The position numbers and the translations under genes were made by a program. Below the pieces are notes generated by a model that was given only the letters and a program-made list of their open reading frames with translations, made no database searches and was not told the origin of the DNA. Shown piece after piece: positions 1 through 64,000 of a stretch of 64,000 nucleotides of DNA; positions within the stretch are counted from its first letter, which is position 1; the number at the start of each line of letters is the position of its first letter. The stretch is from the NCBI GenBank assembly GCA_963764625.1, contig CAVXTH010000009.1:608001-672000 (forward strand), in the 5' to 3' direction. Source of the stretch: Candidatus Krumholzibacteriota bacterium (lineage in GTDB: Bacteria; Krumholzibacteriota; Krumholzibacteriia; JAJRXK01).

Positions 1-3000
1 CCTGACGCTGGCGCGCGGCCTCGCGTCGCGTCTGAAGTAGTCTTCCATCCGCGAACACCTCGTCTAAGGGGAGCGAGGCCGGCGCCGAAGTCGTAAGCGG
101 CACCGAGGCGAGAGAGGGTTCCGCGCCCGGCAAGAGCCGCCACAGCAACTCGTCCTCGCCCTACGGATTCCAGGAAGAAGTCCGCCTCTGTCGCGAGCGA
201 CCCTTCCGTCCTGAGTTCCAACTGCGCCGCGTGGGCCCGGGATGCCAAGAGCTCGGAGAAGCTCTGCGCTCGCTCGGAGGGGCCCTCGAAGCTCAGGCTG
301 CGGCCTCCCGCCACCACCAGACGACGCTTGGCCCGCGTGAGCGCCACGTAGAGCAGACGAACTCGTTCGAAGCCCTCCACCCGCTCGGCGCGATCCTTCG
401 CCAGGGCATAGCCCAGGCTCGGATACCCCATGAGCAGGATTTGCAGCCCTTCCTGCGGCTGGGGAATCTTCGTGCCTTTCCAGGCGTTGTGGGGTGGAGG
501 TGGGTTCTTGTGGCATTGCAGCAGGTAGAGGTGGGTGAAGTCGAGTCCCTTCGCCTTGTGGATGGTCATGACGCGCACCGCGTCGCGTGACCCCACCTGG
601 AGCTGCGCGTCCTGGGTCTGGAGCCCCTCCGCGATACCCCGGCGCAGCTTGGACAGGAACCCGCGGGCGTCATCTCGACCGCTGCACAGCGCGTCCCGTA
701 GCTGACGAAAGAAGCGCTCGAGGTTCGCCACCCTGTAGAGACCCAGGTAGCGAGACCCATCCCGCGCCTCCACCTGAGTCCACTGGCGCAGCTTTTTCAG
801 GAAGGTCTCCGGACGATCGACGCGCAAGGACTCACGCAGACTCGCGAGCTGGCGAATCGAGAGGCACAGGCATTCCTCCCATCCTTCGATGCGTTGCCAG
901 GACCCGGTCTCGCCCGCGAGCTGCCGCGCGGTGTCGCGGGCCGCGCTCGTGAGTTTTTCGATCAACTCGGGCTCGGGCCCGCGCAGGCGAGTCATGTCGT
1001 GAGGAAACCCGCGTTGCCACAGTCCCAGAAGTGCAGCATCGGGAACACCCACCCAGGCCGAACGCAGGAAGGCGAGCAGCGAGAGGTGGTCCGCCGGCTC
1101 CACCACGGCGGCCAAAAGCGCGGTGGCGTCGAGGATCTCCCGGCGGCGAAAGTAATGGCGGTCACGCTCCACCGAGTAGGGAACGTGCGCCCGGCGCAAT
1201 TCGGTCAGATACGTTTCCAGATCACTGGTGGAGCGAAAGAGGAGACCGACGCTCGACCACTGGAACGACGGCCCCACTTCCTCTTGAAGCTCCCGCAGAT
1301 CGACGGCCAGAGCGCGGGCCTCGAGTTCCGTCGTTTCCGCGCGCGTCATCGACTCGCGACCCTCTCTTGTGGGCAGACTCGAGACCCAGTGCTCGATGGG
1401 ACGCCGCCGCTCGCTCGCGTAACCGCGAGCGTTTGCGTTCGCCGCCGAAGGCAGAAGAGACTGATAGGGAGGTTGTAGCTCCTCGTGCGCCTGCATGATA
1501 GGAGCGATGGAGCGGTTGACCTCGTCCAAGATTCCCGGCACCGAGCGAAAGTTGACGCTCAGCCGCCGCCGCTTCAGTCCCTGCCCTTCCAACTCGCTCA
1601 CGAAGCGGTCGTAGGCGGATAGATCGGCCCCCCGCCAGCCGTAGATACTCTGCTTGGGGTCACCCACCAGAAAGAGCCCGGGCCGGTCCTCCGCGGGGCC
1701 ATTCAGGGCGAGCTGCCGGATGATTTCGCACTGCATTTGGTTCGTGTCTTGGAACTCGTCGACGAGGATCTGATCGATTTCCCGCCGCAGGATTCCCCGG
1801 ACCGTCGGATTGGCCCGGAGAAGATCGCGGGTCCGGCTGAGGAGATCCTCGTAGCTCACGACCCCGTTCGCGTGCAGGCGCCTCTCCACTTCCGCAAGCA
1901 GCGGAGCCAGAGTCTCCATCGCCGCTTCGAGCAGGCGCGGACGAAGTTTCTCCAGGCCCTCGATGAGCTGTAGCAAGGCGGGGGAGGTCGTCACGAGCAG
2001 AGACTGCCATTCGTCACTGAGCGCTTTCGACTCGCCGCCACTGAAGCTCGACTTCCTCCAATCCCGGAGGCGTTTCTTCGCTCCCTGTACGTCCTCGCCG
2101 AGCGCCGACTCGAGGAATCGCTCCAAGCCATCGCGCGATTTTGGCGCCGAGTCGACGAGCAGGGCGGACGTCGAGCTGATCCAACGGCTGAAGCACGCCG
2201 TGTTCGCATTGCGCGGGATGTCTTTCAGGGCCGAGACGAGTTCCTTCGGAACTTGCCGCAGATCCGTCTGCAGCCGGCGCGAAAACTCCCTCAGCTCGGG
2301 CTCGGCGAAGGGAGAGCGCTGCAGCTCCTCGGAGCGGATGTCGTGTTCGATCAAGGAACTCAGCGCATCCGCGAGATCCCCGGACCCTGGCCGTCTTGTG
2401 CCAGTGTACCCAGGGCCCCGCTGAGCTCCTCGTTGTAATCCGAGTGGAGATGCTCTTCCACCACCTCCTGAGCCAGCTCGCGTCGCATGGCTCCATCCGC
2501 GTCGACCTGGAAGTTGGGATGCAAACCCGCTTCCAGGGGAAAGCGGACCAAAATGCGAGAGCACCAGGCGTGGATGGTGTGAACTTGCAGATGCTCCAGC
2601 GCGGTCAAGAGGGATTCCGCGCGCTGCCCCCTCTGCTCGGGTTGCGTGGGGAGATTGGCCTCCGCCAGGAATTGCGGCGTCGCTCCCCGCGCGATCTCCG
2701 CCAGGACCTGCCCGGTGCGCGTCTCCATTTCCGCGGCCGCGGCCTCGGTGAAGGTGATGGCGACGACTCCATCCAGGACGGAAGCAGCCAGGTCTTCTTC
2801 GCTGAGTTCGAGAGTGCTTGCTTGCCGAAGGCTCTCTTCCTTTCGCGCCCAACCCGGCCCCATGATCCAGGAAATGATTCGCGCGATCAGAGCGGTAGTT
2901 TTCCCGGTTCCCGCCCCGGCCTCCAGAACGAAGGGCGCCTCGAAGATGGTTTGCGCCTCTGCGCGCGCGCGCGTATCGGCCTCGCGCGATGCAAGCGCGC

Positions 3001-3034
3001 TCGCCTTGGAGAGTGCGTCCTGCGCGCGTTTCAT
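1..3034 (-). CDS. addA: AddA/UvrD-like helicase-nuclease subunit; one frameshift, runs off the window start
   Basis: The N-terminal ORF has Walker A AGAGTGKT and AITFTEAAA. After a missing G in a G-run (~2378-2381) another frame stays open to position 1 and contains ILVDEFQDT, VGDPKQSIYGWRGAD, VMTIHKAKGLDF and LLYVALTRAK. Start overlaps the addB stop (ATGA). Confidence 0.9.
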
Positions 3035-6000
3035 CCCTTCCCTCCCGGAAGATCCCAGAGGGCGAGCATGCGCTCCTCGTTCGCGCTGAGGGCTTCGTCC
3101 TGTTCTCGCCGCGCGCGCAGCTTCTGGAAGTATTCGAACTGGCGTCGGTGGCTCTGACTGTCTCCGCGAACACAGGCCAGGGATACTTCGCAGTATTCGC
3201 AGCGACGCGGTTCTTCTCTCTTCAAGGGTTCGCTGAGCCGGGGAAAGAAAGTTCCGCGCGTCCGTGCATACTGCAGCACGGCGACCACTCTCCGGAGCGC
3301 CTCCACCAGTTCAAAGTCATCCCCGCGGAAGTCGATCCAGCGGGAGGAGGTCTTTGCGTCGGGTCTCAGGTGCAGGTACGAGCCCTGCCCGACCCCCCCT
3401 TGCGTTCGTTCCACTCCGAGAGCGTAGCTGATGCCTTGCAAGCGAGTACCCGAGCGAAGGGCAGCCAGCAGATGTCGTCGGCGGGCCTCGTCTCGCGTCA
3501 CGTCGATGAATGGGGCGGAAGTCTTGAAGTCGATGAGTCGAAGTTCGTTCAGGCGCCGCTGGGCGAGATCGGCGCGAAACGAGAGAAGCATCTTCGAGCC
3601 ATCGGGCAGGTCCAGCTCGGCTTCACCATTGAGTTCGCTTCCCACCACTCGGGGAGGGGCTGGTTCGAAGAGTTCCTGGCGGCACACCTCGAGGTACTCA
3701 TGCGCACGGGTCGCGAGTGCCCGGGCCAGGCCCGGCAGAGCCAGACCTTCTTCGCGGAGCACTCCGAGCGCCGCCTCCTCGCACAGCCGCGTGAGTTCCT
3801 GCGGCTCGGGCCAGGGCACCTCGATTCCCGCCTCGTCGGCCACGGTGGCGAGTCTCCCGTCCACCGGGGGAGGGACGATGCGCTGCACGATCCGCTGCAG
3901 GGTGCCGTGAACCACGCTCCCCACGCGTCTCGGATCCAACAGGGGCAGCGTGGCCAGCGGATCGGGAAACGGCTCGAGTCGCAAGATTCTCTGGAGAAAG
4001 TGAGCCCACGGACATTCCGCGAGTGCCTCCAAGCGGGTGACGTAGCTCTCGGCGCGTTGCAACGGCGGCCACGAGGCGGCCGAGAGCCCAGGCCCTTCCA
4101 TCCAGGGACCGAGGTCTGCTGAGCCCTGTGGCCAGCGGTCCCTCTCCCGCAAGACGGCCCAGGCGGCACGGGACCAGGATTCTGGATTCGACGGCATGAG
4201 ATCCCCACCCTGCGAAGCTTCCAGCGTCGGCGCCAAGAGCGCCACGAAGCGCTCATCGTCGTCGCGCAAAGCGGCCTCCAGAAGATGTTCCTGAAGCGGC
4301 CGTGGGCGGAACACGGAGGTTTCGAGTTCGAAAAGAGAGGGGGAAGAGAACGCGTCTTCTTTTTCCTCCAAGCGCAAGCGCTGGACGAAGGGGGAGGGGG
4401 GCGTGGGCCGTCCATCGTCGTCGGTAGTCCACCACGAGAGTGTCACCGAGGGTGCGGACGAGAAAAGTTGCGCGAAGAGAAAACGCTCCTCTCGACCACG
4501 CTCTCGTTTGCTCTTCAAGTCGGGCAGAACTCCTCGCAGTTTGACCCGCACCCGATCGGGCAATAGAGCATCCTCCCTGACGCTGGCGGGAAAGGCAGCT
4601 CGATTGAGGCCGACGAGATAGAGATGGGCGAAGGTGAAGGCCCGCGCCTTCGTGACGTCCAGGATTTGGACTCCGCCGCGATTCCCCGCGTCCTTCGAAC
4701 TCTGCAAATTTTGGAGTTCGTCCTCGAGAAGGTCGAGAAACTCCTGGTGCGAGATCGTAAGCGCGGTGTCAAAGCCACGCAGCAGAGTCTCCAGCCGCGC
4801 CAGCGCATCGGCGCTCTCGCTCTTGAGAGTCCAGCCCAGAGTTTCGCGGACGAACGAGCGCAGAGAGGCGGCGTGCTGGGGCAACCCCTGTTGTTTCGGT
4901 CCCGCCAGCAGGCGACGCGTGAGGTCTCGCGCGCCGTTGCGGAGAGTGCGCAGGCCAAGTTCGGAAAGAGATTCGCGAGGGAATGCGCCGGACTCGTTTC
5001 CCTCCTCGTCGTGCCGTAGCTCGAATCCATGGCGGATGGGTAACTCGAGCCGTGGGGCATGCGAGGCGATCTCTTCGTCGCTCAACGCCGCGAGCTGTCC
5101 CAATCGCCCCAGCCCCAGAGTCGCGGCCGCGAGACGGAATCTCCAGGCATCTTCCTCGTGTTCGTTGAGCTCGAGCCAGCGATCCACCGGAAGACTCGGG
5201 CCGCGCCGCAGCAGTTCCACCAAGCTCATCAGTCTTCGTCTGGTGGGGTCGACGCTGCCGGTGGCTTGTGGCGCGCGCCAGGGTACCCCGTACTCGTCCA
5301 GCGACTCGGTGAGGTCCAGGAAATGTCGATCGAGCGAGCGGGCAACGATCGCCACGCTTTCTGGCACCGGAGGATTCTCCCCGTCCAGGAGGGCGCGAAG
5401 TCTCCGGGCCACTTCCCGGGCCTCGGCGCGCGCGCCGGGGGCGCAAAACGCGGAGACTTGAGGGGGATCGGTTTCAGCCTCGGGCAACTTGGCGCCCTCT
5501 CCCAGCCTCAGTCCGAAGGGTCGCGAGAACTCGATTCCCAGATCGGGTCTAGCGGCTCGCGCCGGATCGCGCGGCCGGTCCAGGAGGATCAGAGCATTCG
5601 GGTGGTGCAGGAGTGCCTCGAGGAAGTCCGTCACCACTCCGGTCGCGTCGGCGAATCCATGGATGAGAATTCCCCGGGCAAAACTTCCCGCGTCTTCGCG
5701 CAGGATAAAGGCGACTTGGGTGATGAGATCGTCTCGCGTGAGAAGACCGATTTCCCGGAAGCGCGCGCTCGTGCCGAGGGTCAACTCGAGGATGGCGCGG
5801 GCGCGGCGAAACGACTCGGTCCCCTTCATCTCCTCCAGAGAGTCGAAGAGCGCATCGCTCAGCTCGGGTGAACACTCCGCGTGAAGGAGATCATCCACCG
5901 AAGAGACGACGGCGCGGGTCCCCTGGACCAGGCCGCGCAGCATCTCGCCAAGAACGGGGTGGGAGTCGGCTTCGCGCCGTACCAAGAGTGAGAAAAGGGA

Positions 6001-6273
6001 ATCGTGCGTCGTACTCGAGCGTGTCGGGTCGCGTTCCCAGAGTTCTCGCGCGAGTTGAAAATGGGTCTGGACCACGATCCCGGCCGCGCCGCCCCGATGG
6101 GCGCAAATCCGCGCCGCCACGTGTTCCTGGAGGGTGCGCGAAGGAACCACGATGCGGAGAGGTTCCCCTAAGAGGCTCGGATCACGGGTGAGAAGAGCTT
6201 GATCCTCATCCACGCTTGTCAGCAGGAGCGCTTCCACGGCACGAGCGCCAGCTGCGGTGAGGATTCGACCCAT
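3031..6273 (-). CDS. addB: AddB-like PD-(D/E)xK nuclease subunit with 4Fe-4S cysteines
   Basis: 1080 aa with a degenerate helicase-like body. C-terminal nuclease motif RADL...IDFKT and cysteines ECPW...CEYCEVSLAC. Coupled to addA. Confidence 0.85.
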   Translation of the reverse strand: MGRILTAAGARAVEALLLTSVDEDQALLTRDPSLLGEPLRIVVPSRTLQEHVAARICAHRGGAAGIVVQTHFQLARELWERDPTRSSTTHDSLFSLLVRREADSHPVLGEMLRGLVQGTRAVVSSVDDLLHAECSPELSDALFDSLEEMKGTESFRRARAILELTLGTSARFREIGLLTRDDLITQVAFILREDAGSFARGILIHGFADATGVVTDFLEALLHHPNALILLDRPRDPARAARPDLGIEFSRPFGLRLGEGAKLPEAETDPPQVSAFCAPGARAEAREVARRLRALLDGENPPVPESVAIVARSLDRHFLDLTESLDEYGVPWRAPQATGSVDPTRRRLMSLVELLRRGPSLPVDRWLELNEHEEDAWRFRLAAATLGLGRLGQLAALSDEEIASHAPRLELPIRHGFELRHDEEGNESGAFPRESLSELGLRTLRNGARDLTRRLLAGPKQQGLPQHAASLRSFVRETLGWTLKSESADALARLETLLRGFDTALTISHQEFLDLLEDELQNLQSSKDAGNRGGVQILDVTKARAFTFAHLYLVGLNRAAFPASVREDALLPDRVRVKLRGVLPDLKSKRERGREERFLFAQLFSSAPSVTLSWWTTDDDGRPTPPSPFVQRLRLEEKEDAFSSPSLFELETSVFRPRPLQEHLLEAALRDDDERFVALLAPTLEASQGGDLMPSNPESWSRAAWAVLRERDRWPQGSADLGPWMEGPGLSAASWPPLQRAESYVTRLEALAECPWAHFLQRILRLEPFPDPLATLPLLDPRRVGSVVHGTLQRIVQRIVPPPVDGRLATVADEAGIEVPWPEPQELTRLCEEAALGVLREEGLALPGLARALATRAHEYLEVCRQELFEPAPPRVVGSELNGEAELDLPDGSKMLLSFRADLAQRRLNELRLIDFKTSAPFIDVTRDEARRRHLLAALRSGTRLQGISYALGVERTQGGVGQGSYLHLRPDAKTSSRWIDFRGDDFELVEALRRVVAVLQYARTRGTFFPRLSEPLKREEPRRCEYCEVSLACVRGDSQSHRRQFEYFQKLRARREQDEALSANEERMLALWDLPGGKG

Positions 6274-6287
6274 CGGTAAGCTTCCGG

Positions 6288-8012
6288 CTACTGCTTCTTC
6301 ATGGCGTTGACTTTCTTATAGTACTCGTCCGCCGCGTCCTTGTCGCCGAGCTTCCCATAGCAGATCGCGATGTTGGTATAGGAGCGAATCGTCTCCTTGA
6401 GATCGGTGGCGTCGAGATAGGTGTCGATCGCTTCCTTGTACTTACCTGCCTTTTGATAGGCGAACGCCAAATTGAAGACCGCGATCTCGTTGTCGGGACG
6501 CAGCTTCACCGCCGCGGTGAAGGACTCGATGGCATCTTCGAAGCGCTCCAGTTTGATCAGGCTCTGGCCGCGCCCGTAGTAGGCGTTGAAGTCGTCGGGC
6601 GCCATGGCCGTCACCGACCCGTAGGTCTCCGCCGCATCCGCGTATCGACCAATCTTGGCCTGCGCGTAGGCCAGCTGATACAGGTCACCGGCGGTGGGCC
6701 CGAACTTGTCCACCAGCTTCTCGGAAAGATCCGCCGCCTTCTTGTAGTTGTCCGTCTTGCGGTACGCGGCGGCCAGAGCCCGGTAGGCATCCTTGAGCTC
6801 GGGATCTTTCGAGATCACTTCCTCGAGCAGCGGGATGGCGCCCCGATAATCGCCCGATTTCGACCGCACCACGGCCTGATTGTACTTCGCGTTGACGCCC
6901 CCTTCGCCGCGTGCCGTGGCTCGAGCCAGAGCTTTTTGCGCTCCGCGCGTGTCCCCGAGCCGTGCCAACACTCCGCCCAAGAAAGCACTCGCTCCCGGAT
7001 ACTCCGAGTTGGCGGCGAGTGCTTCCTTGTAGAAGCGTGCAGCCGCCTCGAGGTCTTCCTTGTATTCCGCCACGCGTCCTCGCAGGTAGGCGTTGGTGCC
7101 GGCGGGAGCGTTGGGGTATTCGGTGGCGAGGGTCTCGACCGAATCGGGAAGCTGCTGCGCGAGGAGGATCTCCGCCGCGGCGGTCCACGCGGTCACCGGA
7201 GCCGACTTTGACTGACGCGCCCGTGCCATCCACTTCAGCGCCTCGTCGTCTTTCCCCGCGTCTTGGGCTTCCTTGGCCAACTTCATCTGGAGGCCCACCC
7301 GCCGCGCCCGCAGATCGGCGAAGTCGCCCCCCACGAGCAGAGTCTCGTGCTTGTCCATTTCGGCCACGGCGCCGGCCATGTCATCTTCATCCTCATGGCT
7401 CTGGACGAGACGCCGCAGCATCTCGGCCTTGTCGCTCGCCTTCACCCCGAGCATGCGCAGTCCCGATTCCCAGTTCGCGCGGGCCTTGACCATCTGATCG
7501 AGATGGCTGTAGGCATCCCCGAGCAAGATGTACCCGCGTCCGTCCTCGGGGGCGAGGTTGCTGAAGGCGGTGAGGGGCTGGATCGCCTCTCTCCACGACT
7601 TCATCTTGATGAGCGCCACCGCCAGATTGAGGTGGGTCAGAGGCTCTCCCGGCGCGCACTGAATCGCCGCGATGAACGCGTTGCGCGCTTCGTCGTACAT
7701 CTTCTCCTTCGTATAGAGGATGCCGAGCTCGGTGTGCGCTTCCCCGTCGTAGGGGTCCTTCTTGATTTTTTCCTGAAGCTCCATGATGCGAAGCGCGGAG
7801 TCCGCGGGAATCTGGTCGGCGGTGGAATCGGTCGGGGCCGCGCTCACCGCAGTCGAGTCCTGCGCGAGAGAGACGAGGGGGGATCCCAAGAGCAGAGGGA
7901 AGACGACCAGCAAGAGGGCGGCGCCCATCGCGAACATGGCGGTGGGTGAATTCGTCACGGCGGTACTTCTACCGCGCGGCGAGAAGGCCGGGGTTCGTGC
8001 TTGCTTCCTCAT
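6288..8012 (-). CDS. Exported/membrane-anchored tetratricopeptide repeat protein
   Basis: Start placed at MRKQART (ATG 8012, GAGGA upstream; 7937 is an alternative). Hydrophobic leader then many TPR units (AHTELGILY, AYYGRGQSL, AVFNLAFAYQ). Confidence 0.85.
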   Translation of the reverse strand: MRKQARTPAFSPRGRSTAVTNSPTAMFAMGAALLLVVFPLLLGSPLVSLAQDSTAVSAAPTDSTADQIPADSALRIMELQEKIKKDPYDGEAHTELGILYTKEKMYDEARNAFIAAIQCAPGEPLTHLNLAVALIKMKSWREAIQPLTAFSNLAPEDGRGYILLGDAYSHLDQMVKARANWESGLRMLGVKASDKAEMLRRLVQSHEDEDDMAGAVAEMDKHETLLVGGDFADLRARRVGLQMKLAKEAQDAGKDDEALKWMARARQSKSAPVTAWTAAAEILLAQQLPDSVETLATEYPNAPAGTNAYLRGRVAEYKEDLEAAARFYKEALAANSEYPGASAFLGGVLARLGDTRGAQKALARATARGEGGVNAKYNQAVVRSKSGDYRGAIPLLEEVISKDPELKDAYRALAAAYRKTDNYKKAADLSEKLVDKFGPTAGDLYQLAYAQAKIGRYADAAETYGSVTAMAPDDFNAYYGRGQSLIKLERFEDAIESFTAAVKLRPDNEIAVFNLAFAYQKAGKYKEAIDTYLDATDLKETIRSYTNIAICYGKLGDKDAADEYYKKVNAMKKQ

Positions 8013-8109
8013 CGTAATGCCATCCTCGTTTTTATAGACCAATTTGGTGGATAAGTTGCCCAATCCGGCGAAAAGACGCAATAATGGCGCTTTTCCGGCC
8101 GATTTCAGC

Positions 8110-9088
8110 TCAAACCGAGCGGTTGAGACCGCAGGCCTCACGGCATTCCTCGATGGTTTGTCTTGCCAAGACCCGGGCTCGACGGGCGCCTTCTTGGAGG
8201 ACGTCTTCCACCAGCGAGGGCTGTTGCTGTAGTTCGCGGAAGCGCTGTCGAGCTGGGGCGAAATGGCGCATCGATCTGGGCGAGAAGTCGTTTCTTCGCC
8301 TCTCCGTAGCCGATCGAGCCCTGACGATACTCCGCTTCCATTTCCTCGATTTCTTCCCCGCTCGCGAACAGCCGGTACAGACCGAAAACGTTGTCGTCCT
8401 TCGTGGGAAGTGGTTGTCCCAAGTCGATGGGCTTGGTCACGATTCCCATTACCGATTTCTTGAGGGCTTTCCCTTCGGCGAAGATCGAGATCGTGTTGTC
8501 GTAGCTCTTGGACATCTTGGCTCCGTCGGTACCGGGAACCTTTGGGCTCTCGCTCAACCTCCACTCGGGACGCACGAGGACCTCTTTGCCATAGGTGCCG
8601 TTGAAATAGCCGGCCATGTCCTGCGCCATCTCCAAATGCTGCACCTGGTCCTGCCCAACCGGAACGAGCTCGCCCTTGACGATGAGAATGTCCGCCGCCA
8701 TGAGCACCGGGTAGTAGAAGAGCCCCAGGCTGGGCTTCAGTCCGCGGCCGATCTTGTCCTTGTACGAGTGGGCGCGCTCGATGAGGCCCATGCCGGTAAC
8801 GGTCGCCAGCAACCAGGTGAGCTCGGTGACCTCCGGGACGTCGCTCTGGCGATAGAATACCGTCCGCTTCGGATCGAGCCCCATGGCGAGGTAGGTGAGG
8901 GCCACCTCCTGGACGTATTCCCGCAAGCGGGAAGGGTCCTGCACGGTGGTCAGGGCGTGGTAGTCCGCGATGAAGTAGAAGCACTCGTTCCCGGGTTCAT
9001 CCTGCAACTGGAGATGCTGCTGGATGGCGCCGAAGTAGTTGCCCAAGTGCAACTTTCCCGTGGGTTGCACGCCCGACAGAATGCGCAT
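8110..9088 (-). CDS. trpS: Tryptophanyl-tRNA synthetase (frameshift near 8265)
   Basis: SGVQPTGKLHLGNY (HIGH), VPVGQDQVQH and KMSKS. Removing one C near 8265 restores a normal tail (HFAPARQRFRELQQQPSLVEDVLQEGARRAR...) ending at TGA 8110-8112. Confidence 0.95.
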
Positions 9089-9259
9089 GAGATTCCCACC
9101 TCAGACTTCAGGGCCTACCAGGCGAGCTCACCGAGCTTTGGGCGCGAGCGAAGAACGAGTCCGAATGGGGGAGGCTATCGCGTCGTCCCCGCATCGTCAA
9201 CCGAGCCCTGAATTCACCGATCACCGGCCGGATCGAGGAACTTGAACGCCGCGGCGGAA

Positions 9260-10642
9260 TCAAGCGGGAGTCTGGGGAAGCCGAGCCGCGACCTCGCGAA
9301 TCTGATCCAGGAGTCGATCCAGATCCCCCCGCGCCAGCTCGGGATTCACGGTGACCAGTCGGATGACGCTCACTCCCTCGACCTGACCGTAGCCGATCTT
9401 GGCGAGGCCGCGCTCGGCCAGTTCCTGACAGATCCGCTCGCTGCTCTTGCCCTCCACGACGAAGCAAACCGTGATGCACGTAGGTTTCTCGATCAGACGA
9501 AGCCCATCGGTTGCCTCGATCCGCGCGGCGGCATGGCGCGCGAGCTCGAACTGTCGCTCCACTCTCTTTTCCCATCCCGCGTCCCCGAAGTAGCGCCAGG
9601 CGGCCCAGAGTTTCAGGGCGTCGTTTCGTCTTCCGCAGTGGAGGTTTTGATTGCCCGGATTCACCGCGTCATCGTCCGCCTGGAAAAGATACTCCGCGGT
9701 TTCACTGAGACTCGCGCGCAAGAGTCCCGGCTCTCTGCACAAGAACACCGAACAGGGCAGGGGGACCCCCATCATCTTGTGAGGATCCCAGCTGAGGGAG
9801 TCAGCTAGCTCGATTCCCCGCAGAAGGGGACGCCGCCGCGCCGAGAGGGCGACCGAGGCGCCGAAGGCGCCGTCGACGTGCAGCCATAGTCCGCGCGGGC
9901 CGGTGATCCGCGCGAGCTCGTCCAGGGGGTCGAAGGCGCCGCGCACCGTAGTGCCGGCGGTCGCGTTCACCAGAAACGGGGTCCTCGAGGCGTGCAGGTC
10001 GGCTTCGATCTGGCGTTCCAACTCCTCGGCTGACATTCGGCCGCGCTCATCGACCGCGATCCGGCGCACGTTCTCACGCCCGATTCCCAGAATTCCGGCC
10101 GCCTTCACCACCGAGTAGTGCGATTCGGTCGAGGTGTACATCACCGGCCGTTGGCCGCCCGGACCCTCTTCTCTCCAGCCGGGAAAGGCCCGGTTTCGCG
10201 CCAGCAAGAGCCCGAGCAGATTGGAGAGGCTTCCCCCGGCCTGGAACGAGCCCTCGGCCCGGGGCATGCCCACGATTTCGGCCATGTGCCGCAGCAGGGC
10301 GCGCTCGAGCAGGATCTGCGGCCCGGCCGCCTTGTAGGTGTACATCGAATTGTTGAGGATCGCGCTCAGGACCTCCCCCGCCACGGCCGCGTTCTCGCGG
10401 CCCCCGAAGAGCTGGTTGAAGAAGTGTCGGGAGTTGGTGCGAGGGGTGCCCGCCGCGAGGGTGATGAGCTCGTCGATCACCTGGTCCAGGCTCTTGCCTT
10501 CAGGGGTGAGAGTCAGATCGAGTTGGTCCCTGACGGTGGAGGGAGGCAGGGAGGGCAGGACGGGGCGTGCGCTTTCCTCGGAAAGAGCTTCCCGCAGCAG
10601 GCGATGCACCGACTCGAGCAACTCGGCATTCTTCTCTTCCAC
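9260..10642 (-). CDS. Group II PLP-dependent decarboxylase (GAD/CSAD-like)
   Basis: FFNQLFGG, HYSVVKAA, ATAGTTVRGAFD, LHVDGAFG and PLP-lysine motif SWDPHKMM. Confidence 0.9.
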   Translation of the reverse strand: MEEKNAELLESVHRLLREALSEESARPVLPSLPPSTVRDQLDLTLTPEGKSLDQVIDELITLAAGTPRTNSRHFFNQLFGGRENAAVAGEVLSAILNNSMYTYKAAGPQILLERALLRHMAEIVGMPRAEGSFQAGGSLSNLLGLLLARNRAFPGWREEGPGGQRPVMYTSTESHYSVVKAAGILGIGRENVRRIAVDERGRMSAEELERQIEADLHASRTPFLVNATAGTTVRGAFDPLDELARITGPRGLWLHVDGAFGASVALSARRRPLLRGIELADSLSWDPHKMMGVPLPCSVFLCREPGLLRASLSETAEYLFQADDDAVNPGNQNLHCGRRNDALKLWAAWRYFGDAGWEKRVERQFELARHAAARIEATDGLRLIEKPTCITVCFVVEGKSSERICQELAERGLAKIGYGQVEGVSVIRLVTVNPELARGDLDRLLDQIREVAARLPQTPA

Positions 10643-10781
10643 GCGTCAGCTCCCAGACGAGAGTCCTTGGGCCAGAGGGAGCATATCGACTCGCGGCGCG
10701 AGTGCAAGCCAGGGCTTGGATCGAACTCCCTCGTGGGGCTACAATGCATGCACTGTGATTCCCTGCCGCGTCGAGGTGCCC

Positions 10782-11048
10782 ATGGCTTGTCTGCGTGATA
10801 TTCTCGTGACCTGGGTGGACAAGGATGTGACGGTGGTGAACCCTCGCAGTTTCTCCGAGTCCGTCATGCGGGACACCGTGCAACTGGAGACTTACCTTGC
10901 GACCATTACCGAAGTAGGGGAGGACTACCTGCGATTGGGCTACGAGGCCCCCAAGAGAAAAACCCTGGAGAAAGTGGATCAGATCGTGCCGCTGCGGGAA
11001 ATCCGTCGGCTCAGCCGGTGGGGCGGCGAGCTGATTCTCCATCTCTGA
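10782..11048 (+). CDS. Small hypothetical protein (88 aa), possible Sm-like fold
   Basis: ATG with GAGGT RBS. Natural-looking sequence MACLRDILVTWVDKDVTVV...; fills the gap between two minus-strand genes. Confidence 0.7.
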   Translation: MACLRDILVTWVDKDVTVVNPRSFSESVMRDTVQLETYLATITEVGEDYLRLGYEAPKRKTLEKVDQIVPLREIRRLSRWGGELILHL

Positions 11049-11080
11049 TTCGCGCGTGGGCCGAAGGCCACGCGACGGAA

Positions 11081-11593
11081 TCACATCGGCGAAAAGCCCT
11101 GTTGCGACCAGTATTCGTCCTGGGTGAATTTCTGCAGGTCCATCAGCGCATTCAGATGTCCGATCTCCCACTCACTCAGCCAGCTGAAGAGCTTCTTCAG
11201 ATCTGGTTCGTCCGACTTGTCCGCCTGCTCCTTGTAGTAGGAGATCGCGCGCTTCTCCAGATCCACCCCGATCCCGATGACCGCCATCTCGAATGCTCCT
11301 CGGCGGAGAGACTTGCGAAAACTGTCGTCGATGATGTGAGCGGCGCCATGGTCCACCGCAGCCGGGTGGATCTCATCCAGATTCAGCTTTCCCTGGTTGG
11401 TGTAGCTCTCGAGCTGGATCTGAAGAATGCGCACGTGCTGTTCCTCATCCTTGGCCATGTCCTCGAACATGGCTTTGGCCGCGCCGTCCTCGGTGGTCTC
11501 GGCCGCATGGGAATAGAGTTGGTGACCTTTGATCTCGGTCATGATCGCTTCCTTCAGGACCTCGATCATCTGCTTTTTCTTGGCTTCGTCCAT
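11081..11593 (-). CDS. Ferritin-like / rubrerythrin family protein
   Basis: Two E...ExxH di-iron motifs (EIKG...DEEQH; EKRA...WEIGH). GAGGAGG RBS before ATG 11593. Confidence 0.9.
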   Translation of the reverse strand: MDEAKKKQMIEVLKEAIMTEIKGHQLYSHAAETTEDGAAKAMFEDMAKDEEQHVRILQIQLESYTNQGKLNLDEIHPAAVDHGAAHIIDDSFRKSLRRGAFEMAVIGIGVDLEKRAISYYKEQADKSDEPDLKKLFSWLSEWEIGHLNALMDLQKFTQDEYWSQQGFSPM

Positions 11594-11697
11594 GGTACTC
11601 CTCCTCGCCCGCCAGGCGTTGGCCCTTCCTGCCATTAGGCATTCGTCAGCACTCAATCTTAGTCGCCAGGGAGCGCCAGGGAAGGAGAACCTGGATT

Positions 11698-12968
11698 CTA
11701 GTTCACACTGAAGATGTAGACGATGCGGGTGATCGCCCCCGAGTTATCTCGCACCGCGAGCGCGAAATTGTGGGCTCCGGGGGCGAGATCGGCGCTGGCC
11801 GAACTCAGGACCGCCCAGGGAGTATCCCATTCGGCTTCCTCCACGTTGAGAGGATCAGCGGCATCGAAGACGTACCGAGAGTCCGAAATGAGACCGGCGT
11901 ATTCCTCCGCGCTGGCGGTCCACGCAAACGTGAGCGTGGAGTCGCCGAAAGCGCCCAGGTCGACGGCCGCGGTGGTCTCGCCCTGGAAGTCCATCTCGCC
12001 CGCAGTGGGATCGGTCGCGTGAACCAACGGGAAGAAGCCTCCGTCCACGTGGAAGTGGAGGAGATTGGTGTTCCAGCGGAAGGTGGTGGTGATGGCGTTG
12101 GCCCGGTCCCTCGCCTGGACCGCGAGGAACCACGAGCTGCCGGGAGCGAGGTTGGTGAGAGTGATGTCGCTCTCGGGCCGGCTCGTGCGTTCGAAGGGCA
12201 TCCAATCGGACCAACTGTTCTCGTGAAAGAGGGTGGTGGAATCGAGACGCTCGTATTGACTGCGCGTGACGCAGTCGCCCGCGAGGGGGACACTCAACCC
12301 GGCATCGTGGAAGGCGGCCGGATCCAGATCTTCCACCGCCACCAGAGCGTAACGGAAGTCCGCCGCGATCCGAACCGGATCATCCGCATCATCGGTATCG
12401 ATGCCCAGGTCCAGGGTTGCATTGGTGGGCTGGCAGACGTCCTGGTTCAGGGTGGGTAGATCGAACTGTACTTGGGGAAGGATGGTCGTGACGGTGAAAC
12501 TGGCCGAAGCCGGAGTCGGGTCGACGTTGCCGTGTTGATCGACAGCGCGCACGAAGAAGGTGTGAGTCTGCCAATTCCTGAAATCGATGGGATCGATGAT
12601 GGCCGGGTTCGTGACGTCCGCGGGGAAGGAATCCAGCTCGGCCGAGGCATTCGAAAGTCGAATCGCCGAGTTCGGTAAAGTGCCATGCGAGGCCCAGAGT
12701 GTCTACCGGGTCGACGACGCCATCCGGACCATCGTTACTCATCCGCCACTGGAAGGAGACGACCGTTCCGTCTTCGTCGCTTCCGAGCCAGGCGAGAGAA
12801 ACTCGATACGAATTCGGGATGTCGTCTCGGGGCGCGAGCGACGATCCGCGTATCAGGGGGCTGGTCCGCCACCGGTTCGGTGGTGGAATTGCTGCACGAG
12901 AAGAGGCCGCAGATCAAGAGCGAGGCTCCGAACACCCCGAATGGTCTCCGCGGAACATGCACCTGCAT
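11698..12968 (-). CDS. Secreted lipoprotein with Ig/FnIII-like modules (two frameshifts)
   Basis: Lipobox LFSC, then QPPDTRIV...SYRVSLAWLGSDEDG...FQWR and THTFFVRAVD...DPTPA. Spread over three frames with shifts near 12835 and 12649. Confidence 0.7.
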
Positions 12969-13170
12969 CGCGTCGTCATCTCCCAGTCTGCTTCGGGGGG
13001 ATCGCACCCTTCGTGCGCCGCTTCTTCGTTGCTCGCACCTAGCACGAACCGGATCCGCACCGTGGCCGATCCGGCCCAAGCAAGCTAAGGAAACCGCTCG
13101 CCGCCATCAAGGGCGCCCCCTGCGAGCAGCGTTGCGCTGCGCGAGTTGGGCAGGCGGCGGCCATGGCTTC

Positions 13171-13292
13171 CGCTCTATCAGTTCGAAGAACACGACCCAA
13201 TCGTCTTCCGTCTTGCACCAAGGACGAATCACGAAATTCACCGAAGAGTCCGCAAGCCGCCACCAGTTTGACCAGAGGGGCCCGGATCCTTC
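13171..13292 (-). pseudogene. C-terminal fragment of an MscS mechanosensitive channel
   Basis: Reads KDPAPLVKLVALADSSVNFVIRPWCKTEDDWVVFFELIE after removing two extra G. No room for the N-terminal TM part. Confidence 0.6.
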
Positions 13293-13333
13293 ACGCATCT
13301 TCTGGCGAGTGAAATCTCGTGACGGCTCAGGCT

Positions 13334-14356
13334 CTAGAAGAAGCGATAGCTCAATCCCAGAGCCAGGGTCTGTTTCCATTGCGCGGCCTTGCGGATGCCC
13401 ACGTCGGAGTTGGCGATCCGCACTTCCAGCGGCAAGTCGGGGTTTAGGTCGGTGCTCGTGTCGAACTTCTCGTACACGAGCTGAAAGAAGAGATTCACCG
13501 ACAGGACGTTCGTGATCTTCGCGGTGAGCGTATTCTGCCAATCGGCGCTCGGCACTCTCCAATAGTCGGCGATCGCATCTCTGGTCATGTTGCTATCGGC
13601 GAGATCCGCATCGAAGCGCGCGAGGTCATTTTTCGCGGAATACAGCACCGGTACGAACACCACGAGGCGCGAGTTCAGAGTGAAGCGATCCTGGGAGAAG
13701 GGAAAACTCGCGATGCTCTGCCATTCGAGGCCACCGTCGAGAGTGCTGGTGGTTGCGCTTTTGTCTCCTGTAAGATCTTGAAAGGTCTTGGCGACGCTTT
13801 GACGCAAGCTGAAGCCGAGACGCGTGAGGATCTCCTTGTTCTCGGTCTTCTGGAAGATCTTGGTGATCCCGGCCGCCTCGTTGAAGCGAAGAGGATTGAA
13901 ATTGAAATCACCGCGCGCGTCGCTCTTGTCCCAGAATTGCGATTCGAAGCGGAATTGCAGGTAGGGATTGAATGAGTGCTTTCCCCAGCGGCCCGTGGAT
14001 TCGAGCAGAATCTGATCGTTGTTTTTTTCGGGACGGTCCCAGGTATTGTGGCGCGGACTTTCGGGATCCTCCACTTGCTTCGCTGTCATTCCATAGGCCA
14101 GATTCAAGGTGCTCGTCCAGTTGAACGATTCGGTGTATTGACGCTCCGCGCGCAGGTCGGACTTGATGCTCCAGGCGTAGGAGCCGCGATCTCCGCCCGC
14201 CCAGTTGTTCGAGAAGGTGCTCTGGTTGAGATTGAGTCCCGCGATCATTTCGAAGTGCCAGGGTCCTGGCTGAACTTCAACTTGAGCGACCGCAGCGTCA
14301 AGGGCGATGGAAACGCCCACGAGGCAGAGGATCACGGTGGTGATGGTGGATCTCAC
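13334..14356 (-). CDS. DUF3078-type outer-membrane beta-barrel protein
   Basis: Signal peptide, GLNLNQSTFSNNWAGG, alternating beta strands and C-terminal LGLSYRFF. Confidence 0.8.
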   Translation of the reverse strand: MRSTITTVILCLVGVSIALDAAVAQVEVQPGPWHFEMIAGLNLNQSTFSNNWAGGDRGSYAWSIKSDLRAERQYTESFNWTSTLNLAYGMTAKQVEDPESPRHNTWDRPEKNNDQILLESTGRWGKHSFNPYLQFRFESQFWDKSDARGDFNFNPLRFNEAAGITKIFQKTENKEILTRLGFSLRQSVAKTFQDLTGDKSATTSTLDGGLEWQSIASFPFSQDRFTLNSRLVVFVPVLYSAKNDLARFDADLADSNMTRDAIADYWRVPSADWQNTLTAKITNVLSVNLFFQLVYEKFDTSTDLNPDLPLEVRIANSDVGIRKAAQWKQTLALGLSYRFF

Positions 14357-14522
14357 GGAAGTCCTCTCCGTTTCAGGCCGGGTTGGAAGAAATCTGTCGT
14401 TTCAGAGGATCTCCAGTCTATCGGGAACAAGACAAAGCGCAAGCTCCCGGGTCCACTCCATTCGAGGCGGTCGTGCGGGGGAAGCTCTTGTGCCTGAGGT
14501 GGTGTACGGATACCATCACGAC

Positions 14523-15236
14523 ATGTCCACTGATGCATCCCTCGACGCCCTTGCGATCGGCGCCCATCCCGACGACGCGGAGATGGCGATCGGCGGCATT
14601 CTGGCCGCCCTGGCTTCGGCGGGCCGCCGGGTCATGATTCTCTCTTTGACCGCGGGTGAGATGGGGACCTGGGGCACTCCGCGTGAGCGCGCGAAAGAGG
14701 CAGCGGAAGCAGCGCGCATTCTGAGTTGTGAAAACCGGATTCTCGATTTTCCCGACGGGGGCGTCACCGAGGATCGCGAGAATCGTCTGCGTGTGGCCCA
14801 ACTCGTTCGCGAATTGCGCCCGACGATCGTGCTGGCACCCTACCCCTACAACCGGGCCAGTCATCTGGACGGTCGGGCGAACGTGGATCATCTGGCGACC
14901 GGTCTTTTGGCTCGGGAGGGATGCAAGTTGGCTCGTCTGCGCAAGGCTGTGCCCGAGCGGGAACCCCATCAGGTCAAACGGCTGTTCTACTACATGCTAC
15001 CCGAGACGGTGCAGCCCAGTTTCGTGGTCGACGTCACCGCGCACGAGGAGACGCTCACGCGGGCCATCGAGGCCTATCAGAGCCAGATGCCCATCGGCCG
15101 CGGTCCTCAGTCGATCCTGCAGATTCTTCTCGCGCAAAGGCGTTCGATGGGAGCGCGCCTGCACGTCGGCATGGCCGAGGCCGTGTTCAGCGAGGACGCG
15201 CTGGGAGGTTCGGTGGAAGCGCTCTTTCAAGTTTGA
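14523..15236 (+). CDS. bshB1: PIG-L family deacetylase, BshB1-like
   Basis: AIGAHPDDAE, LTAGEMGTWGT, DH motif and PSFVVDVT...AYQSQ. Confidence 0.75.
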   Translation: MSTDASLDALAIGAHPDDAEMAIGGILAALASAGRRVMILSLTAGEMGTWGTPRERAKEAAEAARILSCENRILDFPDGGVTEDRENRLRVAQLVRELRPTIVLAPYPYNRASHLDGRANVDHLATGLLAREGCKLARLRKAVPEREPHQVKRLFYYMLPETVQPSFVVDVTAHEETLTRAIEAYQSQMPIGRGPQSILQILLAQRRSMGARLHVGMAEAVFSEDALGGSVEALFQV

Positions 15237-15260
15237 CGAACGAGCACCTTCAAGGAGAGA

Positions 15261-15680
15261 GTGGCGATCGTGGAGGCTCCAAAAATCCATCCCGACTCCT
15301 TGCGCCCCTTGGTCTTCGTTCTCCGTCTGAGCGCGCTCTACGACTGGACGTGCTTCGTCGTGGTCCTGGCCATGCCTCCCTGGCTCTTTTCGTTTTTTTC
15401 CCATCCACTGCCCTGCTCTCCCTTCCTGTTCCGGATGGCGGCGTTGCCGCTCCTCGTGCTTCCCCTGGTGTATCTGACCGCAGCGGAAACCGCGCATCGC
15501 TGTCCTCCGCTCGTGGACCTCTCCGTCGCGATGCGCATCACCGGAGCGCTCGGCATCATCGGGCTCGTGTTCTGGCATGACCCCAAGGGTGCGGCGGCGT
15601 ACTGGTTCTTCGCCGCGAGCGACTTCGTGTGGGCGGGTCTCTACTTCTTCTTCGCTCGCCGGGTGGCGGTGGAGAAGTAG
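15261..15680 (+). CDS. Small membrane protein (about 4 TM), hypothetical
   Basis: AAGGAG RBS before GTG; four hydrophobic segments. Confidence 0.65.
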   Translation: MAIVEAPKIHPDSLRPLVFVLRLSALYDWTCFVVVLAMPPWLFSFFSHPLPCSPFLFRMAALPLLVLPLVYLTAAETAHRCPPLVDLSVAMRITGALGIIGLVFWHDPKGAAAYWFFAASDFVWAGLYFFFARRVAVEK

Positions 15681-15823
15681 AAGCCGTCTTGGCGAGCGGA
15701 AACCCGGCGCGCCGCGCCGGGGCGAATCGACCTTTCCGACGGCAAACGCGGCTAGGATGCCCTAGGGCGCGGATCTATCTTGGTGAGGCCTCGAATGGAT
15801 CCCAAGTGCCAAGGAGGAATCCC

Positions 15824-17188
15824 ATGAAGTCGACCGTCTTTGCTCTCGTCGCTCTCTCGTGCGTGTTGCCATGGGTTGCTCACGCCGCCGCGCCGTCGGG
15901 GGAAGCCGCCCTGGGAACGAGAAGCTATGAGGATTTTCAGCCCAACGAAGTCTGCCTCGATTGCCACGTGGACATCACCCGTCAATACGAACAGTCATTG
16001 ATGTCGATGAGCTTCACCCACGACTGGGATGAGATCGAGTATTTCGATCTGGCCCTGCCGCATGCGGAGAACGTCGCCAAGGTCGCCGGCGTCAAGGCGG
16101 GGTGTAATGGATGTCATGCCCCGCTTGCATTTCTCGCCGGGGACATTCCGCCGCAGAGACCGGAGAAAGGTACGCGCGCCAATGAAGGAGTGAGTTGCGA
16201 CCTCTGTCACTCCATCACCGGCTTTACCGGTGACATTCCATTCAACTTCAACTACATCGTCGAGCCCGGCGAAACCAAGCAGGGCGTGCGCAGCGGGACC
16301 GAGAGCCCGTTCCATTCCATTCAAGCCAATCCCTTCCTCATGAGCGCGGAGTTCTGCGGCACCTGCCATAACGAGAAGGACCCCTGGGGTCTGTGGGTCA
16401 AGGCCACGCATCTCGAGTGGAAGGAGAGCCCGCAGGCGAAGGCGGGGATCGTATGCCAGGACTGTCACATGCCGCCCGCTTCCGGAAACTCCGCTCCAGA
16501 GTCCGGGGGGGCAGACCACCCGGACATCCGGCAGCACCTCTTCCATGGCGCACACGACCTGGGAAAGCTTGCCGGAGCGGTGGAAGTTCGCATCCACTCT
16601 CTGAGCGACTCTGCGCGGCCGCACGGGGAGGCGCGCTTCACCGCCACGGTGGTGAACGCGAAAGCTGCCCACATGATTCCCTCCGGCTCGGCCGAGGAGA
16701 GGCTCTTGTGGCTCGACGTGGTGGCGATCGACGCGGCGGGGAACTCCTACCGCCTGCCGGTCGATGCGAAGGGCTTTCAAGGGGAGGAGTGGACGGTTGC
16801 TTCCGGGGATGCAAAAGCGTATCAGGACCTCGGGGACATCCAGGGACTCGCCGATTTCGCCGGACTGCTCAGAGACGCGCCAGTGCCGGCGGGAGACCGT
16901 ATCTTCCGCTTGCCGTATCTCGACCCCCGAGGCCGGATGACGATCGCGCAGTGGAACACCGCCGATTTCGGGCCGGACTATCGTCTTGCCCCTCTCAAGG
17001 CGGTGAACGAAAGCTACACCTGGACGCTTCCCGAGGGTGTGGCCCCTGGTCCCCTTGTCGTCACCGCGAGCGTCTGGTACGCGAGGGTGCCGGGGGACGT
17101 GGCGCGCTTCTTGGGGATTCCTCAGGATGAGTCCGCGCCGGTGAAGATGAGCGAGCACTCGACCACGATTGAGGTGGCGGGATCCTAG
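15824..17188 (+). CDS. Exported pentaheme cytochrome c (c554-like) with C-terminal beta domain
   Basis: AGGAGG RBS, signal peptide and five CxxCH motifs (CLDCH, CNGCH, CDLCH, CGTCH, CQDCH). Confidence 0.9.
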   Translation: MKSTVFALVALSCVLPWVAHAAAPSGEAALGTRSYEDFQPNEVCLDCHVDITRQYEQSLMSMSFTHDWDEIEYFDLALPHAENVAKVAGVKAGCNGCHAPLAFLAGDIPPQRPEKGTRANEGVSCDLCHSITGFTGDIPFNFNYIVEPGETKQGVRSGTESPFHSIQANPFLMSAEFCGTCHNEKDPWGLWVKATHLEWKESPQAKAGIVCQDCHMPPASGNSAPESGGADHPDIRQHLFHGAHDLGKLAGAVEVRIHSLSDSARPHGEARFTATVVNAKAAHMIPSGSAEERLLWLDVVAIDAAGNSYRLPVDAKGFQGEEWTVASGDAKAYQDLGDIQGLADFAGLLRDAPVPAGDRIFRLPYLDPRGRMTIAQWNTADFGPDYRLAPLKAVNESYTWTLPEGVAPGPLVVTASVWYARVPGDVARFLGIPQDESAPVKMSEHSTTIEVAGS

Positions 17189-17225
17189 CTCTCTCGCAGA
17201 GAGCGATTAGATTTCGGCCGAGAAC

Positions 17226-19376
17226 TCAGTAGTGGGCAATCTCGCGTAACGCCTGGGCGACGTCTTCGGTCTGAGGAAGCGTCGCCCTTTCGGTGTCGGG
17301 TTGGTAGGCGATGTGCGTGTCGAGCGCGGCGACGCGCCGCACCGGCGCGTCGAGATATTCGAAGAGCTCGTCGGCGATCCAGGCCGCAATTTCCGCGCCA
17401 TAGCCCAGGCTCTTGTGATCCTCGTACACGACTACGCAGCGGTTGGTCTTGCGAACGCTCCGCGCCACGGACTCTTTGTCCCAAGGGCTCAGGGAGCGCA
17501 GATCCAGAATTTCCACCGAGAGTCCCGTCTCGCGTTCGAGCTGCTTGGCGGCCAGTTCGCTTCGGTGCACCAGAGCGCCATAGGTCACGATCGTGACCTC
17601 GCTTCCCTCCTGGTGCAGGCGCGCCTTCCCGAAGGGTATCATGAACTCCGATCCGGGATAGACCGCCTTCCCGTAGGGCTGTCGGTAGAGATGTTTGTGT
17701 TCGAGGAAGATCACCGGATCGTCACAACGAATGGCTGTGCGGAGAAGGCCAACCGCGTCGCGTGCCTCGCTGGGCATGACGACGCGAAGGCCGGGAATGC
17801 TGGCAAAGAGATTGACTCCACTCTGGCTGTGAAACATCGCACCACCCTGGAGATATCCGCCGGCCGCCACGCGGATGACGACGGGTGATTTCCAGTTGTT
17901 GTACGAGCGCCAGCGCATGGTCGCGAGTTCGTTCTTGATCTGCATGTAGGCTGGCCAGATGTAATCGAGAAACTGAATCTCGACCACTGGCTTCAGACCG
18001 CGCGTGGCCATTCCGATCGCGCGGCCCACGATGTTGGCCTCGGCCAGCGGCGAATTGAACACGCGGGCGTCCCCAAACGCTCGTTGGAGACCGGCAGTGG
18101 CCTTGAACACGCCACCCTTCCCCTTGCGCTTGCTCAGGACTTCTTCGTTGGTGGCGTCGGCCACGTCCTCTCCGAAAACCAGGATGCGCGGATCGTGCGC
18201 CATTTCATCGTGCAGGGTACGGTTGATCGCCTCCAGCATGGAAATGGAATTCTTCGCTTTCGCGCCGTCGCCGTCGCGCGGATCCTGACTCTGCGGTGGA
18301 CTCTCGAACTCAGAACCGGTGGCGTCGACCGTTTCACTGAAGAGGTACAGAAGGGCGTCCTCGGGGCGATGCTTCTGGGCCGACTGCGCTTTGAGGGAGG
18401 CCTCTTTGGTGTTCGCCCGGCACTCCGCCTCGAGGGCATCCAGATCCTCGGCCTTTACCCCTTCGTGTTCGATGAGATCGCGGCGTAGGAGGCGCAGAGG
18501 ATCCGAACGAGTCTCTTCCTCCAGCTCCTGTTCGCTGCGGTAGAGTCTCTGGTCGTCGCTCATCGAATGTGAGTAGGGCCGCACCGTGGTCGCGCGTATT
18601 AGGGCCGGCCCCTTGCGCGCGCGGCAGTACGCGGTGGCTTCCCGGAGAACCTCGTACGATGCACGGAAATCGGTCCCGTCGACGTTCCAGGCCCTCAGGT
18701 TTGGATACGAGGCGACCAACTCGTGGATGGGAACCCCTGCCGTCTGCACCTGACTGGGAGTGGAGATGGCGTAGCCGTTGTCCTCGACCAGGATGAGGAC
18801 CGGGAGCTTCAGGTTGCACGCGCTGTTGAGGCCCTCCCAAAACTCTCCTTCGCTGACCGAGCCGTCCCCCACCGACATGTAGATCACCTCGTCGGCGTGG
18901 AAATCGCTCGTCCCCTGGCGTGCCTCCTGGATGGTCTCCAGGTACCGACCAGCTTCCGCGACGCCCACCGCGTGCAGAGTCTGCATGCCGGTGCACGAAC
19001 TCTTGGACACGATGTTCAGGGCGGAATGACCCCAGTGAGCCGGCATCTGCCGCCCCCCGCTGTTCGGATCGTCCTTGGCTCCCACTCCCTGGAGGAACAT
19101 CTCGTAGGGGGTCATGCCCAACTGCAGACAGAGGGCCCGGTCACGGTAGTAGGGCAGGAAGTAATCGTAGGCGGGGCGAAGGACCATGCCACACGCCACG
19201 AGCACTGCCTCGTGCCCGGCGCCGGAAATCTGGAAGTAGATCTGGTTCTTGCGCTTGAGGGATATCTCCTCGTCGTCGATCGACCGCGCGGTGACCATCG
19301 TGCGGTAGGCTGCCAGCAGCATGGCGCGGGTGAGGCTCGTCGGCGGCGCTTGTCTAGAGTTCCGCTTCGTCGGCAA
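17226..19376 (-). CDS. 2-oxoacid dehydrogenase E1, fused alpha/beta subunits (likely branched-chain)
   Basis: TPP motif GDGSVSEG...DN and HSMSDD in the alpha part; [12 protein letters not shown] and EIQFLDY in the beta part. Confidence 0.92.
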
Positions 19377-19497
19377 GGCGTACCTCAGGCGAAAATTGCT
19401 CGAAAGGGAGAATCAATGTTCAGAAACTAGTATATCGCGGACCGCCGAGGGCCGAAAGAGGGCCTTTGAACGCTTCTGGATCCGACTTACGAAGCGC

Positions 19498-20154
19498 TCA
19501 ACGCTCGGAGATCCAGTACTTTAGACCCAGCCGCCGCTGAAGGTCCTCTCCGTAGGCCTTGGCCAGGCTGTGGCCTTCGAAGTAGGCGATCCGTACCCGG
19601 TAGAGGGGAGTTCCATCGGGCTTGGTTCCCTGCGCCACGTCCGCGGGCACCCCATTCTGGCGCAGCTCGTCCACGCGCCGCTGCGCGTTGGAGTGGCTGC
19701 TGAAGGAGCCGAGATTGATGAGGTAGCGCCCGCTGGGTCCGGGCTGGACCAGGCCGGCGCCCGTGTTCGGGCTCGTGGATCCGCTCGAGCGCGTCGTTGG
19801 GGCCATCTCGGTGCTCGCCGCGTGCACCGGGGTCGTCTGCGAGCTCGTTGAAGCGTGGAGCTCGGTCGCCTGGAGTTGGGTGGAGCTGGGCTTCTGAGGG
19901 GCCTGCGAGAGGCTTTCCGCTGGCGTGTCTTCCGGGCTCATCGACGAGGATTCGCCTTCCGCTGGCGTCGCGCCCTCCGGGCTCACTTGCCCGGCCTGGA
20001 GCGAATTCTCCGTGCCGGGAGGAGTGAGAGTCATCGTGCTGAGCTCGTTCTTGGGCCCTCGCGGCCAGAACAGAAAGAGCGCGGCGCACAAGATGAGGAG
20101 CGCTGCGATGCCATAGAGTAGGGGGCGGCGATCAGGGGTGTCTTCGCGTGCCAT
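19498..20154 (-). CDS. SPOR-domain membrane protein
   Basis: GGGAGG RBS, N-terminal TM, S/T/P linker and C-terminal YLINLGSFSSHSNA...LYRVRIAYF. Confidence 0.88.
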   Translation of the reverse strand: MAREDTPDRRPLLYGIAALLILCAALFLFWPRGPKNELSTMTLTPPGTENSLQAGQVSPEGATPAEGESSSMSPEDTPAESLSQAPQKPSSTQLQATELHASTSSQTTPVHAASTEMAPTTRSSGSTSPNTGAGLVQPGPSGRYLINLGSFSSHSNAQRRVDELRQNGVPADVAQGTKPDGTPLYRVRIAYFEGHSLAKAYGEDLQRRLGLKYWISER

Positions 20155-20184
20155 CTTGCTGAACCTCCCGAAGGGAAACGAGCG

Positions 20185-20210
20185 GGGCTCCCTCTGCTTA
20201 GAGGGAGCCC
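20185..20210. other. Perfect 11-bp hairpin upstream of the SPOR gene
   Basis: GGGCTCCCTCT-GCTT-AGAGGGAGCCC; no clear U tract. Confidence 0.6.
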
Positions 20211-20239
20211 GTGCGATCGTCAAGAAGGAAGAGACCTGA

Positions 20240-20545
20240 GGTCCAAAAACTCCTGGGGAAGCCGGAGGGTCGCCATGTGAAGCGGCTGCATAGCATTTGG
20301 TGCCCAATGTGGCGGGGCCACGACAGATGCGAATCAGAACCCGTGGTCCGGTCTCTGCTTCGCAATGGGCATCCAGTCGTCGAGCAGATGTCATTGCTCG
20401 CGACCCCTCGGCCGACGATCCCGCAGTCGGTGGTGTCGAACCGGCCCTCGACGAGGGCACCGTTGGCGAGACCGCTTCCCCAGTTCCTGCCGAGTACGCG
20501 CCGCCAACGCGTTGGCGATCAGGGACGGACCCGGCTGAAGGAGCT
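20240..20545 (-). ncRNA. Candidate structured ncRNA or 5' leader of about 300 nt
   Basis: Nested long-range complementary segments, directly downstream of a sigma70-like promoter, with no convincing ORF. Confidence 0.4.
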
Positions 20546-20551
20546 GCGCCG

Positions 20552-20581
20552 AGTATATCCCCTCATTCCGGGCGGTTTCAA
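20552..20581 (-). promoter_or_regulatory. sigma70-like promoter
   Basis: TTGAAA-N18-TATACT on the minus strand. Confidence 0.6.
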
Positions 20582-20689
20582 GTCACGGAAGAAAGAATCG
20601 ACGGTCTGATTTTCAATCGTTTGCACCGTGCTTTCGGCTCGGCTACGCCTTTCTTGCGCAGGACTACCCGGGGAGGTAGCTTTCCCACC

Positions 20690-21345
20690 ATGAACTTGAC
20701 CCTGCCACGCGCAATCTGCTTCGATCTCGATGGCACCCTCGTCGACTCGGTGTCGGACCTCACGGTCGCCTGTAATCTCATGCTCGCCGAACGGGGTGTG
20801 GATCCGCTGCGCGAGGAGACGGTCCGCGGCTACATCGGGGACGGGGCGCGTATGCTCGTGGCCCGCGCGCTCGGGGAAGCTCCGGCCGAGGTCGACAGCG
20901 CCCTCCTGCGCTTCCGCGATTTCTACGCGGAGCACCTGCTCGATCACACCCATGCCTATCCTGGGGTCGAGGTAACGCTCGCGGCCTTGCAGGAGCGCGG
21001 GAATGCGCATGGGCGTGGTGAGCAACAAACCCCACGAATTCAGCGCGAGAGTCGTGGAGGGTCTAGGGCTTGGAGAGTACTTCGACGCGATCGTGGGAGC
21101 GCGCGAGGGGAGTGCCGGTGAAGCCAGCTCCCGATCTCCTGCGTCTGGCGCTCGCCGAATTGGAAGTGGATGCCTCCGAGGCCTGGATGGTGGGTGATTC
21201 CAAAAACGACGTGGGAGCGGCGCATGCGGCCGGCTGCATTTCCATCGCGTTCAGCTATGGCATCGGGCGCATGGACGATCTGCGCGCGGCGAAACCAGAG
21301 ATCATTCTGGTTTCCTTTGCCGAACTCATCGAGTTGTTGGTCTGA
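20690..21345 (+). CDS. gph: Phosphoglycolate phosphatase, HAD family (two frameshifts)
   Basis: FDLDGTLVDS, VVSNKP, KPAPD and MVGDSKND. Extra G in G-runs near 21000 and 21108. Confidence 0.85.
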
Positions 21346-21453
21346 AGCTTGTTTTTTAGTTCGTAGATTGACTTGCCAAAACCTCTCTCTGTTTCTACTG
21401 TCACGCCCGTGCTGATGGATTTCCTCCAGTGACCAAGATGAGGAGGGGTTACC

Positions 21454-21789
21454 ATGTCCCTGGTGCGAAGACTCGCTCGCGTCAGTCTCGTCTGTGGATG
21501 GCTCGCGGTTCTCGCTCTGGGGAACGGTTGCAAGGGTAACGATCCGGTCGCAGCGCCCCGAACTACACGCAGATCTCCCGCCGTCCAGATCGCTGGTAGG
21601 CGCAACGGATCCACGATCAACCCCATTGGTCTCCCGGGTATTTTCGATGCGTCGCAGGACCAAAGGCGAGCTCGAATTCGCGCTCTGGAGTATCCCGCCA
21701 CCAATCACGTTGAGGTCGACGTGACGGTCCTCGACCGCATCGAAGCCGGACCCAGCCGACACAGTGCGGGCGAAGGACCTTCAGGATAG
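21454..21789 (+). pseudogene. Probable decayed lipoprotein
   Basis: Strong RBS (GAGGAGG) and lipoprotein-like leader (LALGNGC), but a short incoherent remainder. Confidence 0.4.
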
Positions 21790-21956
21790 CGCTCGAGTTA
21801 CGCGGGCGATGGCCTGGAAACGCCAGTGACTGCGAATCAGCGGCCGCGATGAACCTCGGACCGGTATGCCTTGTCGATGGTCGCGCGTAACCCAAGGACT
21901 TCAAGATCGCCCGGGACGGCCCTCCGGCGCGGCGATGCGCGAGTGGATCAACCAGC

Positions 21957-23159
21957 TCAATCGGTGCTGCGTTCACTCTCGGGCCTCCGGCCAAGTGGCC
22001 CATATAGCTTGCTAGGAAGTAGAGCAAGAAGACCTGGGTTTCGCGGCGTGTGCTTCTCATGGATCGAGTTTCCGCAATCTGGTTTCGCCAGTCGCATGAG
22101 GACGGGACGAACGTCCTTTGTCGACAGTTTTAGCTCAGCGATTCGGAAGCGGTCGGCGTCGACGTCATCCAGGAACTGGATGACTCCCTGCATGTAGACC
22201 TTCTGATCGTCGTACATGGCGAGATGACTTCCGTTGGGACACAGAAGGAAGCGTCCCTTCTGCACCTTATCCGCCATCATCTTCATGTACGCGGGATCCA
22301 TCGTGCCGTACTTCGCCCCGATCGTGAGCGTGGGCACCTCGATCTTGGGAAGGTCTGCGGTACGATCCCAGTTCACGAGTCTACCCGAAGCGCCCAGCTC
22401 GCTAGGCCCCTGCATCAGGACGTAGATCTTGGGATTGACGTGCGCGATGGCTCGGTTCGCTGGGTCGGGCCATTGATCCGCCCGCATGCGCAGAATGTGC
22501 TGCACATAGAAGTTCGGAACCAAAAGCCCCATGTATTGCGGATCGTCGTAACGACCTTCGGCTTCCAGCTGCTTGATCTGCGCGAGCGCGCTCGGGTCCA
22601 TGGAGGGCATCAGGACGGTTTGCGCGTAGTGATTGTAGGCGGGAATGCTCGCCATCATGTTCGAGATGATCAGCCCTTTCAGGTGCTGCTGGTATTTCAG
22701 GGCGTATTCGAGGGCGAGCAGCCCGCCCCAGGAATGACCGTAGAGGTAGAAGTCGTCCTTGTTCAGTCCGAGCGCCTGCCGGACCTGCTCGACCTCTTCG
22801 ACGAAGCGCGGAATGGTCCACAGATCGGGATCGTCCGGTTGGTCGCTGTAGAAGGAACCCAGCTGGTCGTAGTAGTAGTACTCGACTCCCGCGCCGGGAA
22901 AGTAGCTGTCGAAGGCCTCGAGATACTCGTGGGTCAAGCCCGGTCCGCCGTGCAGGAGCAGCACCTTGATGGTGGGGTTGTTGCCCACCCTCTTGGTCCA
23001 GACGTGGAACTCGCCCTTCGGGGTGCTGATGGGAATCATGCGCACGCCGCCGCTGAGCACGTCGTTCCGACCGGTGTTGTCGAAGTAGTCTCCTTTGATG
23101 AGGTGGCCGGAGCGGGGCTGAGCCGCGCCGGAGCAACAGAGAGGAAGGGTGGCAGCCAC
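21957..23159 (-). CDS. Proline iminopeptidase-family alpha/beta hydrolase (possibly degenerate)
   Basis: LHGGPG, YDQLGS, GHSWGG and GSH. The natural end is probably ...DVDADRF near 22143. Confidence 0.85.
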   Translation of the reverse strand: MAATLPLCCSGAAQPRSGHLIKGDYFDNTGRNDVLSGGVRMIPISTPKGEFHVWTKRVGNNPTIKVLLLHGGPGLTHEYLEAFDSYFPGAGVEYYYYDQLGSFYSDQPDDPDLWTIPRFVEEVEQVRQALGLNKDDFYLYGHSWGGLLALEYALKYQQHLKGLIISNMMASIPAYNHYAQTVLMPSMDPSALAQIKQLEAEGRYDDPQYMGLLVPNFYVQHILRMRADQWPDPANRAIAHVNPKIYVLMQGPSELGASGRLVNWDRTADLPKIEVPTLTIGAKYGTMDPAYMKMMADKVQKGRFLLCPNGSHLAMYDDQKVYMQGVIQFLDDVDADRFRIAELKLSTKDVRPVLMRLAKPDCGNSIHEKHTPRNPGLLALLPSKLYGPLGRRPESERSTD

Positions 23160-23190
23160 GTTACGGGAAGTCGCTTCACGAAGATCTCCT

Positions 23191-23787
23191 TCAATCGCGG
23201 GGGACGATGAGCGAGAGGGATGCTTCCAGTCGCGAATCTAGGCGGAGTCGCGCCATTTCCTCCAGCTTGAGCACGGTCCGCCAGTTTCGCGCGGTCACCG
23301 GGGAGCCCACGAAGCGCTCCAATACGGCGGGAGACAATTTCGATCCACCGGCGCCGTCTCTTGTAATGAATCCAGAGTGCATTCGCCGCTTGCCGAATGC
23401 GCTCACCATCTTTGGCGTAGGGCATCAGTCCCTTCACCGCATCTTTTTCGGCGGCTGTTTCGCGAGCACGAGCATCACCCGGTTGGGTTCCTTCTCGGTC
23501 TCGCGGGGGAAGGGATTGCCCTTCACATACTCTGACCAGTCTTTCGCGGGCCGAACCAGAACGCTTACCGAAACTCCAAAGCGCTCCTCGACAGCCGTCT
23601 CCAGAGCATCCTCCAGGCGGGTTCTGGTGGAAGGGGATTCGAAGACCAGGTTTCCGCTCTGGATGTACGATGCGACTCTCTTGAAACCCAGATCCTCGCA
23701 GAGGGCACGGAGCTCTTGCATGGGGATCTTGTTGTGGCCGCCCACGTTGATGCCACGGAGCAGGGCGATATAGCCTGGTCGGGGCAT
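23191..23787 (-). CDS. DUF1697 family protein (two frameshifts)
   Basis: ALLRGINVGGHNKIPM, YIQSGN and C-terminal TARNWRTVLKL, spread over three frames (shifts near 23445 and 23358). Confidence 0.8.
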
Positions 23788-23799
23788 CCGAACTCCTCC

Positions 23800-23875
23800 T
23801 TAGAGAATCTTCTGCCAGTAACCGACGTCGATCCACCTCTGAAACTTGAAGCCCACTTCGCGAATGTGGGCCCCG
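23800..23875 (-). pseudogene. C-terminal remnant of a Pat/YncA-like GNAT acetyltransferase
   Basis: AHIREVGFKFQRWIDVGYWQKIL* is the typical family C-terminus; the upstream part is missing. Confidence 0.6.
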
Positions 23876-24173
23876 TCCGTCGGGTGAAACGCCGCCGTTT
23901 CGTCGGGATCTCGATGCATGGATCGTCCCGCGGGTGAATTCCTACTCGAATCGCCAAGCTCGGGTCCATGGTCCCAGGAATCGAGCAATTCCGTCAACAC
24001 ACGCCTGTTCGGAATCCCGCCAGTGGGCAGGGGCGATGCCCTTTTCCCCTGTCCCGATCGCAGAACACCGGACAGTGCAAGGGAGGGAAGGTCCCGCGGG
24101 GAGCGGACCCGAATTTGTGCCCAAACTCTTGCTGAGATGGATCTTAGGGGAGCTCTTCACTCCTCGCGTGCGT

Positions 24174-24190
24174 TTGGCATCAGGTCTGCA
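24174..24190 (+). promoter_or_regulatory. sigma54 (-24/-12) promoter
   Basis: TTGGCATCAGGTCTGCA: GG-N10-GC in TGGCA/TGCA context. Predicted +1 is 24201. Confidence 0.6.
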
Positions 24191-24200
24191 GAGACGAGCC

Positions 24201-24292
24201 CATGAGCCCGGTTCCGTCGTGGGCTGTCTTCATCGTCCTTCTTCAATGGGAGGCGGGAAGGACGAAGGAGACAGCGGACGGCACCGGGCTCA
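24201..24292 (+). ncRNA. Candidate sigma54-dependent hairpin sRNA
   Basis: Imperfect stem of about 33 bp (TGAGCCCGGT/ACCGGGCTCA, CCGTC/GACGG, GCTGTCTTC/GGAGACAGC, TCGTCCTTC/GAAGGACGA) starting 2 nt after the predicted +1. Confidence 0.45.
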
Positions 24293-24301
24293 CGTCTTGA
24301 G

Positions 24302-26082
24302 CTAGGCGGGCACGCGATAGCTTCCGTGATCCAACAGGACTTGGGCGGCGGCGCGCGCGGCCGCGATGGTGTCGACCGGCGGGACCTTCGTGAAGCGTCG
24401 CAGGCCCACGAGCATCATGCCCAGCTCGTCCCCGTCTGCCACACGAGTCAATGCAGCGCGTCCCGCACGGCCCACGCGCTCGACCGCATCGCTCACGAGC
24501 ACGGTGACCAGCGCTTGCACCATCGGAATGCTCTTGCCCTTGGCCAGCATCTTCTGGGCGCGCAGTACCGCGCTTTCGAGCGCGTAGGTTTCCATGATCA
24601 TATCCGCGGCATGCACCAGGACTTCCTGCTCCTCCTGCAGTTTCGGTCCCAGCTTCTGTGCGGCAACTCCCGCCACGAGCAGCACCGCCTTCTTGAGTTT
24701 GGTCACCTGCGCGAGTTCGTCCGCAAACGCGCCCTTGATCGCTCTCCTCGGCAAGGGATGGGATGGACAGCAACTCGTCCTGAATGCCCTTGGCCGCCGC
24801 CAACAGGGGCAGCTCTCCTTTCATCGCTCGCTTGAGGATCATGCCTGGAATCAACATGCGGTTGATCTCGTTCGTGCCCTCGAAGATGCGGTTGATGCGC
24901 GAGTCGCGGTAGTAGCGCGCAGCGGGGTAGTCTTCCACGAAACCATAACCACCGTAGAGCTGCACCATCTCGTCGACGACGTAGTCCAATACTTCCGATG
25001 CGAATACCTTGATGATACTGCACTCGATGGAATAGTCGTCGATGGCACCAATGACCTTGCGATCGAAGTCTGGGGCCTTCTTGTCGAGCGCGCTGATGGC
25101 TTCATCGAAGAGACCCGCGGTGCGATAGACTGCGCTCTCGGCGGCGTAGATCCGCGCCGCCATGGTTCCCAATTTGTTCTGTGTGAGCGGGAATTCACTG
25201 AGGGCCTTGTTGAACTGCTTGCGTTCGCTCACGTAGGCGATGGTCTTCTCGATGGCCTCTTTGGCGGCGCCGGTCACGGCGGCGCCCAGTTTGAAACGCC
25301 CCACGTTGAGAATGTTGAACGCGATGATGTGTCCCTTGCCGATCTCGCCCAGGAGGTTGGACTTGGGAATGCGGGCGTCCTGCATCACGATGCTCGTGGT
25401 ACTGCTTCCCTTGATCCCCATCTTGTGTTCCTCGGCGCCCGCGCTCACGCCGGGAGTGTTCATGGGTACGATGAAGGCGGAGAACTGCTCGCCGTCCACT
25501 TTGGCGAAGACGATCACCACGTCGGCGAAACTGCCGTTGGTGATGTACATCTTCTCGCCGTTGAGAACCCACTCGTCGCCGTCGAGGTTCGCCGTGCTCT
25601 TGGCGGCTAGGGCATCGCTGCCGCTTCCCGCTTCGGTGAGAGCGTACGCGGTGATGATCTCACCGGTGGCGAGCTTGGGCAGCCATTCCTGTTTCTGTTC
25701 CGGGGTGCCGAAGTAGACGATGGGCAGGGTGCCGATTCCGGTTTGCGCTCCGTGCGCGACGGGAAAGCTACCTCCCGCCGCGATGGACTCGGCCACGACC
25801 ATGCTCTGCGTCTTGGGCGCGCCCAAACCGCCGAAGGCCTCGGGTACGTCCACGGCCAAGAGGCCGATCTCGCCCGCCTTCTTCAGGAGAGAGGGCATGA
25901 GCCCCTCCTCCTGCGCTTCCAGACGATCCATGAGGGGTAGAACTTCTTGGTTCACGAAATCGCGACAGGTCTGGGCCAAGAGCTGGGTCTCCTGGCTGAA
26001 GTCCTCGGGGGTTTGAACCTCGTCGAATGGTGTCTCTTCGATCAGGAAGCCCCCACCGCGGCGTATCGTTTTCTCGACTCAT
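24302..26082 (-). CDS. fadE: Acyl-CoA dehydrogenase, FadE-like (frameshifts near 26060 and 24740)
   Basis: [33 protein letters not shown] and [11 protein letters not shown]. The C-terminal EEQEVL domain is in the second frame. Confidence 0.88.
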
Positions 26083-26107
26083 TTCTCTAGCTCCTATGTC
26101 TGTGCTC

Positions 26108-27247
26108 TCAAGCGCGCTCGAACGCGGCGGCGGCGCCCATGCCGCCTCCAATGCAGAGAGTGGCGAGCCCCTTGTGCTCACCCTTGCGCTTCATGGCGTG
26201 CAGCAGAGTGCCCGCAATCCGCGCGCCACTCATGCCCAGAGGATGCCCCAGCGCGATGGCGCCTCCCTGGGGATTTGTCGTTTTGGGGTCTAAACCCAGC
26301 TCTCGGATCACGGCCAGGGACTGGGCCGCGAAGGCCTCGTTCAGTTCCACGCGCTCGACTTCGGCCAGTTCCCACCCCGCCATTGCCAGAGCCTTGGGCA
26401 CTGCCGTAACCGGCGCGATTCCCATGATCTCGGGATCGACTCCGGCCACCGCGTAGCTCGTCAGGTGGCCCAGAGGCTCTTCCTTCGAGTTCTTCAGCAC
26501 TCTCTCACTCACCACCAGGACCGCGCTTGCGCCGTCGGTCAAAGGGCTGCTGTTGCCCGGGGTGACGGTGCCGTCTTGAGCGAAGGAGGGTTTGAGGTGG
26601 GCCAGGATCTCCAGGCTCGTATCGGCGCTGGGGCACTCGTCGTGGTCCAGGATGAGCTCGCCCTCTACCGCATAGGGGACGCGCTCGTCGTCCCACAGAC
26701 CCTGCTTCTCGCTCGCGATGGTTCGCTGATGGCTTTGAAGCGCGAAGGCGTCCTGGTCCTCGCGGGAGATCGAGTAGCGCTTCACGAGCTTTTCCGCCGT
26801 CAGTCCCATCCCCAGGTAGTTTCCGGGACGATGCTCGGCGAGCCAGGGATTGGGGGAGAGCTTCAAGCCGCCCATGGGAATTCGGCTCATGCTCTCCACT
26901 CCGAAGGCGACGACGACTTCGGCCATTCCGCTCTCGATCTTGGCCACCGCGATGGCGAGGGCCTCCAGGCTCGAGGCACAGAAGCGATTCAGCGTCATCC
27001 CCGGAACGCTGTCGGGTAGTCCCGCGCGCTGCGCCACGATCCGTCCCAGATTCATCCCCTGCTCGGCCTCGGGCATCGCGGTGGCTCCGATGAGGTCGTC
27101 GATCGAAGCGGGGTCGAGTCCTTCGTGACGCGAAAGCAGGGCTTGCACCACCTGCGCCGCCAGATCGTCGGGGCGCACTTGGGCCAGTTTGCCCTTGTGC
27201 GCGCGCCCCATCGGCGATCGAAGTGCATCGAGGATGTGAGCTTTCAT
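26108..27247 (-). CDS. fadA: Acetyl-CoA C-acyltransferase (thiolase)
   Basis: NRFCASS, NEAFA, GHPLG and CIGGGMG; AGGAGG RBS. Confidence 0.92.
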
Positions 27248-27264
27248 CTTCGTCCTCCTGAGAG

Positions 27265-29697
27265 CTAATTGCGCAGGGGCTTGCCCTTCTTGAGCATGAA
27301 CTGGATACGTTCCAGGGATTTCCTCTCGCCGCACAGCGAGAGGAAGGCCTCGCGCTCGAGATCGAGTAGATCTTGTTCACTGACGCGGGCGCCCGGCGCG
27401 ACCTCTCCGCCCGTGAGGATGCGAGCCAGTTTGCGGCCGATGAGCCGGTCGTGCTCGGAGATGTACCCGGCCGTGAGCATGTTGTAGAGCCCGACCTCCA
27501 AGAGAGCGCGCCCGTCCGCTCCGGAGACTGGGATGTCGTTGCGCGGCTGCGGTGCCACGTAACCCGCCTCGGCGAGAGCGATGGCCTCGGCCTTCGCTCC
27601 CGCGATGAGCCGGTCGGGGTTCATGGCCAGACTGTCGCTCGCGCGCAGGAATCCCAACTCACGGGCTTCCACCGCGCTGGTGGACACTTTGGCCATGCCG
27701 ATGGTTTCGAACGCGAGGCGCGCGGCTTCCATCGGATCGGCCTTGGGGCCCAGCCGCTCGAGCATGCGCAGATAGAATTCCTTGCAGCCGCCTCCGGCCG
27801 GAATGAGTCCCACTCCACCTTCCACCAGATCCCAGGTAGAGTTCGGCCGAGGCGTGGACGCGCGCACCGTGCAGGGTGTATTCGCAGCCACCGCCGAGCG
27901 TGAGCGCGAAGGGAGCGACGACCACCGGGCGCGGACACGTTTTCAGACTCATCGTCGTCCGCTGGAACTGGCGCACGATGAGATTGATCTCCTCGTACTC
28001 GCCTTCGACGGCCGCCATGAGAAGAAGGGCTAGATTGGCGCCGACCGAGAAGTTCTGTCCCTGATTTCCCACCACCACGCCGCGGAACTCTCTCTCGGCC
28101 CGCTCCACCGCCTGCGCGGTCATCTCCAGGATTTCCCCGCCGATGGAATTCATCTTCGAATGGAACTCGAGCCCGACCACTCCATCTCTGAGATCCCACA
28201 GGCTCGCGCCGCTATTCCCCGCGATCTTCTGGATGCCCTGGCTGGGCAGATGGAAGTCGATGACTCCGGGCAATTCACGCAGGGGCGTCAGGCCCTTGCC
28301 ATCGGGCGCGGCCACCGCATGGCCGCCGTCCTCGCGGGTGTGGTAGAAGCCCATCGCGCCCTGGGCGGCGAGTTCCTTTACCCACTGTGGGGCGGGGCGG
28401 CCGTCCTCTTCCATGCGCTGGATGACTTCGGAGAAGCCCATGGCGTCCCAGACCTGAAATGGCCCCAGCTGCCAGCCGAAGCCCCAGCACAGGGCGCGGT
28501 CGATCGAGGGCAGATCGTCGGCGATCTCCGCGGCTACTTCTGCCGCGTAGCGAAGGGTGTCCCGAAGTACGGCCCAGCAAAAGGCGGCGCCTTTTCCCTT
28601 CGCCTTGAACACTCCGCGCAATCGCTGGCGCAGATCATCGGTGCCCTTGAGCGCGTCGATCTCGGGAAAGTGCGCCTTCTTCCGATCGCGGTACTCCAAG
28701 CTCTCGAGGTCGAGAGTCTGAATCACCCGCTTGCCATCGACCTCGGTTTTCTGGAAGAAGCCCTTGCCGGTCTTCTCTCCGAGAAGGCCCTCGTCGACCA
28801 TACGTTTCAGTTGCGGAATGGGGGTGAAGGCATCGAGCTCGGGGTCGTCAGGCGCGCCCAGCTTGACGTTCTCCGCCACGTGCAAGAGAACGTCCAGCCC
28901 CACCAGGTCGGCGGTACGAAATGTCGCGCTCTTGGCGCGTCCCAAAAACGGTCCGGTGAGGGAATCCACGGCATCGACGTCGAGTTCATGATTCGAGCAT
29001 GAGCGACGCCGTTTGCATCATTCCGTAGCAGCCGATGCGATTGGCCACGAAGTTGGGGCGATCCTTTCGCGACCACGACCCCTTTCCCCAGACGCTCATC
29101 GGCGAATGCCGCGAGTTTCGCGACCAGCTCGGGATCGGTCTTCGGTCCCGGGATGATCTCGAGCAGGTGCATGTAACGTGGGGGGTTGAAGAAGTGGGTC
29201 CCCAAGAAGCGGCGCTGAAAACTCTCGCCGTGACCTGCGCAAAGAGAGGCGATGGGAATCCCGCTGGTGTTGGTAGAGATGATCGTCGTTTCGCCGGCGG
29301 CCGTTTCGACCTTGGACAACAACGACTGTTTGATGTCCAGGCGCTCCACCACCACTTCGATGACCCAGTCCATCTCCGCCAGTCGAGCTAGGTCATCCTC
29401 GAAGTTGCCGGCTTCGATGCGCGCGCTGAATGTGCGAGTGAAAAGTGGCGCGGGCCGGTGCTTGGCCAGCTGCGCGATGGCGTCCAACGCCAGCCGGTTG
29501 CGATGCTGGGGGCTTTGGGGATCCACTCCCGCCGCCGTCTCCTGCGGGCTCAATTCCTTGGGGGGGAGATCCAGGAGTAGCACTCTCAGCCCGGCGTTGG
29601 CCAGATGGGCGGCAATGGCCGCTCCCATCGTGCCCGCGCCCAACACCGCGACGCGGCGCAGAACGGGAACCCTCGACGAAGTTTCATTCTGAATCAC
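27265..29697 (-). CDS. fadN: 3-hydroxyacyl-CoA dehydrogenase/enoyl-CoA hydratase, FadN-like (three frameshifts)
   Basis: VLGAGTMG, GTHFFNPPRY, FSVGANL, LGGGCE and C-terminal GKPLRN. Single-base insertions near 29065, 28992 and 27830. Confidence 0.88.
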
Positions 29698-29830
29698 GGT
29701 TCACTCCTCGAAAGGACGGATTCGAGTCCCTTCCGAGCCGAAGTGGCGCAATCGGGCCCGTTTCCGCTCGGAATTGGCCTCTGATTCGCATGCAGGAATA
29801 GGGCCGAGTGTCATCTCTGGCGGCCAGTAC

Positions 29831-29844
29831 TGAATATATATTCA
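29831..29844. promoter_or_regulatory. Putative TetR/FadR operator palindrome
   Basis: Perfect palindrome TGAATATATATTCA in the divergent fadN-tetR intergenic region; resembles the Bacillus FadR box (TGAATGANTANTCA). Confidence 0.6.
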
Positions 29845-29881
29845 TTTTTGAGAAACTCTCAAGTGAGGGGAAGGGAGAGAG

Positions 29882-30499
29882 ATGGCGCCGCGGAACGACC
29901 AGCTTAGGGACGAGAAGAGGGAGACGATTCTGGACGGCGCGGTCCGCGTGATCGCGGCCAAGGGCTTTCACCGCACCCGGGTCAGCGAGGTGGCCAAGGC
30001 CGCCGGAGTCGCGGATGGCACTATCTACCTCTACTTCGAAGGCAAGGACGCCCTTCTGCGCGCGGTCTACGAGCGGGCCATGAATCGATTCCTCGAGAGA
30101 GGACTGCGCGCGCTGGCGGAAGAGGCGGGTGCCCGCGCCCAGCTGGAGCGCTTCATCCAGCTTCACCTGGAATGCGTCGGCGAGGATCGCGAGCTCGCCG
30201 CGGTGTTTCAGGTCGACCTGCGCAAGAGCATCCCCTTCCTGCAGGAGCTCAGCCTGGGTCTCATCCAGCGTTACCTGGATGCGCTGGCGACGATCCTCTA
30301 CCGCGGTCAACAGGAGGGCGTTTTTCTGGCCGACCTCCCGGCGCGGGAATTGGCGAAGATGGTCTTCGGGGTCCTGGACGAGTTGGCGACCAATTGGGTT
30401 CTGAGCGAGCGCAATTACCGTCTGGAGTCCTCGGCCGCCGATGCCATCACCTTCATCAGCCGGGCGCTCGGCGCAGAGGAACCTGAGCGGTCTGGTTGA
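29882..30499 (+). CDS. TetR family regulator, FadR(YsiA)-like
   Basis: HTH VAKAAGVADGTIYLYF; divergent from the fad operon. Confidence 0.9.
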   Translation: MAPRNDQLRDEKRETILDGAVRVIAAKGFHRTRVSEVAKAAGVADGTIYLYFEGKDALLRAVYERAMNRFLERGLRALAEEAGARAQLERFIQLHLECVGEDRELAAVFQVDLRKSIPFLQELSLGLIQRYLDALATILYRGQQEGVFLADLPARELAKMVFGVLDELATNWVLSERNYRLESSAADAITFISRALGAEEPERSG

Positions 30500-30542
30500 C
30501 TCTGGCTCGCCGCCGCGTGGCGCGCATGGTAGCCTCTTTCCC

Positions 30543-31631
30543 ATGCGGATCGTGGAACTGATCGACTCGGCCTCGCTCGGAGGAGCAGAGGAGAACACCG
30601 CGCTCATGGCCCGCGAACTCGCGCGCCTGGGCCACGAAGTCCTGCTCCTCTCGCCCGAGGGGCCGTTTTGCGATCGCTTCGATGCCCTGAACGGGGTGAC
30701 CAGTCAGCGCCTTCCCCTGCGGGCATCACTCGGTGCGGCGCGCAAGGCGCTTCGCAGCGCGCTCACGGAGTTTGCCCCCCAGCTCGTCCACAGCCACATG
30801 CTGCGCGCGGATACGCTCTTGGCCATGCAGGGTGCGAAGACGCCCTACCTGCGCTTCTGCAGCATCCACAACATGTTCGACCGAGAAGTTCCACAGCGAG
30901 TGCGGCGCGTCTTCTATCGCGCCCTGGCCGTGTGGAGCTATCGGCGCTTCGATGCGGTGCTGCCGGTCTCGCAGTACGTGCGCGACTATGCGCGCAGTTA
31001 CCTGCGCGTGAAGGCGGCGAGGATGCAAGTGATCCCCAACGGGATCGATGCGGAAGAATTCCGCCGTCGTTCCGCCGATGGTCTCGCCGTTCCTTCCAGT
31101 GCGGCCAAGGTCCTCTTGAGTGTCGGCCGGCTCGATCACAACAAGGGACAGGAGCTGGTGCTACAGGCCGCGGCGGCCCTCCGAAGAGACGAACTCGAGG
31201 TATGGCTGGCGGGAGTCGGACCCCGCGAGGCCTCCCTGCGCCGCTTGGCCGCTGATCTCGGGGTGCGCTGTCGCCTCCTGGGCCGCCGTGACGACGTGCC
31301 TGCCCTCATGGCGCGCGCGGATCTCGTGGTGCAGGCCTCACGTTGGGAGGCTCTGCCCAATACGGTGCTCGAGGCGCTCGCCCTCGGCCGACCGGTGGTG
31401 GCCACCCGCACCGGTGGGATCGTCGAAGTGGTGCATCCGGGAGAGACCGGTTGGTTGGCCGAGGTGGAGGATGTGACGGGACTGTGCGCGGCGATGGAGG
31501 AGGTCTTGAGCAATCCCGACGAGGCCGGGCGGCGCGGCGAGAAAGGACGGTCCCTGGTCGATGAGAGTTTCACCATCCAGACCGCGGTAGCGAGCCTGCT
31601 CTCCCATCCCCGCCTTCGAGATCTGGTGTAG
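30543..31631 (+). CDS. Glycosyltransferase family 4
   Basis: GGAE, VIPNGID, VGRL..NKG and EALPNTVLEA. Confidence 0.9.
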   Translation: MRIVELIDSASLGGAEENTALMARELARLGHEVLLLSPEGPFCDRFDALNGVTSQRLPLRASLGAARKALRSALTEFAPQLVHSHMLRADTLLAMQGAKTPYLRFCSIHNMFDREVPQRVRRVFYRALAVWSYRRFDAVLPVSQYVRDYARSYLRVKAARMQVIPNGIDAEEFRRRSADGLAVPSSAAKVLLSVGRLDHNKGQELVLQAAAALRRDELEVWLAGVGPREASLRRLAADLGVRCRLLGRRDDVPALMARADLVVQASRWEALPNTVLEALALGRPVVATRTGGIVEVVHPGETGWLAEVEDVTGLCAAMEEVLSNPDEAGRRGEKGRSLVDESFTIQTAVASLLSHPRLRDLV

Positions 31632-31679
31632 CCAACTCGCCGCGCGTTCGGCGAAGCGCTCGCCTCGTGAATGGCGAAA

Positions 31680-33068
31680 CTAGGGAGTCGGAGCGCTCGC
31701 GGCCTTTTGCACGAGTTGCCGCGCGGCCTCGCGATGGCGGGGAAGAAGCGCCGTGAGATCTTCGCTCAACACGGCCCCGTCTCGCACCACCAGCTCTCCA
31801 TTCACCACGACCATCTGCGCGCGGAGAGGGCCACAGAACAAAAGTGCTGCCACCGGATCGTGCGCGCCGCTCGTCGCGATTTCACGATCGAGATCGAAGA
31901 GCGCGAAGTCGGCCGCGGAACCCTTGCCGAGCCAACCCAGCTCTTCGCGCCCGAGGCAAGCCGCTCCTCCCAGGGTAGCCAACTCGAGGGCTTCCATGGC
32001 GGTCATGGCCGCGGCTCCGCTCTCCAGGCGGCGCAGATAGAGTGCCATCCGGGCCTCATTCAGCAAGTGTCCGGTGTCGTTGCTGGCGCTTCCATCCACT
32101 CCCAGTCCGACCGAGACCCCGGCGGCGCGGAGGGTGGGTACCGGACACACGCCCGACCCCAGGCGCATATTGGAGGTGGGACAATGCGCGATGCCGATTC
32201 CCGCCTTGCCCAGACGATCGATTTCGTGCTCGTCGAACCAGATGCCATGGGCCAACCAGACGTCGTCTCCGACCCACTCGACCTCTTCGAGGAAGTCCAG
32301 CGGACGACAGGAAAAATGCCGTAGGCAGAACCCGGTCTCATCCCGTGTCTCGGCCAGATGGGTGTGGAGGCGCACGCCTTCGGCGCGCGCCAGACGCGCG
32401 GTCTCGCGCATGAGGTCCCGGCTCACCGAGAACGGCGCGCACGGGGCCAGCCCCACCTGGTGCATCGAATAGCGCGCCGCGTCGTGCCAGCGCTGAATGA
32501 CGCGCTCGCTGTCGAGCAGGATCAGGCTCTCGTCCTGCGTACACGAACGGGGCGGCAGTCCTCCCTGCGTATCGTCCACGCTCATCGATCCGCGGGTTCC
32601 GTGAAACCGAATGCGCATCGCGGCCGCGGCGTGGAAGGTTGCATCCAAAAGATCGGGGGCGCCCGCACGCGGGAAGAGGTAATGGTGATCGCTGGTGGTG
32701 GTGCACCCCGAGAGCAGCAGCTCGGCGAAGCCCACGCGGGCGGCTAGATCCAGATTCTCCGGGGTGAACCCGGCCCAGATGGGATAGAGGGTGGTGAGCC
32801 ACTGGAAGAGTTCCGCGTCGGCGGCCGGTCCGAAGGCGCGGGTCAGATTCTGACAGAGATGATGGTGGACGTTCACCAGCCCCGGGATGACGACTCCGCC
32901 TCCCAGTTCGACGACCGTCTCCCCGGGCCGGGGGGTGGGCTCGCCCTCGCCCAGCTCCACCACCATGGGACCTTCGCTGCGGATCCAGGCATCCCGCAGG
33001 ACCCGCCGGGCCGGATCCATGCAGACCAGGGTGCCGATCCCCCGCCAGAGTGTGAAGTGCGCGGACAT
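31680..33068 (-). CDS. 8-oxoguanine deaminase-like amidohydrolase
   Basis: PGLVNVHHHLCQNLTRA, HTHLAET, HCPTSNMRLGSG and GVDGSASND. Confidence 0.88.
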   Translation of the reverse strand: MSAHFTLWRGIGTLVCMDPARRVLRDAWIRSEGPMVVELGEGEPTPRPGETVVELGGGVVIPGLVNVHHHLCQNLTRAFGPAADAELFQWLTTLYPIWAGFTPENLDLAARVGFAELLLSGCTTTSDHHYLFPRAGAPDLLDATFHAAAAMRIRFHGTRGSMSVDDTQGGLPPRSCTQDESLILLDSERVIQRWHDAARYSMHQVGLAPCAPFSVSRDLMRETARLARAEGVRLHTHLAETRDETGFCLRHFSCRPLDFLEEVEWVGDDVWLAHGIWFDEHEIDRLGKAGIGIAHCPTSNMRLGSGVCPVPTLRAAGVSVGLGVDGSASNDTGHLLNEARMALYLRRLESGAAAMTAMEALELATLGGAACLGREELGWLGKGSAADFALFDLDREIATSGAHDPVAALLFCGPLRAQMVVVNGELVVRDGAVLSEDLTALLPRHREAARQLVQKAASAPTP

Positions 33069-33161
33069 GGGCAGAGAGTAGCAGGAGCGCGGATTCTGAG
33101 AAAGTCTGCAAACGCGCCGAATTTCGGCCCAGAACAGGCTTTCACATCAAGTTTGTTGTCT

Positions 33162-33196
33162 CATTGTGTTGTGTTACAGCATTTCACAGCAAAATG
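33162..33196. promoter_or_regulatory. Candidate upstream activator site (bEBP enhancer)
   Basis: Inverted repeat CATTGTGTTGTG-N11-CACAGCAAAATG (10/12 match), centred about 157 nt upstream of the predicted sigma54 +1. Confidence 0.4.
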
Positions 33197-33308
33197 TCGA
33201 TCCCGAAGGTCCCTTGACCCATCAAAACTCCACTGGGTTGCCCGGAGAATTCTCCTGGAACTTCTTGTGTAGAAGGAAGTTAAAAAACCTGTCCGAAAGT
33301 GGCCGGAC

Positions 33309-33325
33309 TTGGCACCCGGCCTGCT
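33309..33325 (+). promoter_or_regulatory. sigma54 (-24/-12) promoter
   Basis: TTGGCACCCGGCCTGCT matches TGGCAC-N5-(T)TGCW in an AT-rich upstream context. Predicted +1 is 33336. Confidence 0.75.
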
Positions 33326-33335
33326 TACGGAACCA

Positions 33336-33721
33336 GAGATGCCACACGGACACCTCTGACTTGCGTGGTTTGAAACGGCGACAAAGTCGCGAGCGGGCGA
33401 CGCAAGAAGTGTGGAAGAAGAGGAGACGGAGCCCGAGTGGAGCTCGACAGAGAAGCGCTGCGCCGGTCACCCCACGACCCCACCCAGACCGGCGCGCCCA
33501 TCGGGAAGCGCTGGAGCGAATCGAGGGTTCTGTAGCAAGGAAAGGGTTCCGGGGAGTTGGCGAGAACTCCCTCAAGATGCCGCCCGGCATCGGTGAGCCC
33601 TCAGCTGACGACGTTGCGGTCGGTGCTCTTGGCGAGGGAGCATCGCCCCTCGACCGAATTGGTCCCGTCGCCAGTCCCCATGCGGGGCGTCCCAATCAGG
33701 GAGGGCGCCCCGCGTTTTTTT
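33336..33721 (+). ncRNA. Candidate sigma54-dependent multi-domain structured ncRNA (about 385 nt)
   Basis: Bounded by a sigma54 promoter and a plus-strand intrinsic terminator. Four nested-helix domains with G-U pairs on the + strand; no convincing long ORF. Confidence 0.6.
33682..33721 (+). terminator. Intrinsic terminator
   Basis: Stem GCGGGGCGTCC/GGGCGCCCCGC followed by G and T7. Confidence 0.85.
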
Positions 33722-33733
33722 GTCCGTTTTTCC

Positions 33734-35740
33734 TCAGTTCTCGTCCTCGAGTTGCTTGCGCATCCAGGCGGGGCCCCTGCGCTGGAGAGCCTGAAGCACC
33801 GGCTCGTATTGAGCGGGCAGACGCTGAAAGGCCTGGCCCAAGATGTCGTCTTGCAGCGCTTTCAGGACCTGATTGAGAAGCCGAATGGTGCGTCGTTTCA
33901 CGCGGTGGCGCGGTTGCGATCCGGCGGTGAGAAGTTCGATCACCCGGGCGGTCGATCCACTGCTGACGAAGGCCTTCAGGGTCTCACCGTCGAGATAGTG
34001 GTTCATCTGGACTCGATCGACGATGGCCACGGGCTGGCCATGCGCGCGTCTTGACCTGAGTTGGCGGCTCGCCTCGAGCAGATTGAACCCGTTCTCGCGC
34101 CAGGCCGAGAGAATCTGTTCCTCGACGGAATCGCCGGTTCCACCCCGCGGGAGCGAAGCCTCCACTCCGTCCCTTGGTTGCTCGTTTCGCTGCGCGCCGG
34201 CGAAGCTCTTCTGTGGGTCGCGTCCCGCCGCCGCGGGGCCCGGGGCACCTTCAGGGGACTGAGGATCCGCGAGGGGTCGTTGACTCAGCTGCTGACTCGC
34301 GAACACGCGGCGCAGATGTTCGAGCCGAACGTGACGTTCGTCTCGGCTGCGGATGGCCAGCGCCTCGATCATGTTTTGGAGTTCGCGGACGTTGCCCGGG
34401 AAGAGATGGGCCTGAAGAGCGGAGATTACTTCAGGGTCCACCACCGGCTCCCGCAATCCAAAATCGGCGTAAAACCGCTTCAGAAACGCGCGGCTGAGAA
34501 TCTCGATGTCTCCGATGCGCTCACGCAGCGGGGGAAGGCGCAGCGGGTAGACTTGAACGCGATAGAAAAGGTCCTTGCGGAATTCCCCGCGTGCCACCGC
34601 TTCTCTGAGATCGACGTTGGTGGCGGCGACTACTCTGACGTCCACCGATCTGGTCTTCTCGCCCCCGACCGGTCGGAAGCGACCCTCCTGCAGCGCGCGC
34701 AGAAGGCGCGTCTGTGAGGCCAGGCTCATGTCTCCGATCTCGTCCAGAAAGAGGGTCCCACGATGCGCGAGCTCGAACGCGCCGCGCCGATCGCGCACCG
34801 CACCGGTGAATGCGCCACGCAGGTGTCCGAAGAGTTCGCTTTCGATGAGCTCACGGGGAATCGACGAACAGTCGACGATTTCCAGCGGTCCCCCCTGGCG
34901 GGCCGAGAGCTCGTGGATCGCGCGCGCCACGATTTCCTTTCCCGTACCACTCTCTCCCTGGATGAGCACGGTGGCGCGGCTGGGCGCCAGCTGCACCATG
35001 TCGCGGAAGAGCTGGAGGATCACTCTGCTTTCCCCGAGGATTCCGCGCAGTGGGGGATAGTTCTCGCGGAGTTCGCTCAGGGCGAGGGAGACTTCGCGAT
35101 GCACGTTTGTGGGAGTGCGTCCCAGGATGGGCGCCGGTCCCGCTCCTCGCTCGAGGGCGAGAGTGTAGAGCTCGGCCAAACTCGCGAAGACCTCGAGATC
35201 GTTCGACGAATACCCCTCGCTCAGAAGGCGCCTTCCCAAGAGCAAGAAGCCGAAGAGTCCCTGACGGCCGATGAGCGGACACACCACCGCGGCGTCGAGG
35301 GTCTCGATCTCCTTGCCGTAGGAGTGGAGGAAGTCCCCGGCCGGGCCGGGCACAAGATCCTGGTCGACGCGAAACGGCCGTCCATCGCTCTTTTGCTCGA
35401 AAGCCTGCGCCAGGGTACCCGGAAGGGGAACCTCGACTCTCTCCTCGATGTCCAATCCCGCGTGAACCAGAAGCTCCATGCGCTCGCGAGTGGGATCTCG
35501 CCGGAGGACGCTGGCCGAGGATGCGCCCAGGACGCCGATGACCGAGAGAAGCACGCGGCGGACCACGTCGTCCGCGTCCCGCGCGCGCAGGAGCTCGCGG
35601 CTGGTCTCGACCAGAGTGAGCAGCTCGAAGATGCGGGTCTGCAGGTCGTCCGTGCTCGCGTGGGCGAAGTCGAGGTATTCACCCGTGAACGGTATTTCTT
35701 CCTCGCGGTCGATCACGAATCCTCCCCGTGATGGAGTCAC
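33734..35740 (-). CDS. sigma54 enhancer-binding protein (GAF + AAA+ + HTH-like + extra C-terminal module)
   Basis: GAF-like N-terminus, GESGTGKE, ELFGHLRGAFTGA, LFLDEIGDM and FPGNVRELQN. Confidence 0.93.
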   Translation of the reverse strand: MTPSRGGFVIDREEEIPFTGEYLDFAHASTDDLQTRIFELLTLVETSRELLRARDADDVVRRVLLSVIGVLGASSASVLRRDPTRERMELLVHAGLDIEERVEVPLPGTLAQAFEQKSDGRPFRVDQDLVPGPAGDFLHSYGKEIETLDAAVVCPLIGRQGLFGFLLLGRRLLSEGYSSNDLEVFASLAELYTLALERGAGPAPILGRTPTNVHREVSLALSELRENYPPLRGILGESRVILQLFRDMVQLAPSRATVLIQGESGTGKEIVARAIHELSARQGGPLEIVDCSSIPRELIESELFGHLRGAFTGAVRDRRGAFELAHRGTLFLDEIGDMSLASQTRLLRALQEGRFRPVGGEKTRSVDVRVVAATNVDLREAVARGEFRKDLFYRVQVYPLRLPPLRERIGDIEILSRAFLKRFYADFGLREPVVDPEVISALQAHLFPGNVRELQNMIEALAIRSRDERHVRLEHLRRVFASQQLSQRPLADPQSPEGAPGPAAAGRDPQKSFAGAQRNEQPRDGVEASLPRGGTGDSVEEQILSAWRENGFNLLEASRQLRSRRAHGQPVAIVDRVQMNHYLDGETLKAFVSSGSTARVIELLTAGSQPRHRVKRRTIRLLNQVLKALQDDILGQAFQRLPAQYEPVLQALQRRGPAWMRKQLEDEN

Positions 35741-35959
35741 GCGTCAGCCCAGAGGACATACGCACGAATCCCCCGGTGGGTTCGAAAGCTCGCAGCGGTG
35801 GCGAATCAAAGGCGAGACTAGCATGAAGCCGCCTCGCTGTCCCTCGCGGCCCTTTACGCCTGCCCGCGAGGCTTCTACACTCCAGCTTCCGGTCGCCGGC
35901 GGCGAGCAACAAGACGCCACCGCGGCCGAGAACGACTTTCCTTCAGCCGGAGGCTCGCC

Positions 35960-37567
35960 GTGCGCAGGCTCTCGAGTGCCGTTCTTCCCAACTCGCCGGA
36001 CTTCAAACGCAATCTGAGCGCGAACCGCGCCCGCGCGGAGGCACTGAAGGAGGCCCTGGCCGCGGTTCGGCTCGGAGGGAGCGAGCGCTCGCGCGAACTG
36101 CATCAGAGCCGCGGCAAGCTCCTGGTGCGCGACCGCATCGACGCCCTGCTCGATCAGGGTAGCCCGTTCCTGGAATTTTCGCCGCTCGCCGCGCACGAAG
36201 TGTACTCCGCGCCGCTTCCGGCTGCGGGGATCGTGACCGGAGTCGGCAACATCCACGGCCGGCAGGTGATGATCGTCGCCAATGACGCCACGGTGAAAGG
36301 CGGAACCTATCATCCGCTCACCGTGAAGAAACACCTGCGCGCTCAGGAAATCGCGCTCGAGAATCGGCTTCCCTGCATCTATCTCGTGGACAGCGGGGGG
36401 GCATTCCTGCCGCTGCAGGCCGAGGTCTTTCCCGATCGCGAGCACTTCGGCCGCATCTTTTACAACCAGGCTCAGATGAGTGCCCGTGACATCCCCCAGA
36501 TCTCGGCCGTGCTGGGTTCTTGCACCGCCGGTGGCGCCTACGTTCCCGCAATGAGCGATGAAGTGGTCATCGTGAAGGAACAGGGAACCATCTTTCTGGG
36601 CGGCCCCCCTCTGGTCAAAGCGGCAACCGGGGAGGAGGTCACTACCGAGGAACTCGGAGGGGGCGACGTGCACACCCGAATTAGCGGTGTCGCCGACGCT
36701 CTGGCCAACGACGACTCGCACGCGCTCTCCATCGTGCGGAACATGGTGGAGAACCTGCGCCTCGAGCAAAAGGCGATGATGCCGCGAGAGTCCCCCGAAG
36801 ATCCGCATTACGACCCGGAAGAGCTGATGGGAATTCTGCCCGAGGATCCGCGTCGGCCCTTCGAGGTGCGCGAAGTCATCGCGCGTCTCGTCGATGGTTC
36901 GCGCTTCCACGAGTTCAAGGAACGTTATGGCACGACCGTGGTCACTGGCTTCGGGCGTGTGCACGGTTACGAGATCGGAATCGTCGCCAACAACGGAGTT
37001 CTGTTCAGCGAGAGCGCGCTCAAGGTGACCCACTTCGTTCAGTTGTGCTGCGCCCGCCGGATCCCGCTCCTCTTTCTCCAGAACATCACCGGATACATGG
37101 TCGGGAAGAAATACGAGCAGGGTGGCATCGCCAAGGATGGGGCCAAGATGGTGAACGCGGTGGCGAACGCCGCGGTCCCCAAATTCACCATCATCATCGG
37201 TGGGAGTCATGGGGCCGGCAATTACGGCATGTGCGGGCGGGCCTATCAGCCACGCCTTCTCTTCATGTGGCCGGGCAGTCGTATCAGCGTGATGGGCGGC
37301 GAACAAGCCGCGGGAGTGCTCGCCACCGTCAAGCAGGAGCAACTCGCGCGCAAGGGCGAGGCAATGTCGCCGGAGGAAGAGGAGGCCTTCAAGCAACCGA
37401 TTCTGGACAAGTACGCTCTGGAGAGTTCCCCCTACTATTCCACCGCGCGGCTGTGGGATGACGGAATCATCGATCCCCTGCAGACGCGCGACATCTTAGG
37501 GCTTTCTCTGGAGATGTCCTTCAACGCACCCTTGCAGAAAACCGATTACGGCGTATTTCGTTTCTAG
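35960..37567 (+). CDS. mccB: Methylcrotonoyl-CoA carboxylase beta (carboxyltransferase) subunit
   Basis: [40 protein letters not shown] and C-terminal YGVFRF. Confidence 0.9.
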
Positions 37568-37657
37568 CTCGACAAACGGCTCCCGCGCGTTCCCCGATCG
37601 GAATTCCGACCTTCCGCGGGCTCTAGGCCAGAGCTGGTCGTACAGCACCATCGGAGA

Positions 37658-39010
37658 GTGATCATGGATCTCAACGCGTCCTACAAAGCGCACGTGGAGG
37701 AACTCGACGAACGTACCACCTCGATTCTGCGGACGCTCTCGAAGAAGAACGGAGGGTATCGAGGCATCGTCTTTGCGGCCGGGGGGGAGACCCTCTACCA
37801 CGCTGACGATCAACCCGTGCCGTTCAAACCGTCCTTCCACTTCGCGCGTTGGGCTCCCGTCAAGGGTCCAGATCATCTATTGGTGTTCCGCCCACAGGAG
37901 GTTCCGCTGCTAGTTCGAGTGGTGCCGCGAGACTATTGGTACGAGACTCCGACCGAAATCGAGCATCCCTATCCCCGTACTCTCTGCGTGGAAACCGTGG
38001 CCGATGTCCGGGCCGCGGTGGGGGCGGTCGGGAGGCTGGAAGGTTTCGCCTACGTCGGGCCCGACTCGAAAATGGCACGAGCCCTGGACATTCCGGCCGG
38101 AGACGTGGAGCCGGAAGAACTCATGATGCGACTCGATTGGGACCGGGGCTTAAAAACGCCCTACGAAATCGACTGCATTCGCGGCGCGGTGCGCAAGGCC
38201 GCGCGCGGCCATGCCACGGTTCGCGCCGCGGCGGAGGAGGGGTACTCCGAACGCGTCATGCACGCCAGTTATCTTGCCGCCATCGAACATCTGGAACACG
38301 AAGTTCCCTATACAAACATCATCGCCTGGAATGAACACTCCGCGGTTCTTCACTACCAGAGCAAGGAAGTCACACTGCCCTCCGCCACCCGGAACTTGCT
38401 GATCGATGCAGGGGCAATGGTCCACGGCTACGCAAGTGACATCACCCGGACCTATCCCCAGGCGGCAGCGCACCGTATTTTCCGCGAGCTGGTAACTCAA
38501 CTCGAGCTCTTACAGCGCGAGCTCGTCGAGGGCGTGGGGCCGGGTCGATCTTATCTCGAGCTGCACGAAACGGCTCACCGGGGAGTGGCCAAGATCCTCT
38601 GCGATCTCGCGGTGTTGAAAGTCAGTCCCGAGGAGGCCTTCGATCAGGGTCTCACCGACCCCTTCTTCCCGCACGGCCTGGGTCATCATCTGGGTCTCCA
38701 GGTGCACGACGTTGGGGGACGGCAAGAATCACCCTCGGGGGGCCACGTCGAACCTCCGGCCCGCCATGCCCACCTGCGCACCACGCGCGCCATGGCTCCG
38801 GGCCAAGTTCTCACCATCGAGCCGGGAATCTACTTCATCGCGATGTTGTTGGAACCGTTCCGACAGGGTGAGCGGGCTTCCGCATTCAACTGGAAGCTGA
38901 TCGACGAGTTGCTGCTCTGCGGAGGCGCGCGCATCGAGGACGACATTCTCTGCACGGCTGGTGGCAGAGAAGATCTGTCCCGCGGAAGCATCCCCGGTCA
39001 CCTCGACTGA
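37658..39010 (+). CDS. pepQ: Xaa-Pro dipeptidase (prolidase)
   Basis: LIDAGA...YASDITRTY, FPHGLGHHLGLQVHDVGG, TIEPGIYF and RIEDD. Confidence 0.92.
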   Translation: MIMDLNASYKAHVEELDERTTSILRTLSKKNGGYRGIVFAAGGETLYHADDQPVPFKPSFHFARWAPVKGPDHLLVFRPQEVPLLVRVVPRDYWYETPTEIEHPYPRTLCVETVADVRAAVGAVGRLEGFAYVGPDSKMARALDIPAGDVEPEELMMRLDWDRGLKTPYEIDCIRGAVRKAARGHATVRAAAEEGYSERVMHASYLAAIEHLEHEVPYTNIIAWNEHSAVLHYQSKEVTLPSATRNLLIDAGAMVHGYASDITRTYPQAAAHRIFRELVTQLELLQRELVEGVGPGRSYLELHETAHRGVAKILCDLAVLKVSPEEAFDQGLTDPFFPHGLGHHLGLQVHDVGGRQESPSGGHVEPPARHAHLRTTRAMAPGQVLTIEPGIYFIAMLLEPFRQGERASAFNWKLIDELLLCGGARIEDDILCTAGGREDLSRGSIPGHLD

Positions 39011-39032
39011 AGCGCTTTCGGTTCTCAGGGAG

Positions 39033-40445
39033 CTACGCGGATTCCGCGTAGTGATCGGAGAGAACCTTCGCCACGCACGAAGTCAGCCGCTTCGCGGTCT
39101 TGACGTGGAGGAATTCGTTCGGACCGTGCGCGTTCGACGAGGGCCCGAGGACTCCGGTGATCAGGAACTGCGCCTTGGGAAAGCGCTTCCCGAGCATGGC
39201 CATGAAGGGAATGCTTCCCCCTTCGCCCATGTAGCAAGCCGGTTTTCCGAAGAAGGTTTTCGAAGCCTCCTCGAGGGATGATTCCAGCCAAGAAGCCAGC
39301 GGTGGGGCGTCCCATCCGGCGGCGGGCTCGTCGATCACGAACTCGACACGAGCGTCGTAGGGTGGGTTGGACTCCATGGCCTTCTTGAGGCTCGCCGCGG
39401 CCAGTTTCGGATCGGCCGTTGGCGGGAGCCGGAAGGACAATTTGAAGATCGTCTCGGGTCGTAGAACGTTTCCCGCGTTGCGAACGCTGGGAAAGCCGTC
39501 GGCGCCGGTGACGCACAGAGTGGGCCGCCAGGTGCGCCGGAGCACCAATTCGGTCTTGTCGTTCGTGGTCGGCTTGGTGCCCGGATTCAAGGGAAACTGC
39601 TCGTAGACACTATCCCCGAGCATCTTCGCCACCACTTCGGCTTGTTGCATGCGCTGCTCGGGGATCGTCACGTTCAATTCCGGCAGGAGAATGTCGCCGG
39701 TCTCCTGATCTTCGATGCGACTGAGGATGGCTCTCGCCACGCGGAAGCTCTCCGCGACCACGCCGCTCCCGTCTCCGGAGTGTACCCCCTCGGTGAGGAG
39801 CTGGATCGTGAGCTTCCCGGTGACGTTGCCACGAAGACTGGTCGTGCTCCAGAGCTGGTCGTAGTTGCCGCAACCCGAGTCGAGACACACCACCAGGCTC
39901 GGAGTGCCGATGCGATCGGAGAGATGTTCGATGTAGGCGGGCAGATCGGGGCTACCACTTTCCTCGCACGCCTCGATGAGAACGACACAGCGCGCATGGT
40001 CGAGCCCCTGATCCTGCAGCGATTCGATCGCGGTCATGGCCGCGAAGATGGCATACCCGTCGTCAGCCCCTCCACGACCAAAGAGCTTGCCGTCCTGCAG
40101 AACTGGCGTCCAGGGTCCTTTCCCCTCGTCCCATCCGACCATCTCGGGTTGCTTGTCGAGGTGACCGTAGAGCAGCACGGTTTCGCTGCCCTTGCCCGGA
40201 ATTTCGATGAAAATGAGCGGAGTACGCTTGGGCAGGCGGATCAACTCCAGCTTCAGGCCTTCGACACTGCGATCCTTGGCCCAGTCGCTCAACAGCTGCA
40301 CTGCCTTCTCCATGTGACCGTGTTCTTCCCACTCCGGGTCGAACATCGGTGACTTGTTGGGAATGGCGATGTATTCGGCGATGACGGGAAGAATCTCCTC
40401 CTCCCACGTTTGCTCGACGTGATTCTGCAACCGGTCCAAGTCCAT
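39033..40445 (-). CDS. M20 family metallopeptidase (dipeptidase)
   Basis: YGHLDKQP, GRGGADDG, EESGS and AHGPNE. Confidence 0.92.
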   Translation of the reverse strand: MDLDRLQNHVEQTWEEEILPVIAEYIAIPNKSPMFDPEWEEHGHMEKAVQLLSDWAKDRSVEGLKLELIRLPKRTPLIFIEIPGKGSETVLLYGHLDKQPEMVGWDEGKGPWTPVLQDGKLFGRGGADDGYAIFAAMTAIESLQDQGLDHARCVVLIEACEESGSPDLPAYIEHLSDRIGTPSLVVCLDSGCGNYDQLWSTTSLRGNVTGKLTIQLLTEGVHSGDGSGVVAESFRVARAILSRIEDQETGDILLPELNVTIPEQRMQQAEVVAKMLGDSVYEQFPLNPGTKPTTNDKTELVLRRTWRPTLCVTGADGFPSVRNAGNVLRPETIFKLSFRLPPTADPKLAAASLKKAMESNPPYDARVEFVIDEPAAGWDAPPLASWLESSLEEASKTFFGKPACYMGEGGSIPFMAMLGKRFPKAQFLITGVLGPSSNAHGPNEFLHVKTAKRLTSCVAKVLSDHYAESA

Positions 40446-40633
40446 GGCTCCTCCAGATGGGACTTTGATGTTTCTCTGCCTAGCCTAGCAGGCGAGGTCC
40501 ATTTGGGCCAGGGGTCTGGTGGACGAGTTTCCAGGAGCCCTCTATACTGCCCTCCCGTCCCGTCGCGTCCACTGGCGCCGGGAAGGACTCGATTCCCCGT
40601 TCTACGCCTCGATTCGCGTGAAGGAATTCCAAC

Positions 40634-42439
40634 GTGACGCAAGCCATACGCATTGCCAACGCCGGAGGCTATTGGGGAGATGACCTCAGCGTGCTGCGGC
40701 GACAGCTCGAGGGCGGGGCCCTGGATGTCATCACGATCGACTATCTGGCCGAAATCACGATGTCCATCCTCCAGAAACAGCACAGCCGAAACCACAAACT
40801 GGGCTATGCGCACGATTTCGTCGATCAAGTGCGCGAGGTCCTGCCACTACTGGTCGAAACGGGCACCAAGATCATCACCAATGCAGGGGGCGTGAACCCC
40901 TTTTCCTGCCGCGACGAATTGCTGAAAATCGCCGAGGAAAACTCGAGCCCATTGAGAGTGGGACTCGTGGCGGGGGACGAGGTCCTCGAGTCTCTTTCCA
41001 CTTGGCACGAGCAGGGCGAAGCGCTCACCAACATGGACGACGGACGGGATTTCGCGGAAGCGACGGGAAAATTCACCAGCGCGAACGTCTATTTCGGAGC
41101 CGCTCCGGTAGTGGAGGCCCTGAAACTCGACGCTCAGGTCATCGTCACCGGTCGGGTCACCGACACCGGCATCTCACTCGCGCCGATGATTCACCGCTTC
41201 GGCTGGAAGTGGGACGACTACGACCAACTCGCGGCCGGAATCGTCGCCGCGCACATTCTCGAGTGCGGAGCCCAGAGCACGGGAGGGAATTTCACCGATT
41301 GGAAACGGGTGCCGAGTTTCCACGATGTTGGCTATCCGATCGTCGAAATGCAGCCCGACGGGTCCTTCTTCGTCACCAAGCACGAGGGCACTGGCGGATT
41401 GGTGTGCGTGGAAACCGTAAAGGAACAACTCGTCTACGAAATGGGCGATCCGAGTTCCTACATCACGCCCGACGTGGTGGCTGCCTTCGCTTCGATCAAA
41501 CTGGAGCAGGCGGGGAAGAACCGCGTGCGAGTCTGGGGGATCAAAGGAGCGCCGCCCACGGACACGCTCAAGATTTCGGCCAGCTTGCGCGAGGGATACA
41601 AGGCTAGCGGCGCCGTCATCATCTGCGGTCCGCAAGCTCGCGCCAAGGGAGAGACCTTCGCCGACATCCTGTGGAAGCGACTTCCCGAATATGAGGAGCG
41701 CTTGGTGGAATTCGTGGGAGCGGATGCCACCTGGGGATCCATGTCACCTACCCACGATGCCAGCGAAATCTATCTGCGCATGGGCGTCCGCGATAAGAGC
41801 CGTCCCAAGATCATGGCGTTCTCCAAGATGCTCGCCGCATTGATTCTCTCCGGACCTCCCGGAGTCGCCGTCACCGGCGGCAGGCCTCGGGTGCAAGAGG
41901 TCGTCGGGTACTGGCCCTGTCTGATCCCCAGGAGCCGATGCGAAGCGGTGGTGGAGGTCTCTGATTCGGCCGGCACGGAGAAACTCGAAGTGTCTTTCGG
42001 CAAGGGCACGGGCGACGGTCGCTGTCCAGTAGAGGCGGGAGTTTCCGAGGCCCAGACCCTTCGCCCCAGTGGTAGACTCGTCAGGGTACCGCTGCACCGG
42101 CTGGCGCACGGACGCAGCGGCGACAAGGGGGACACCAGCAACATCGGGGTGATCGCTCGCCATCCGAGCATCTATCCCTGGCTGAAGGAGACCCTCACCG
42201 AAGAGACGGTACAGCGGCGTTTCGAGGGAATCTGTCACGGCGGAGTGAAACGCTTCGAGGTTCCCAATCTGCACGCGTTGAATTTCCTTCTCTTCGAGTC
42301 ACTCGGTGGAGGGGGTACCTTTTCGCTGCACATCGACGCTCAGGGAAAGACCTATGCCCCTGCGCTGCTGGCCATGGAGTTCGAGGTGGACGAGGCACTG
42401 GTGAGTGCGGCGGATTCGACGCGAGGAGACGAGTCATGA
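40634..42439 (+). CDS. atuA: Acyclic terpene utilization AtuA family protein
   Basis: IRIANAGGYWGD, DYLAEITM, LECGAQSTGGNF, RSGDKGD and DAQGK. Confidence 0.88.
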   Translation: MTQAIRIANAGGYWGDDLSVLRRQLEGGALDVITIDYLAEITMSILQKQHSRNHKLGYAHDFVDQVREVLPLLVETGTKIITNAGGVNPFSCRDELLKIAEENSSPLRVGLVAGDEVLESLSTWHEQGEALTNMDDGRDFAEATGKFTSANVYFGAAPVVEALKLDAQVIVTGRVTDTGISLAPMIHRFGWKWDDYDQLAAGIVAAHILECGAQSTGGNFTDWKRVPSFHDVGYPIVEMQPDGSFFVTKHEGTGGLVCVETVKEQLVYEMGDPSSYITPDVVAAFASIKLEQAGKNRVRVWGIKGAPPTDTLKISASLREGYKASGAVIICGPQARAKGETFADILWKRLPEYEERLVEFVGADATWGSMSPTHDASEIYLRMGVRDKSRPKIMAFSKMLAALILSGPPGVAVTGGRPRVQEVVGYWPCLIPRSRCEAVVEVSDSAGTEKLEVSFGKGTGDGRCPVEAGVSEAQTLRPSGRLVRVPLHRLAHGRSGDKGDTSNIGVIARHPSIYPWLKETLTEETVQRRFEGICHGGVKRFEVPNLHALNFLLFESLGGGGTFSLHIDAQGKTYAPALLAMEFEVDEALVSAADSTRGDES

Positions 42440-43234
42440 GCGACAAACTGATGCAAATCTGCCAAGGGCTCCACGCGTGAGCTACGTCTGAACCGACCCG
42501 AGATTCGCAACGCCCTCGACGAAGAACTCATCGAGGAACTCACCGACGGCATCCACGCCGCGGCTGCGGACTCGGCCGTGCGCTTCGTGCTGCTGAGTGG
42601 GGCGGGGAAGTCCTTCTGTGCCGGCGCGGACATCGGGTACATGCGCCGCCTGGCCGAATACGACCACGAAGACAATCTCGCCGACGCGCGCACGCTGAGC
42701 GCGCTTTACGAAGCCATCTCCGCCTGTCCCAAGCCGGTCGTCGCGCGGGTCCAGGGCGCGGCAATCGGCGGAGGCCTCGGCCTCGTCGCCGCGGCCGACG
42801 TGGTGGTGGCCGCACAGGGGACGAAGTTCGGTCTGACCGAGGCACGGTTGGGAATTCTCCCGGCGGTGATCTCCCCCTTCGTGTTGCGACGTCTGGGACC
42901 GGGAGCCTGTCGCACACTTTTCCTGAGCACCCAGATCTTCACCGCCAACAAGGCGCAGCGTCTGGGTCTTGTGGACGAGATCGCGCCACTCGCAGAGCTG
43001 GATGCCACCGTCGACGTCATCCTGAAAGAACTGAGTCTGGGAGGGCCGAAGGCGCAAGCCGAATGCAAACGTCTTCTGGACGAAATTGGATCTCTGCCTC
43101 TTTCCGAAGCGAAGAAGATCACTCCGGAATACATCGCGACGCAACGGGCGACCGACGAGGCCAAAGAGGGGTTCGACGCCTACTTCGAGAAGCGTCCCAC
43201 GAAGTGGGTGGCCGAATTCGAGGAGGAAGAATGA
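42436..43234 (+). CDS. Enoyl-CoA hydratase / methylglutaconyl-CoA hydratase (frameshift near 42458)
   Basis: ATG overlaps the atuA stop. LNRPEIRNALD, FCAGADI, GGGLGL and EARLGILPAVISP. Confidence 0.85.
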
Positions 43235-44769
43235 GCCAACCGATCCGCCGCATCCTGGTCGCGAACCGCGGCGAAATCGCGGTGAGGGTCATGCGGGCTT
43301 GCCGTGAACTCGGCATCTCCTGCGTTGCTGTCGCAAGCGAGGCCGATCGCTTCGCCCTTCACGCACAGCTGGCCAACGAGGTGGTGGTGATCGGGGAGGC
43401 CGAGGCCAGCAAGAGCTATCTGGTGATGGACAAAATCCTGGAGGCGGCTCGCGCCAGCGGGTGCGACGCGATTCATCCAGGGTATGGTTTCTTGGCCGAA
43501 AATGCCCAGTTCGCCCAGGCTTGCTCCGACGCCGGTCTGATCTTCATCGGACCCACGCCTTCGGTCATCGAGGAGATGGGCCTCAAGACGCGGGCCCGCG
43601 CGCGTATGGAGGCGGCGGGAGTGCCAGTGGTGCCCGGCGCGCTTCTCGGCGCCAAGGCCACGGAATCCGCGATCGCGAAGGCCGCCAAGAGCGTGGGTTT
43701 CCCCCTGCTCGTGAAAGCCGCTGCCGGGGGTGGAGGCAAGGGCATGAGGGCGGTGCAGGCGCCGAAAGATCTGGCCGATGCAGTGGCGGCGGCGCGGCGC
43801 GAAGCTCTCTCCGCCTTCGGGAACGAGGAAGTCTATCTGGAAAGGCTGCTCGCGCGGCCGCGCCACATCGAAGTCCAGGTATTGGGGGACACGCACGGAA
43901 ATGTCATGCACCTCGGTGAGCGCGAGTGTTCGATTCAGCGCCGTCACCAGAAGATCATCGAAGAATCGCCGGCGCCCTCTCTGGGGGAGGACCTTCGCGC
44001 GCGTATGCATGAGACCGCGGTGCGGGCGGCGCGCGCGGTTTCCTACACCGGCGCGGGTACGGTGGAGATGCTCCTGGACGAAAGCGGCGCGTTCTTCTTC
44101 CTGGAGATGAATACGCGCCTGCAAGTGGAGCACCCGGTCACCGAGTGGGTAACCGGCATCGACCTCGTGGCCCAACAGATTCACGTCGCGCAGGGGGAAG
44201 CACTGGGCCTGAAGCAGGAAGACATCAAAGCCCGCGGACACAGCATCGAAGCGCGCCTCTACGCCGAGGATCCAGCCGAGGGGTTCATGCCGCGGACCGG
44301 TGAGGTCCTGCTCTTCGAGGCCCCGGCGGGGCCAGGAGTTCGCGTCGACACCGGAATTACCACCGGAGCCGAAATCTCCCTCTACTACGACCCCCTGATC
44401 GCGAAGCTCTCCACCTGGGCGGAAGACCGTGATGGCGCGCGGCGACGCATGCTGCAGGCCCTGAAGGAGACGGTTCTTCTGGGCGTAGGGAGCAACCTCA
44501 CGTATCTCCATGCCGTCCTCGCGCACCCGCAGTTCGCGCAGGGTCATACGCATACCGGCTTCTTGCCCCAGTACTTCGAAGGCTGGAAGCCGGACGCAGG
44601 AACGGAGAGTGAGGAGGAAGGTCAGGCAATGCTCGCGGTCGCGGCGACCGTTCTCAGCCGCGGGCCCCGAGGCGGGCATGGGCCAGGGCGGTCACGCCCC
44701 GGCGGAGGAGAGGAGATCCAGGGCCCATGGTCACGACTGGCCGCCCTTCGACTGAGGGGAGGAGCATGA
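43231..44769 (+). CDS. Biotin carboxylase subunit (MCC alpha, BC domain)
   Basis: ILVANRGEIAVR, HPGYGFLAEN, GGGGKGMR and EMNTRLQVEHPVTE. Confidence 0.92.
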   Translation: MSQPIRRILVANRGEIAVRVMRACRELGISCVAVASEADRFALHAQLANEVVVIGEAEASKSYLVMDKILEAARASGCDAIHPGYGFLAENAQFAQACSDAGLIFIGPTPSVIEEMGLKTRARARMEAAGVPVVPGALLGAKATESAIAKAAKSVGFPLLVKAAAGGGGKGMRAVQAPKDLADAVAAARREALSAFGNEEVYLERLLARPRHIEVQVLGDTHGNVMHLGERECSIQRRHQKIIEESPAPSLGEDLRARMHETAVRAARAVSYTGAGTVEMLLDESGAFFFLEMNTRLQVEHPVTEWVTGIDLVAQQIHVAQGEALGLKQEDIKARGHSIEARLYAEDPAEGFMPRTGEVLLFEAPAGPGVRVDTGITTGAEISLYYDPLIAKLSTWAEDRDGARRRMLQALKETVLLGVGSNLTYLHAVLAHPQFAQGHTHTGFLPQYFEGWKPDAGTESEEEGQAMLAVAATVLSRGPRGGHGPGRSRPGGGEEIQGPWSRLAALRLRGGA

Positions 44770-45275
44770 TGGAGCTACGACTGCAGGAAAAGGGGAAGAG
44801 GCACGTTCTCCGGTGCGAGCCCGAGGACAATGCCCTGCGTCTGAGCGTCGAGGACGGGGAGAGCTTCCTCTGTTCGGTCGAGGCTCAGGACGACAATGCG
44901 CTTCTCTTGCGAGTGGGAGACAAATTGGTGCGCGCGCGATACGCGCGCAAAGGGCACGAGCTGTGGGTCCAGGTCGGTGCTCGCGTTTCGAGTTTTCGAC
45001 TCCTGGACGAAGAGGATGAAGAGGACGTCGATGCATCCGCGGGAAGTCCCGTGGTGCGCGCACCGATGCCGGGGAAAGTGCTGGCTCTGCTGGTCGAGGA
45101 AGGGCAGGAAGTCCAGCTCGGACAGGCGGTGGTGAGAGTGGAGGCGATGAAGATGGAAGTGGAACTGCCGGCCACGGTGGCAGGCACGGTGGAGACGATT
45201 CACGCCCAGGCCGAAGAGCTCGTCCTACCCGATGCGCCGCTGGTGACGATCAAGCCGCACGAAGAGGCGGACTGA
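44766..45275 (+). CDS. Biotin carboxyl carrier (BT-BCCP) subunit
   Basis: RAPMPGKV and EAMKME biotinylation motif; own GGAGGAG RBS with ATGA overlap. Confidence 0.9.
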   Translation: MMELRLQEKGKRHVLRCEPEDNALRLSVEDGESFLCSVEAQDDNALLLRVGDKLVRARYARKGHELWVQVGARVSSFRLLDEEDEEDVDASAGSPVVRAPMPGKVLALLVEEGQEVQLGQAVVRVEAMKMEVELPATVAGTVETIHAQAEELVLPDAPLVTIKPHEEAD

Positions 45276-45279
45276 AGGA

Positions 45280-46176
45280 GTGGCCCTGCGCTCGCTCTTT
45301 TCCGATTCCAAGCATCGTGCCGATCTGGCCATGCTCCTGGTGACCCTCTTCTGGGGGCTCACCTTTCCTCTCATTCGCGCCGCCGTGAGCACGCTGGATC
45401 CCCTGGTTTTCGTGGTCCTGCGTTTCTCTCTGGCGCTGGTCGTGTTCCTACCTTTCGTCGTCTTCAGCGCCAGAGTCAGGCGAAGTCTTCGCGCCGCGGT
45501 TTTCCCCGGACTGATCCTGGGGCTCTTGGCCGGTGGTGGCTACATCACCCAAACTCTCGGATTGACTTCCATCTCTGCCGGTCGAGCCGCTTTCATCACC
45601 GGCTTGAGCGTCATTCTGGTGCCCTTGCTTTCCCCGATCTTCCGGGCGGGTCGCCCCCGGCGCATCGAGATTCTGGCCGCGTTAACCGCGACCCTGGGTC
45701 TCTTTCTTCTCACCGATCCGCGCGCGGGGGGAATCACGCGCGGTGACCTCCTGGTCTTGGCGTGTGCGGCCATCTACGCGGTCTACATCCACGTCCTGCA
45801 GATTTTTTTGCGTCGACAGCCCGATTCGGTGGCTCTGGCCTTTCTGCAGATCGTGGGAATCGCGGCTCTGGCCGGCGCGTGTCTGCCCCTGGCCGACCCC
45901 GGACCGCTCCGCTTCACCCCGATGGCCTGGGTGGCCCTGCTCTTCACCGCCACTTTCGCCACCGGCGGGACCACCTGGCTTCAAACTCACTTTCAGGGAC
46001 GCACCACACCGCAGCGGACCGCGCTCATCTTCTCCATGGAGCCGGTGTTCGCCACCCTCTTCGCCTACTGGATGCTGGGAGAGGTCCTTTCCACGCTCGG
46101 CCAGTTGGGCGCGCTGCTCATTTTGATCTCTGTGACGGGCGCGGAGCTTTTGGATCGGCCGAAACCGAAGAGCTAG
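45280..46176 (+). CDS. DMT/EamA family transporter
   Basis: WGLTFP, AAFITGL and MEPVFA; about 10 TM. Confidence 0.9.
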   Translation: MALRSLFSDSKHRADLAMLLVTLFWGLTFPLIRAAVSTLDPLVFVVLRFSLALVVFLPFVVFSARVRRSLRAAVFPGLILGLLAGGGYITQTLGLTSISAGRAAFITGLSVILVPLLSPIFRAGRPRRIEILAALTATLGLFLLTDPRAGGITRGDLLVLACAAIYAVYIHVLQIFLRRQPDSVALAFLQIVGIAALAGACLPLADPGPLRFTPMAWVALLFTATFATGGTTWLQTHFQGRTTPQRTALIFSMEPVFATLFAYWMLGEVLSTLGQLGALLILISVTGAELLDRPKPKS

Positions 46177-46224
46177 TGTATTCTGCGGCCCGAATTTATC
46201 CCTCGGGCTGACGCCCCGAAACCA

Positions 46225-47592
46225 GTGGCGAATGGCATGACTCTCACCAGTGCACAAATCGAGCGCACGATGCGCCTCTCCATTTGGGAGGGCACGGCGT
46301 GGGCCGTGATGGTGGGACTGGGAGAGACCTATTTCATCGCCGACGCAGTTCGCCTGCACGCCAGCGCTCTCCAACTCGCCCTGACGATCACGCTCCCATT
46401 GGCTCTCGCCGGGGCGGGACCTCTGACCGTGCTCGGATTCCTGGGGCAACGAGTCCGCCGAAAGTCGCTCGTGATCTCCGCCGTGTTGGCGCAAGCCCTC
46501 GTACTCGTGAGTCTGAGCGTCACCGAACACCTCGGAGCTTCGACTCCGTCGCGTCTGATCGCCCTCGTGTGTCTTTACCAGATCATGGGGCAGGGGGCGG
46601 GGACGGCGTGGTCGTCGTGGATCAGCGACTTGGTGCCCCACGAAGTCCGCGGCCGGTATTTCGGCCGACGGAATCGAGGGGTGTACATCGGGAGCTGCGT
46701 GGGACTGGTCACCACCGGCATTCTCCTGCATTGGCTGGAACCGGTGGCTCCCGGACAGGGAGTGGGGGTGGTCGGAGGCACGGGGTTCGAACTCGCGTTC
46801 CTGCTGGCCGCTGCATTTCGGGTCGTGTCGGGAACCCTCTTGTGTCTCTCCTCCGAGCCCGAGTTCACGGGATTGGCGCATCGCGAGCAGGCGCTGCGAT
46901 TTTTGAAGAGCGACCGCGGCACGCGCGCATTTTGGCTTCTGGGTCTGGTGGCCCTTTTTCACTTCGCCGTGTATACGAGCGCGCCCTACTACGGGGCCTT
47001 CATGCTCGAGACCCTACGCTTCAGCTACCTGGAGTACATGAGCGTGACGGTGGCGTTGATCGTCACCAAATCGCTGGTGACTCCCTGGTGGGGTGGCGTG
47101 ATCGACCGCTACAGCGCTCGTGGGGTGTGGATCCTGGCCCTGTTTGCGATCGCGGTGATCCCGGTTCCGTGGATCTTCGCGCACGGACTTCTGGTAATTC
47201 TGCTCGCCCAGCTCTGCTCGGGTGTCTCCTGGTCGGCCTTCGAGCTCAGCTACTTCACCCTGCTCCTGGAGTCCAGCACCCGTCGCACCAGACCTTCCCT
47301 TTTCGCCGCCCAGAGTTTACTCGTCGGCTGGTCGCAGCTCGGCGCGGGCGTGCTCGCGGCCTGGATGTTGCCGCTCTTGGGGAACGGCTACCGGGGCCTG
47401 TTTCTGGTGAGCGCGGTGGCGCGCCTGCTCGCGGCGATTACCGCCGGTGCGTTCATGCCGCGCGCCTCCGGATTGCGGGTGCCATCGATTCGGGGACAGG
47501 CGCTGCGCTTCCTCGGGATCCGAGCCCACGGGGGACTGGTGCGACGCCCGGTCTTTGAGAGCAGTCCCCCAGAGGAAGACGACACCCCCTAG
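46225..47592 (+). CDS. MFS transporter
   Basis: About 12 hydrophobic segments; WSSWISDLVP..RGRYFG and WGGVIDRY. Confidence 0.85.
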   Translation: MANGMTLTSAQIERTMRLSIWEGTAWAVMVGLGETYFIADAVRLHASALQLALTITLPLALAGAGPLTVLGFLGQRVRRKSLVISAVLAQALVLVSLSVTEHLGASTPSRLIALVCLYQIMGQGAGTAWSSWISDLVPHEVRGRYFGRRNRGVYIGSCVGLVTTGILLHWLEPVAPGQGVGVVGGTGFELAFLLAAAFRVVSGTLLCLSSEPEFTGLAHREQALRFLKSDRGTRAFWLLGLVALFHFAVYTSAPYYGAFMLETLRFSYLEYMSVTVALIVTKSLVTPWWGGVIDRYSARGVWILALFAIAVIPVPWIFAHGLLVILLAQLCSGVSWSAFELSYFTLLLESSTRRTRPSLFAAQSLLVGWSQLGAGVLAAWMLPLLGNGYRGLFLVSAVARLLAAITAGAFMPRASGLRVPSIRGQALRFLGIRAHGGLVRRPVFESSPPEEDDTP

Positions 47593-47630
47593 CTTGCGGG
47601 GGGGCCGCCTTCCGGAGATTCCTCTAAAGC

Positions 47631-47731
47631 GTCGTAATTGACGACTTGACAGAGTCTCTTTCTTGAACTAGTCTTCGTAAGACTTGACGAGATAGAGTCA
47701 TAATTATTAATAAATCGTCGAAAGTTGCGAC
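47631..47731 (+). promoter_or_regulatory. hipBA promoter with candidate operators
   Basis: AT-rich, with TTGACG at 47684 and two GTCG-N7-CGAC dyads (47631-47645, 47717-47731). Confidence 0.5.
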
Positions 47732-47732
47732 T

Positions 47733-48083
47733 ATGAAGCTCAGCCAATTGGAACGCGATACGGCGATCCTGGAGGAAGTGGGGGAGCGCCTCGCACGGCG
47801 CCGGATCGACCTGGGACTGACCCAGGCGGCCCTGGCCGAGCAGGCGGGTCTGGGCAAGCGCACGGTGGAGAGGATCGAGAGTGGGGAGTCCGCGCAGCTT
47901 GTGAGCCTAGTGCGGATTCTGCGCGTGCTCGAGTTGCTCTCCCGGCTCGATCTGCTCGTTCCCGAGCTCGGACCCCGCCCGATGGACCAGTTGCGGCGCA
48001 AGGGGAAGGAGCGGCGCCGCGCTTCCTCCCGTCATGAGACCAAGAAGGATCCCCAACCCTGGTCCTGGGACGACGAGAAATGA
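47733..48083 (+). CDS. hipB: HipB-like XRE HTH antitoxin
   Basis: LTQAALAEQAGLGKRTVERIESG; ATGA overlap with hipA. Confidence 0.85.
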   Translation: MKLSQLERDTAILEEVGERLARRRIDLGLTQAALAEQAGLGKRTVERIESGESAQLVSLVRILRVLELLSRLDLLVPELGPRPMDQLRRKGKERRRASSRHETKKDPQPWSWDDEK

Positions 48084-49384
48084 GTCGCGTGGCCGAAGTC
48101 AAACTGTGGGGTTCCACCATCGGCGCCGTCTCACTGAGCGAAGACAGCGAAGTGGCTGCCTTCGAATACGACCCCCGCTTCGCGCGGAGTGGGATCGAAG
48201 TCGCACCGCTCACGATGCCACTTTCGCGGCGCGTCTATGCCTTCCCCGAACTGTCGCGAGCCTCCTTCCATGGGCTGCCCGGACTTTTGGCCGATTCGCT
48301 ACCCGACCGATTTGGAAATGCTCTCATCGATGCGTGGCTGGCCAGCCAGGGGCGCACGCCAGATTCCTTCAATGCCATCGAGCGTCTCTGTTACACGGGA
48401 GGCAGAGGGATGGGAGCCCTCGAGTTCGTTCCGGCCTTGGGTCCCAAGGCCAGGGGCGCGAGGCAAATCGAAATCGACAAACTCGTCGAGCTGGCTTCGG
48501 AGATCTTGACCCACCGCACCGAGCTCAGCGTTTCCTTCGCGGATGAGAGTAAAGGCCGGGCGCTCGGCGACATCCTGCGGGTGGGCACCTCTGCCGGGGG
48601 AGCGCGCGCAAAGGCGGTGATCGCCTGGAATCCCCTGACGAACGAGGTGCGCTCGGGTCAAGTGCCGACCGAAGAGGATTTCGAGTACTGGATTCTGAAA
48701 TTCGACGGGGTGCGGGGCAACAAAGACAGGGAACTCGACGATCCACAGGGCTATGGCGCGATCGAATACGCCTACTCCAAGATGGCCCGTGATTGTGGGA
48801 TCTCCATCAACGACTGCCGGCTCTTCGAGGAGAACGGCCGGCGGCATTTCATGATGCGTCGCTTCGATCGCCGCAGCGGGGGTGAGAAGCTGCACATGCA
48901 GTCCCTTGGCGCTCTAGCTCATTTCGATTTTCATCTCGCGGGTGCGTATTCGTACGAGCAGGCTCTGCTCGTCATTCGGCAGCTCGAGCTTCCCATGAGC
49001 AGCATCGAGGAGCAGTTTCGCCGCATGGTCTTCAACATCGTCGGCCGCAACCATGATGACCACGTCAAGAATATTGCCTTTTTGATGGATCGCTCCGGTC
49101 AGTGGTCGCTCTCGCCGGCTTTCGACATGACCTACAGCTTCAACCCTTCGGGCCGTTGGACCGCTCGCCACCAGATGAGCATGAACGGCAAACGCGAGGA
49201 TTTTGCCCTGGAGGATTTCAAAGCGTGCGCCAACTCGGCATCCATGAAGCGTGGGCGTGCCGAGACCATTCTCGGCGAAGTGGTCGAGGTCTTCTCGCGG
49301 TGGGCCGAATACGCGGACTCTACCGGAGTCGACCCGGACTGGCGCGAGCGCATTCAAAAGATTCTGCTCTTGGACTGGCACTGA
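48080..49384 (+). CDS. hipA: HipA family Ser/Thr kinase toxin
   Basis: LADSLPDRFG, GTSAGGARAKA, NHDDHVKN and LSPAFD. Confidence 0.93.
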   Translation: MSRVAEVKLWGSTIGAVSLSEDSEVAAFEYDPRFARSGIEVAPLTMPLSRRVYAFPELSRASFHGLPGLLADSLPDRFGNALIDAWLASQGRTPDSFNAIERLCYTGGRGMGALEFVPALGPKARGARQIEIDKLVELASEILTHRTELSVSFADESKGRALGDILRVGTSAGGARAKAVIAWNPLTNEVRSGQVPTEEDFEYWILKFDGVRGNKDRELDDPQGYGAIEYAYSKMARDCGISINDCRLFEENGRRHFMMRRFDRRSGGEKLHMQSLGALAHFDFHLAGAYSYEQALLVIRQLELPMSSIEEQFRRMVFNIVGRNHDDHVKNIAFLMDRSGQWSLSPAFDMTYSFNPSGRWTARHQMSMNGKREDFALEDFKACANSASMKRGRAETILGEVVEVFSRWAEYADSTGVDPDWRERIQKILLLDWH

Positions 49385-49395
49385 GTGCCACGCAC

Positions 49396-49857
49396 TCAGC
49401 CTCTGTGGTACACCGCATCGAAGAGCTTCTTCCAATCGACGCCGTCTTGGGACATCTCCATGCTGGAAGCCATGAAGCCGGGCTTGGAAAGGTCGTAGAT
49501 GAGACGAACCCTCATCGGCTGACCATCGTGTCCCAGGGTCAGCACGTTTCCTTCGAATTTGCCGGTGAATACTTCGGGGGGCGAACCGATGGAGTCGATC
49601 CAGTAGAGAGTATAGAGTTCGCTGCGGGGATCGAAGGTGTAGACCCCGTGCCCCTGAAAGGTGATGACGCCATCGCGTTCCTGTAAGTAATCGGACACCA
49701 GGGCGAATCCCCCGACCGCCACGCGGCTGGTCGTCTTCCCCTTCGCCACCCCGCCCTTGGGATCCCAATGCGAGGGATACATCGTCTCGTTTCCCTCCCA
49801 CTCTCCGGCGAGATCCTCGAACTTTTTGTGACCGGGACTGAGCTGGGGCATCTCCAT
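49396..49857 (-). CDS. DUF1579-like protein
   Basis: LAGEWEG...FQGHGVYTFD...YWIDSIG; AAGGAG RBS. Confidence 0.75.
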   Translation of the reverse strand: MEMPQLSPGHKKFEDLAGEWEGNETMYPSHWDPKGGVAKGKTTSRVAVGGFALVSDYLQERDGVITFQGHGVYTFDPRSELYTLYWIDSIGSPPEVFTGKFEGNVLTLGHDGQPMRVRLIYDLSKPGFMASSMEMSQDGVDWKKLFDAVYHRG

Positions 49858-49886
49858 ATTCGTCTCCTTAGCTGGGGGAGTTCTGG

Positions 49887-50756
49887 TCAGGCCTTGCCGG
49901 TAAACGGAAAGACGGGTCGCTCGAGCGGGAATGGTGCCTTGACGAAGCAGTTATCGCCCAGCCACGGAGCCAGCCGCGCCGCGTGCACGGAGAGCTTGTC
50001 GCTAAAGAAGTGGAATTCGATGACGCCGTCCAGCTCGTTTTTAAGGTAGGGGTAGAGCTCGTCCAGCGAAGGCACTCGCTCGCCCACGACATCCAAGAGG
50101 CGTAGGCAGCCCCCCTCGCGGGTGAAGAAGACCGCGCACTCCAGCTCGGGAATCTCGTAGGCGTGTTCACGCAAGCGGTGCAGGGCATGGAACATGACCA
50201 ACTTCGGGTTCAGGATGGCGAAGCGATCCGAGACCGGAGAGCGCCGTTGCGCGTACTGGTAGATCATGTCGCGATCAAGCTGCTTCGTGCAATCCAGTTT
50301 CTGCAATCCAGGGCGATGTGCGGCAGTTGGCGCGGGGACGCGCTCCACGTACTCCGGCAAAGGCTCGAAGCCACACCGCTGGTAGAAGGGAATGGCGTCT
50401 TCGTTGGCGAAGAGAAACACGCCCTCGTGTCGATCCTGGGCCCAGTCCAATCCGATTTCGGTCAACCGGCGGTTCAGCCCCTGTCGCCGCCACGGCGGCA
50501 GCGTGCCCACGCCGGAGATCTGCGCGAGACGGGTTTTTCTGCCATCCACCACCGCATCGAGCAGGTAGATACAGACACTCGCGACGACCCTGTCCTCTTC
50601 GAAGAAGGAAAAGGGGGTGTAGGCCTCATCCCAGTACCCGGCCGACTCCCACTCGCGGAAATCGAGCCCGAAGATTTCCTGCATGAAGGTCTTGAATGCG
50701 GTTCGAGCTCGAGGATCGTCCCAGTAGGCGGTCTTGAGTGTGAGCTTCGAGTTCAT
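49887..50756 (-). CDS. GNAT family N-acetyltransferase
   Basis: QISGVGTLPPWRRQGL and FLFAN...FYQRCGF; start at MNSKL. Confidence 0.85.
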   Translation of the reverse strand: MNSKLTLKTAYWDDPRARTAFKTFMQEIFGLDFREWESAGYWDEAYTPFSFFEEDRVVASVCIYLLDAVVDGRKTRLAQISGVGTLPPWRRQGLNRRLTEIGLDWAQDRHEGVFLFANEDAIPFYQRCGFEPLPEYVERVPAPTAAHRPGLQKLDCTKQLDRDMIYQYAQRRSPVSDRFAILNPKLVMFHALHRLREHAYEIPELECAVFFTREGGCLRLLDVVGERVPSLDELYPYLKNELDGVIEFHFFSDKLSVHAARLAPWLGDNCFVKAPFPLERPVFPFTGKA

Positions 50757-51220
50757 GAACTGGAATTGCTCGCCAGGTGTTCGCGAATCCACCGCGACCA
50801 GCGCTCGAGCTTTTCGTCGTAGTCTCCTTGGGACATGGCCGCGAGGTCGCGATTTCCATTCTCGGAAAGGCCTACGAACGAGTAAGTGACCGATACTTCC
50901 GTCCGCTGCCGGGCCGACGACTGGCAGCGGACCACGATGTGGGCAACATGGTGCCCGGGCTCCACTCGGTGGTACCCCACCTCGTGGTGCACTCGATCCA
51001 GACCGGAGACCACCCAAACCGCCTCGCCACGCTCTTCCTGTGTGCGAAACACCTGGCCGTGCCGCCACTCGTGTCTTTTCGGGTATAAAATCTCCGGATC
51101 CCACCCGGGAACCCAGGACCTTTCGCCTTGGGGAGAGAACAGGGGGAATGCCTCGTCTGGGTTGGCCTCAACCGAGAGACGACCCGTGAAGCTAGCCATG
51201 TGCGGTTTGAACTGGTCCAT
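50753..51220 (-). CDS. SRPBCC-like hypothetical protein
   Basis: FPLFSPQGERSWVPGW...VTYSFVGLSENGN; coupled to the GNAT gene. Confidence 0.75.
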   Translation of the reverse strand: MDQFKPHMASFTGRLSVEANPDEAFPLFSPQGERSWVPGWDPEILYPKRHEWRHGQVFRTQEERGEAVWVVSGLDRVHHEVGYHRVEPGHHVAHIVVRCQSSARQRTEVSVTYSFVGLSENGNRDLAAMSQGDYDEKLERWSRWIREHLASNSSS

Positions 51221-51235
51221 CGGATCCCCGGTCCT

Positions 51236-51562
51236 CTACGGCTTTGGTGGCCCCTTTTCTTTGACCAAGGACTCATGGATCAAACTGCCGGCGAGCGATC
51301 CTCCCAGCGCGAAGGGAACCGCCAGGAGGACCCCGAGCCCTCCGGCCACCTCGAGCGCCACCACCGGAAGCGCGGAGAGGAGCGCGCTCGTCCAGATGCG
51401 CAATCCAGCCGCGGCGCCCAGCGCGGCGACGAGCATCACGGCGCCAGCGCTGATCGCGGCATCATCCCATCCTGGCCGGGTGTCCATCCACGCGATGAAC
51501 GCGCCGGCGCCGAGCACGAGAATGCTGGTAATGATGTGGCGGCGTGAGGAATATCGTGTCAT
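51236..51562 (-). CDS. Small membrane protein
   Basis: Hydrophobic 108 aa with DTRPGWDD loop. Confidence 0.65.
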   Translation of the reverse strand: MTRYSSRRHIITSILVLGAGAFIAWMDTRPGWDDAAISAGAVMLVAALGAAAGLRIWTSALLSALPVVALEVAGGLGVLLAVPFALGGSLAGSLIHESLVKEKGPPKP

Positions 51563-51595
51563 GGCCTCGTGAGTGACCTCGATTGTTCGCGGCCT

Positions 51596-52318
51596 CTATT
51601 TCTTGCTGAATCCGTAGCGCGTGAGAAGCAGATTCTCATCCTGCACCAGTCCGATGCCCGGGGCATAGGTCTTGAATTCGTTCTCGTCGGGATCCAGGCC
51701 AGATCCTTCCCCTGTTCGCAGACACTTCTCGAAAGTGCCGGCCGGTGTTTCGAAACGCTGGCTGAGACTGGCAATCGTGGCGCGGTCCATGGCCACACCG
51801 GGCGCAAGTTCTTGATAGTACTTCATTCCCACTTCGGGAGTGCCCGGCATCATGAGGCCGGCACGAGCTTCAGCGTTGTCCGCGCGCCACGAATCTTCGC
51901 CACGATGCGGCGTTCCGCCCTCGTAGACCGTGACGTCCTCTCCGAAGTAGAAGATGTCATGGGTATCACGGTCCATGGCATAGAAATTCCGCGACACCTC
52001 GGTCAATACCCCGTCCTCCCATTCCCGCTCTTCCATCACCCGCGTCATCACGTTCCCTACCTTCACCGTATCGTCGAGAACCGTGATCACCAGTTTGGCG
52101 CCGGGAGCTTCGAGCACGAGCTGAAACTGCGGCTCCAGGACGAAAAACTGGTTGTGGCCCCTGGAAATGAAGTGGCGCTGGTCGAGATGGAAGTCCCGTT
52201 GCCAGCTTGGAGTCTCGGTAGCGTCCCGAGTTGCTGGTTCGTCCGCGGCGCGGATGGGAGACAGAGCGCCGAGAGCGAGAACGGCGAAGAGCACGAGGCA
52301 GGCGGTCCATCGTCTCAT
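51596..52318 (-). CDS. Exported hypothetical protein
   Basis: GGAGG RBS and signal peptide; YFGED, GLMMPG, TPAGTF and YAPGIGLVQD. Confidence 0.75.
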   Translation of the reverse strand: MRRWTACLVLFAVLALGALSPIRAADEPATRDATETPSWQRDFHLDQRHFISRGHNQFFVLEPQFQLVLEAPGAKLVITVLDDTVKVGNVMTRVMEEREWEDGVLTEVSRNFYAMDRDTHDIFYFGEDVTVYEGGTPHRGEDSWRADNAEARAGLMMPGTPEVGMKYYQELAPGVAMDRATIASLSQRFETPAGTFEKCLRTGEGSGLDPDENEFKTYAPGIGLVQDENLLLTRYGFSKK

Positions 52319-52385
52319 CGAGTTCCTCCCATCGCGCCGAGCTCAGAATTCTCGGGCCAGCGCGGGTACCTCCGCGGCGATTGGT

Positions 52386-52640
52386 TCAGTCCTTCCAGTT
52401 CCACCATTTAAGCCGTTCGGGCTCGTGTTGGCTCGTGCTCGCGAAGTACACGGCGCAGCGGAAGGTGTAGAGCACGCAGCGGTCGATTTTTTCTCCGCGC
52501 TGCTCGCAGAGCGTGTCGAACATCTCTTGGGGGTTCTCGTCCCGCAAGTCCCCCACTTGCCGATAGCCGAGGGAGCGCAGGTCGGCCGCGATGCTGGGCC
52601 CGACGCTGGGTATCGCCTGGAGCGTGTCATGGACGATCAT
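52386..52640 (-). CDS. Cdd1-like helix-hairpin-helix protein
   Basis: IPSVGPSIAADL...DRCVLYTFRCAVYFA...KWWNWKD; GGAGG RBS. Confidence 0.85.
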   Translation of the reverse strand: MIVHDTLQAIPSVGPSIAADLRSLGYRQVGDLRDENPQEMFDTLCEQRGEKIDRCVLYTFRCAVYFASTSQHEPERLKWWNWKD

Positions 52641-52785
52641 GGTTTCCTCCCGGGATGGCGATTGCGGGATGCTGCCAAGAGGATAGCGCTGCCTGGAGGA
52701 TTGGTCGAGCTGAGAGTCGCGAGAGTTGCCGCCACGGTCCGTCGATCCGATCAGCATCCCTCGGCTCTGTGGCGACCCAACGGCT

Positions 52786-53115
52786 CTAGTTGCGCCGGGT
52801 GTAGGTGGTTCTGCTTCCCCGCGCGTCTTCCAAAATGAGCCGGTCGTTCGCCCATTCGACGATGGTTCGTTCGATCTCGCCAGATCCCGGGTCATAGACG
52901 AGGATACGACCTTTTTCGATGCGCAGCGGGTGGTACTGACTGTCAGAATCGAGCCAGATCTGCCCGTCGTGGATGGCGAAGGCGGCGGTGGGCGCGTTCG
53001 TGTCGGACCACCAGCTCCCCTGAAGTTGCTTAAGGGTGATGGGTTTCTCATGAGGTGTGCATGCCGCCAAGAGGAGGGCGACAATGCAGAGGAGTGTTCT
53101 CGTCGGTACGATCAT
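52786..53115 (-). CDS. Small lipoprotein, hypothetical
   Basis: Lipobox LAAC, then LQGSW...TYTR. Confidence 0.65.
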   Translation of the reverse strand: MIVPTRTLLCIVALLLAACTPHEKPITLKQLQGSWWSDTNAPTAAFAIHDGQIWLDSDSQYHPLRIEKGRILVYDPGSGEIERTIVEWANDRLILEDARGSRTTYTRRN

Positions 53116-53204
53116 GGTTTCAGAGCACGGCTTCCTTTCCCCGTGGGCTCTTGGGGCATTGGTACCCGGAACACGTGACCATCCTCTTCTTGCGACTTCG
53201 TCGG

Positions 53205-54518
53205 CTACACCGAGCGTCCTTTGCTTCCCTGAAGATTCATCCTGCGCCCCGTGATCACGCGAAAGGCGATTTCAACGGAGAGGGCCACGGAGACCAGCAG
53301 AACCAGGAACCAGAGTTCCTGGGGGGAAGTGGTCGCCGTCTGCCAGATCAGACACCCCAGCGCACCTAGACAAAATCCCGCACCGAGAAGGGAGAGCGAC
53401 TTCTTGCTCTTTGTCTCGTTTGCCAGCACCGCGTTGGCGAGGTTCACCGCCGCGAAGATCAAGAGGAAGCCGGCGCTGCCCATGGTCGACATGCTCGACA
53501 GGTCGGCCAGGTTCGCGACCAAAACGGTGAGTCCTGAGGTGATGAGAAGGCCCTCCAGAGGCCTTCCCCAGGCCTTTTTCTCCAGCGCGCTCGGGAGCTC
53601 GCCGTCCTTTGCGATGACGTAACTCAGGCGGGAGGCTCCATACACCGTCGCGTTGATCGCCGAAGCGGTCGAGAGCATGGCGGCAATGGCGATCAGCACG
53701 AATCCGACTTGCCCCAGGGAAGGGCGGGCCGCCTCGGCCAGCGCGTAATCCTTGGCCCCCACGATCTTCGCCACGGGGAGCGAACCGACCGTGACGATGG
53801 CGACGAGCACGTAGAGTACGATTACGAAGGCGACGCTCCCAAAGAAGGCGCGCGGCAGAGTCCTGGGCGCATCCCGCACATCCTCGGCCGCGTTCGCAAT
53901 CAGCTCGAAACCCTCGTAGGCGAGAAAGATGATCATCCCTCCGGCCACGAGGTTTATGGGGGAGGGCCAGGTTGAGCTCGCCAGCCGCGCGCCGTCTACC
54001 CCCCAGATACCGACCCCGATGAACAGCGCGAGAATCAACAGTTTGAACAGCACGATCCAGTCTTCCGCCTCACCAATCAGCTTGGCTCTCAAGAGATTGA
54101 GCCCCGTGATCCCGAGAACACTGACCGTGATCAGGATGTGTTTCCACAGAGGGCGTGCTGCCTCCGGGAAGAACGACGCGCCGTAGCTTCCGAAGGCATA
54201 GGCGTACAGCGAGAGCATGACGATGTAGCTCATCCAGAGCAGGATGTTCGCGCTTCCGGTCAAGAGCCCCGAGCCAAAAGCGCGATCGAGGAAGGTGACG
54301 GTACCACCCTGACTCGGAAAGTGAACGGAGAGTCGCGCGTACGAATACGAAGTCAAGAGCGCCACGAGACCTGCGATCAAGAAGGCCAGGGGCGCCCCGC
54401 CTCCGGTCAACTGCACCGACAACCCGAGAACGGCGAAGATTCCGCCCCCGACCATACCGCCGACCCCGATCGAGGCGAGTTCTAAGAAACCGAGGCCGGT
54501 GCTCTTGGGTGTGCTCAT
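53205..54518 (-). CDS. APC family amino acid permease
   Basis: GGMVGGGIFAVLG and FLAYEGFELIAN; 12 TM; start at MSTPK. Confidence 0.9.
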   Translation of the reverse strand: MSTPKSTGLGFLELASIGVGGMVGGGIFAVLGLSVQLTGGGAPLAFLIAGLVALLTSYSYARLSVHFPSQGGTVTFLDRAFGSGLLTGSANILLWMSYIVMLSLYAYAFGSYGASFFPEAARPLWKHILITVSVLGITGLNLLRAKLIGEAEDWIVLFKLLILALFIGVGIWGVDGARLASSTWPSPINLVAGGMIIFLAYEGFELIANAAEDVRDAPRTLPRAFFGSVAFVIVLYVLVAIVTVGSLPVAKIVGAKDYALAEAARPSLGQVGFVLIAIAAMLSTASAINATVYGASRLSYVIAKDGELPSALEKKAWGRPLEGLLITSGLTVLVANLADLSSMSTMGSAGFLLIFAAVNLANAVLANETKSKKSLSLLGAGFCLGALGCLIWQTATTSPQELWFLVLLVSVALSVEIAFRVITGRRMNLQGSKGRSV

Positions 54519-54523
54519 GTCTT

Positions 54524-56272
54524 CTACAAGCCGGAGTCCACGATCTGGAGCTTGTCGCTCCCATTGCAACTGATGACGATGTGGTTGCCGGGATCGTGCA
54601 GCCATGCGGCATGTGCCGGTGCCGAGCACTCGGTGTCCGCGGCGGTACTCCATTGGGCCACAGTCTGCCCGTCGGAGTCCACCACCAGCACGTTGAAGTG
54701 GTCGTCGTTGAACCCAGTGCTGAGGATGGCTACGTCGCCGTTGTTCATCGGGAGCAGATCGATGCCAACCGGGCCGTCGTTCACGGGGACTTGCCCCACG
54801 ATCTTCACCGAATCGGTCGCCGCATCCCAGGTGGCGATCGTGAGATCATCGCTGTCGTAGTTGCTGATCGCGCAGACATTTCCGGCGCAACGCAACTGGC
54901 GGGCGCCGTCTCCGATCGGACCGATATAATCAGCCTGCATTCCCGATGTGCGATCAAACCGGAAGAGGCTGCCAGGAGCCCCATTCGTGGCGACCAGCAT
55001 GCTCCCGTCCGGACCCCGGGCAAGGGCGGAAGCCAAGGTGCTCGTTCCCAGACCCATGTCGGTATTCAGGAAATCATCCCCGAGATCCCAGGTTCCATTC
55101 CCCGGTTGGTATTCCACTTCGGTGATCCGAAAGGAAGTCACCACCAGGAGTCCCCCGCTCGTGCGATCGTTGTCGTAGGAAATCCCGTCGATCACGTTGG
55201 AGGAGGACTCGACGGTCAACGAGAAAGCATTCCAGTCTTGAGCGGGTGGGTAGTAGAAGCTCAGGACGCCTCCGTTGGGGCCGTAGGTGAAGACCGCATC
55301 CTCACCCGTACCGTCTCGCTTGAATTTGCCAGATCCACCGCCACTCAGCAGGAGTCCCCCGTAGGACTGCGCGCCGGTCGACTGGAAGATGGGAGTGGCC
55401 GGAGGACTCTGCCAGGGTGGGCCCTGGACGAGGAAGGAGTTGGAACCGGCCACGGCCAACAGAAAGGACTGCACCGTCTGGTTGGCCCAATCGCCGGGAA
55501 TTGCGAGGACGTCGACACCGTCCGGTGCGACCACGGGAGAATCGTAGAGCCCCGGAACCACATCGGAAGTAGCTGGGGTCACTTCGACCTCGATGGGTCC
55601 AGCATAGTCACCATCTTGCTGAGAATCGAAGCCGTGGAATCGGACCTCGAACACACCGACCTTGTTGAATTGAATGATGGTCGTGAGGCCGTCGTGGTCG
55701 GCGATGTCGCTGGTGACCCAGGTGCCCGTATATGGAGGTTCGCCGCCGCTGACGCTTCCCGTGAAGCTGATGGATTGCCCCTGCTCGATCTTCTGGCGAG
55801 TCGTAGGAGAGATGATCTTCGCCACCACGGAATCACAGCTGCTCTTCACGTGAATCAAGATCTCATCGGACGCTTCGTTGCTGTTCTCATCACGAACGGT
55901 GTAGTGAATGGAACGAAGACCGGCGCTTGCGAAGGTGATCGGCGGAGGGTCCTTCGCGGTCGAAGTGGCCGGCGTTCCTCCTTCGAAGGACCATGCGTGC
56001 GTAAGGGAGTCAGTGGATGCGTCTACCGTGGCCTTGAAGGTCACGGACTGTCCGACCAGAATACAGATTCCCGAATCCGGTTGGATGATCTTCGCTGTTA
56101 TGAGAGGAAGTTCGGGGACGTTGATGTCACCGTTGTTGCTGCAGCTCAATCCCAGGAACCAGACGACGATGAGAGAGAGGAGAAGGACGGAATGAGATAG
56201 TACCCGACGACGTGGAATAGACAATTTGATGCTCGCTCCCGGGGAAACAAAAATTTTACGAACCGATTCCAA
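54524..56272 (-). CDS. Lipoprotein with PKD-like domains and C-terminal beta-propeller-like region
   Basis: Lipobox GLSC, VGQSVTFKA...WSFEGGTPATST (PKD-like) and propeller-like repeats. Start uncertain. Confidence 0.7.
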   Translation of the reverse strand: MESVRKIFVSPGASIKLSIPRRRVLSHSVLLLSLIVVWFLGLSCSNNGDINVPELPLITAKIIQPDSGICILVGQSVTFKATVDASTDSLTHAWSFEGGTPATSTAKDPPPITFASAGLRSIHYTVRDENSNEASDEILIHVKSSCDSVVAKIISPTTRQKIEQGQSISFTGSVSGGEPPYTGTWVTSDIADHDGLTTIIQFNKVGVFEVRFHGFDSQQDGDYAGPIEVEVTPATSDVVPGLYDSPVVAPDGVDVLAIPGDWANQTVQSFLLAVAGSNSFLVQGPPWQSPPATPIFQSTGAQSYGGLLLSGGGSGKFKRDGTGEDAVFTYGPNGGVLSFYYPPAQDWNAFSLTVESSSNVIDGISYDNDRTSGGLLVVTSFRITEVEYQPGNGTWDLGDDFLNTDMGLGTSTLASALARGPDGSMLVATNGAPGSLFRFDRTSGMQADYIGPIGDGARQLRCAGNVCAISNYDSDDLTIATWDAATDSVKIVGQVPVNDGPVGIDLLPMNNGDVAILSTGFNDDHFNVLVVDSDGQTVAQWSTAADTECSAPAHAAWLHDPGNHIVISCNGSDKLQIVDSGL

Positions 56273-56351
56273 ACCAGGTCAACCGAAAATCCGCGCTGCG
56301 AAGTGCTCCCGTTAAGACGATTGCCATTCTGTTTCCGTTAAAAGCTAGACG

Positions 56352-56381
56352 AAAAGCGATCCCTCCGGCGAGGAATCGCTC
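56352..56381 (-). terminator. Intrinsic terminator of the HMGCS-thiolase-DUF35 operon
   Basis: Minus strand GAGCGATTCCTC-GCCG-GAGGGATCGCTTTT. Confidence 0.6.
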
Positions 56382-56449
56382 TTCTCCCATGAATCATTCG
56401 AATTCTCTCCAACCAGCACCCGCTCGCCATCGAGCCAGGCCAAGGGGAC

Positions 56450-56842
56450 TCAGTCCACCACTCTGGCCTTATAGCCGTACTGCAGAACCTCCCATTTGGG
56501 ATCGGACTGCAGCTTGCGGAAGATGATCTCGACTTTGGTGCCGATTTTTACCTCGTCGGGTGGAGCATCGGCCACCATGCAGGTGAGCCGCGTCTTGTTC
56601 TCCAGCTCGACGATCGCCACCACATACGGCTTCTGCGACTCGAACTGCGCCGGGGGAATCCAGATGGTGGTGTGCGTGAGCACTTTCCCGCGACGCGGCA
56701 GTTGGGTCGTCTCGAATTTGCGCGCCCCGCACTTGCGGCACACCGCGCGCGGCGGAAAGTGAACTTCCCCGCAACTCGTGCACTTGCCGGCTTCCAGCCG
56801 GTAGCGCTGTGGGATCTCACGATGGTAGCGGGGGGTGATCAT
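56450..56842 (-). CDS. DUF35 Zn-ribbon/OB-fold scaffold protein
   Basis: [18 protein letters not shown] and PYVVAIVEL. Confidence 0.92.
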
Positions 56843-57999
56843 TGCTCCACCTCCAGGATGTGTACGGTGCAGCTTCCGCCCGAACCGCCCATGTTCTGTG
56901 CCATGCCGACCCGAGGCTTCTTCTTCAACTGACGATCCCCGGCGCGCCCGGTGAGCTGGGATACGATCTCGTAGATCTGCGCCACGCCGCTGGCACCTAC
57001 CGGGTGACCCTTGCTCTTCAGACCGCCCGAGGTGTTGATGGGCCTGGCGCCGTCGCGGGCAGTGGCTCCGCTCAGGGCCGCCTGGCCGCCTTGACCGCGT
57101 TCGAAGAAACCCAGCTCTTCAGTGCACACGATTTCAGCGATGGTGAAGCAGTCGTGTACCTCGCAGACATCGATGTCCTTGGGGCCGATGCCCGCCATCT
57201 CGTAAGCGCGGCGTCCTGCCTCGCCCACCACCGGAATGGCGGCGAAGTCCTCGCGGTCGTGCAGGGCGATGGTGTCGGTGGCATGCCCGGAGCCGATGAT
57301 CTTCACCACCGGCTTGCCAAGTTCGCGCGCCACTTCCACCGGCGCCAAAAGAACGCAGGCCGCGCCGTCGGTCACCGGTGAGCAGTCGAAGAGTCCCAGC
57401 GGTTCGGCCACGCGCACCGCGCCCAGCACCGTCTCCGGCTTGATCTTCATCTGAAATTGCGCCTTTGGATTCAGCGCCCCGTTGTCGTGGTTTTTGACCG
57501 CCACCGCCGCGAGCATTTCCGGCGTAGTGCCGTAGCGCGCCATGTGCGCATTGGCGATCATCGCGTACAGACCGGGGAAGGTGACGCCATTGTACACCTC
57601 GTATTCCTGGTCGGCCGCGGTGGCCAGACAGTAGGTGGCGTCCGCCCCGTCATTCATCTTTTCCACCCCTCCGGCCAGCACGTAATCGCTGGCTCCGCTG
57701 GCCACCTCCAGCCACGCGGCGCGAAATGCGGCGCCGCCCGATGCGCAGGCCGATTCGACGCGGGTGGCGCCGATGCCCGGCAGGCCGGCATAATCGGCCA
57801 GCATGGAGGCCAGGTGCTCCTGGCCCACGAACAGACCGCCGCTCATGCAGCCGATGTACGCCGACTGGATCTTGGAGCGCTCCACGCCCGCGTCTTCGAT
57901 GCACTCGGCTGCCGCTGTCGCGAAGAGATCCCGAAGGGGGGAGTCCCACAGCTCGCCGAACTTGGTCATGCCGATGCCGATCACAGCTACGTCTCTCAT
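56839..57999 (-). CDS. Archaeal-type acetyl-CoA acetyltransferase (thiolase)
   Basis: [24 protein letters not shown] and NMGGSG. Confidence 0.92.
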
Positions 58000-58012
58000 C
58001 TCATCCCCCTTT

Positions 58013-59062
58013 CTAGATCTCGTTCATGCGGATCTTGCCGCGGTACGCTACGTACTTGCCGTAGTCCAGGTGAATGCGCCGGTCGCCGAGCTGGTCGCGT
58101 ACTTTCGGCGCCAGATTTTGAATCTCGGGAAGGCGATCGGTGGCGCGTAGAATGAAGGAGTCCGAACCGGCGCCACTTCCGAACGAGGTGATCAGGATCT
58201 GGTCCCCGGGCTTGGCGACGTCCAGACAGGCGGCCAGTCCGGTGGGCGAGGACCCGCTGTAGGTGTTGCCCATCAGGTTGACCACCCAACCCTGTTCCAT
58301 CTGTTCCTTCTTGAAGCCCAGGGCCTTGCCGGCCTTCAAAGGAAACTTCCCGTTGGGCATGTGGAAAACGGCGTAGCGGAAATCTTCCGGCTTCATGCCG
58401 CTGCGCTCGAGGATGCCCCCGGCGCTGCTCAAGACGTGCTTGAAATACGCGGGTTCGCCGGTGAAACGTCCGGCATGGCGCGGGTAGAACTCGCCTTCGC
58501 GCCGCCAGAAATCGGGAGTGTCACTGGTGTAGGAATAGGTGTGGAGAATTTCGGCCGCGACTCTCTCGGTGCCCATGATGAAGGCGGAGCCACCGGCCGA
58601 GGCGGTGTATTCGAGCGCGTCGCCAGGAGCGCCCTGACTGGTGTCGGCGCCGATTCCCAGCGCGTATTTCATCTCGCCCGACTTCACCTGGCAGTAGGCC
58701 ACGTACATGGCTTCGGTGCCTGCCTTGCAGGCGAATTCGAAGTCGGCCACGTGGACGTCTGGCCCAATGCCCAGGGCATCGATCAGAATCGTACCCGAGG
58801 GTTTGACCGCGTACGGGTGGCTCTCCGAACCGATGTAGCAGCTGCCGATTTCTTGGGGGTCGATGCCGGCGCGCTTGAGCGCATCCCGGGCCGCCGCCAC
58901 GCTGATGGTGATGGTGTCTTCGTCTGGTCCGGGAACTGTCTTTTCTTCGAGGAGGAGGCCCTTTTTGAAGGCCTCGGCGTCCGCGCCCCACTGGTTGGCG
59001 ATGTCCTCCGCCTTGATCCGGTAGCGCGGGACGTAGGAACCATAACCGACGATCCCAATCAT
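58013..59062 (-). CDS. Archaeal-type hydroxymethylglutaryl-CoA synthase
   Basis: [49 protein letters not shown] and SFGSGAGSD. Confidence 0.92.
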
Positions 59063-59147
59063 AGGACGTCTCCTTCCTTGGATCCCTGCTGTGTGGAATA
59101 GCGCACCGACGGTAGGTCCTGGACCGTGCGAACGCAAGGCGGGTCGA

Positions 59148-59221
59148 GCGTGCGTTCGGGGTCTCGAGACTTCGGCTGCGCCGCGCGTGCGTTGGGGGGC
59201 TTCGGACTCCGGCCGAGCCGA
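59148..59221. repeat. Degenerate 37-bp tandem duplication
   Basis: Units 59148-59184 and 59185-59221 share 28/37 positions. Confidence 0.55.
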
Positions 59222-59231
59222 GCCCGCGACT

Positions 59232-59307
59232 GTGTACCCGGGTAGACTGGGGCCAGTCCTTGGGGCCGGGTCCGCTTCGCCGCGGGGGGGGGTGTACCCG
59301 GGTAGAC
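59232..59307. repeat. Two identical 16-bp near-palindromes, 60-nt period
   Basis: GTGTACCCGGGTAGAC at 59232-59247 and 59292-59307. Confidence 0.85.
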
Positions 59308-59433
59308 GGCGGTCGAGGCAGCAGGACGCGGGCAGAAAAACTGGGTGCAAATCTATCGTATATTCATGCCCGAAGGCCAAGCGCAGGGAGGGAAGAAGCC
59401 GGTAGAATCCCTGGAAAATCGCGAAAAAACCCA

Positions 59434-59461
59434 TTGCAAACTTCTAAAATACCACTAATAT
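59434..59461 (+). promoter_or_regulatory. sigma70-like promoter of the HNH gene
   Basis: TTGCAA-N16-TAATAT in an AT-rich island, followed by a 10-bp hairpin (59493-59518). Confidence 0.5.
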
Positions 59462-59550
59462 GTTTGTATTACCTCCCTGGTGCATTTCGACTCGTGACAC
59501 GGCGTGAACCGTGTCGCGGAGGGATTCGCTTTCGATTCGTGGGGGTCGTC

Positions 59551-60930
59551 ATGTCAACTGCTCAGTCCAAGCGCGCCAGCAGAACCAGCCAGACCAGCAA
59601 GCCTATCTCGACTGCCCCATCATTTCGCCCCGGCCTCAGCGCGGCGCAGGTCGATCGGGAGCTGAAGCGCGCCGTCCAGAACTGGCGCTCGGCCGAGCAG
59701 TGCGTGGTCCTGTGGTTTGCCGAACTCCATCGGCGTCAGCTCTACAAGAAACTCGGCTTCGGGACCATTCATCTCTACGCAGCCGAAGCTCTCGGGTTCT
59801 CGCGGGCGCGCTCCTATCAGTTGCTGAAGTTGGCGGAGCGCTTGAAAGAGCTGCCGACCTTGCACAGGGCAGTGGCTTCGGGCGAGCTGGGATGGACCAA
59901 GGCGCGGGCCGTGGCGACGGTCGCCACGGTGAAGACCCAAGAGAAGTGGCTCGAAAAGGCGCAGACTTCGAGCCGCCGTGAACTCGAAAGGGAGATCGAC
60001 CGTACGAAGCGCCGGGTTCGAGCCGCACGCGCGATTCCCTCAGGGCAGATGGCCTTGGGGGCCGTGGTCTCCAACGGGGCTGAGAGTGCTCGGGCTGGCG
60101 GTTCTGCCCGCGCTGACGGTTCCGCCAATGCCGGAAATGCCAAGTCGGCTGGTCACGCCAGATGTGGAAACGAGCCAGCGCTTCGAGTCGACGACAGCAT
60201 TGGAACCACGAAACGAAGCGCTGCCTGCGCCGAGGGTCAGCCGGGCCAGCGCGAGACGATCATGGAGGCTCCCCTCAGCCTGAATGTCGCCTTCACACCC
60301 GAGCAGTTCGCGCGCTACGAGGCTCTCGTGGCACAGCTACGTCGCCGCGGCCATCGCGAAGCGAAAGGGGGGTTGCTTCTCGCGGCGTTGGACAGTTTGC
60401 TGACCAACTCCGAACCGGCAACCGCTCGAACCGGTGACGAACGCAAGTCCCAACCGAAAACCACCAAGGTCGCGGGTGGTTTCGGCGCGGCTCATTCGCG
60501 CGGGGCGGTTGCCATCCGCGTGACCGCCTCACCCTATCAGATCCACATCCATCACTGTCCGCGCTGCGAATCCGCCGTGATCGCCACCAGCCGCGGGGAC
60601 CAACCGATCGACCGCACCACCCTCGAGGCTGCGCTCTGCGATGCGAGGCTGAAGCGCCCTGGCCAGCGCACTCGCTCGACTTTGCCCTCGCGCCTACGCC
60701 GGCAGGCTCTCGAACGCGATCGGCATCGATGCCGCATGCCGGGATGCGAATACCGGCAATTCCTCGCGGTGCATCACATCGTTCCCAGAGAGGATGGAGG
60801 AACACACGAGCTGTCGAACCTGATCACGCTGTGTGGCTCGTGTCATCGCGCTCTGCATGAGCTGCGAACACCACAACGCCAGGAGGTATTGGGTCCGGTG
60901 CGACGAAGGGACCGGCGTCTCGCTCCTTGA
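59551..60930 (+). CDS. DUF222-like HNH endonuclease
   Basis: Helical N-terminus (LGFGTIHLYA..LGFS, GELGWTKAR), HHCPRC, and C-terminal RDRHRCRMPGC...VHHIVP..GG...NLITLCGSCH. Confidence 0.88.
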   Translation: MSTAQSKRASRTSQTSKPISTAPSFRPGLSAAQVDRELKRAVQNWRSAEQCVVLWFAELHRRQLYKKLGFGTIHLYAAEALGFSRARSYQLLKLAERLKELPTLHRAVASGELGWTKARAVATVATVKTQEKWLEKAQTSSRRELEREIDRTKRRVRAARAIPSGQMALGAVVSNGAESARAGGSARADGSANAGNAKSAGHARCGNEPALRVDDSIGTTKRSAACAEGQPGQRETIMEAPLSLNVAFTPEQFARYEALVAQLRRRGHREAKGGLLLAALDSLLTNSEPATARTGDERKSQPKTTKVAGGFGAAHSRGAVAIRVTASPYQIHIHHCPRCESAVIATSRGDQPIDRTTLEAALCDARLKRPGQRTRSTLPSRLRRQALERDRHRCRMPGCEYRQFLAVHHIVPREDGGTHELSNLITLCGSCHRALHELRTPQRQEVLGPVRRRDRRLAP

Positions 60931-60945
60931 GCCAGGGAGTGATCT

Positions 60946-62916
60946 TCACGGCCTGTATTCGTCCGTGGCCTGCAGCCGCGGCGGCGACGTTTGCACGACT
61001 GCGCTCGCTGTTGCGCTTGACGGTGCGTACGTGATGATGACGGGGCAGCTGGTGGCTGCACTGGCCGGCTGGTAGAGCGGCGTCGGGGGCTGCCCGAAGT
61101 AACAGATGTCCACTCCACCGCCGCAGTCGGGAACCAGTGATGGGTCCGTGCCGACGATCGGCGGGTCATGTTCCCAGTGGTTGTAGCGAACGTCAGCGTG
61201 CACCAGAGGGAGGACCTCCAGATTGGCTGCGTCATTGCAGGCGAGGACGTTGCCGTAGGCGTGCAGCGTATACTCGAGGCCTGCCGAGATGTCGACTCTC
61301 ACTTGGAGACCAGTGTATCCATTGTCAGCGATTGTGTTGAGTTTGCATACCAGCGTATCGCCGTCGGTTCGACCTGTGGCGACGATTCCCGCCTGACCAT
61401 TCAATAGAATGGTATTCGCTTCCACGAGAAAGTGCGTTGCGCTATCCAGAATGATGCCACTTCCGGCGCATTCCGTGACGGTGTTGTGATAGATGAAACC
61501 GTCGGTCGCCCCCGGGATTCCCCCCGCAGCGATGCCGTTTGTGCAGTTCGTGATGACGTTGTGCGTAACTCGTTCACCCGGGCCAAACATGTAGACCGCC
61601 GTCGTGGCGTCGGTGAAACGGGAGCTTGTGACCGAGGCATTGTCGCCGTAGAGCTTGACGGCCATGAGGAATCCTCTGAACGAGGAGGCAATGATACTAC
61701 CGTCATCGCCCAAGGAGACACCTTCAGCTGCGTCGGAGCCCATCGAACCATCAATCAAACAGAAGCTGATCGTCATTGCTTGGCCTTGGCTGTCGATCGT
61801 CAAATTTCCACCAGAGGCTCTCGGACGCACCACGCACGCATGCACGACGGCATCTGCGGCGCCGAGAATCATCGGGATCTGCATCGAGCTGATGATCGTC
61901 TCCAGGTACTGGATGCCGTTCGAAAGAAGAGTGCCCGTACCGACGAGGCGGGTTCCCGGCTTCAACTGGAGGGGAAAGACCTCTCCTGAGGACTCCGAGT
62001 ACGATCCCCTTGCCATGAAAATCGGCTCGTCGCCGCTCGTGTGATCGAGAGCCGTGGTGATGGTCTTGCAGGGATTCCCCGGCGCACCACAGGTGGGGGA
62101 GTCGGCGCCGGTGTTGACGTCGACGTAGATTCCCTCGCTCGACGAGTAGGTGACAGCGGACAATTCGGTTCGGTTCGTTTCGACGTTTCCGGCGGCATCC
62201 ATCGCGCGTACGACCGCATAGTAGGTCGTCCCGGGAGTCAACCCGGTCAACACGGTTGACTCCTCGCCGGAGGATGTCGCCGCGGTTGGTGTCGCGAAAC
62301 TCTGTCCGCCGCTCGTGGCGGCGAGATAGATGAGATAGGTGGTGTCGGCGGCCGGAGCCCCGGCCTCGGTGGCCGCCTGCCACGAGAGCGCAAGCGCGGT
62401 GTCCGAGAGCGGCCCGATCGAGCTCACACCGGAGAAATCGGGCGCTTGGACGTCAGCGCTCGTCACCATGGAGAGGGCGACCGTCTGATCGAGGGAATCC
62501 AAGCTCGCGTAGTGAACCCCGCGATAGATCGTCTGGCCGTTTCCATCCCGGGCCTCCACCTGAAAGCGCCGTGTGGGACCCCACGCGACATCGAGATTCT
62601 CTTCGACCAGACGATCCGGATTGGTGACGGTGCGGGTGAGGTCAGAAATGTCCTCACCGGAGACGGTGATCGTCACTTCGCTCACGCTGGCGGGCGTCGT
62701 CAGGACCGGTCCGGAGGCCAGGTGATTGTCCCAGGAGACGATGCGAAGCTGCACCCCGCCGCTCGGGGGTGGGGCTCCGCCGCCGTCGCTCGAGACGGGT
62801 GAGCTACCCCCGCAGCCGGTGAAGAGGGCTGCCGCCGTGAGCACCACGTCTGCCGCGAGCAGCAGACCCGCCGCCACTCCATTCGAAGACCTCTGATACG
62901 CACGCAACCAAGCCAT
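60946..62916 (-). CDS. Surface lipoprotein with FnIII and DUF1565/parallel beta-helix domains
   Basis: Lipobox FTGC, FnIII (LTGLTPGTTYYAVVRA), PCKTITTAL...GEVFPLQL and beta-helix repeats. Start uncertain. Confidence 0.8.
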   Translation of the reverse strand: MAWLRAYQRSSNGVAAGLLLAADVVLTAAALFTGCGGSSPVSSDGGGAPPPSGGVQLRIVSWDNHLASGPVLTTPASVSEVTITVSGEDISDLTRTVTNPDRLVEENLDVAWGPTRRFQVEARDGNGQTIYRGVHYASLDSLDQTVALSMVTSADVQAPDFSGVSSIGPLSDTALALSWQAATEAGAPAADTTYLIYLAATSGGQSFATPTAATSSGEESTVLTGLTPGTTYYAVVRAMDAAGNVETNRTELSAVTYSSSEGIYVDVNTGADSPTCGAPGNPCKTITTALDHTSGDEPIFMARGSYSESSGEVFPLQLKPGTRLVGTGTLLSNGIQYLETIISSMQIPMILGAADAVVHACVVRPRASGGNLTIDSQGQAMTISFCLIDGSMGSDAAEGVSLGDDGSIIASSFRGFLMAVKLYGDNASVTSSRFTDATTAVYMFGPGERVTHNVITNCTNGIAAGGIPGATDGFIYHNTVTECAGSGIILDSATHFLVEANTILLNGQAGIVATGRTDGDTLVCKLNTIADNGYTGLQVRVDISAGLEYTLHAYGNVLACNDAANLEVLPLVHADVRYNHWEHDPPIVGTDPSLVPDCGGGVDICYFGQPPTPLYQPASAATSCPVIITYAPSSATASAVVQTSPPRLQATDEYRP

Positions 62917-63091
62917 TGGTACGAACTCCTGCCTGACCGGACCCCTCTGGCAATCCCGGACCTGGGGTTCCCGGCTGGGTACTCGTGAAACACTTCAGGG
63001 GCGCGAGATGGCAAGACGGAAATGAGGTCTTGCCAAAACTCCTCGCCCGCGTGTTCCCCCTGCATACCCCGTCGAGTGAGGAGGTCCCCTG

Positions 63092-64000
63092 ATGCATCCA
63101 CGACCCGCTGGCGCCCGTCCCCAGAGCGTTGCGCGACCCCAATTTCGCGCCGCTCTGGGGAGCGGAGTTGTTTCCCAGGTGGCGATTTCCGTGATCCTTA
63201 CATGTTCGCTCTTGGTGGGAATGCCATCCGCCCACGCCGCCTGGGAGAATGGGAACTGGTCGCCGATCTTTACCGCGACCAACGACATCGATTATCTCGA
63301 CGTCTGCAGTGACGGTGGGGAGGGCACCCTGGCCATCACGATGGACCCCGATCCCTACCCGCGCCGGGCGACCTTCACCAAGCTCTCGCGGTCGGGCAGC
63401 GAGATCTGGGGCAACGACGGGCGCTGGGTGGAGATCGACCTCTCATCCGGCGGGCAATCCGGTCCGGTGGCGATCGCGCCGGACGGGGCCGGGGGCGCGT
63501 TCTGCGCGTACCTGGAGAACTACACGACCACGAGCTACCTCCACTTGGTCCGCCGGGACGCAAGCGGCAATTTCGTGTGGGCCAAATACGTCGACAACGT
63601 GGGTCCTAACCCGGCAAGCGTCGGCGTGAAGTTGCTCGACGAACCGGGCGTCGGTGTCAACTTGGTGTACGCCAATGGGACGGGACAGCGACTTCTGGCC
63701 GCCCGTTACGACAACGACGGTAATCTGCTCTGGGGCGATCAGGTCAACGACTTCTACGCCCACAACGCCGGGCTGGGCCCTGCTAGCGGGTACGCGGAGT
63801 TCGACGCACGTTCCGACGGCCAGGGAGGGGTGCTGGTGGGTTGGATTCGCTACGACCCCGTCGAGTACCAGCAAAACGGCGTCTTGTTCGAGCAGGTCGG
63901 CGCGCAGAAGCTCGACAGTAGCGGCGCGCGCCAATGGGGCAGCGACGGCGTACTCATCTGGGCTGAACCCTACTTTCCCGAGGTGAGCATCTATCACGCC
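63092..64000 (+). CDS. Secreted DGxGG-repeat (beta-propeller-like) protein, partial
   Basis: GAGGAGG RBS before ATG 63092 and open to the window end. Signal peptide ...SAHA; repeats PDGAGGAF, SDGQGGVLVGW and AQKLDSSGARQW. Confidence 0.75.
   Translation, partial: MHPRPAGARPQSVARPQFRAALGSGVVSQVAISVILTCSLLVGMPSAHAAWENGNWSPIFTATNDIDYLDVCSDGGEGTLAITMDPDPYPRRATFTKLSRSGSEIWGNDGRWVEIDLSSGGQSGPVAIAPDGAGGAFCAYLENYTTTSYLHLVRRDASGNFVWAKYVDNVGPNPASVGVKLLDEPGVGVNLVYANGTGQRLLAARYDNDGNLLWGDQVNDFYAHNAGLGPASGYAEFDARSDGQGGVLVGWIRYDPVEYQQNGVLFEQVGAQKLDSSGARQWGSDGVLIWAEPYFPEVSIYHA

Follow-up and report, generated by a model that had tools for sequence, protein, structure and literature searches.

Does the DNA beside a bEBP gene of this uncultured bacterium encode an RNA in its own right, and if so, what might that RNA do? 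The earlier note on the window (the whole stretch of DNA that was analysed, 64 kb) had proposed at this place a structured ncRNA of about 385 nt, with a sigma-54 promoter and a terminator of its own, convergent with a GAF-type bEBP gene. The comparative analysis bears this out: the RNA is conserved together with its promoter, upstream repeat and terminator, and its fold covaries. We are highly confident that the locus holds a real sigma-54-type, bEBP-linked structured ncRNA, and that its family is not in Rfam. In one family of uncultured bacteria, the predicted ncRNA (about 386 nt, 33336..33721, plus strand) and the bEBP gene stand tail-to-tail; the 5' end of the RNA is placed by promoter geometry, and its homology extends from promoter to terminator. 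The regions beside orthologous bEBP genes were collected and aligned. All 17 loci with an orthologous GAF-type bEBP also have the RNA, always convergent and always with a sigma-54 box, and the helices of the aligned RNAs covary. Ten of these loci are genome copies and come from one family, in which 9 of 10 genomes are represented; the other 7 are metagenome contigs, retrieved through the bEBP protein alone, and the RNA was convergent in 7/7 of them.

At the orthologous loci the bEBP gene is the sole conserved neighbour of the RNA gene. BLAST similarity to relatives runs from the -24 box to the terminator and no further. The elements conserved together are the TGTTGTG/CACAACA repeats, a lower-GC spacer, the -24/-12 box, a four-domain RNA (342-404 nt long in the orthologues) and a hairpin terminator. 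Among the genomes searched within the phylum, the RNA was found in one family (f1) only; thus, any role that it plays is lineage-specific. In one genome of this family, G003 (93% complete), the RNA, the bEBP C-terminal domain and the neighbouring deaminase are all lacking; at this completeness the whole region may just be missing from the assembly, and the case gives no evidence of co-loss. Five weak model matches were obtained outside the family in a sample of the class. Four of them (L024, L025, L026 and L028) were inspected, together with L019 of G003; all five are plain terminator hairpins behind coding regions and have no sigma-54 box or motif loop. Another match outside the family, L027, covers 33 nt of the terminator part alone.

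The promoter was read at 33310..33326 of the plus strand as TGGCACccggccTGCtt, with TGGCAC at -24 and TGC at -12, in agreement with the original proposal. The spacing of the -24 GG and the -12 GC is canonical (TGGCAC-N5-TTGCW). One box alone carries little weight, since 19 sites within one mismatch of TGGCAC-N6-TGC occur in the 64-kb window against 15.4 expected; the exact form occurs twice. The weight comes from conservation across loci: TGGCAY-N6-TGC is present in 17/17, standing 169-245 nt upstream of the conserved RNA core in 10/10 genome loci and found likewise in 7/7 metagenome loci.

An enhancer-like inverted repeat had also been claimed, and it was recovered as TGTTGTG-N11-CACAGCA at 33167..33191. 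It lies 143 nt upstream of the -24 box, within the distance of about 80-200 bp from the promoter expected of a UAS. Of the 15 distinct loci, 13 have an equivalent repeat (TGTTGTG-N8-16-CACAACA, at most two mismatches) between 91 and 166 nt upstream of the -24 box, compared with a mean of 0.06 loci for shuffled upstream regions. An extra TGTTGT box (33154..33159, plus strand) is located upstream of the main repeat, and the ten orthologous upstream regions (260 nt each) together contain 33 copies of the ACAACA/TGTTGT hexamer, with every region having it. We infer that the repeat at 33167-33191 is a UAS bound by the bEBP. The stretch between enhancer and promoter (33192..33309), described earlier as an AT-rich spacer, has a G+C content of 49%, against 65% for the RNA and 62% for the genome. 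It contains a palindrome, CCCGGAGAATTCTCCTGG (33241-33258), and an A6 tract, and may undergo IHF-like bending. A search of G000 for a wider regulon yielded five clusters of at least three ACAACA/TGTTGT boxes, none with a sigma-54 box within 350 nt; the test is weak because the RNA's own locus, with only two boxes, falls below its threshold.

The convergent gene (33734..35740, minus strand) encodes a bEBP of 668 aa, composed according to Pfam of a GAF domain, a sigma-54 AAA+ domain with GAFTGA (Sigma54_activat, 4.3e-66) and an unclassified all-helical C-terminal domain. Walker motifs and GAFTGA are present in the sequence, and the protein stays below every NCBIfam equivalog cut-off. No Fis-type HTH is recognisable at its DNA-binding end. 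For the C-terminal domain, no Pfam family was obtained at E < 0.1 and no PDB match by Foldseek at E < 1, and protein-atlas scores were 0.87 at most. Distant homologues of this domain in family f3 and elsewhere (30-34% identity) were considered as further carriers of such a system and set aside; a sigma-54 box was found at 0/7 of the loci checked, where a few GGCGAR strings occur. The co-occurrence of bEBP and RNA, together with the conserved upstream repeat, suggests that the RNA is activated by the adjoining bEBP.

Convergence in 17/17 loci could also mean that the element works in cis on the bEBP gene, as a convergent antisense or interference transcript or as a bidirectional terminator, and has no role other than modulating the bEBP. 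In the window, the terminator is 13 nt from the bEBP stop codon, and its hairpin has no T-run on the minus strand, so that bEBP transcripts may read into the RNA gene. However, there is no overlap between the RNA and the coding region of the bEBP, the gap between terminator and stop codon differs from locus to locus, and interference needs no ~350 nt of covarying structure with invariant loops. We consider a purely cis-acting element very improbable.

Transcription of the region, another prediction of the earlier note, is supported by metatranscriptomes. In 4/4 runs, RNA-library contigs identical to the window (0 differences) were found, at 33309-33567, 33348-33689, 33354-33619 and 33375-33525; together they cover 33309-33689 and, being contigs, give no strand, transcript ends or regulation. 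Of their left-hand ends, three fall within 33348-33375; the fourth, at 33309, precedes the predicted +1 (33336) by 27 nt. Identical RNA-library contigs for the deaminase gene were limited to one 80-nt piece, and for the bEBP gene the contigs were short or divergent pieces only; such contigs cannot rank expression. The genome encodes rpoN (Sigma54_DBD, 217.9 bits, C9:980674-981144). CsrA (PF02599) was not found in G000 (96% complete), and Hfq (PF17209) was not found in the genome.

The transcript had been put forward as non-coding and unrelated to known families, and both points held. A search of the whole window against Rfam 15 returned no match at gathering score; the best sub-threshold match, Scr1601, reached 16.8 bits (E = 0.46), where the threshold is 100. 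No relevant description of such an RNA was found in the literature searched. Open frames do exist in the RNA, as everywhere in DNA of 62-65% G+C, and the transcript might thus be the mRNA of a small protein, for example from GTG 33437 to TAG 33535 or from the 61-codon ORF at 33411-33596. No frame is common to the ten orthologues, however, and the GTG 33437 ORF is interrupted by one-base indels even among the closest relatives. Moreover, substitutions are compensatory in helices rather than concentrated at third codon positions. A small-protein mRNA is therefore extremely improbable.

The plus strand folds with z = -2.77 (2/100 shuffles fold as well) and the minus strand with z = -0.56 (26/100). 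In the 3' 190 nt, 94.5% of cells pair across 15 distinct sequences, compared with 42-50% in slid controls; the structure alignments were fitted to models, which favours structure, and the controls use the identical alignment. Compensatory changes were observed in 34/49 pairs of this part, a number matched by 0/500 shuffles. Across the 15 sequences the helices covary and the loop motifs remain unchanged.

The four domains differ in how far they are conserved. Domain I (33342..33414, plus strand) consists of CCACAC/GUGUGG around CUUGCGU/ACGCAAG and an apical hairpin. The helices proposed for it are present in the MFE fold and can be aligned, with compensatory changes, in the closest relatives only (CUUGCGU/ACGCAAG versus CUCGCGU/ACGUGAG and CUCACG/CGUGAG); other genera have different hairpins in this region, some with the loop motif. 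Domain II (33454..33512, plus strand) has the outer helix AGCGCU/AGCGCU, as proposed, an inner helix GCGCCGGUC/GACCGGCGC and a small CCC/GGG hairpin. MAFFT and RNAalifold gave 5 pairs and then none on the 5' half, and Domain II was resolved with a hand-set structure and covariance model R2, which matches 12/15 sequences, with 83.3% of cells paired compared with 31-48% in slid controls and 9/18 pairs compensatory. GGCAAGGCGRCG and GGYCACCCCAYCG are conserved in this domain, as is its C-rich loop (33469-33486, plus strand, ACCCCAC...), in the form CACCCCAY.

Domain III (33544..33600, plus strand) exists and covaries, with compensatory changes in 6/6 pairs of helix 1 and 4/6 of helix 4. Its closing helix P1 is GGGUUC (33544-33549) with GAGCCC (33595-33600) and encloses two hairpins, not the upstream copy of GAGGGTTC with three hairpins that had been suggested. 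The first, H1, carries the motif in its loop (UUGGCGAGAA, 33557-33566, plus strand); the second, H2, is GAUGCC-GCCC-GGCAUC (33576-33591, plus strand). The loop motif of this domain is invariant, and the stems vary. In Domain IV (33605..33674, plus strand), helix P3 (CUGACGACG/CGUCGCCAG) encloses the motif hairpin H3 (loop UUGGCGAGG, 33629-33637, plus strand) and a small hairpin H4, GACC-GAAUU-GGUC (33652-33664, plus strand). Compensatory pairs number 6/8 in helix 5, 6/7 in helix 6 and 3/3 in helix 8. In the conserved fold, the separate hairpin H4 takes the place of the claimed CGGTCG/CGACCG helix. The predicted terminator with T7 at 33682..33721 (plus strand) was recovered both in the MFE fold and as helix 9 of the covariance model. 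In its G+C stem of 11-12 bp, GCGGGGCG (33682-33689) is the partner of CGCCCCGC (33706-33713), after which come a G and T7 (33715-33721). In the 15 sequences, 98.8% of helix 9 is paired, and 5/11 of its pairs are compensatory; the clade of G008, G009, L050 and L051 has a weak T-run or none.

An invariant GGCGAR, in the window in the form UUGGCGAG, is displayed in 2-5 apical loops per RNA. These loops are 8-11 nt long and sit on stems that covary in sequence, and in the most divergent members just the 6 nt of the motif are fixed. The motif resembles no protein-binding site that we could name. The terminator loop has the motif (UUGGCGAGAG) in most orthologues; in the window it reads AAUCAGGGAG, the motif having been lost in the window's clade. 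Motif hairpins have been gained and lost between genera, and the 5' third of the RNA is not conserved between genera. This pattern bears on the possibility that the RNA is an RNP scaffold or a structural, ligand-binding or catalytic RNA, in which the GGCGAR loops would make GNRA-like tertiary contacts. The length of 342-404 nt, the multi-branch domains and the extensive covariation are as such an RNA would show, and GCGA within the motif, read by eye, fits the GNRA pattern. However, an unconserved 5' third and the turnover of motif hairpins are easier to reconcile with a modular regulator than with a machine of fixed three-dimensional shape, the terminator loop of the window's clade does without the motif, and strict on/off switching by a bEBP of its own is characteristic of a regulator. 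A scaffold or catalytic role is improbable in our estimation.

In the main rival explanation, the RNA would regulate by base pairing, in the manner of NrsZ. The loops, the CACCCCAY stretch or both would pair with CUCGCC(AA) or G-rich sites in mRNAs and alter translation or stability; having several copies would increase the dose, and they might first be processed into single hairpins. The NrsZ-like architecture with 2-5 motif copies, the loop residues held invariant on covarying stems and the conserved single-stranded C-rich stretch are all consistent with this. Several results argue against it. Predicted start codons show no excess of the complement CTCGCCAA in their vicinity (5/245 occurrences versus a mean of 2.5% in 40 permuted controls), in a test that used a crude home-made gene model, which labelled the RNA's own two hairpins as coding. 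The sole complementary site seen, UCUCGCC at -75 of the bEBP leader in the window, was considered as a route of feedback on bEBP mRNA and rejected, being absent at that place in 8/8 orthologous leaders. Furthermore, the invariant part of the motif shrinks to 6 nt in divergent members, and Hfq was not found, although NrsZ-like kissing may do without it. Base pairing as the mode of action is possible and, on this evidence, rather unlikely.

We tentatively favour, as the most likely mechanism, a trans-acting RNA that is switched by the bEBP and sigma-54 and serves as a multivalent decoy for an RNA-binding protein. The GAF domain of the bEBP would sense a small molecule; the bEBP would bind TGTTGTG-N11-CACAGCA, the repeat that precedes the start by about 170 nt, and then open the sigma-54 promoter, so that the RNA would be made only with the signal present. 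The repeated GGCGAR loops would titrate the RNA-binding protein, and translational control on the protein's mRNA targets would be released or imposed. The decoy reading is preferred because the motif stands in apical loops on covarying stems with copy number varying from 2 to 5, because six fixed nucleotides are short for a pairing seed, and because CTCGCCAA showed no enrichment near starts predicted by the crude gene model. Known sponge RNAs are long and G+C-rich, as this RNA is, which points in the same direction. Against a decoy, no candidate partner gene is linked to the locus, and the closest architectural analogue, NrsZ, is proposed to pair loop to loop (PMC4253122). If a decoy, the RNA would follow the logic of CsrB, RsmZ, CrcZ and GlmY in a lineage with neither Hfq nor CsrA found. 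It is conceivable, and doubtful, that the GGCGAR-loop RNA antagonises a global RNA-binding regulator and forms a third independent system of sponge RNA and protein, switched by a metabolite-sensing GAF-bEBP. We give hardly any credence to a feedback in which the loops would contact the activator itself, through the unclassified, basic, all-helical domain at the C-terminus of the bEBP.

Among known systems, NrsZ of Pseudomonas is the closest in architecture. It has an RpoN promoter and lies between the tail-to-tail ntrC and a neighbouring gene; its three stem-loops share one identical loop motif, whose copy number ranges from 1 to 6 among species, and loop-loop pairing, not sequestration, is its proposed mode of action (PMC4253122). 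The present RNA shares with NrsZ a sigma-54 promoter, a position beside the 3' end of a bEBP gene (whose product, for NrsZ, activates it) and several stem-loops with one identical loop motif in a copy number that varies between species. The likeness is one of working plan, not of homology. In contrast to NrsZ, the RNA here has GGCGAR rather than ACAGGCAG as its loop motif, is ~385 nt long with multi-branch covarying domains rather than ~226 nt of hairpins and spacers, and is probably activated by a GAF-bEBP instead of the NtrC response regulator. It also differs in its convergent orientation and in its host, which belongs to an uncultured lineage and in which no Hfq was found; no Rfam family was matched, and no sequence or model similarity was seen.

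CrcZ and CrcY of Pseudomonas are described as CbrB/RpoN-dependent antagonists of Hfq/Crc (PMC5113210, PMC4063720). They resemble the present RNA as long sRNAs with a sigma-54 promoter and a dedicated bEBP, and the repeated motifs of CrcZ titrate an RNA-binding regulator. The CrcZ motifs are A-rich and bind Hfq. Unlike CrcZ, the RNA studied here is 65% G+C with a G/C-rich motif in its loops; no A-rich repeats were seen in it, Hfq was not found in its host, and the two are not homologous. CsrB, RsmY and RsmZ have many hairpins with a short apical-loop motif (GGA/ANGGA) in variable copy number and a Rho-independent terminator. The present RNA is similar in its many hairpins, its repeated short loop motif with variable copies and its terminal terminator, but GGCGAR replaces GGA/ANGGA in the loops and CsrA was not found in the genome; CsrB, RsmY and RsmZ are not known to be sigma-54-dependent.

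GlmY (GlrR/sigma-54), Qrr1-5 (LuxO/sigma-54) and Pxr (Nla19-adjacent) are sigma-54-driven sRNAs beside or under a dedicated bEBP, and GlmY acts as a protein decoy. The gene described here is likewise a sigma-54-driven sRNA gene, apparently tied to a dedicated bEBP; GlmY, Qrr1-5 and Pxr differ from it in being ~100-200 nt long with other folds and motifs, and none was matched. NrsZ, CrcZ, GlmY, Qrr and Pxr are central switches in nitrogen, carbon, cell-envelope, quorum and developmental decisions. All activator-adjacent sigma-54-dependent sRNAs known to us come from Proteobacteria or Myxobacteria, and the locus reported here is a well-supported case from an uncultured lineage. It is distinguished by a much larger and more structured RNA, a new invariant loop motif, a bEBP end with no recognisable Fis-type HTH and a host with neither Hfq nor CsrA found. 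Sensor-activator gene, enhancer, promoter and RNA form a self-contained module, and reconstructing it in E. coli could therefore reveal the signal, the enhancer code and what the loops bind. In sum, this RNA adds a long structured ncRNA class missing from Rfam, and, set beside the known systems, it is a new family on a known regulatory logic.

The intergenic interval 33069-33733, which bears the RNA, is flanked by two minus-strand genes. Upstream of the RNA lies an amidohydrolase gene (31680-33068) whose product passes the 8-oxoguanine deaminase equivalog cut-off; downstream lies the gene for a 668-aa enhancer-binding protein (bEBP; 33734-35740) with a GAF domain, a sigma-54 AAA+ domain and an AAA lid. 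The earlier note had placed a probable activator gene convergent with the RNA, and this orientation was borne out, the bEBP gene being the downstream minus-strand neighbor. Read on the plus strand, the interval contains a TGTTGT box (33154-33159), an inverted repeat TGTTGTG-N11-CACAGCA (33167-33191), a spacer of 49% G+C, a sigma-54 box TGGCACccggccTGCtt (33310-33326), the RNA body of about 385 nt with 65% G+C, and a terminator GCGGGGCG...CGCCCCGC followed by G and T7 (33682-33721).

Of 41 related genomes searched at the DNA level, six gave a match. Similarity to the two closest copies extended from the -24 box (query position 148 or 177) to the terminator (query 561-564); more distant relatives retained the 3' core alone. 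R1, a covariance model of this core with 190 positions and 49 pairs, found the RNA in nine of the ten genomes of the host's family, which is the whole order in the genome set used. One copy was present per genome, and two in G002. In class and phylum samples of 151 genomes each, strong R1 matches were confined to the family; four of the five weak matches outside it were inspected and were ordinary terminators. Within the phylum, which is uncultured and marks the limit of the search, the RNA is thus far restricted to a single family. In the remaining family genome, G003, neither the RNA, the bEBP domain nor the deaminase was found, so the region may simply be unassembled. In G002 the entire deaminase-RNA-bEBP region occurs twice (L002/L018 and L007/L010, on contigs C8 and C9) at about 80-88% identity; this genome has a completeness of 88% and a contamination of 7%, so the copies may stem from two strains binned together instead of being paralogues.

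The RNA and the bEBP gene travel together. A metagenome scan using the bEBP C-terminal domain alone returned seven loci, in all of which the RNA lies downstream of the gene and points towards it, and a bEBP orthologue (55-79% identity) accompanied the RNA in 17 of 17 loci. The deaminase is the other neighbor in G005 and throughout the genus of the window; in three other genera that place is taken by a secreted-looking protein with a FlgD-Ig tail. Since the other neighbor changes among genera, the RNA-bEBP pair is the conserved unit. In L013, L014, L015 and L016 (G006-G009, three genera) the gene that precedes the RNA promoter is co-directional with the RNA, and its product shows weak DUF6055 matches and/or a FlgD-Ig-like C-terminal tail, with HELKH in G006 only.

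The promoter is equally constant: TGGCAY-N6-TGC was found in 17 of 17 loci, 169-245 nt upstream of the core, and rpoN is present in the genome. ACAACA/TGTTGT boxes numbered 33 in ten 260-nt upstream sequences, where a rough base-composition estimate by hand expects well under one, and were arranged as an inverted repeat in 13 of 15 loci, versus 0.06 in shuffles. This conserved architecture points, with high confidence, to an RNA gene switched by the bEBP and sigma-54. The window's only other exact TGGCAC-N6-TGC (32033-32047, minus strand) lies within the deaminase gene and probably arose by chance. The spacer that links enhancer repeat and promoter holds a near-perfect palindrome, CCCGGAGAA/TTCTCCTGG (33241-33258); none like it was noticed by eye in the other upstream sequences. 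Directly upstream of the -24 box, a terminator-like minus-strand hairpin and T-run (33281-33308; GTCCGGCCACTTTCGGAC then AGGTTTTTTA), of a kind for which the scan expects 1.2 sites by chance, was not seen in the other genera; such a site could end antisense transcription running on from the bEBP gene before it enters the deaminase gene.

The bEBP carries GAFTGA and Walker motifs, and no HTH_8 was recognisable with Pfam. Where a Fis-type HTH_8 is usual stands a conserved, basic domain with FNLLEASR, NHYLDGE and FPRLP motifs. These C-terminal ~130 residues (~538-668; 33737-34130, minus strand) gave an all-helical AlphaFold model with pLDDT >90, for which neither Pfam nor the PDB supplied a match. 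The sequence TGCTAGNCT (~35815-35823, minus strand) precedes the bEBP start by about 50-90 nt in the window and in seven of eight orthologous leaders (L053-L060), and was not seen in G006. It resembles an extended -10 element, so the bEBP gene is probably transcribed from a sigma-70-type promoter of its own. The intergenic region 35741-35959 showed no sigma-54 box. The divergent cluster beyond it (35960-45275) encodes an acyl-CoA carboxyltransferase, Xaa-Pro dipeptidase, M20 peptidase, AtuA, biotin carboxylase and a biotin carrier domain, resembling clusters for leucine/isovalerate or acyclic-terpene utilisation.

In folding, the plus strand outdid its shuffles (z = -2.77; 2 of 100 were as good), which the minus strand did not (z = -0.56; 26 of 100). 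The R1 alignment held 15 distinct sequences, L046 and L051 being omitted for scores equal to those of the window and G008. In it 94.5% of 704 cells were paired, versus 42-50% with the 3' partners slid, in an alignment fitted to the model, which favors structure, and shared by the slid controls. Both sides had changed in 34 of 49 pairs, and none of 500 shuffles attained any of five measures. The supported plus-strand fold comprises helix P1 (33544-33549 with 33595-33600), enclosing hairpins H1 and H2, helix P3 (33605-33613 with 33666-33674), which surrounds H3 and a small H4, and the terminator. A second model, R2, of Domain II matched 12 of the 15 sequences (L017, L048 and L050 fell short of E 0.01), with 83.3% pairing versus 31-48% slid and 9 of 18 pairs compensatory, which backs the helices AGCGCU/AGCGCU and GCGCCGGUC/GACCGGCGC drawn in the earlier note. 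Its Domain I covaried among the closest relatives only; different hairpins substitute in other genera. No conserved reading frame was found in the RNA among the orthologues, and the small ORF proposed as a possible coding alternative contains 1-nt indels.

In four metatranscriptome runs (four study codes, one year and one habitat, possibly one campaign), 5-12% of sampled words from a 2.5-kb stretch were present. Each run yielded a contig that matches the window exactly: 33309-33567, 33348-33689, 33354-33619 (adapter sequence at both ends) and 33375-33525. This shows that the RNA sequence is present in RNA libraries, in contigs that carry no strand, end or level and with DNA carry-over possible. 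The predicted +1 at 33336 does not account for the contig start at 33309.

The most striking feature of the RNA is a single motif repeated in apical loops: GGGAG-UUGGCGAGAA-CUCCC in H1, UGCUC-UUGGCGAGG-GAGCA in H3 and, in most orthologues, also UUGGCGAGAG in the terminator loop. The window RNA has two motif hairpins; G008 and G009 have two extra in the 5' part, five in total. The invariant part shrinks to GGCGAR in the most divergent members. Further conserved unpaired elements are GGCAAGGCGRCG and the Domain II loop GGYCACCCCAYCG(GACGUCAC). As to its action, the data show an RNA that presents one short loop motif several times over. Neither Hfq nor CsrA was found in the genome (96% complete). 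We tentatively prefer a mechanism in which the RNA would titrate an RNA-binding protein via its repeated loops. Kissing-loop pairing of the NrsZ type is the somewhat less likely rival, because the invariant core is 6 nt, the RNA's size and architecture speak for titration, and a crude test showed no enrichment of the motif's complement around start codons; the tests made do not separate the two mechanisms with any force. No feedback of the RNA on the bEBP leader was found among eight orthologous leaders compared, nor further regulon members in a box-cluster scan of the host genome, in which the RNA's own locus fell below threshold.

Rfam gave no matches at gathering score (best weak match, E = 0.46), and no description of an RNA of this kind was found in the literature searched. 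Membership in the NrsZ, CrcZ, GlmY, Qrr or Pxr families failed on model search and on defining motifs. CrcZ, GlmY, Qrr and Pxr, like NrsZ, have their regulatory logic in common with the RNA. In layout NrsZ is the closest (PMC4253122). We rate the RNA as a new family within a system whose logic is already known.
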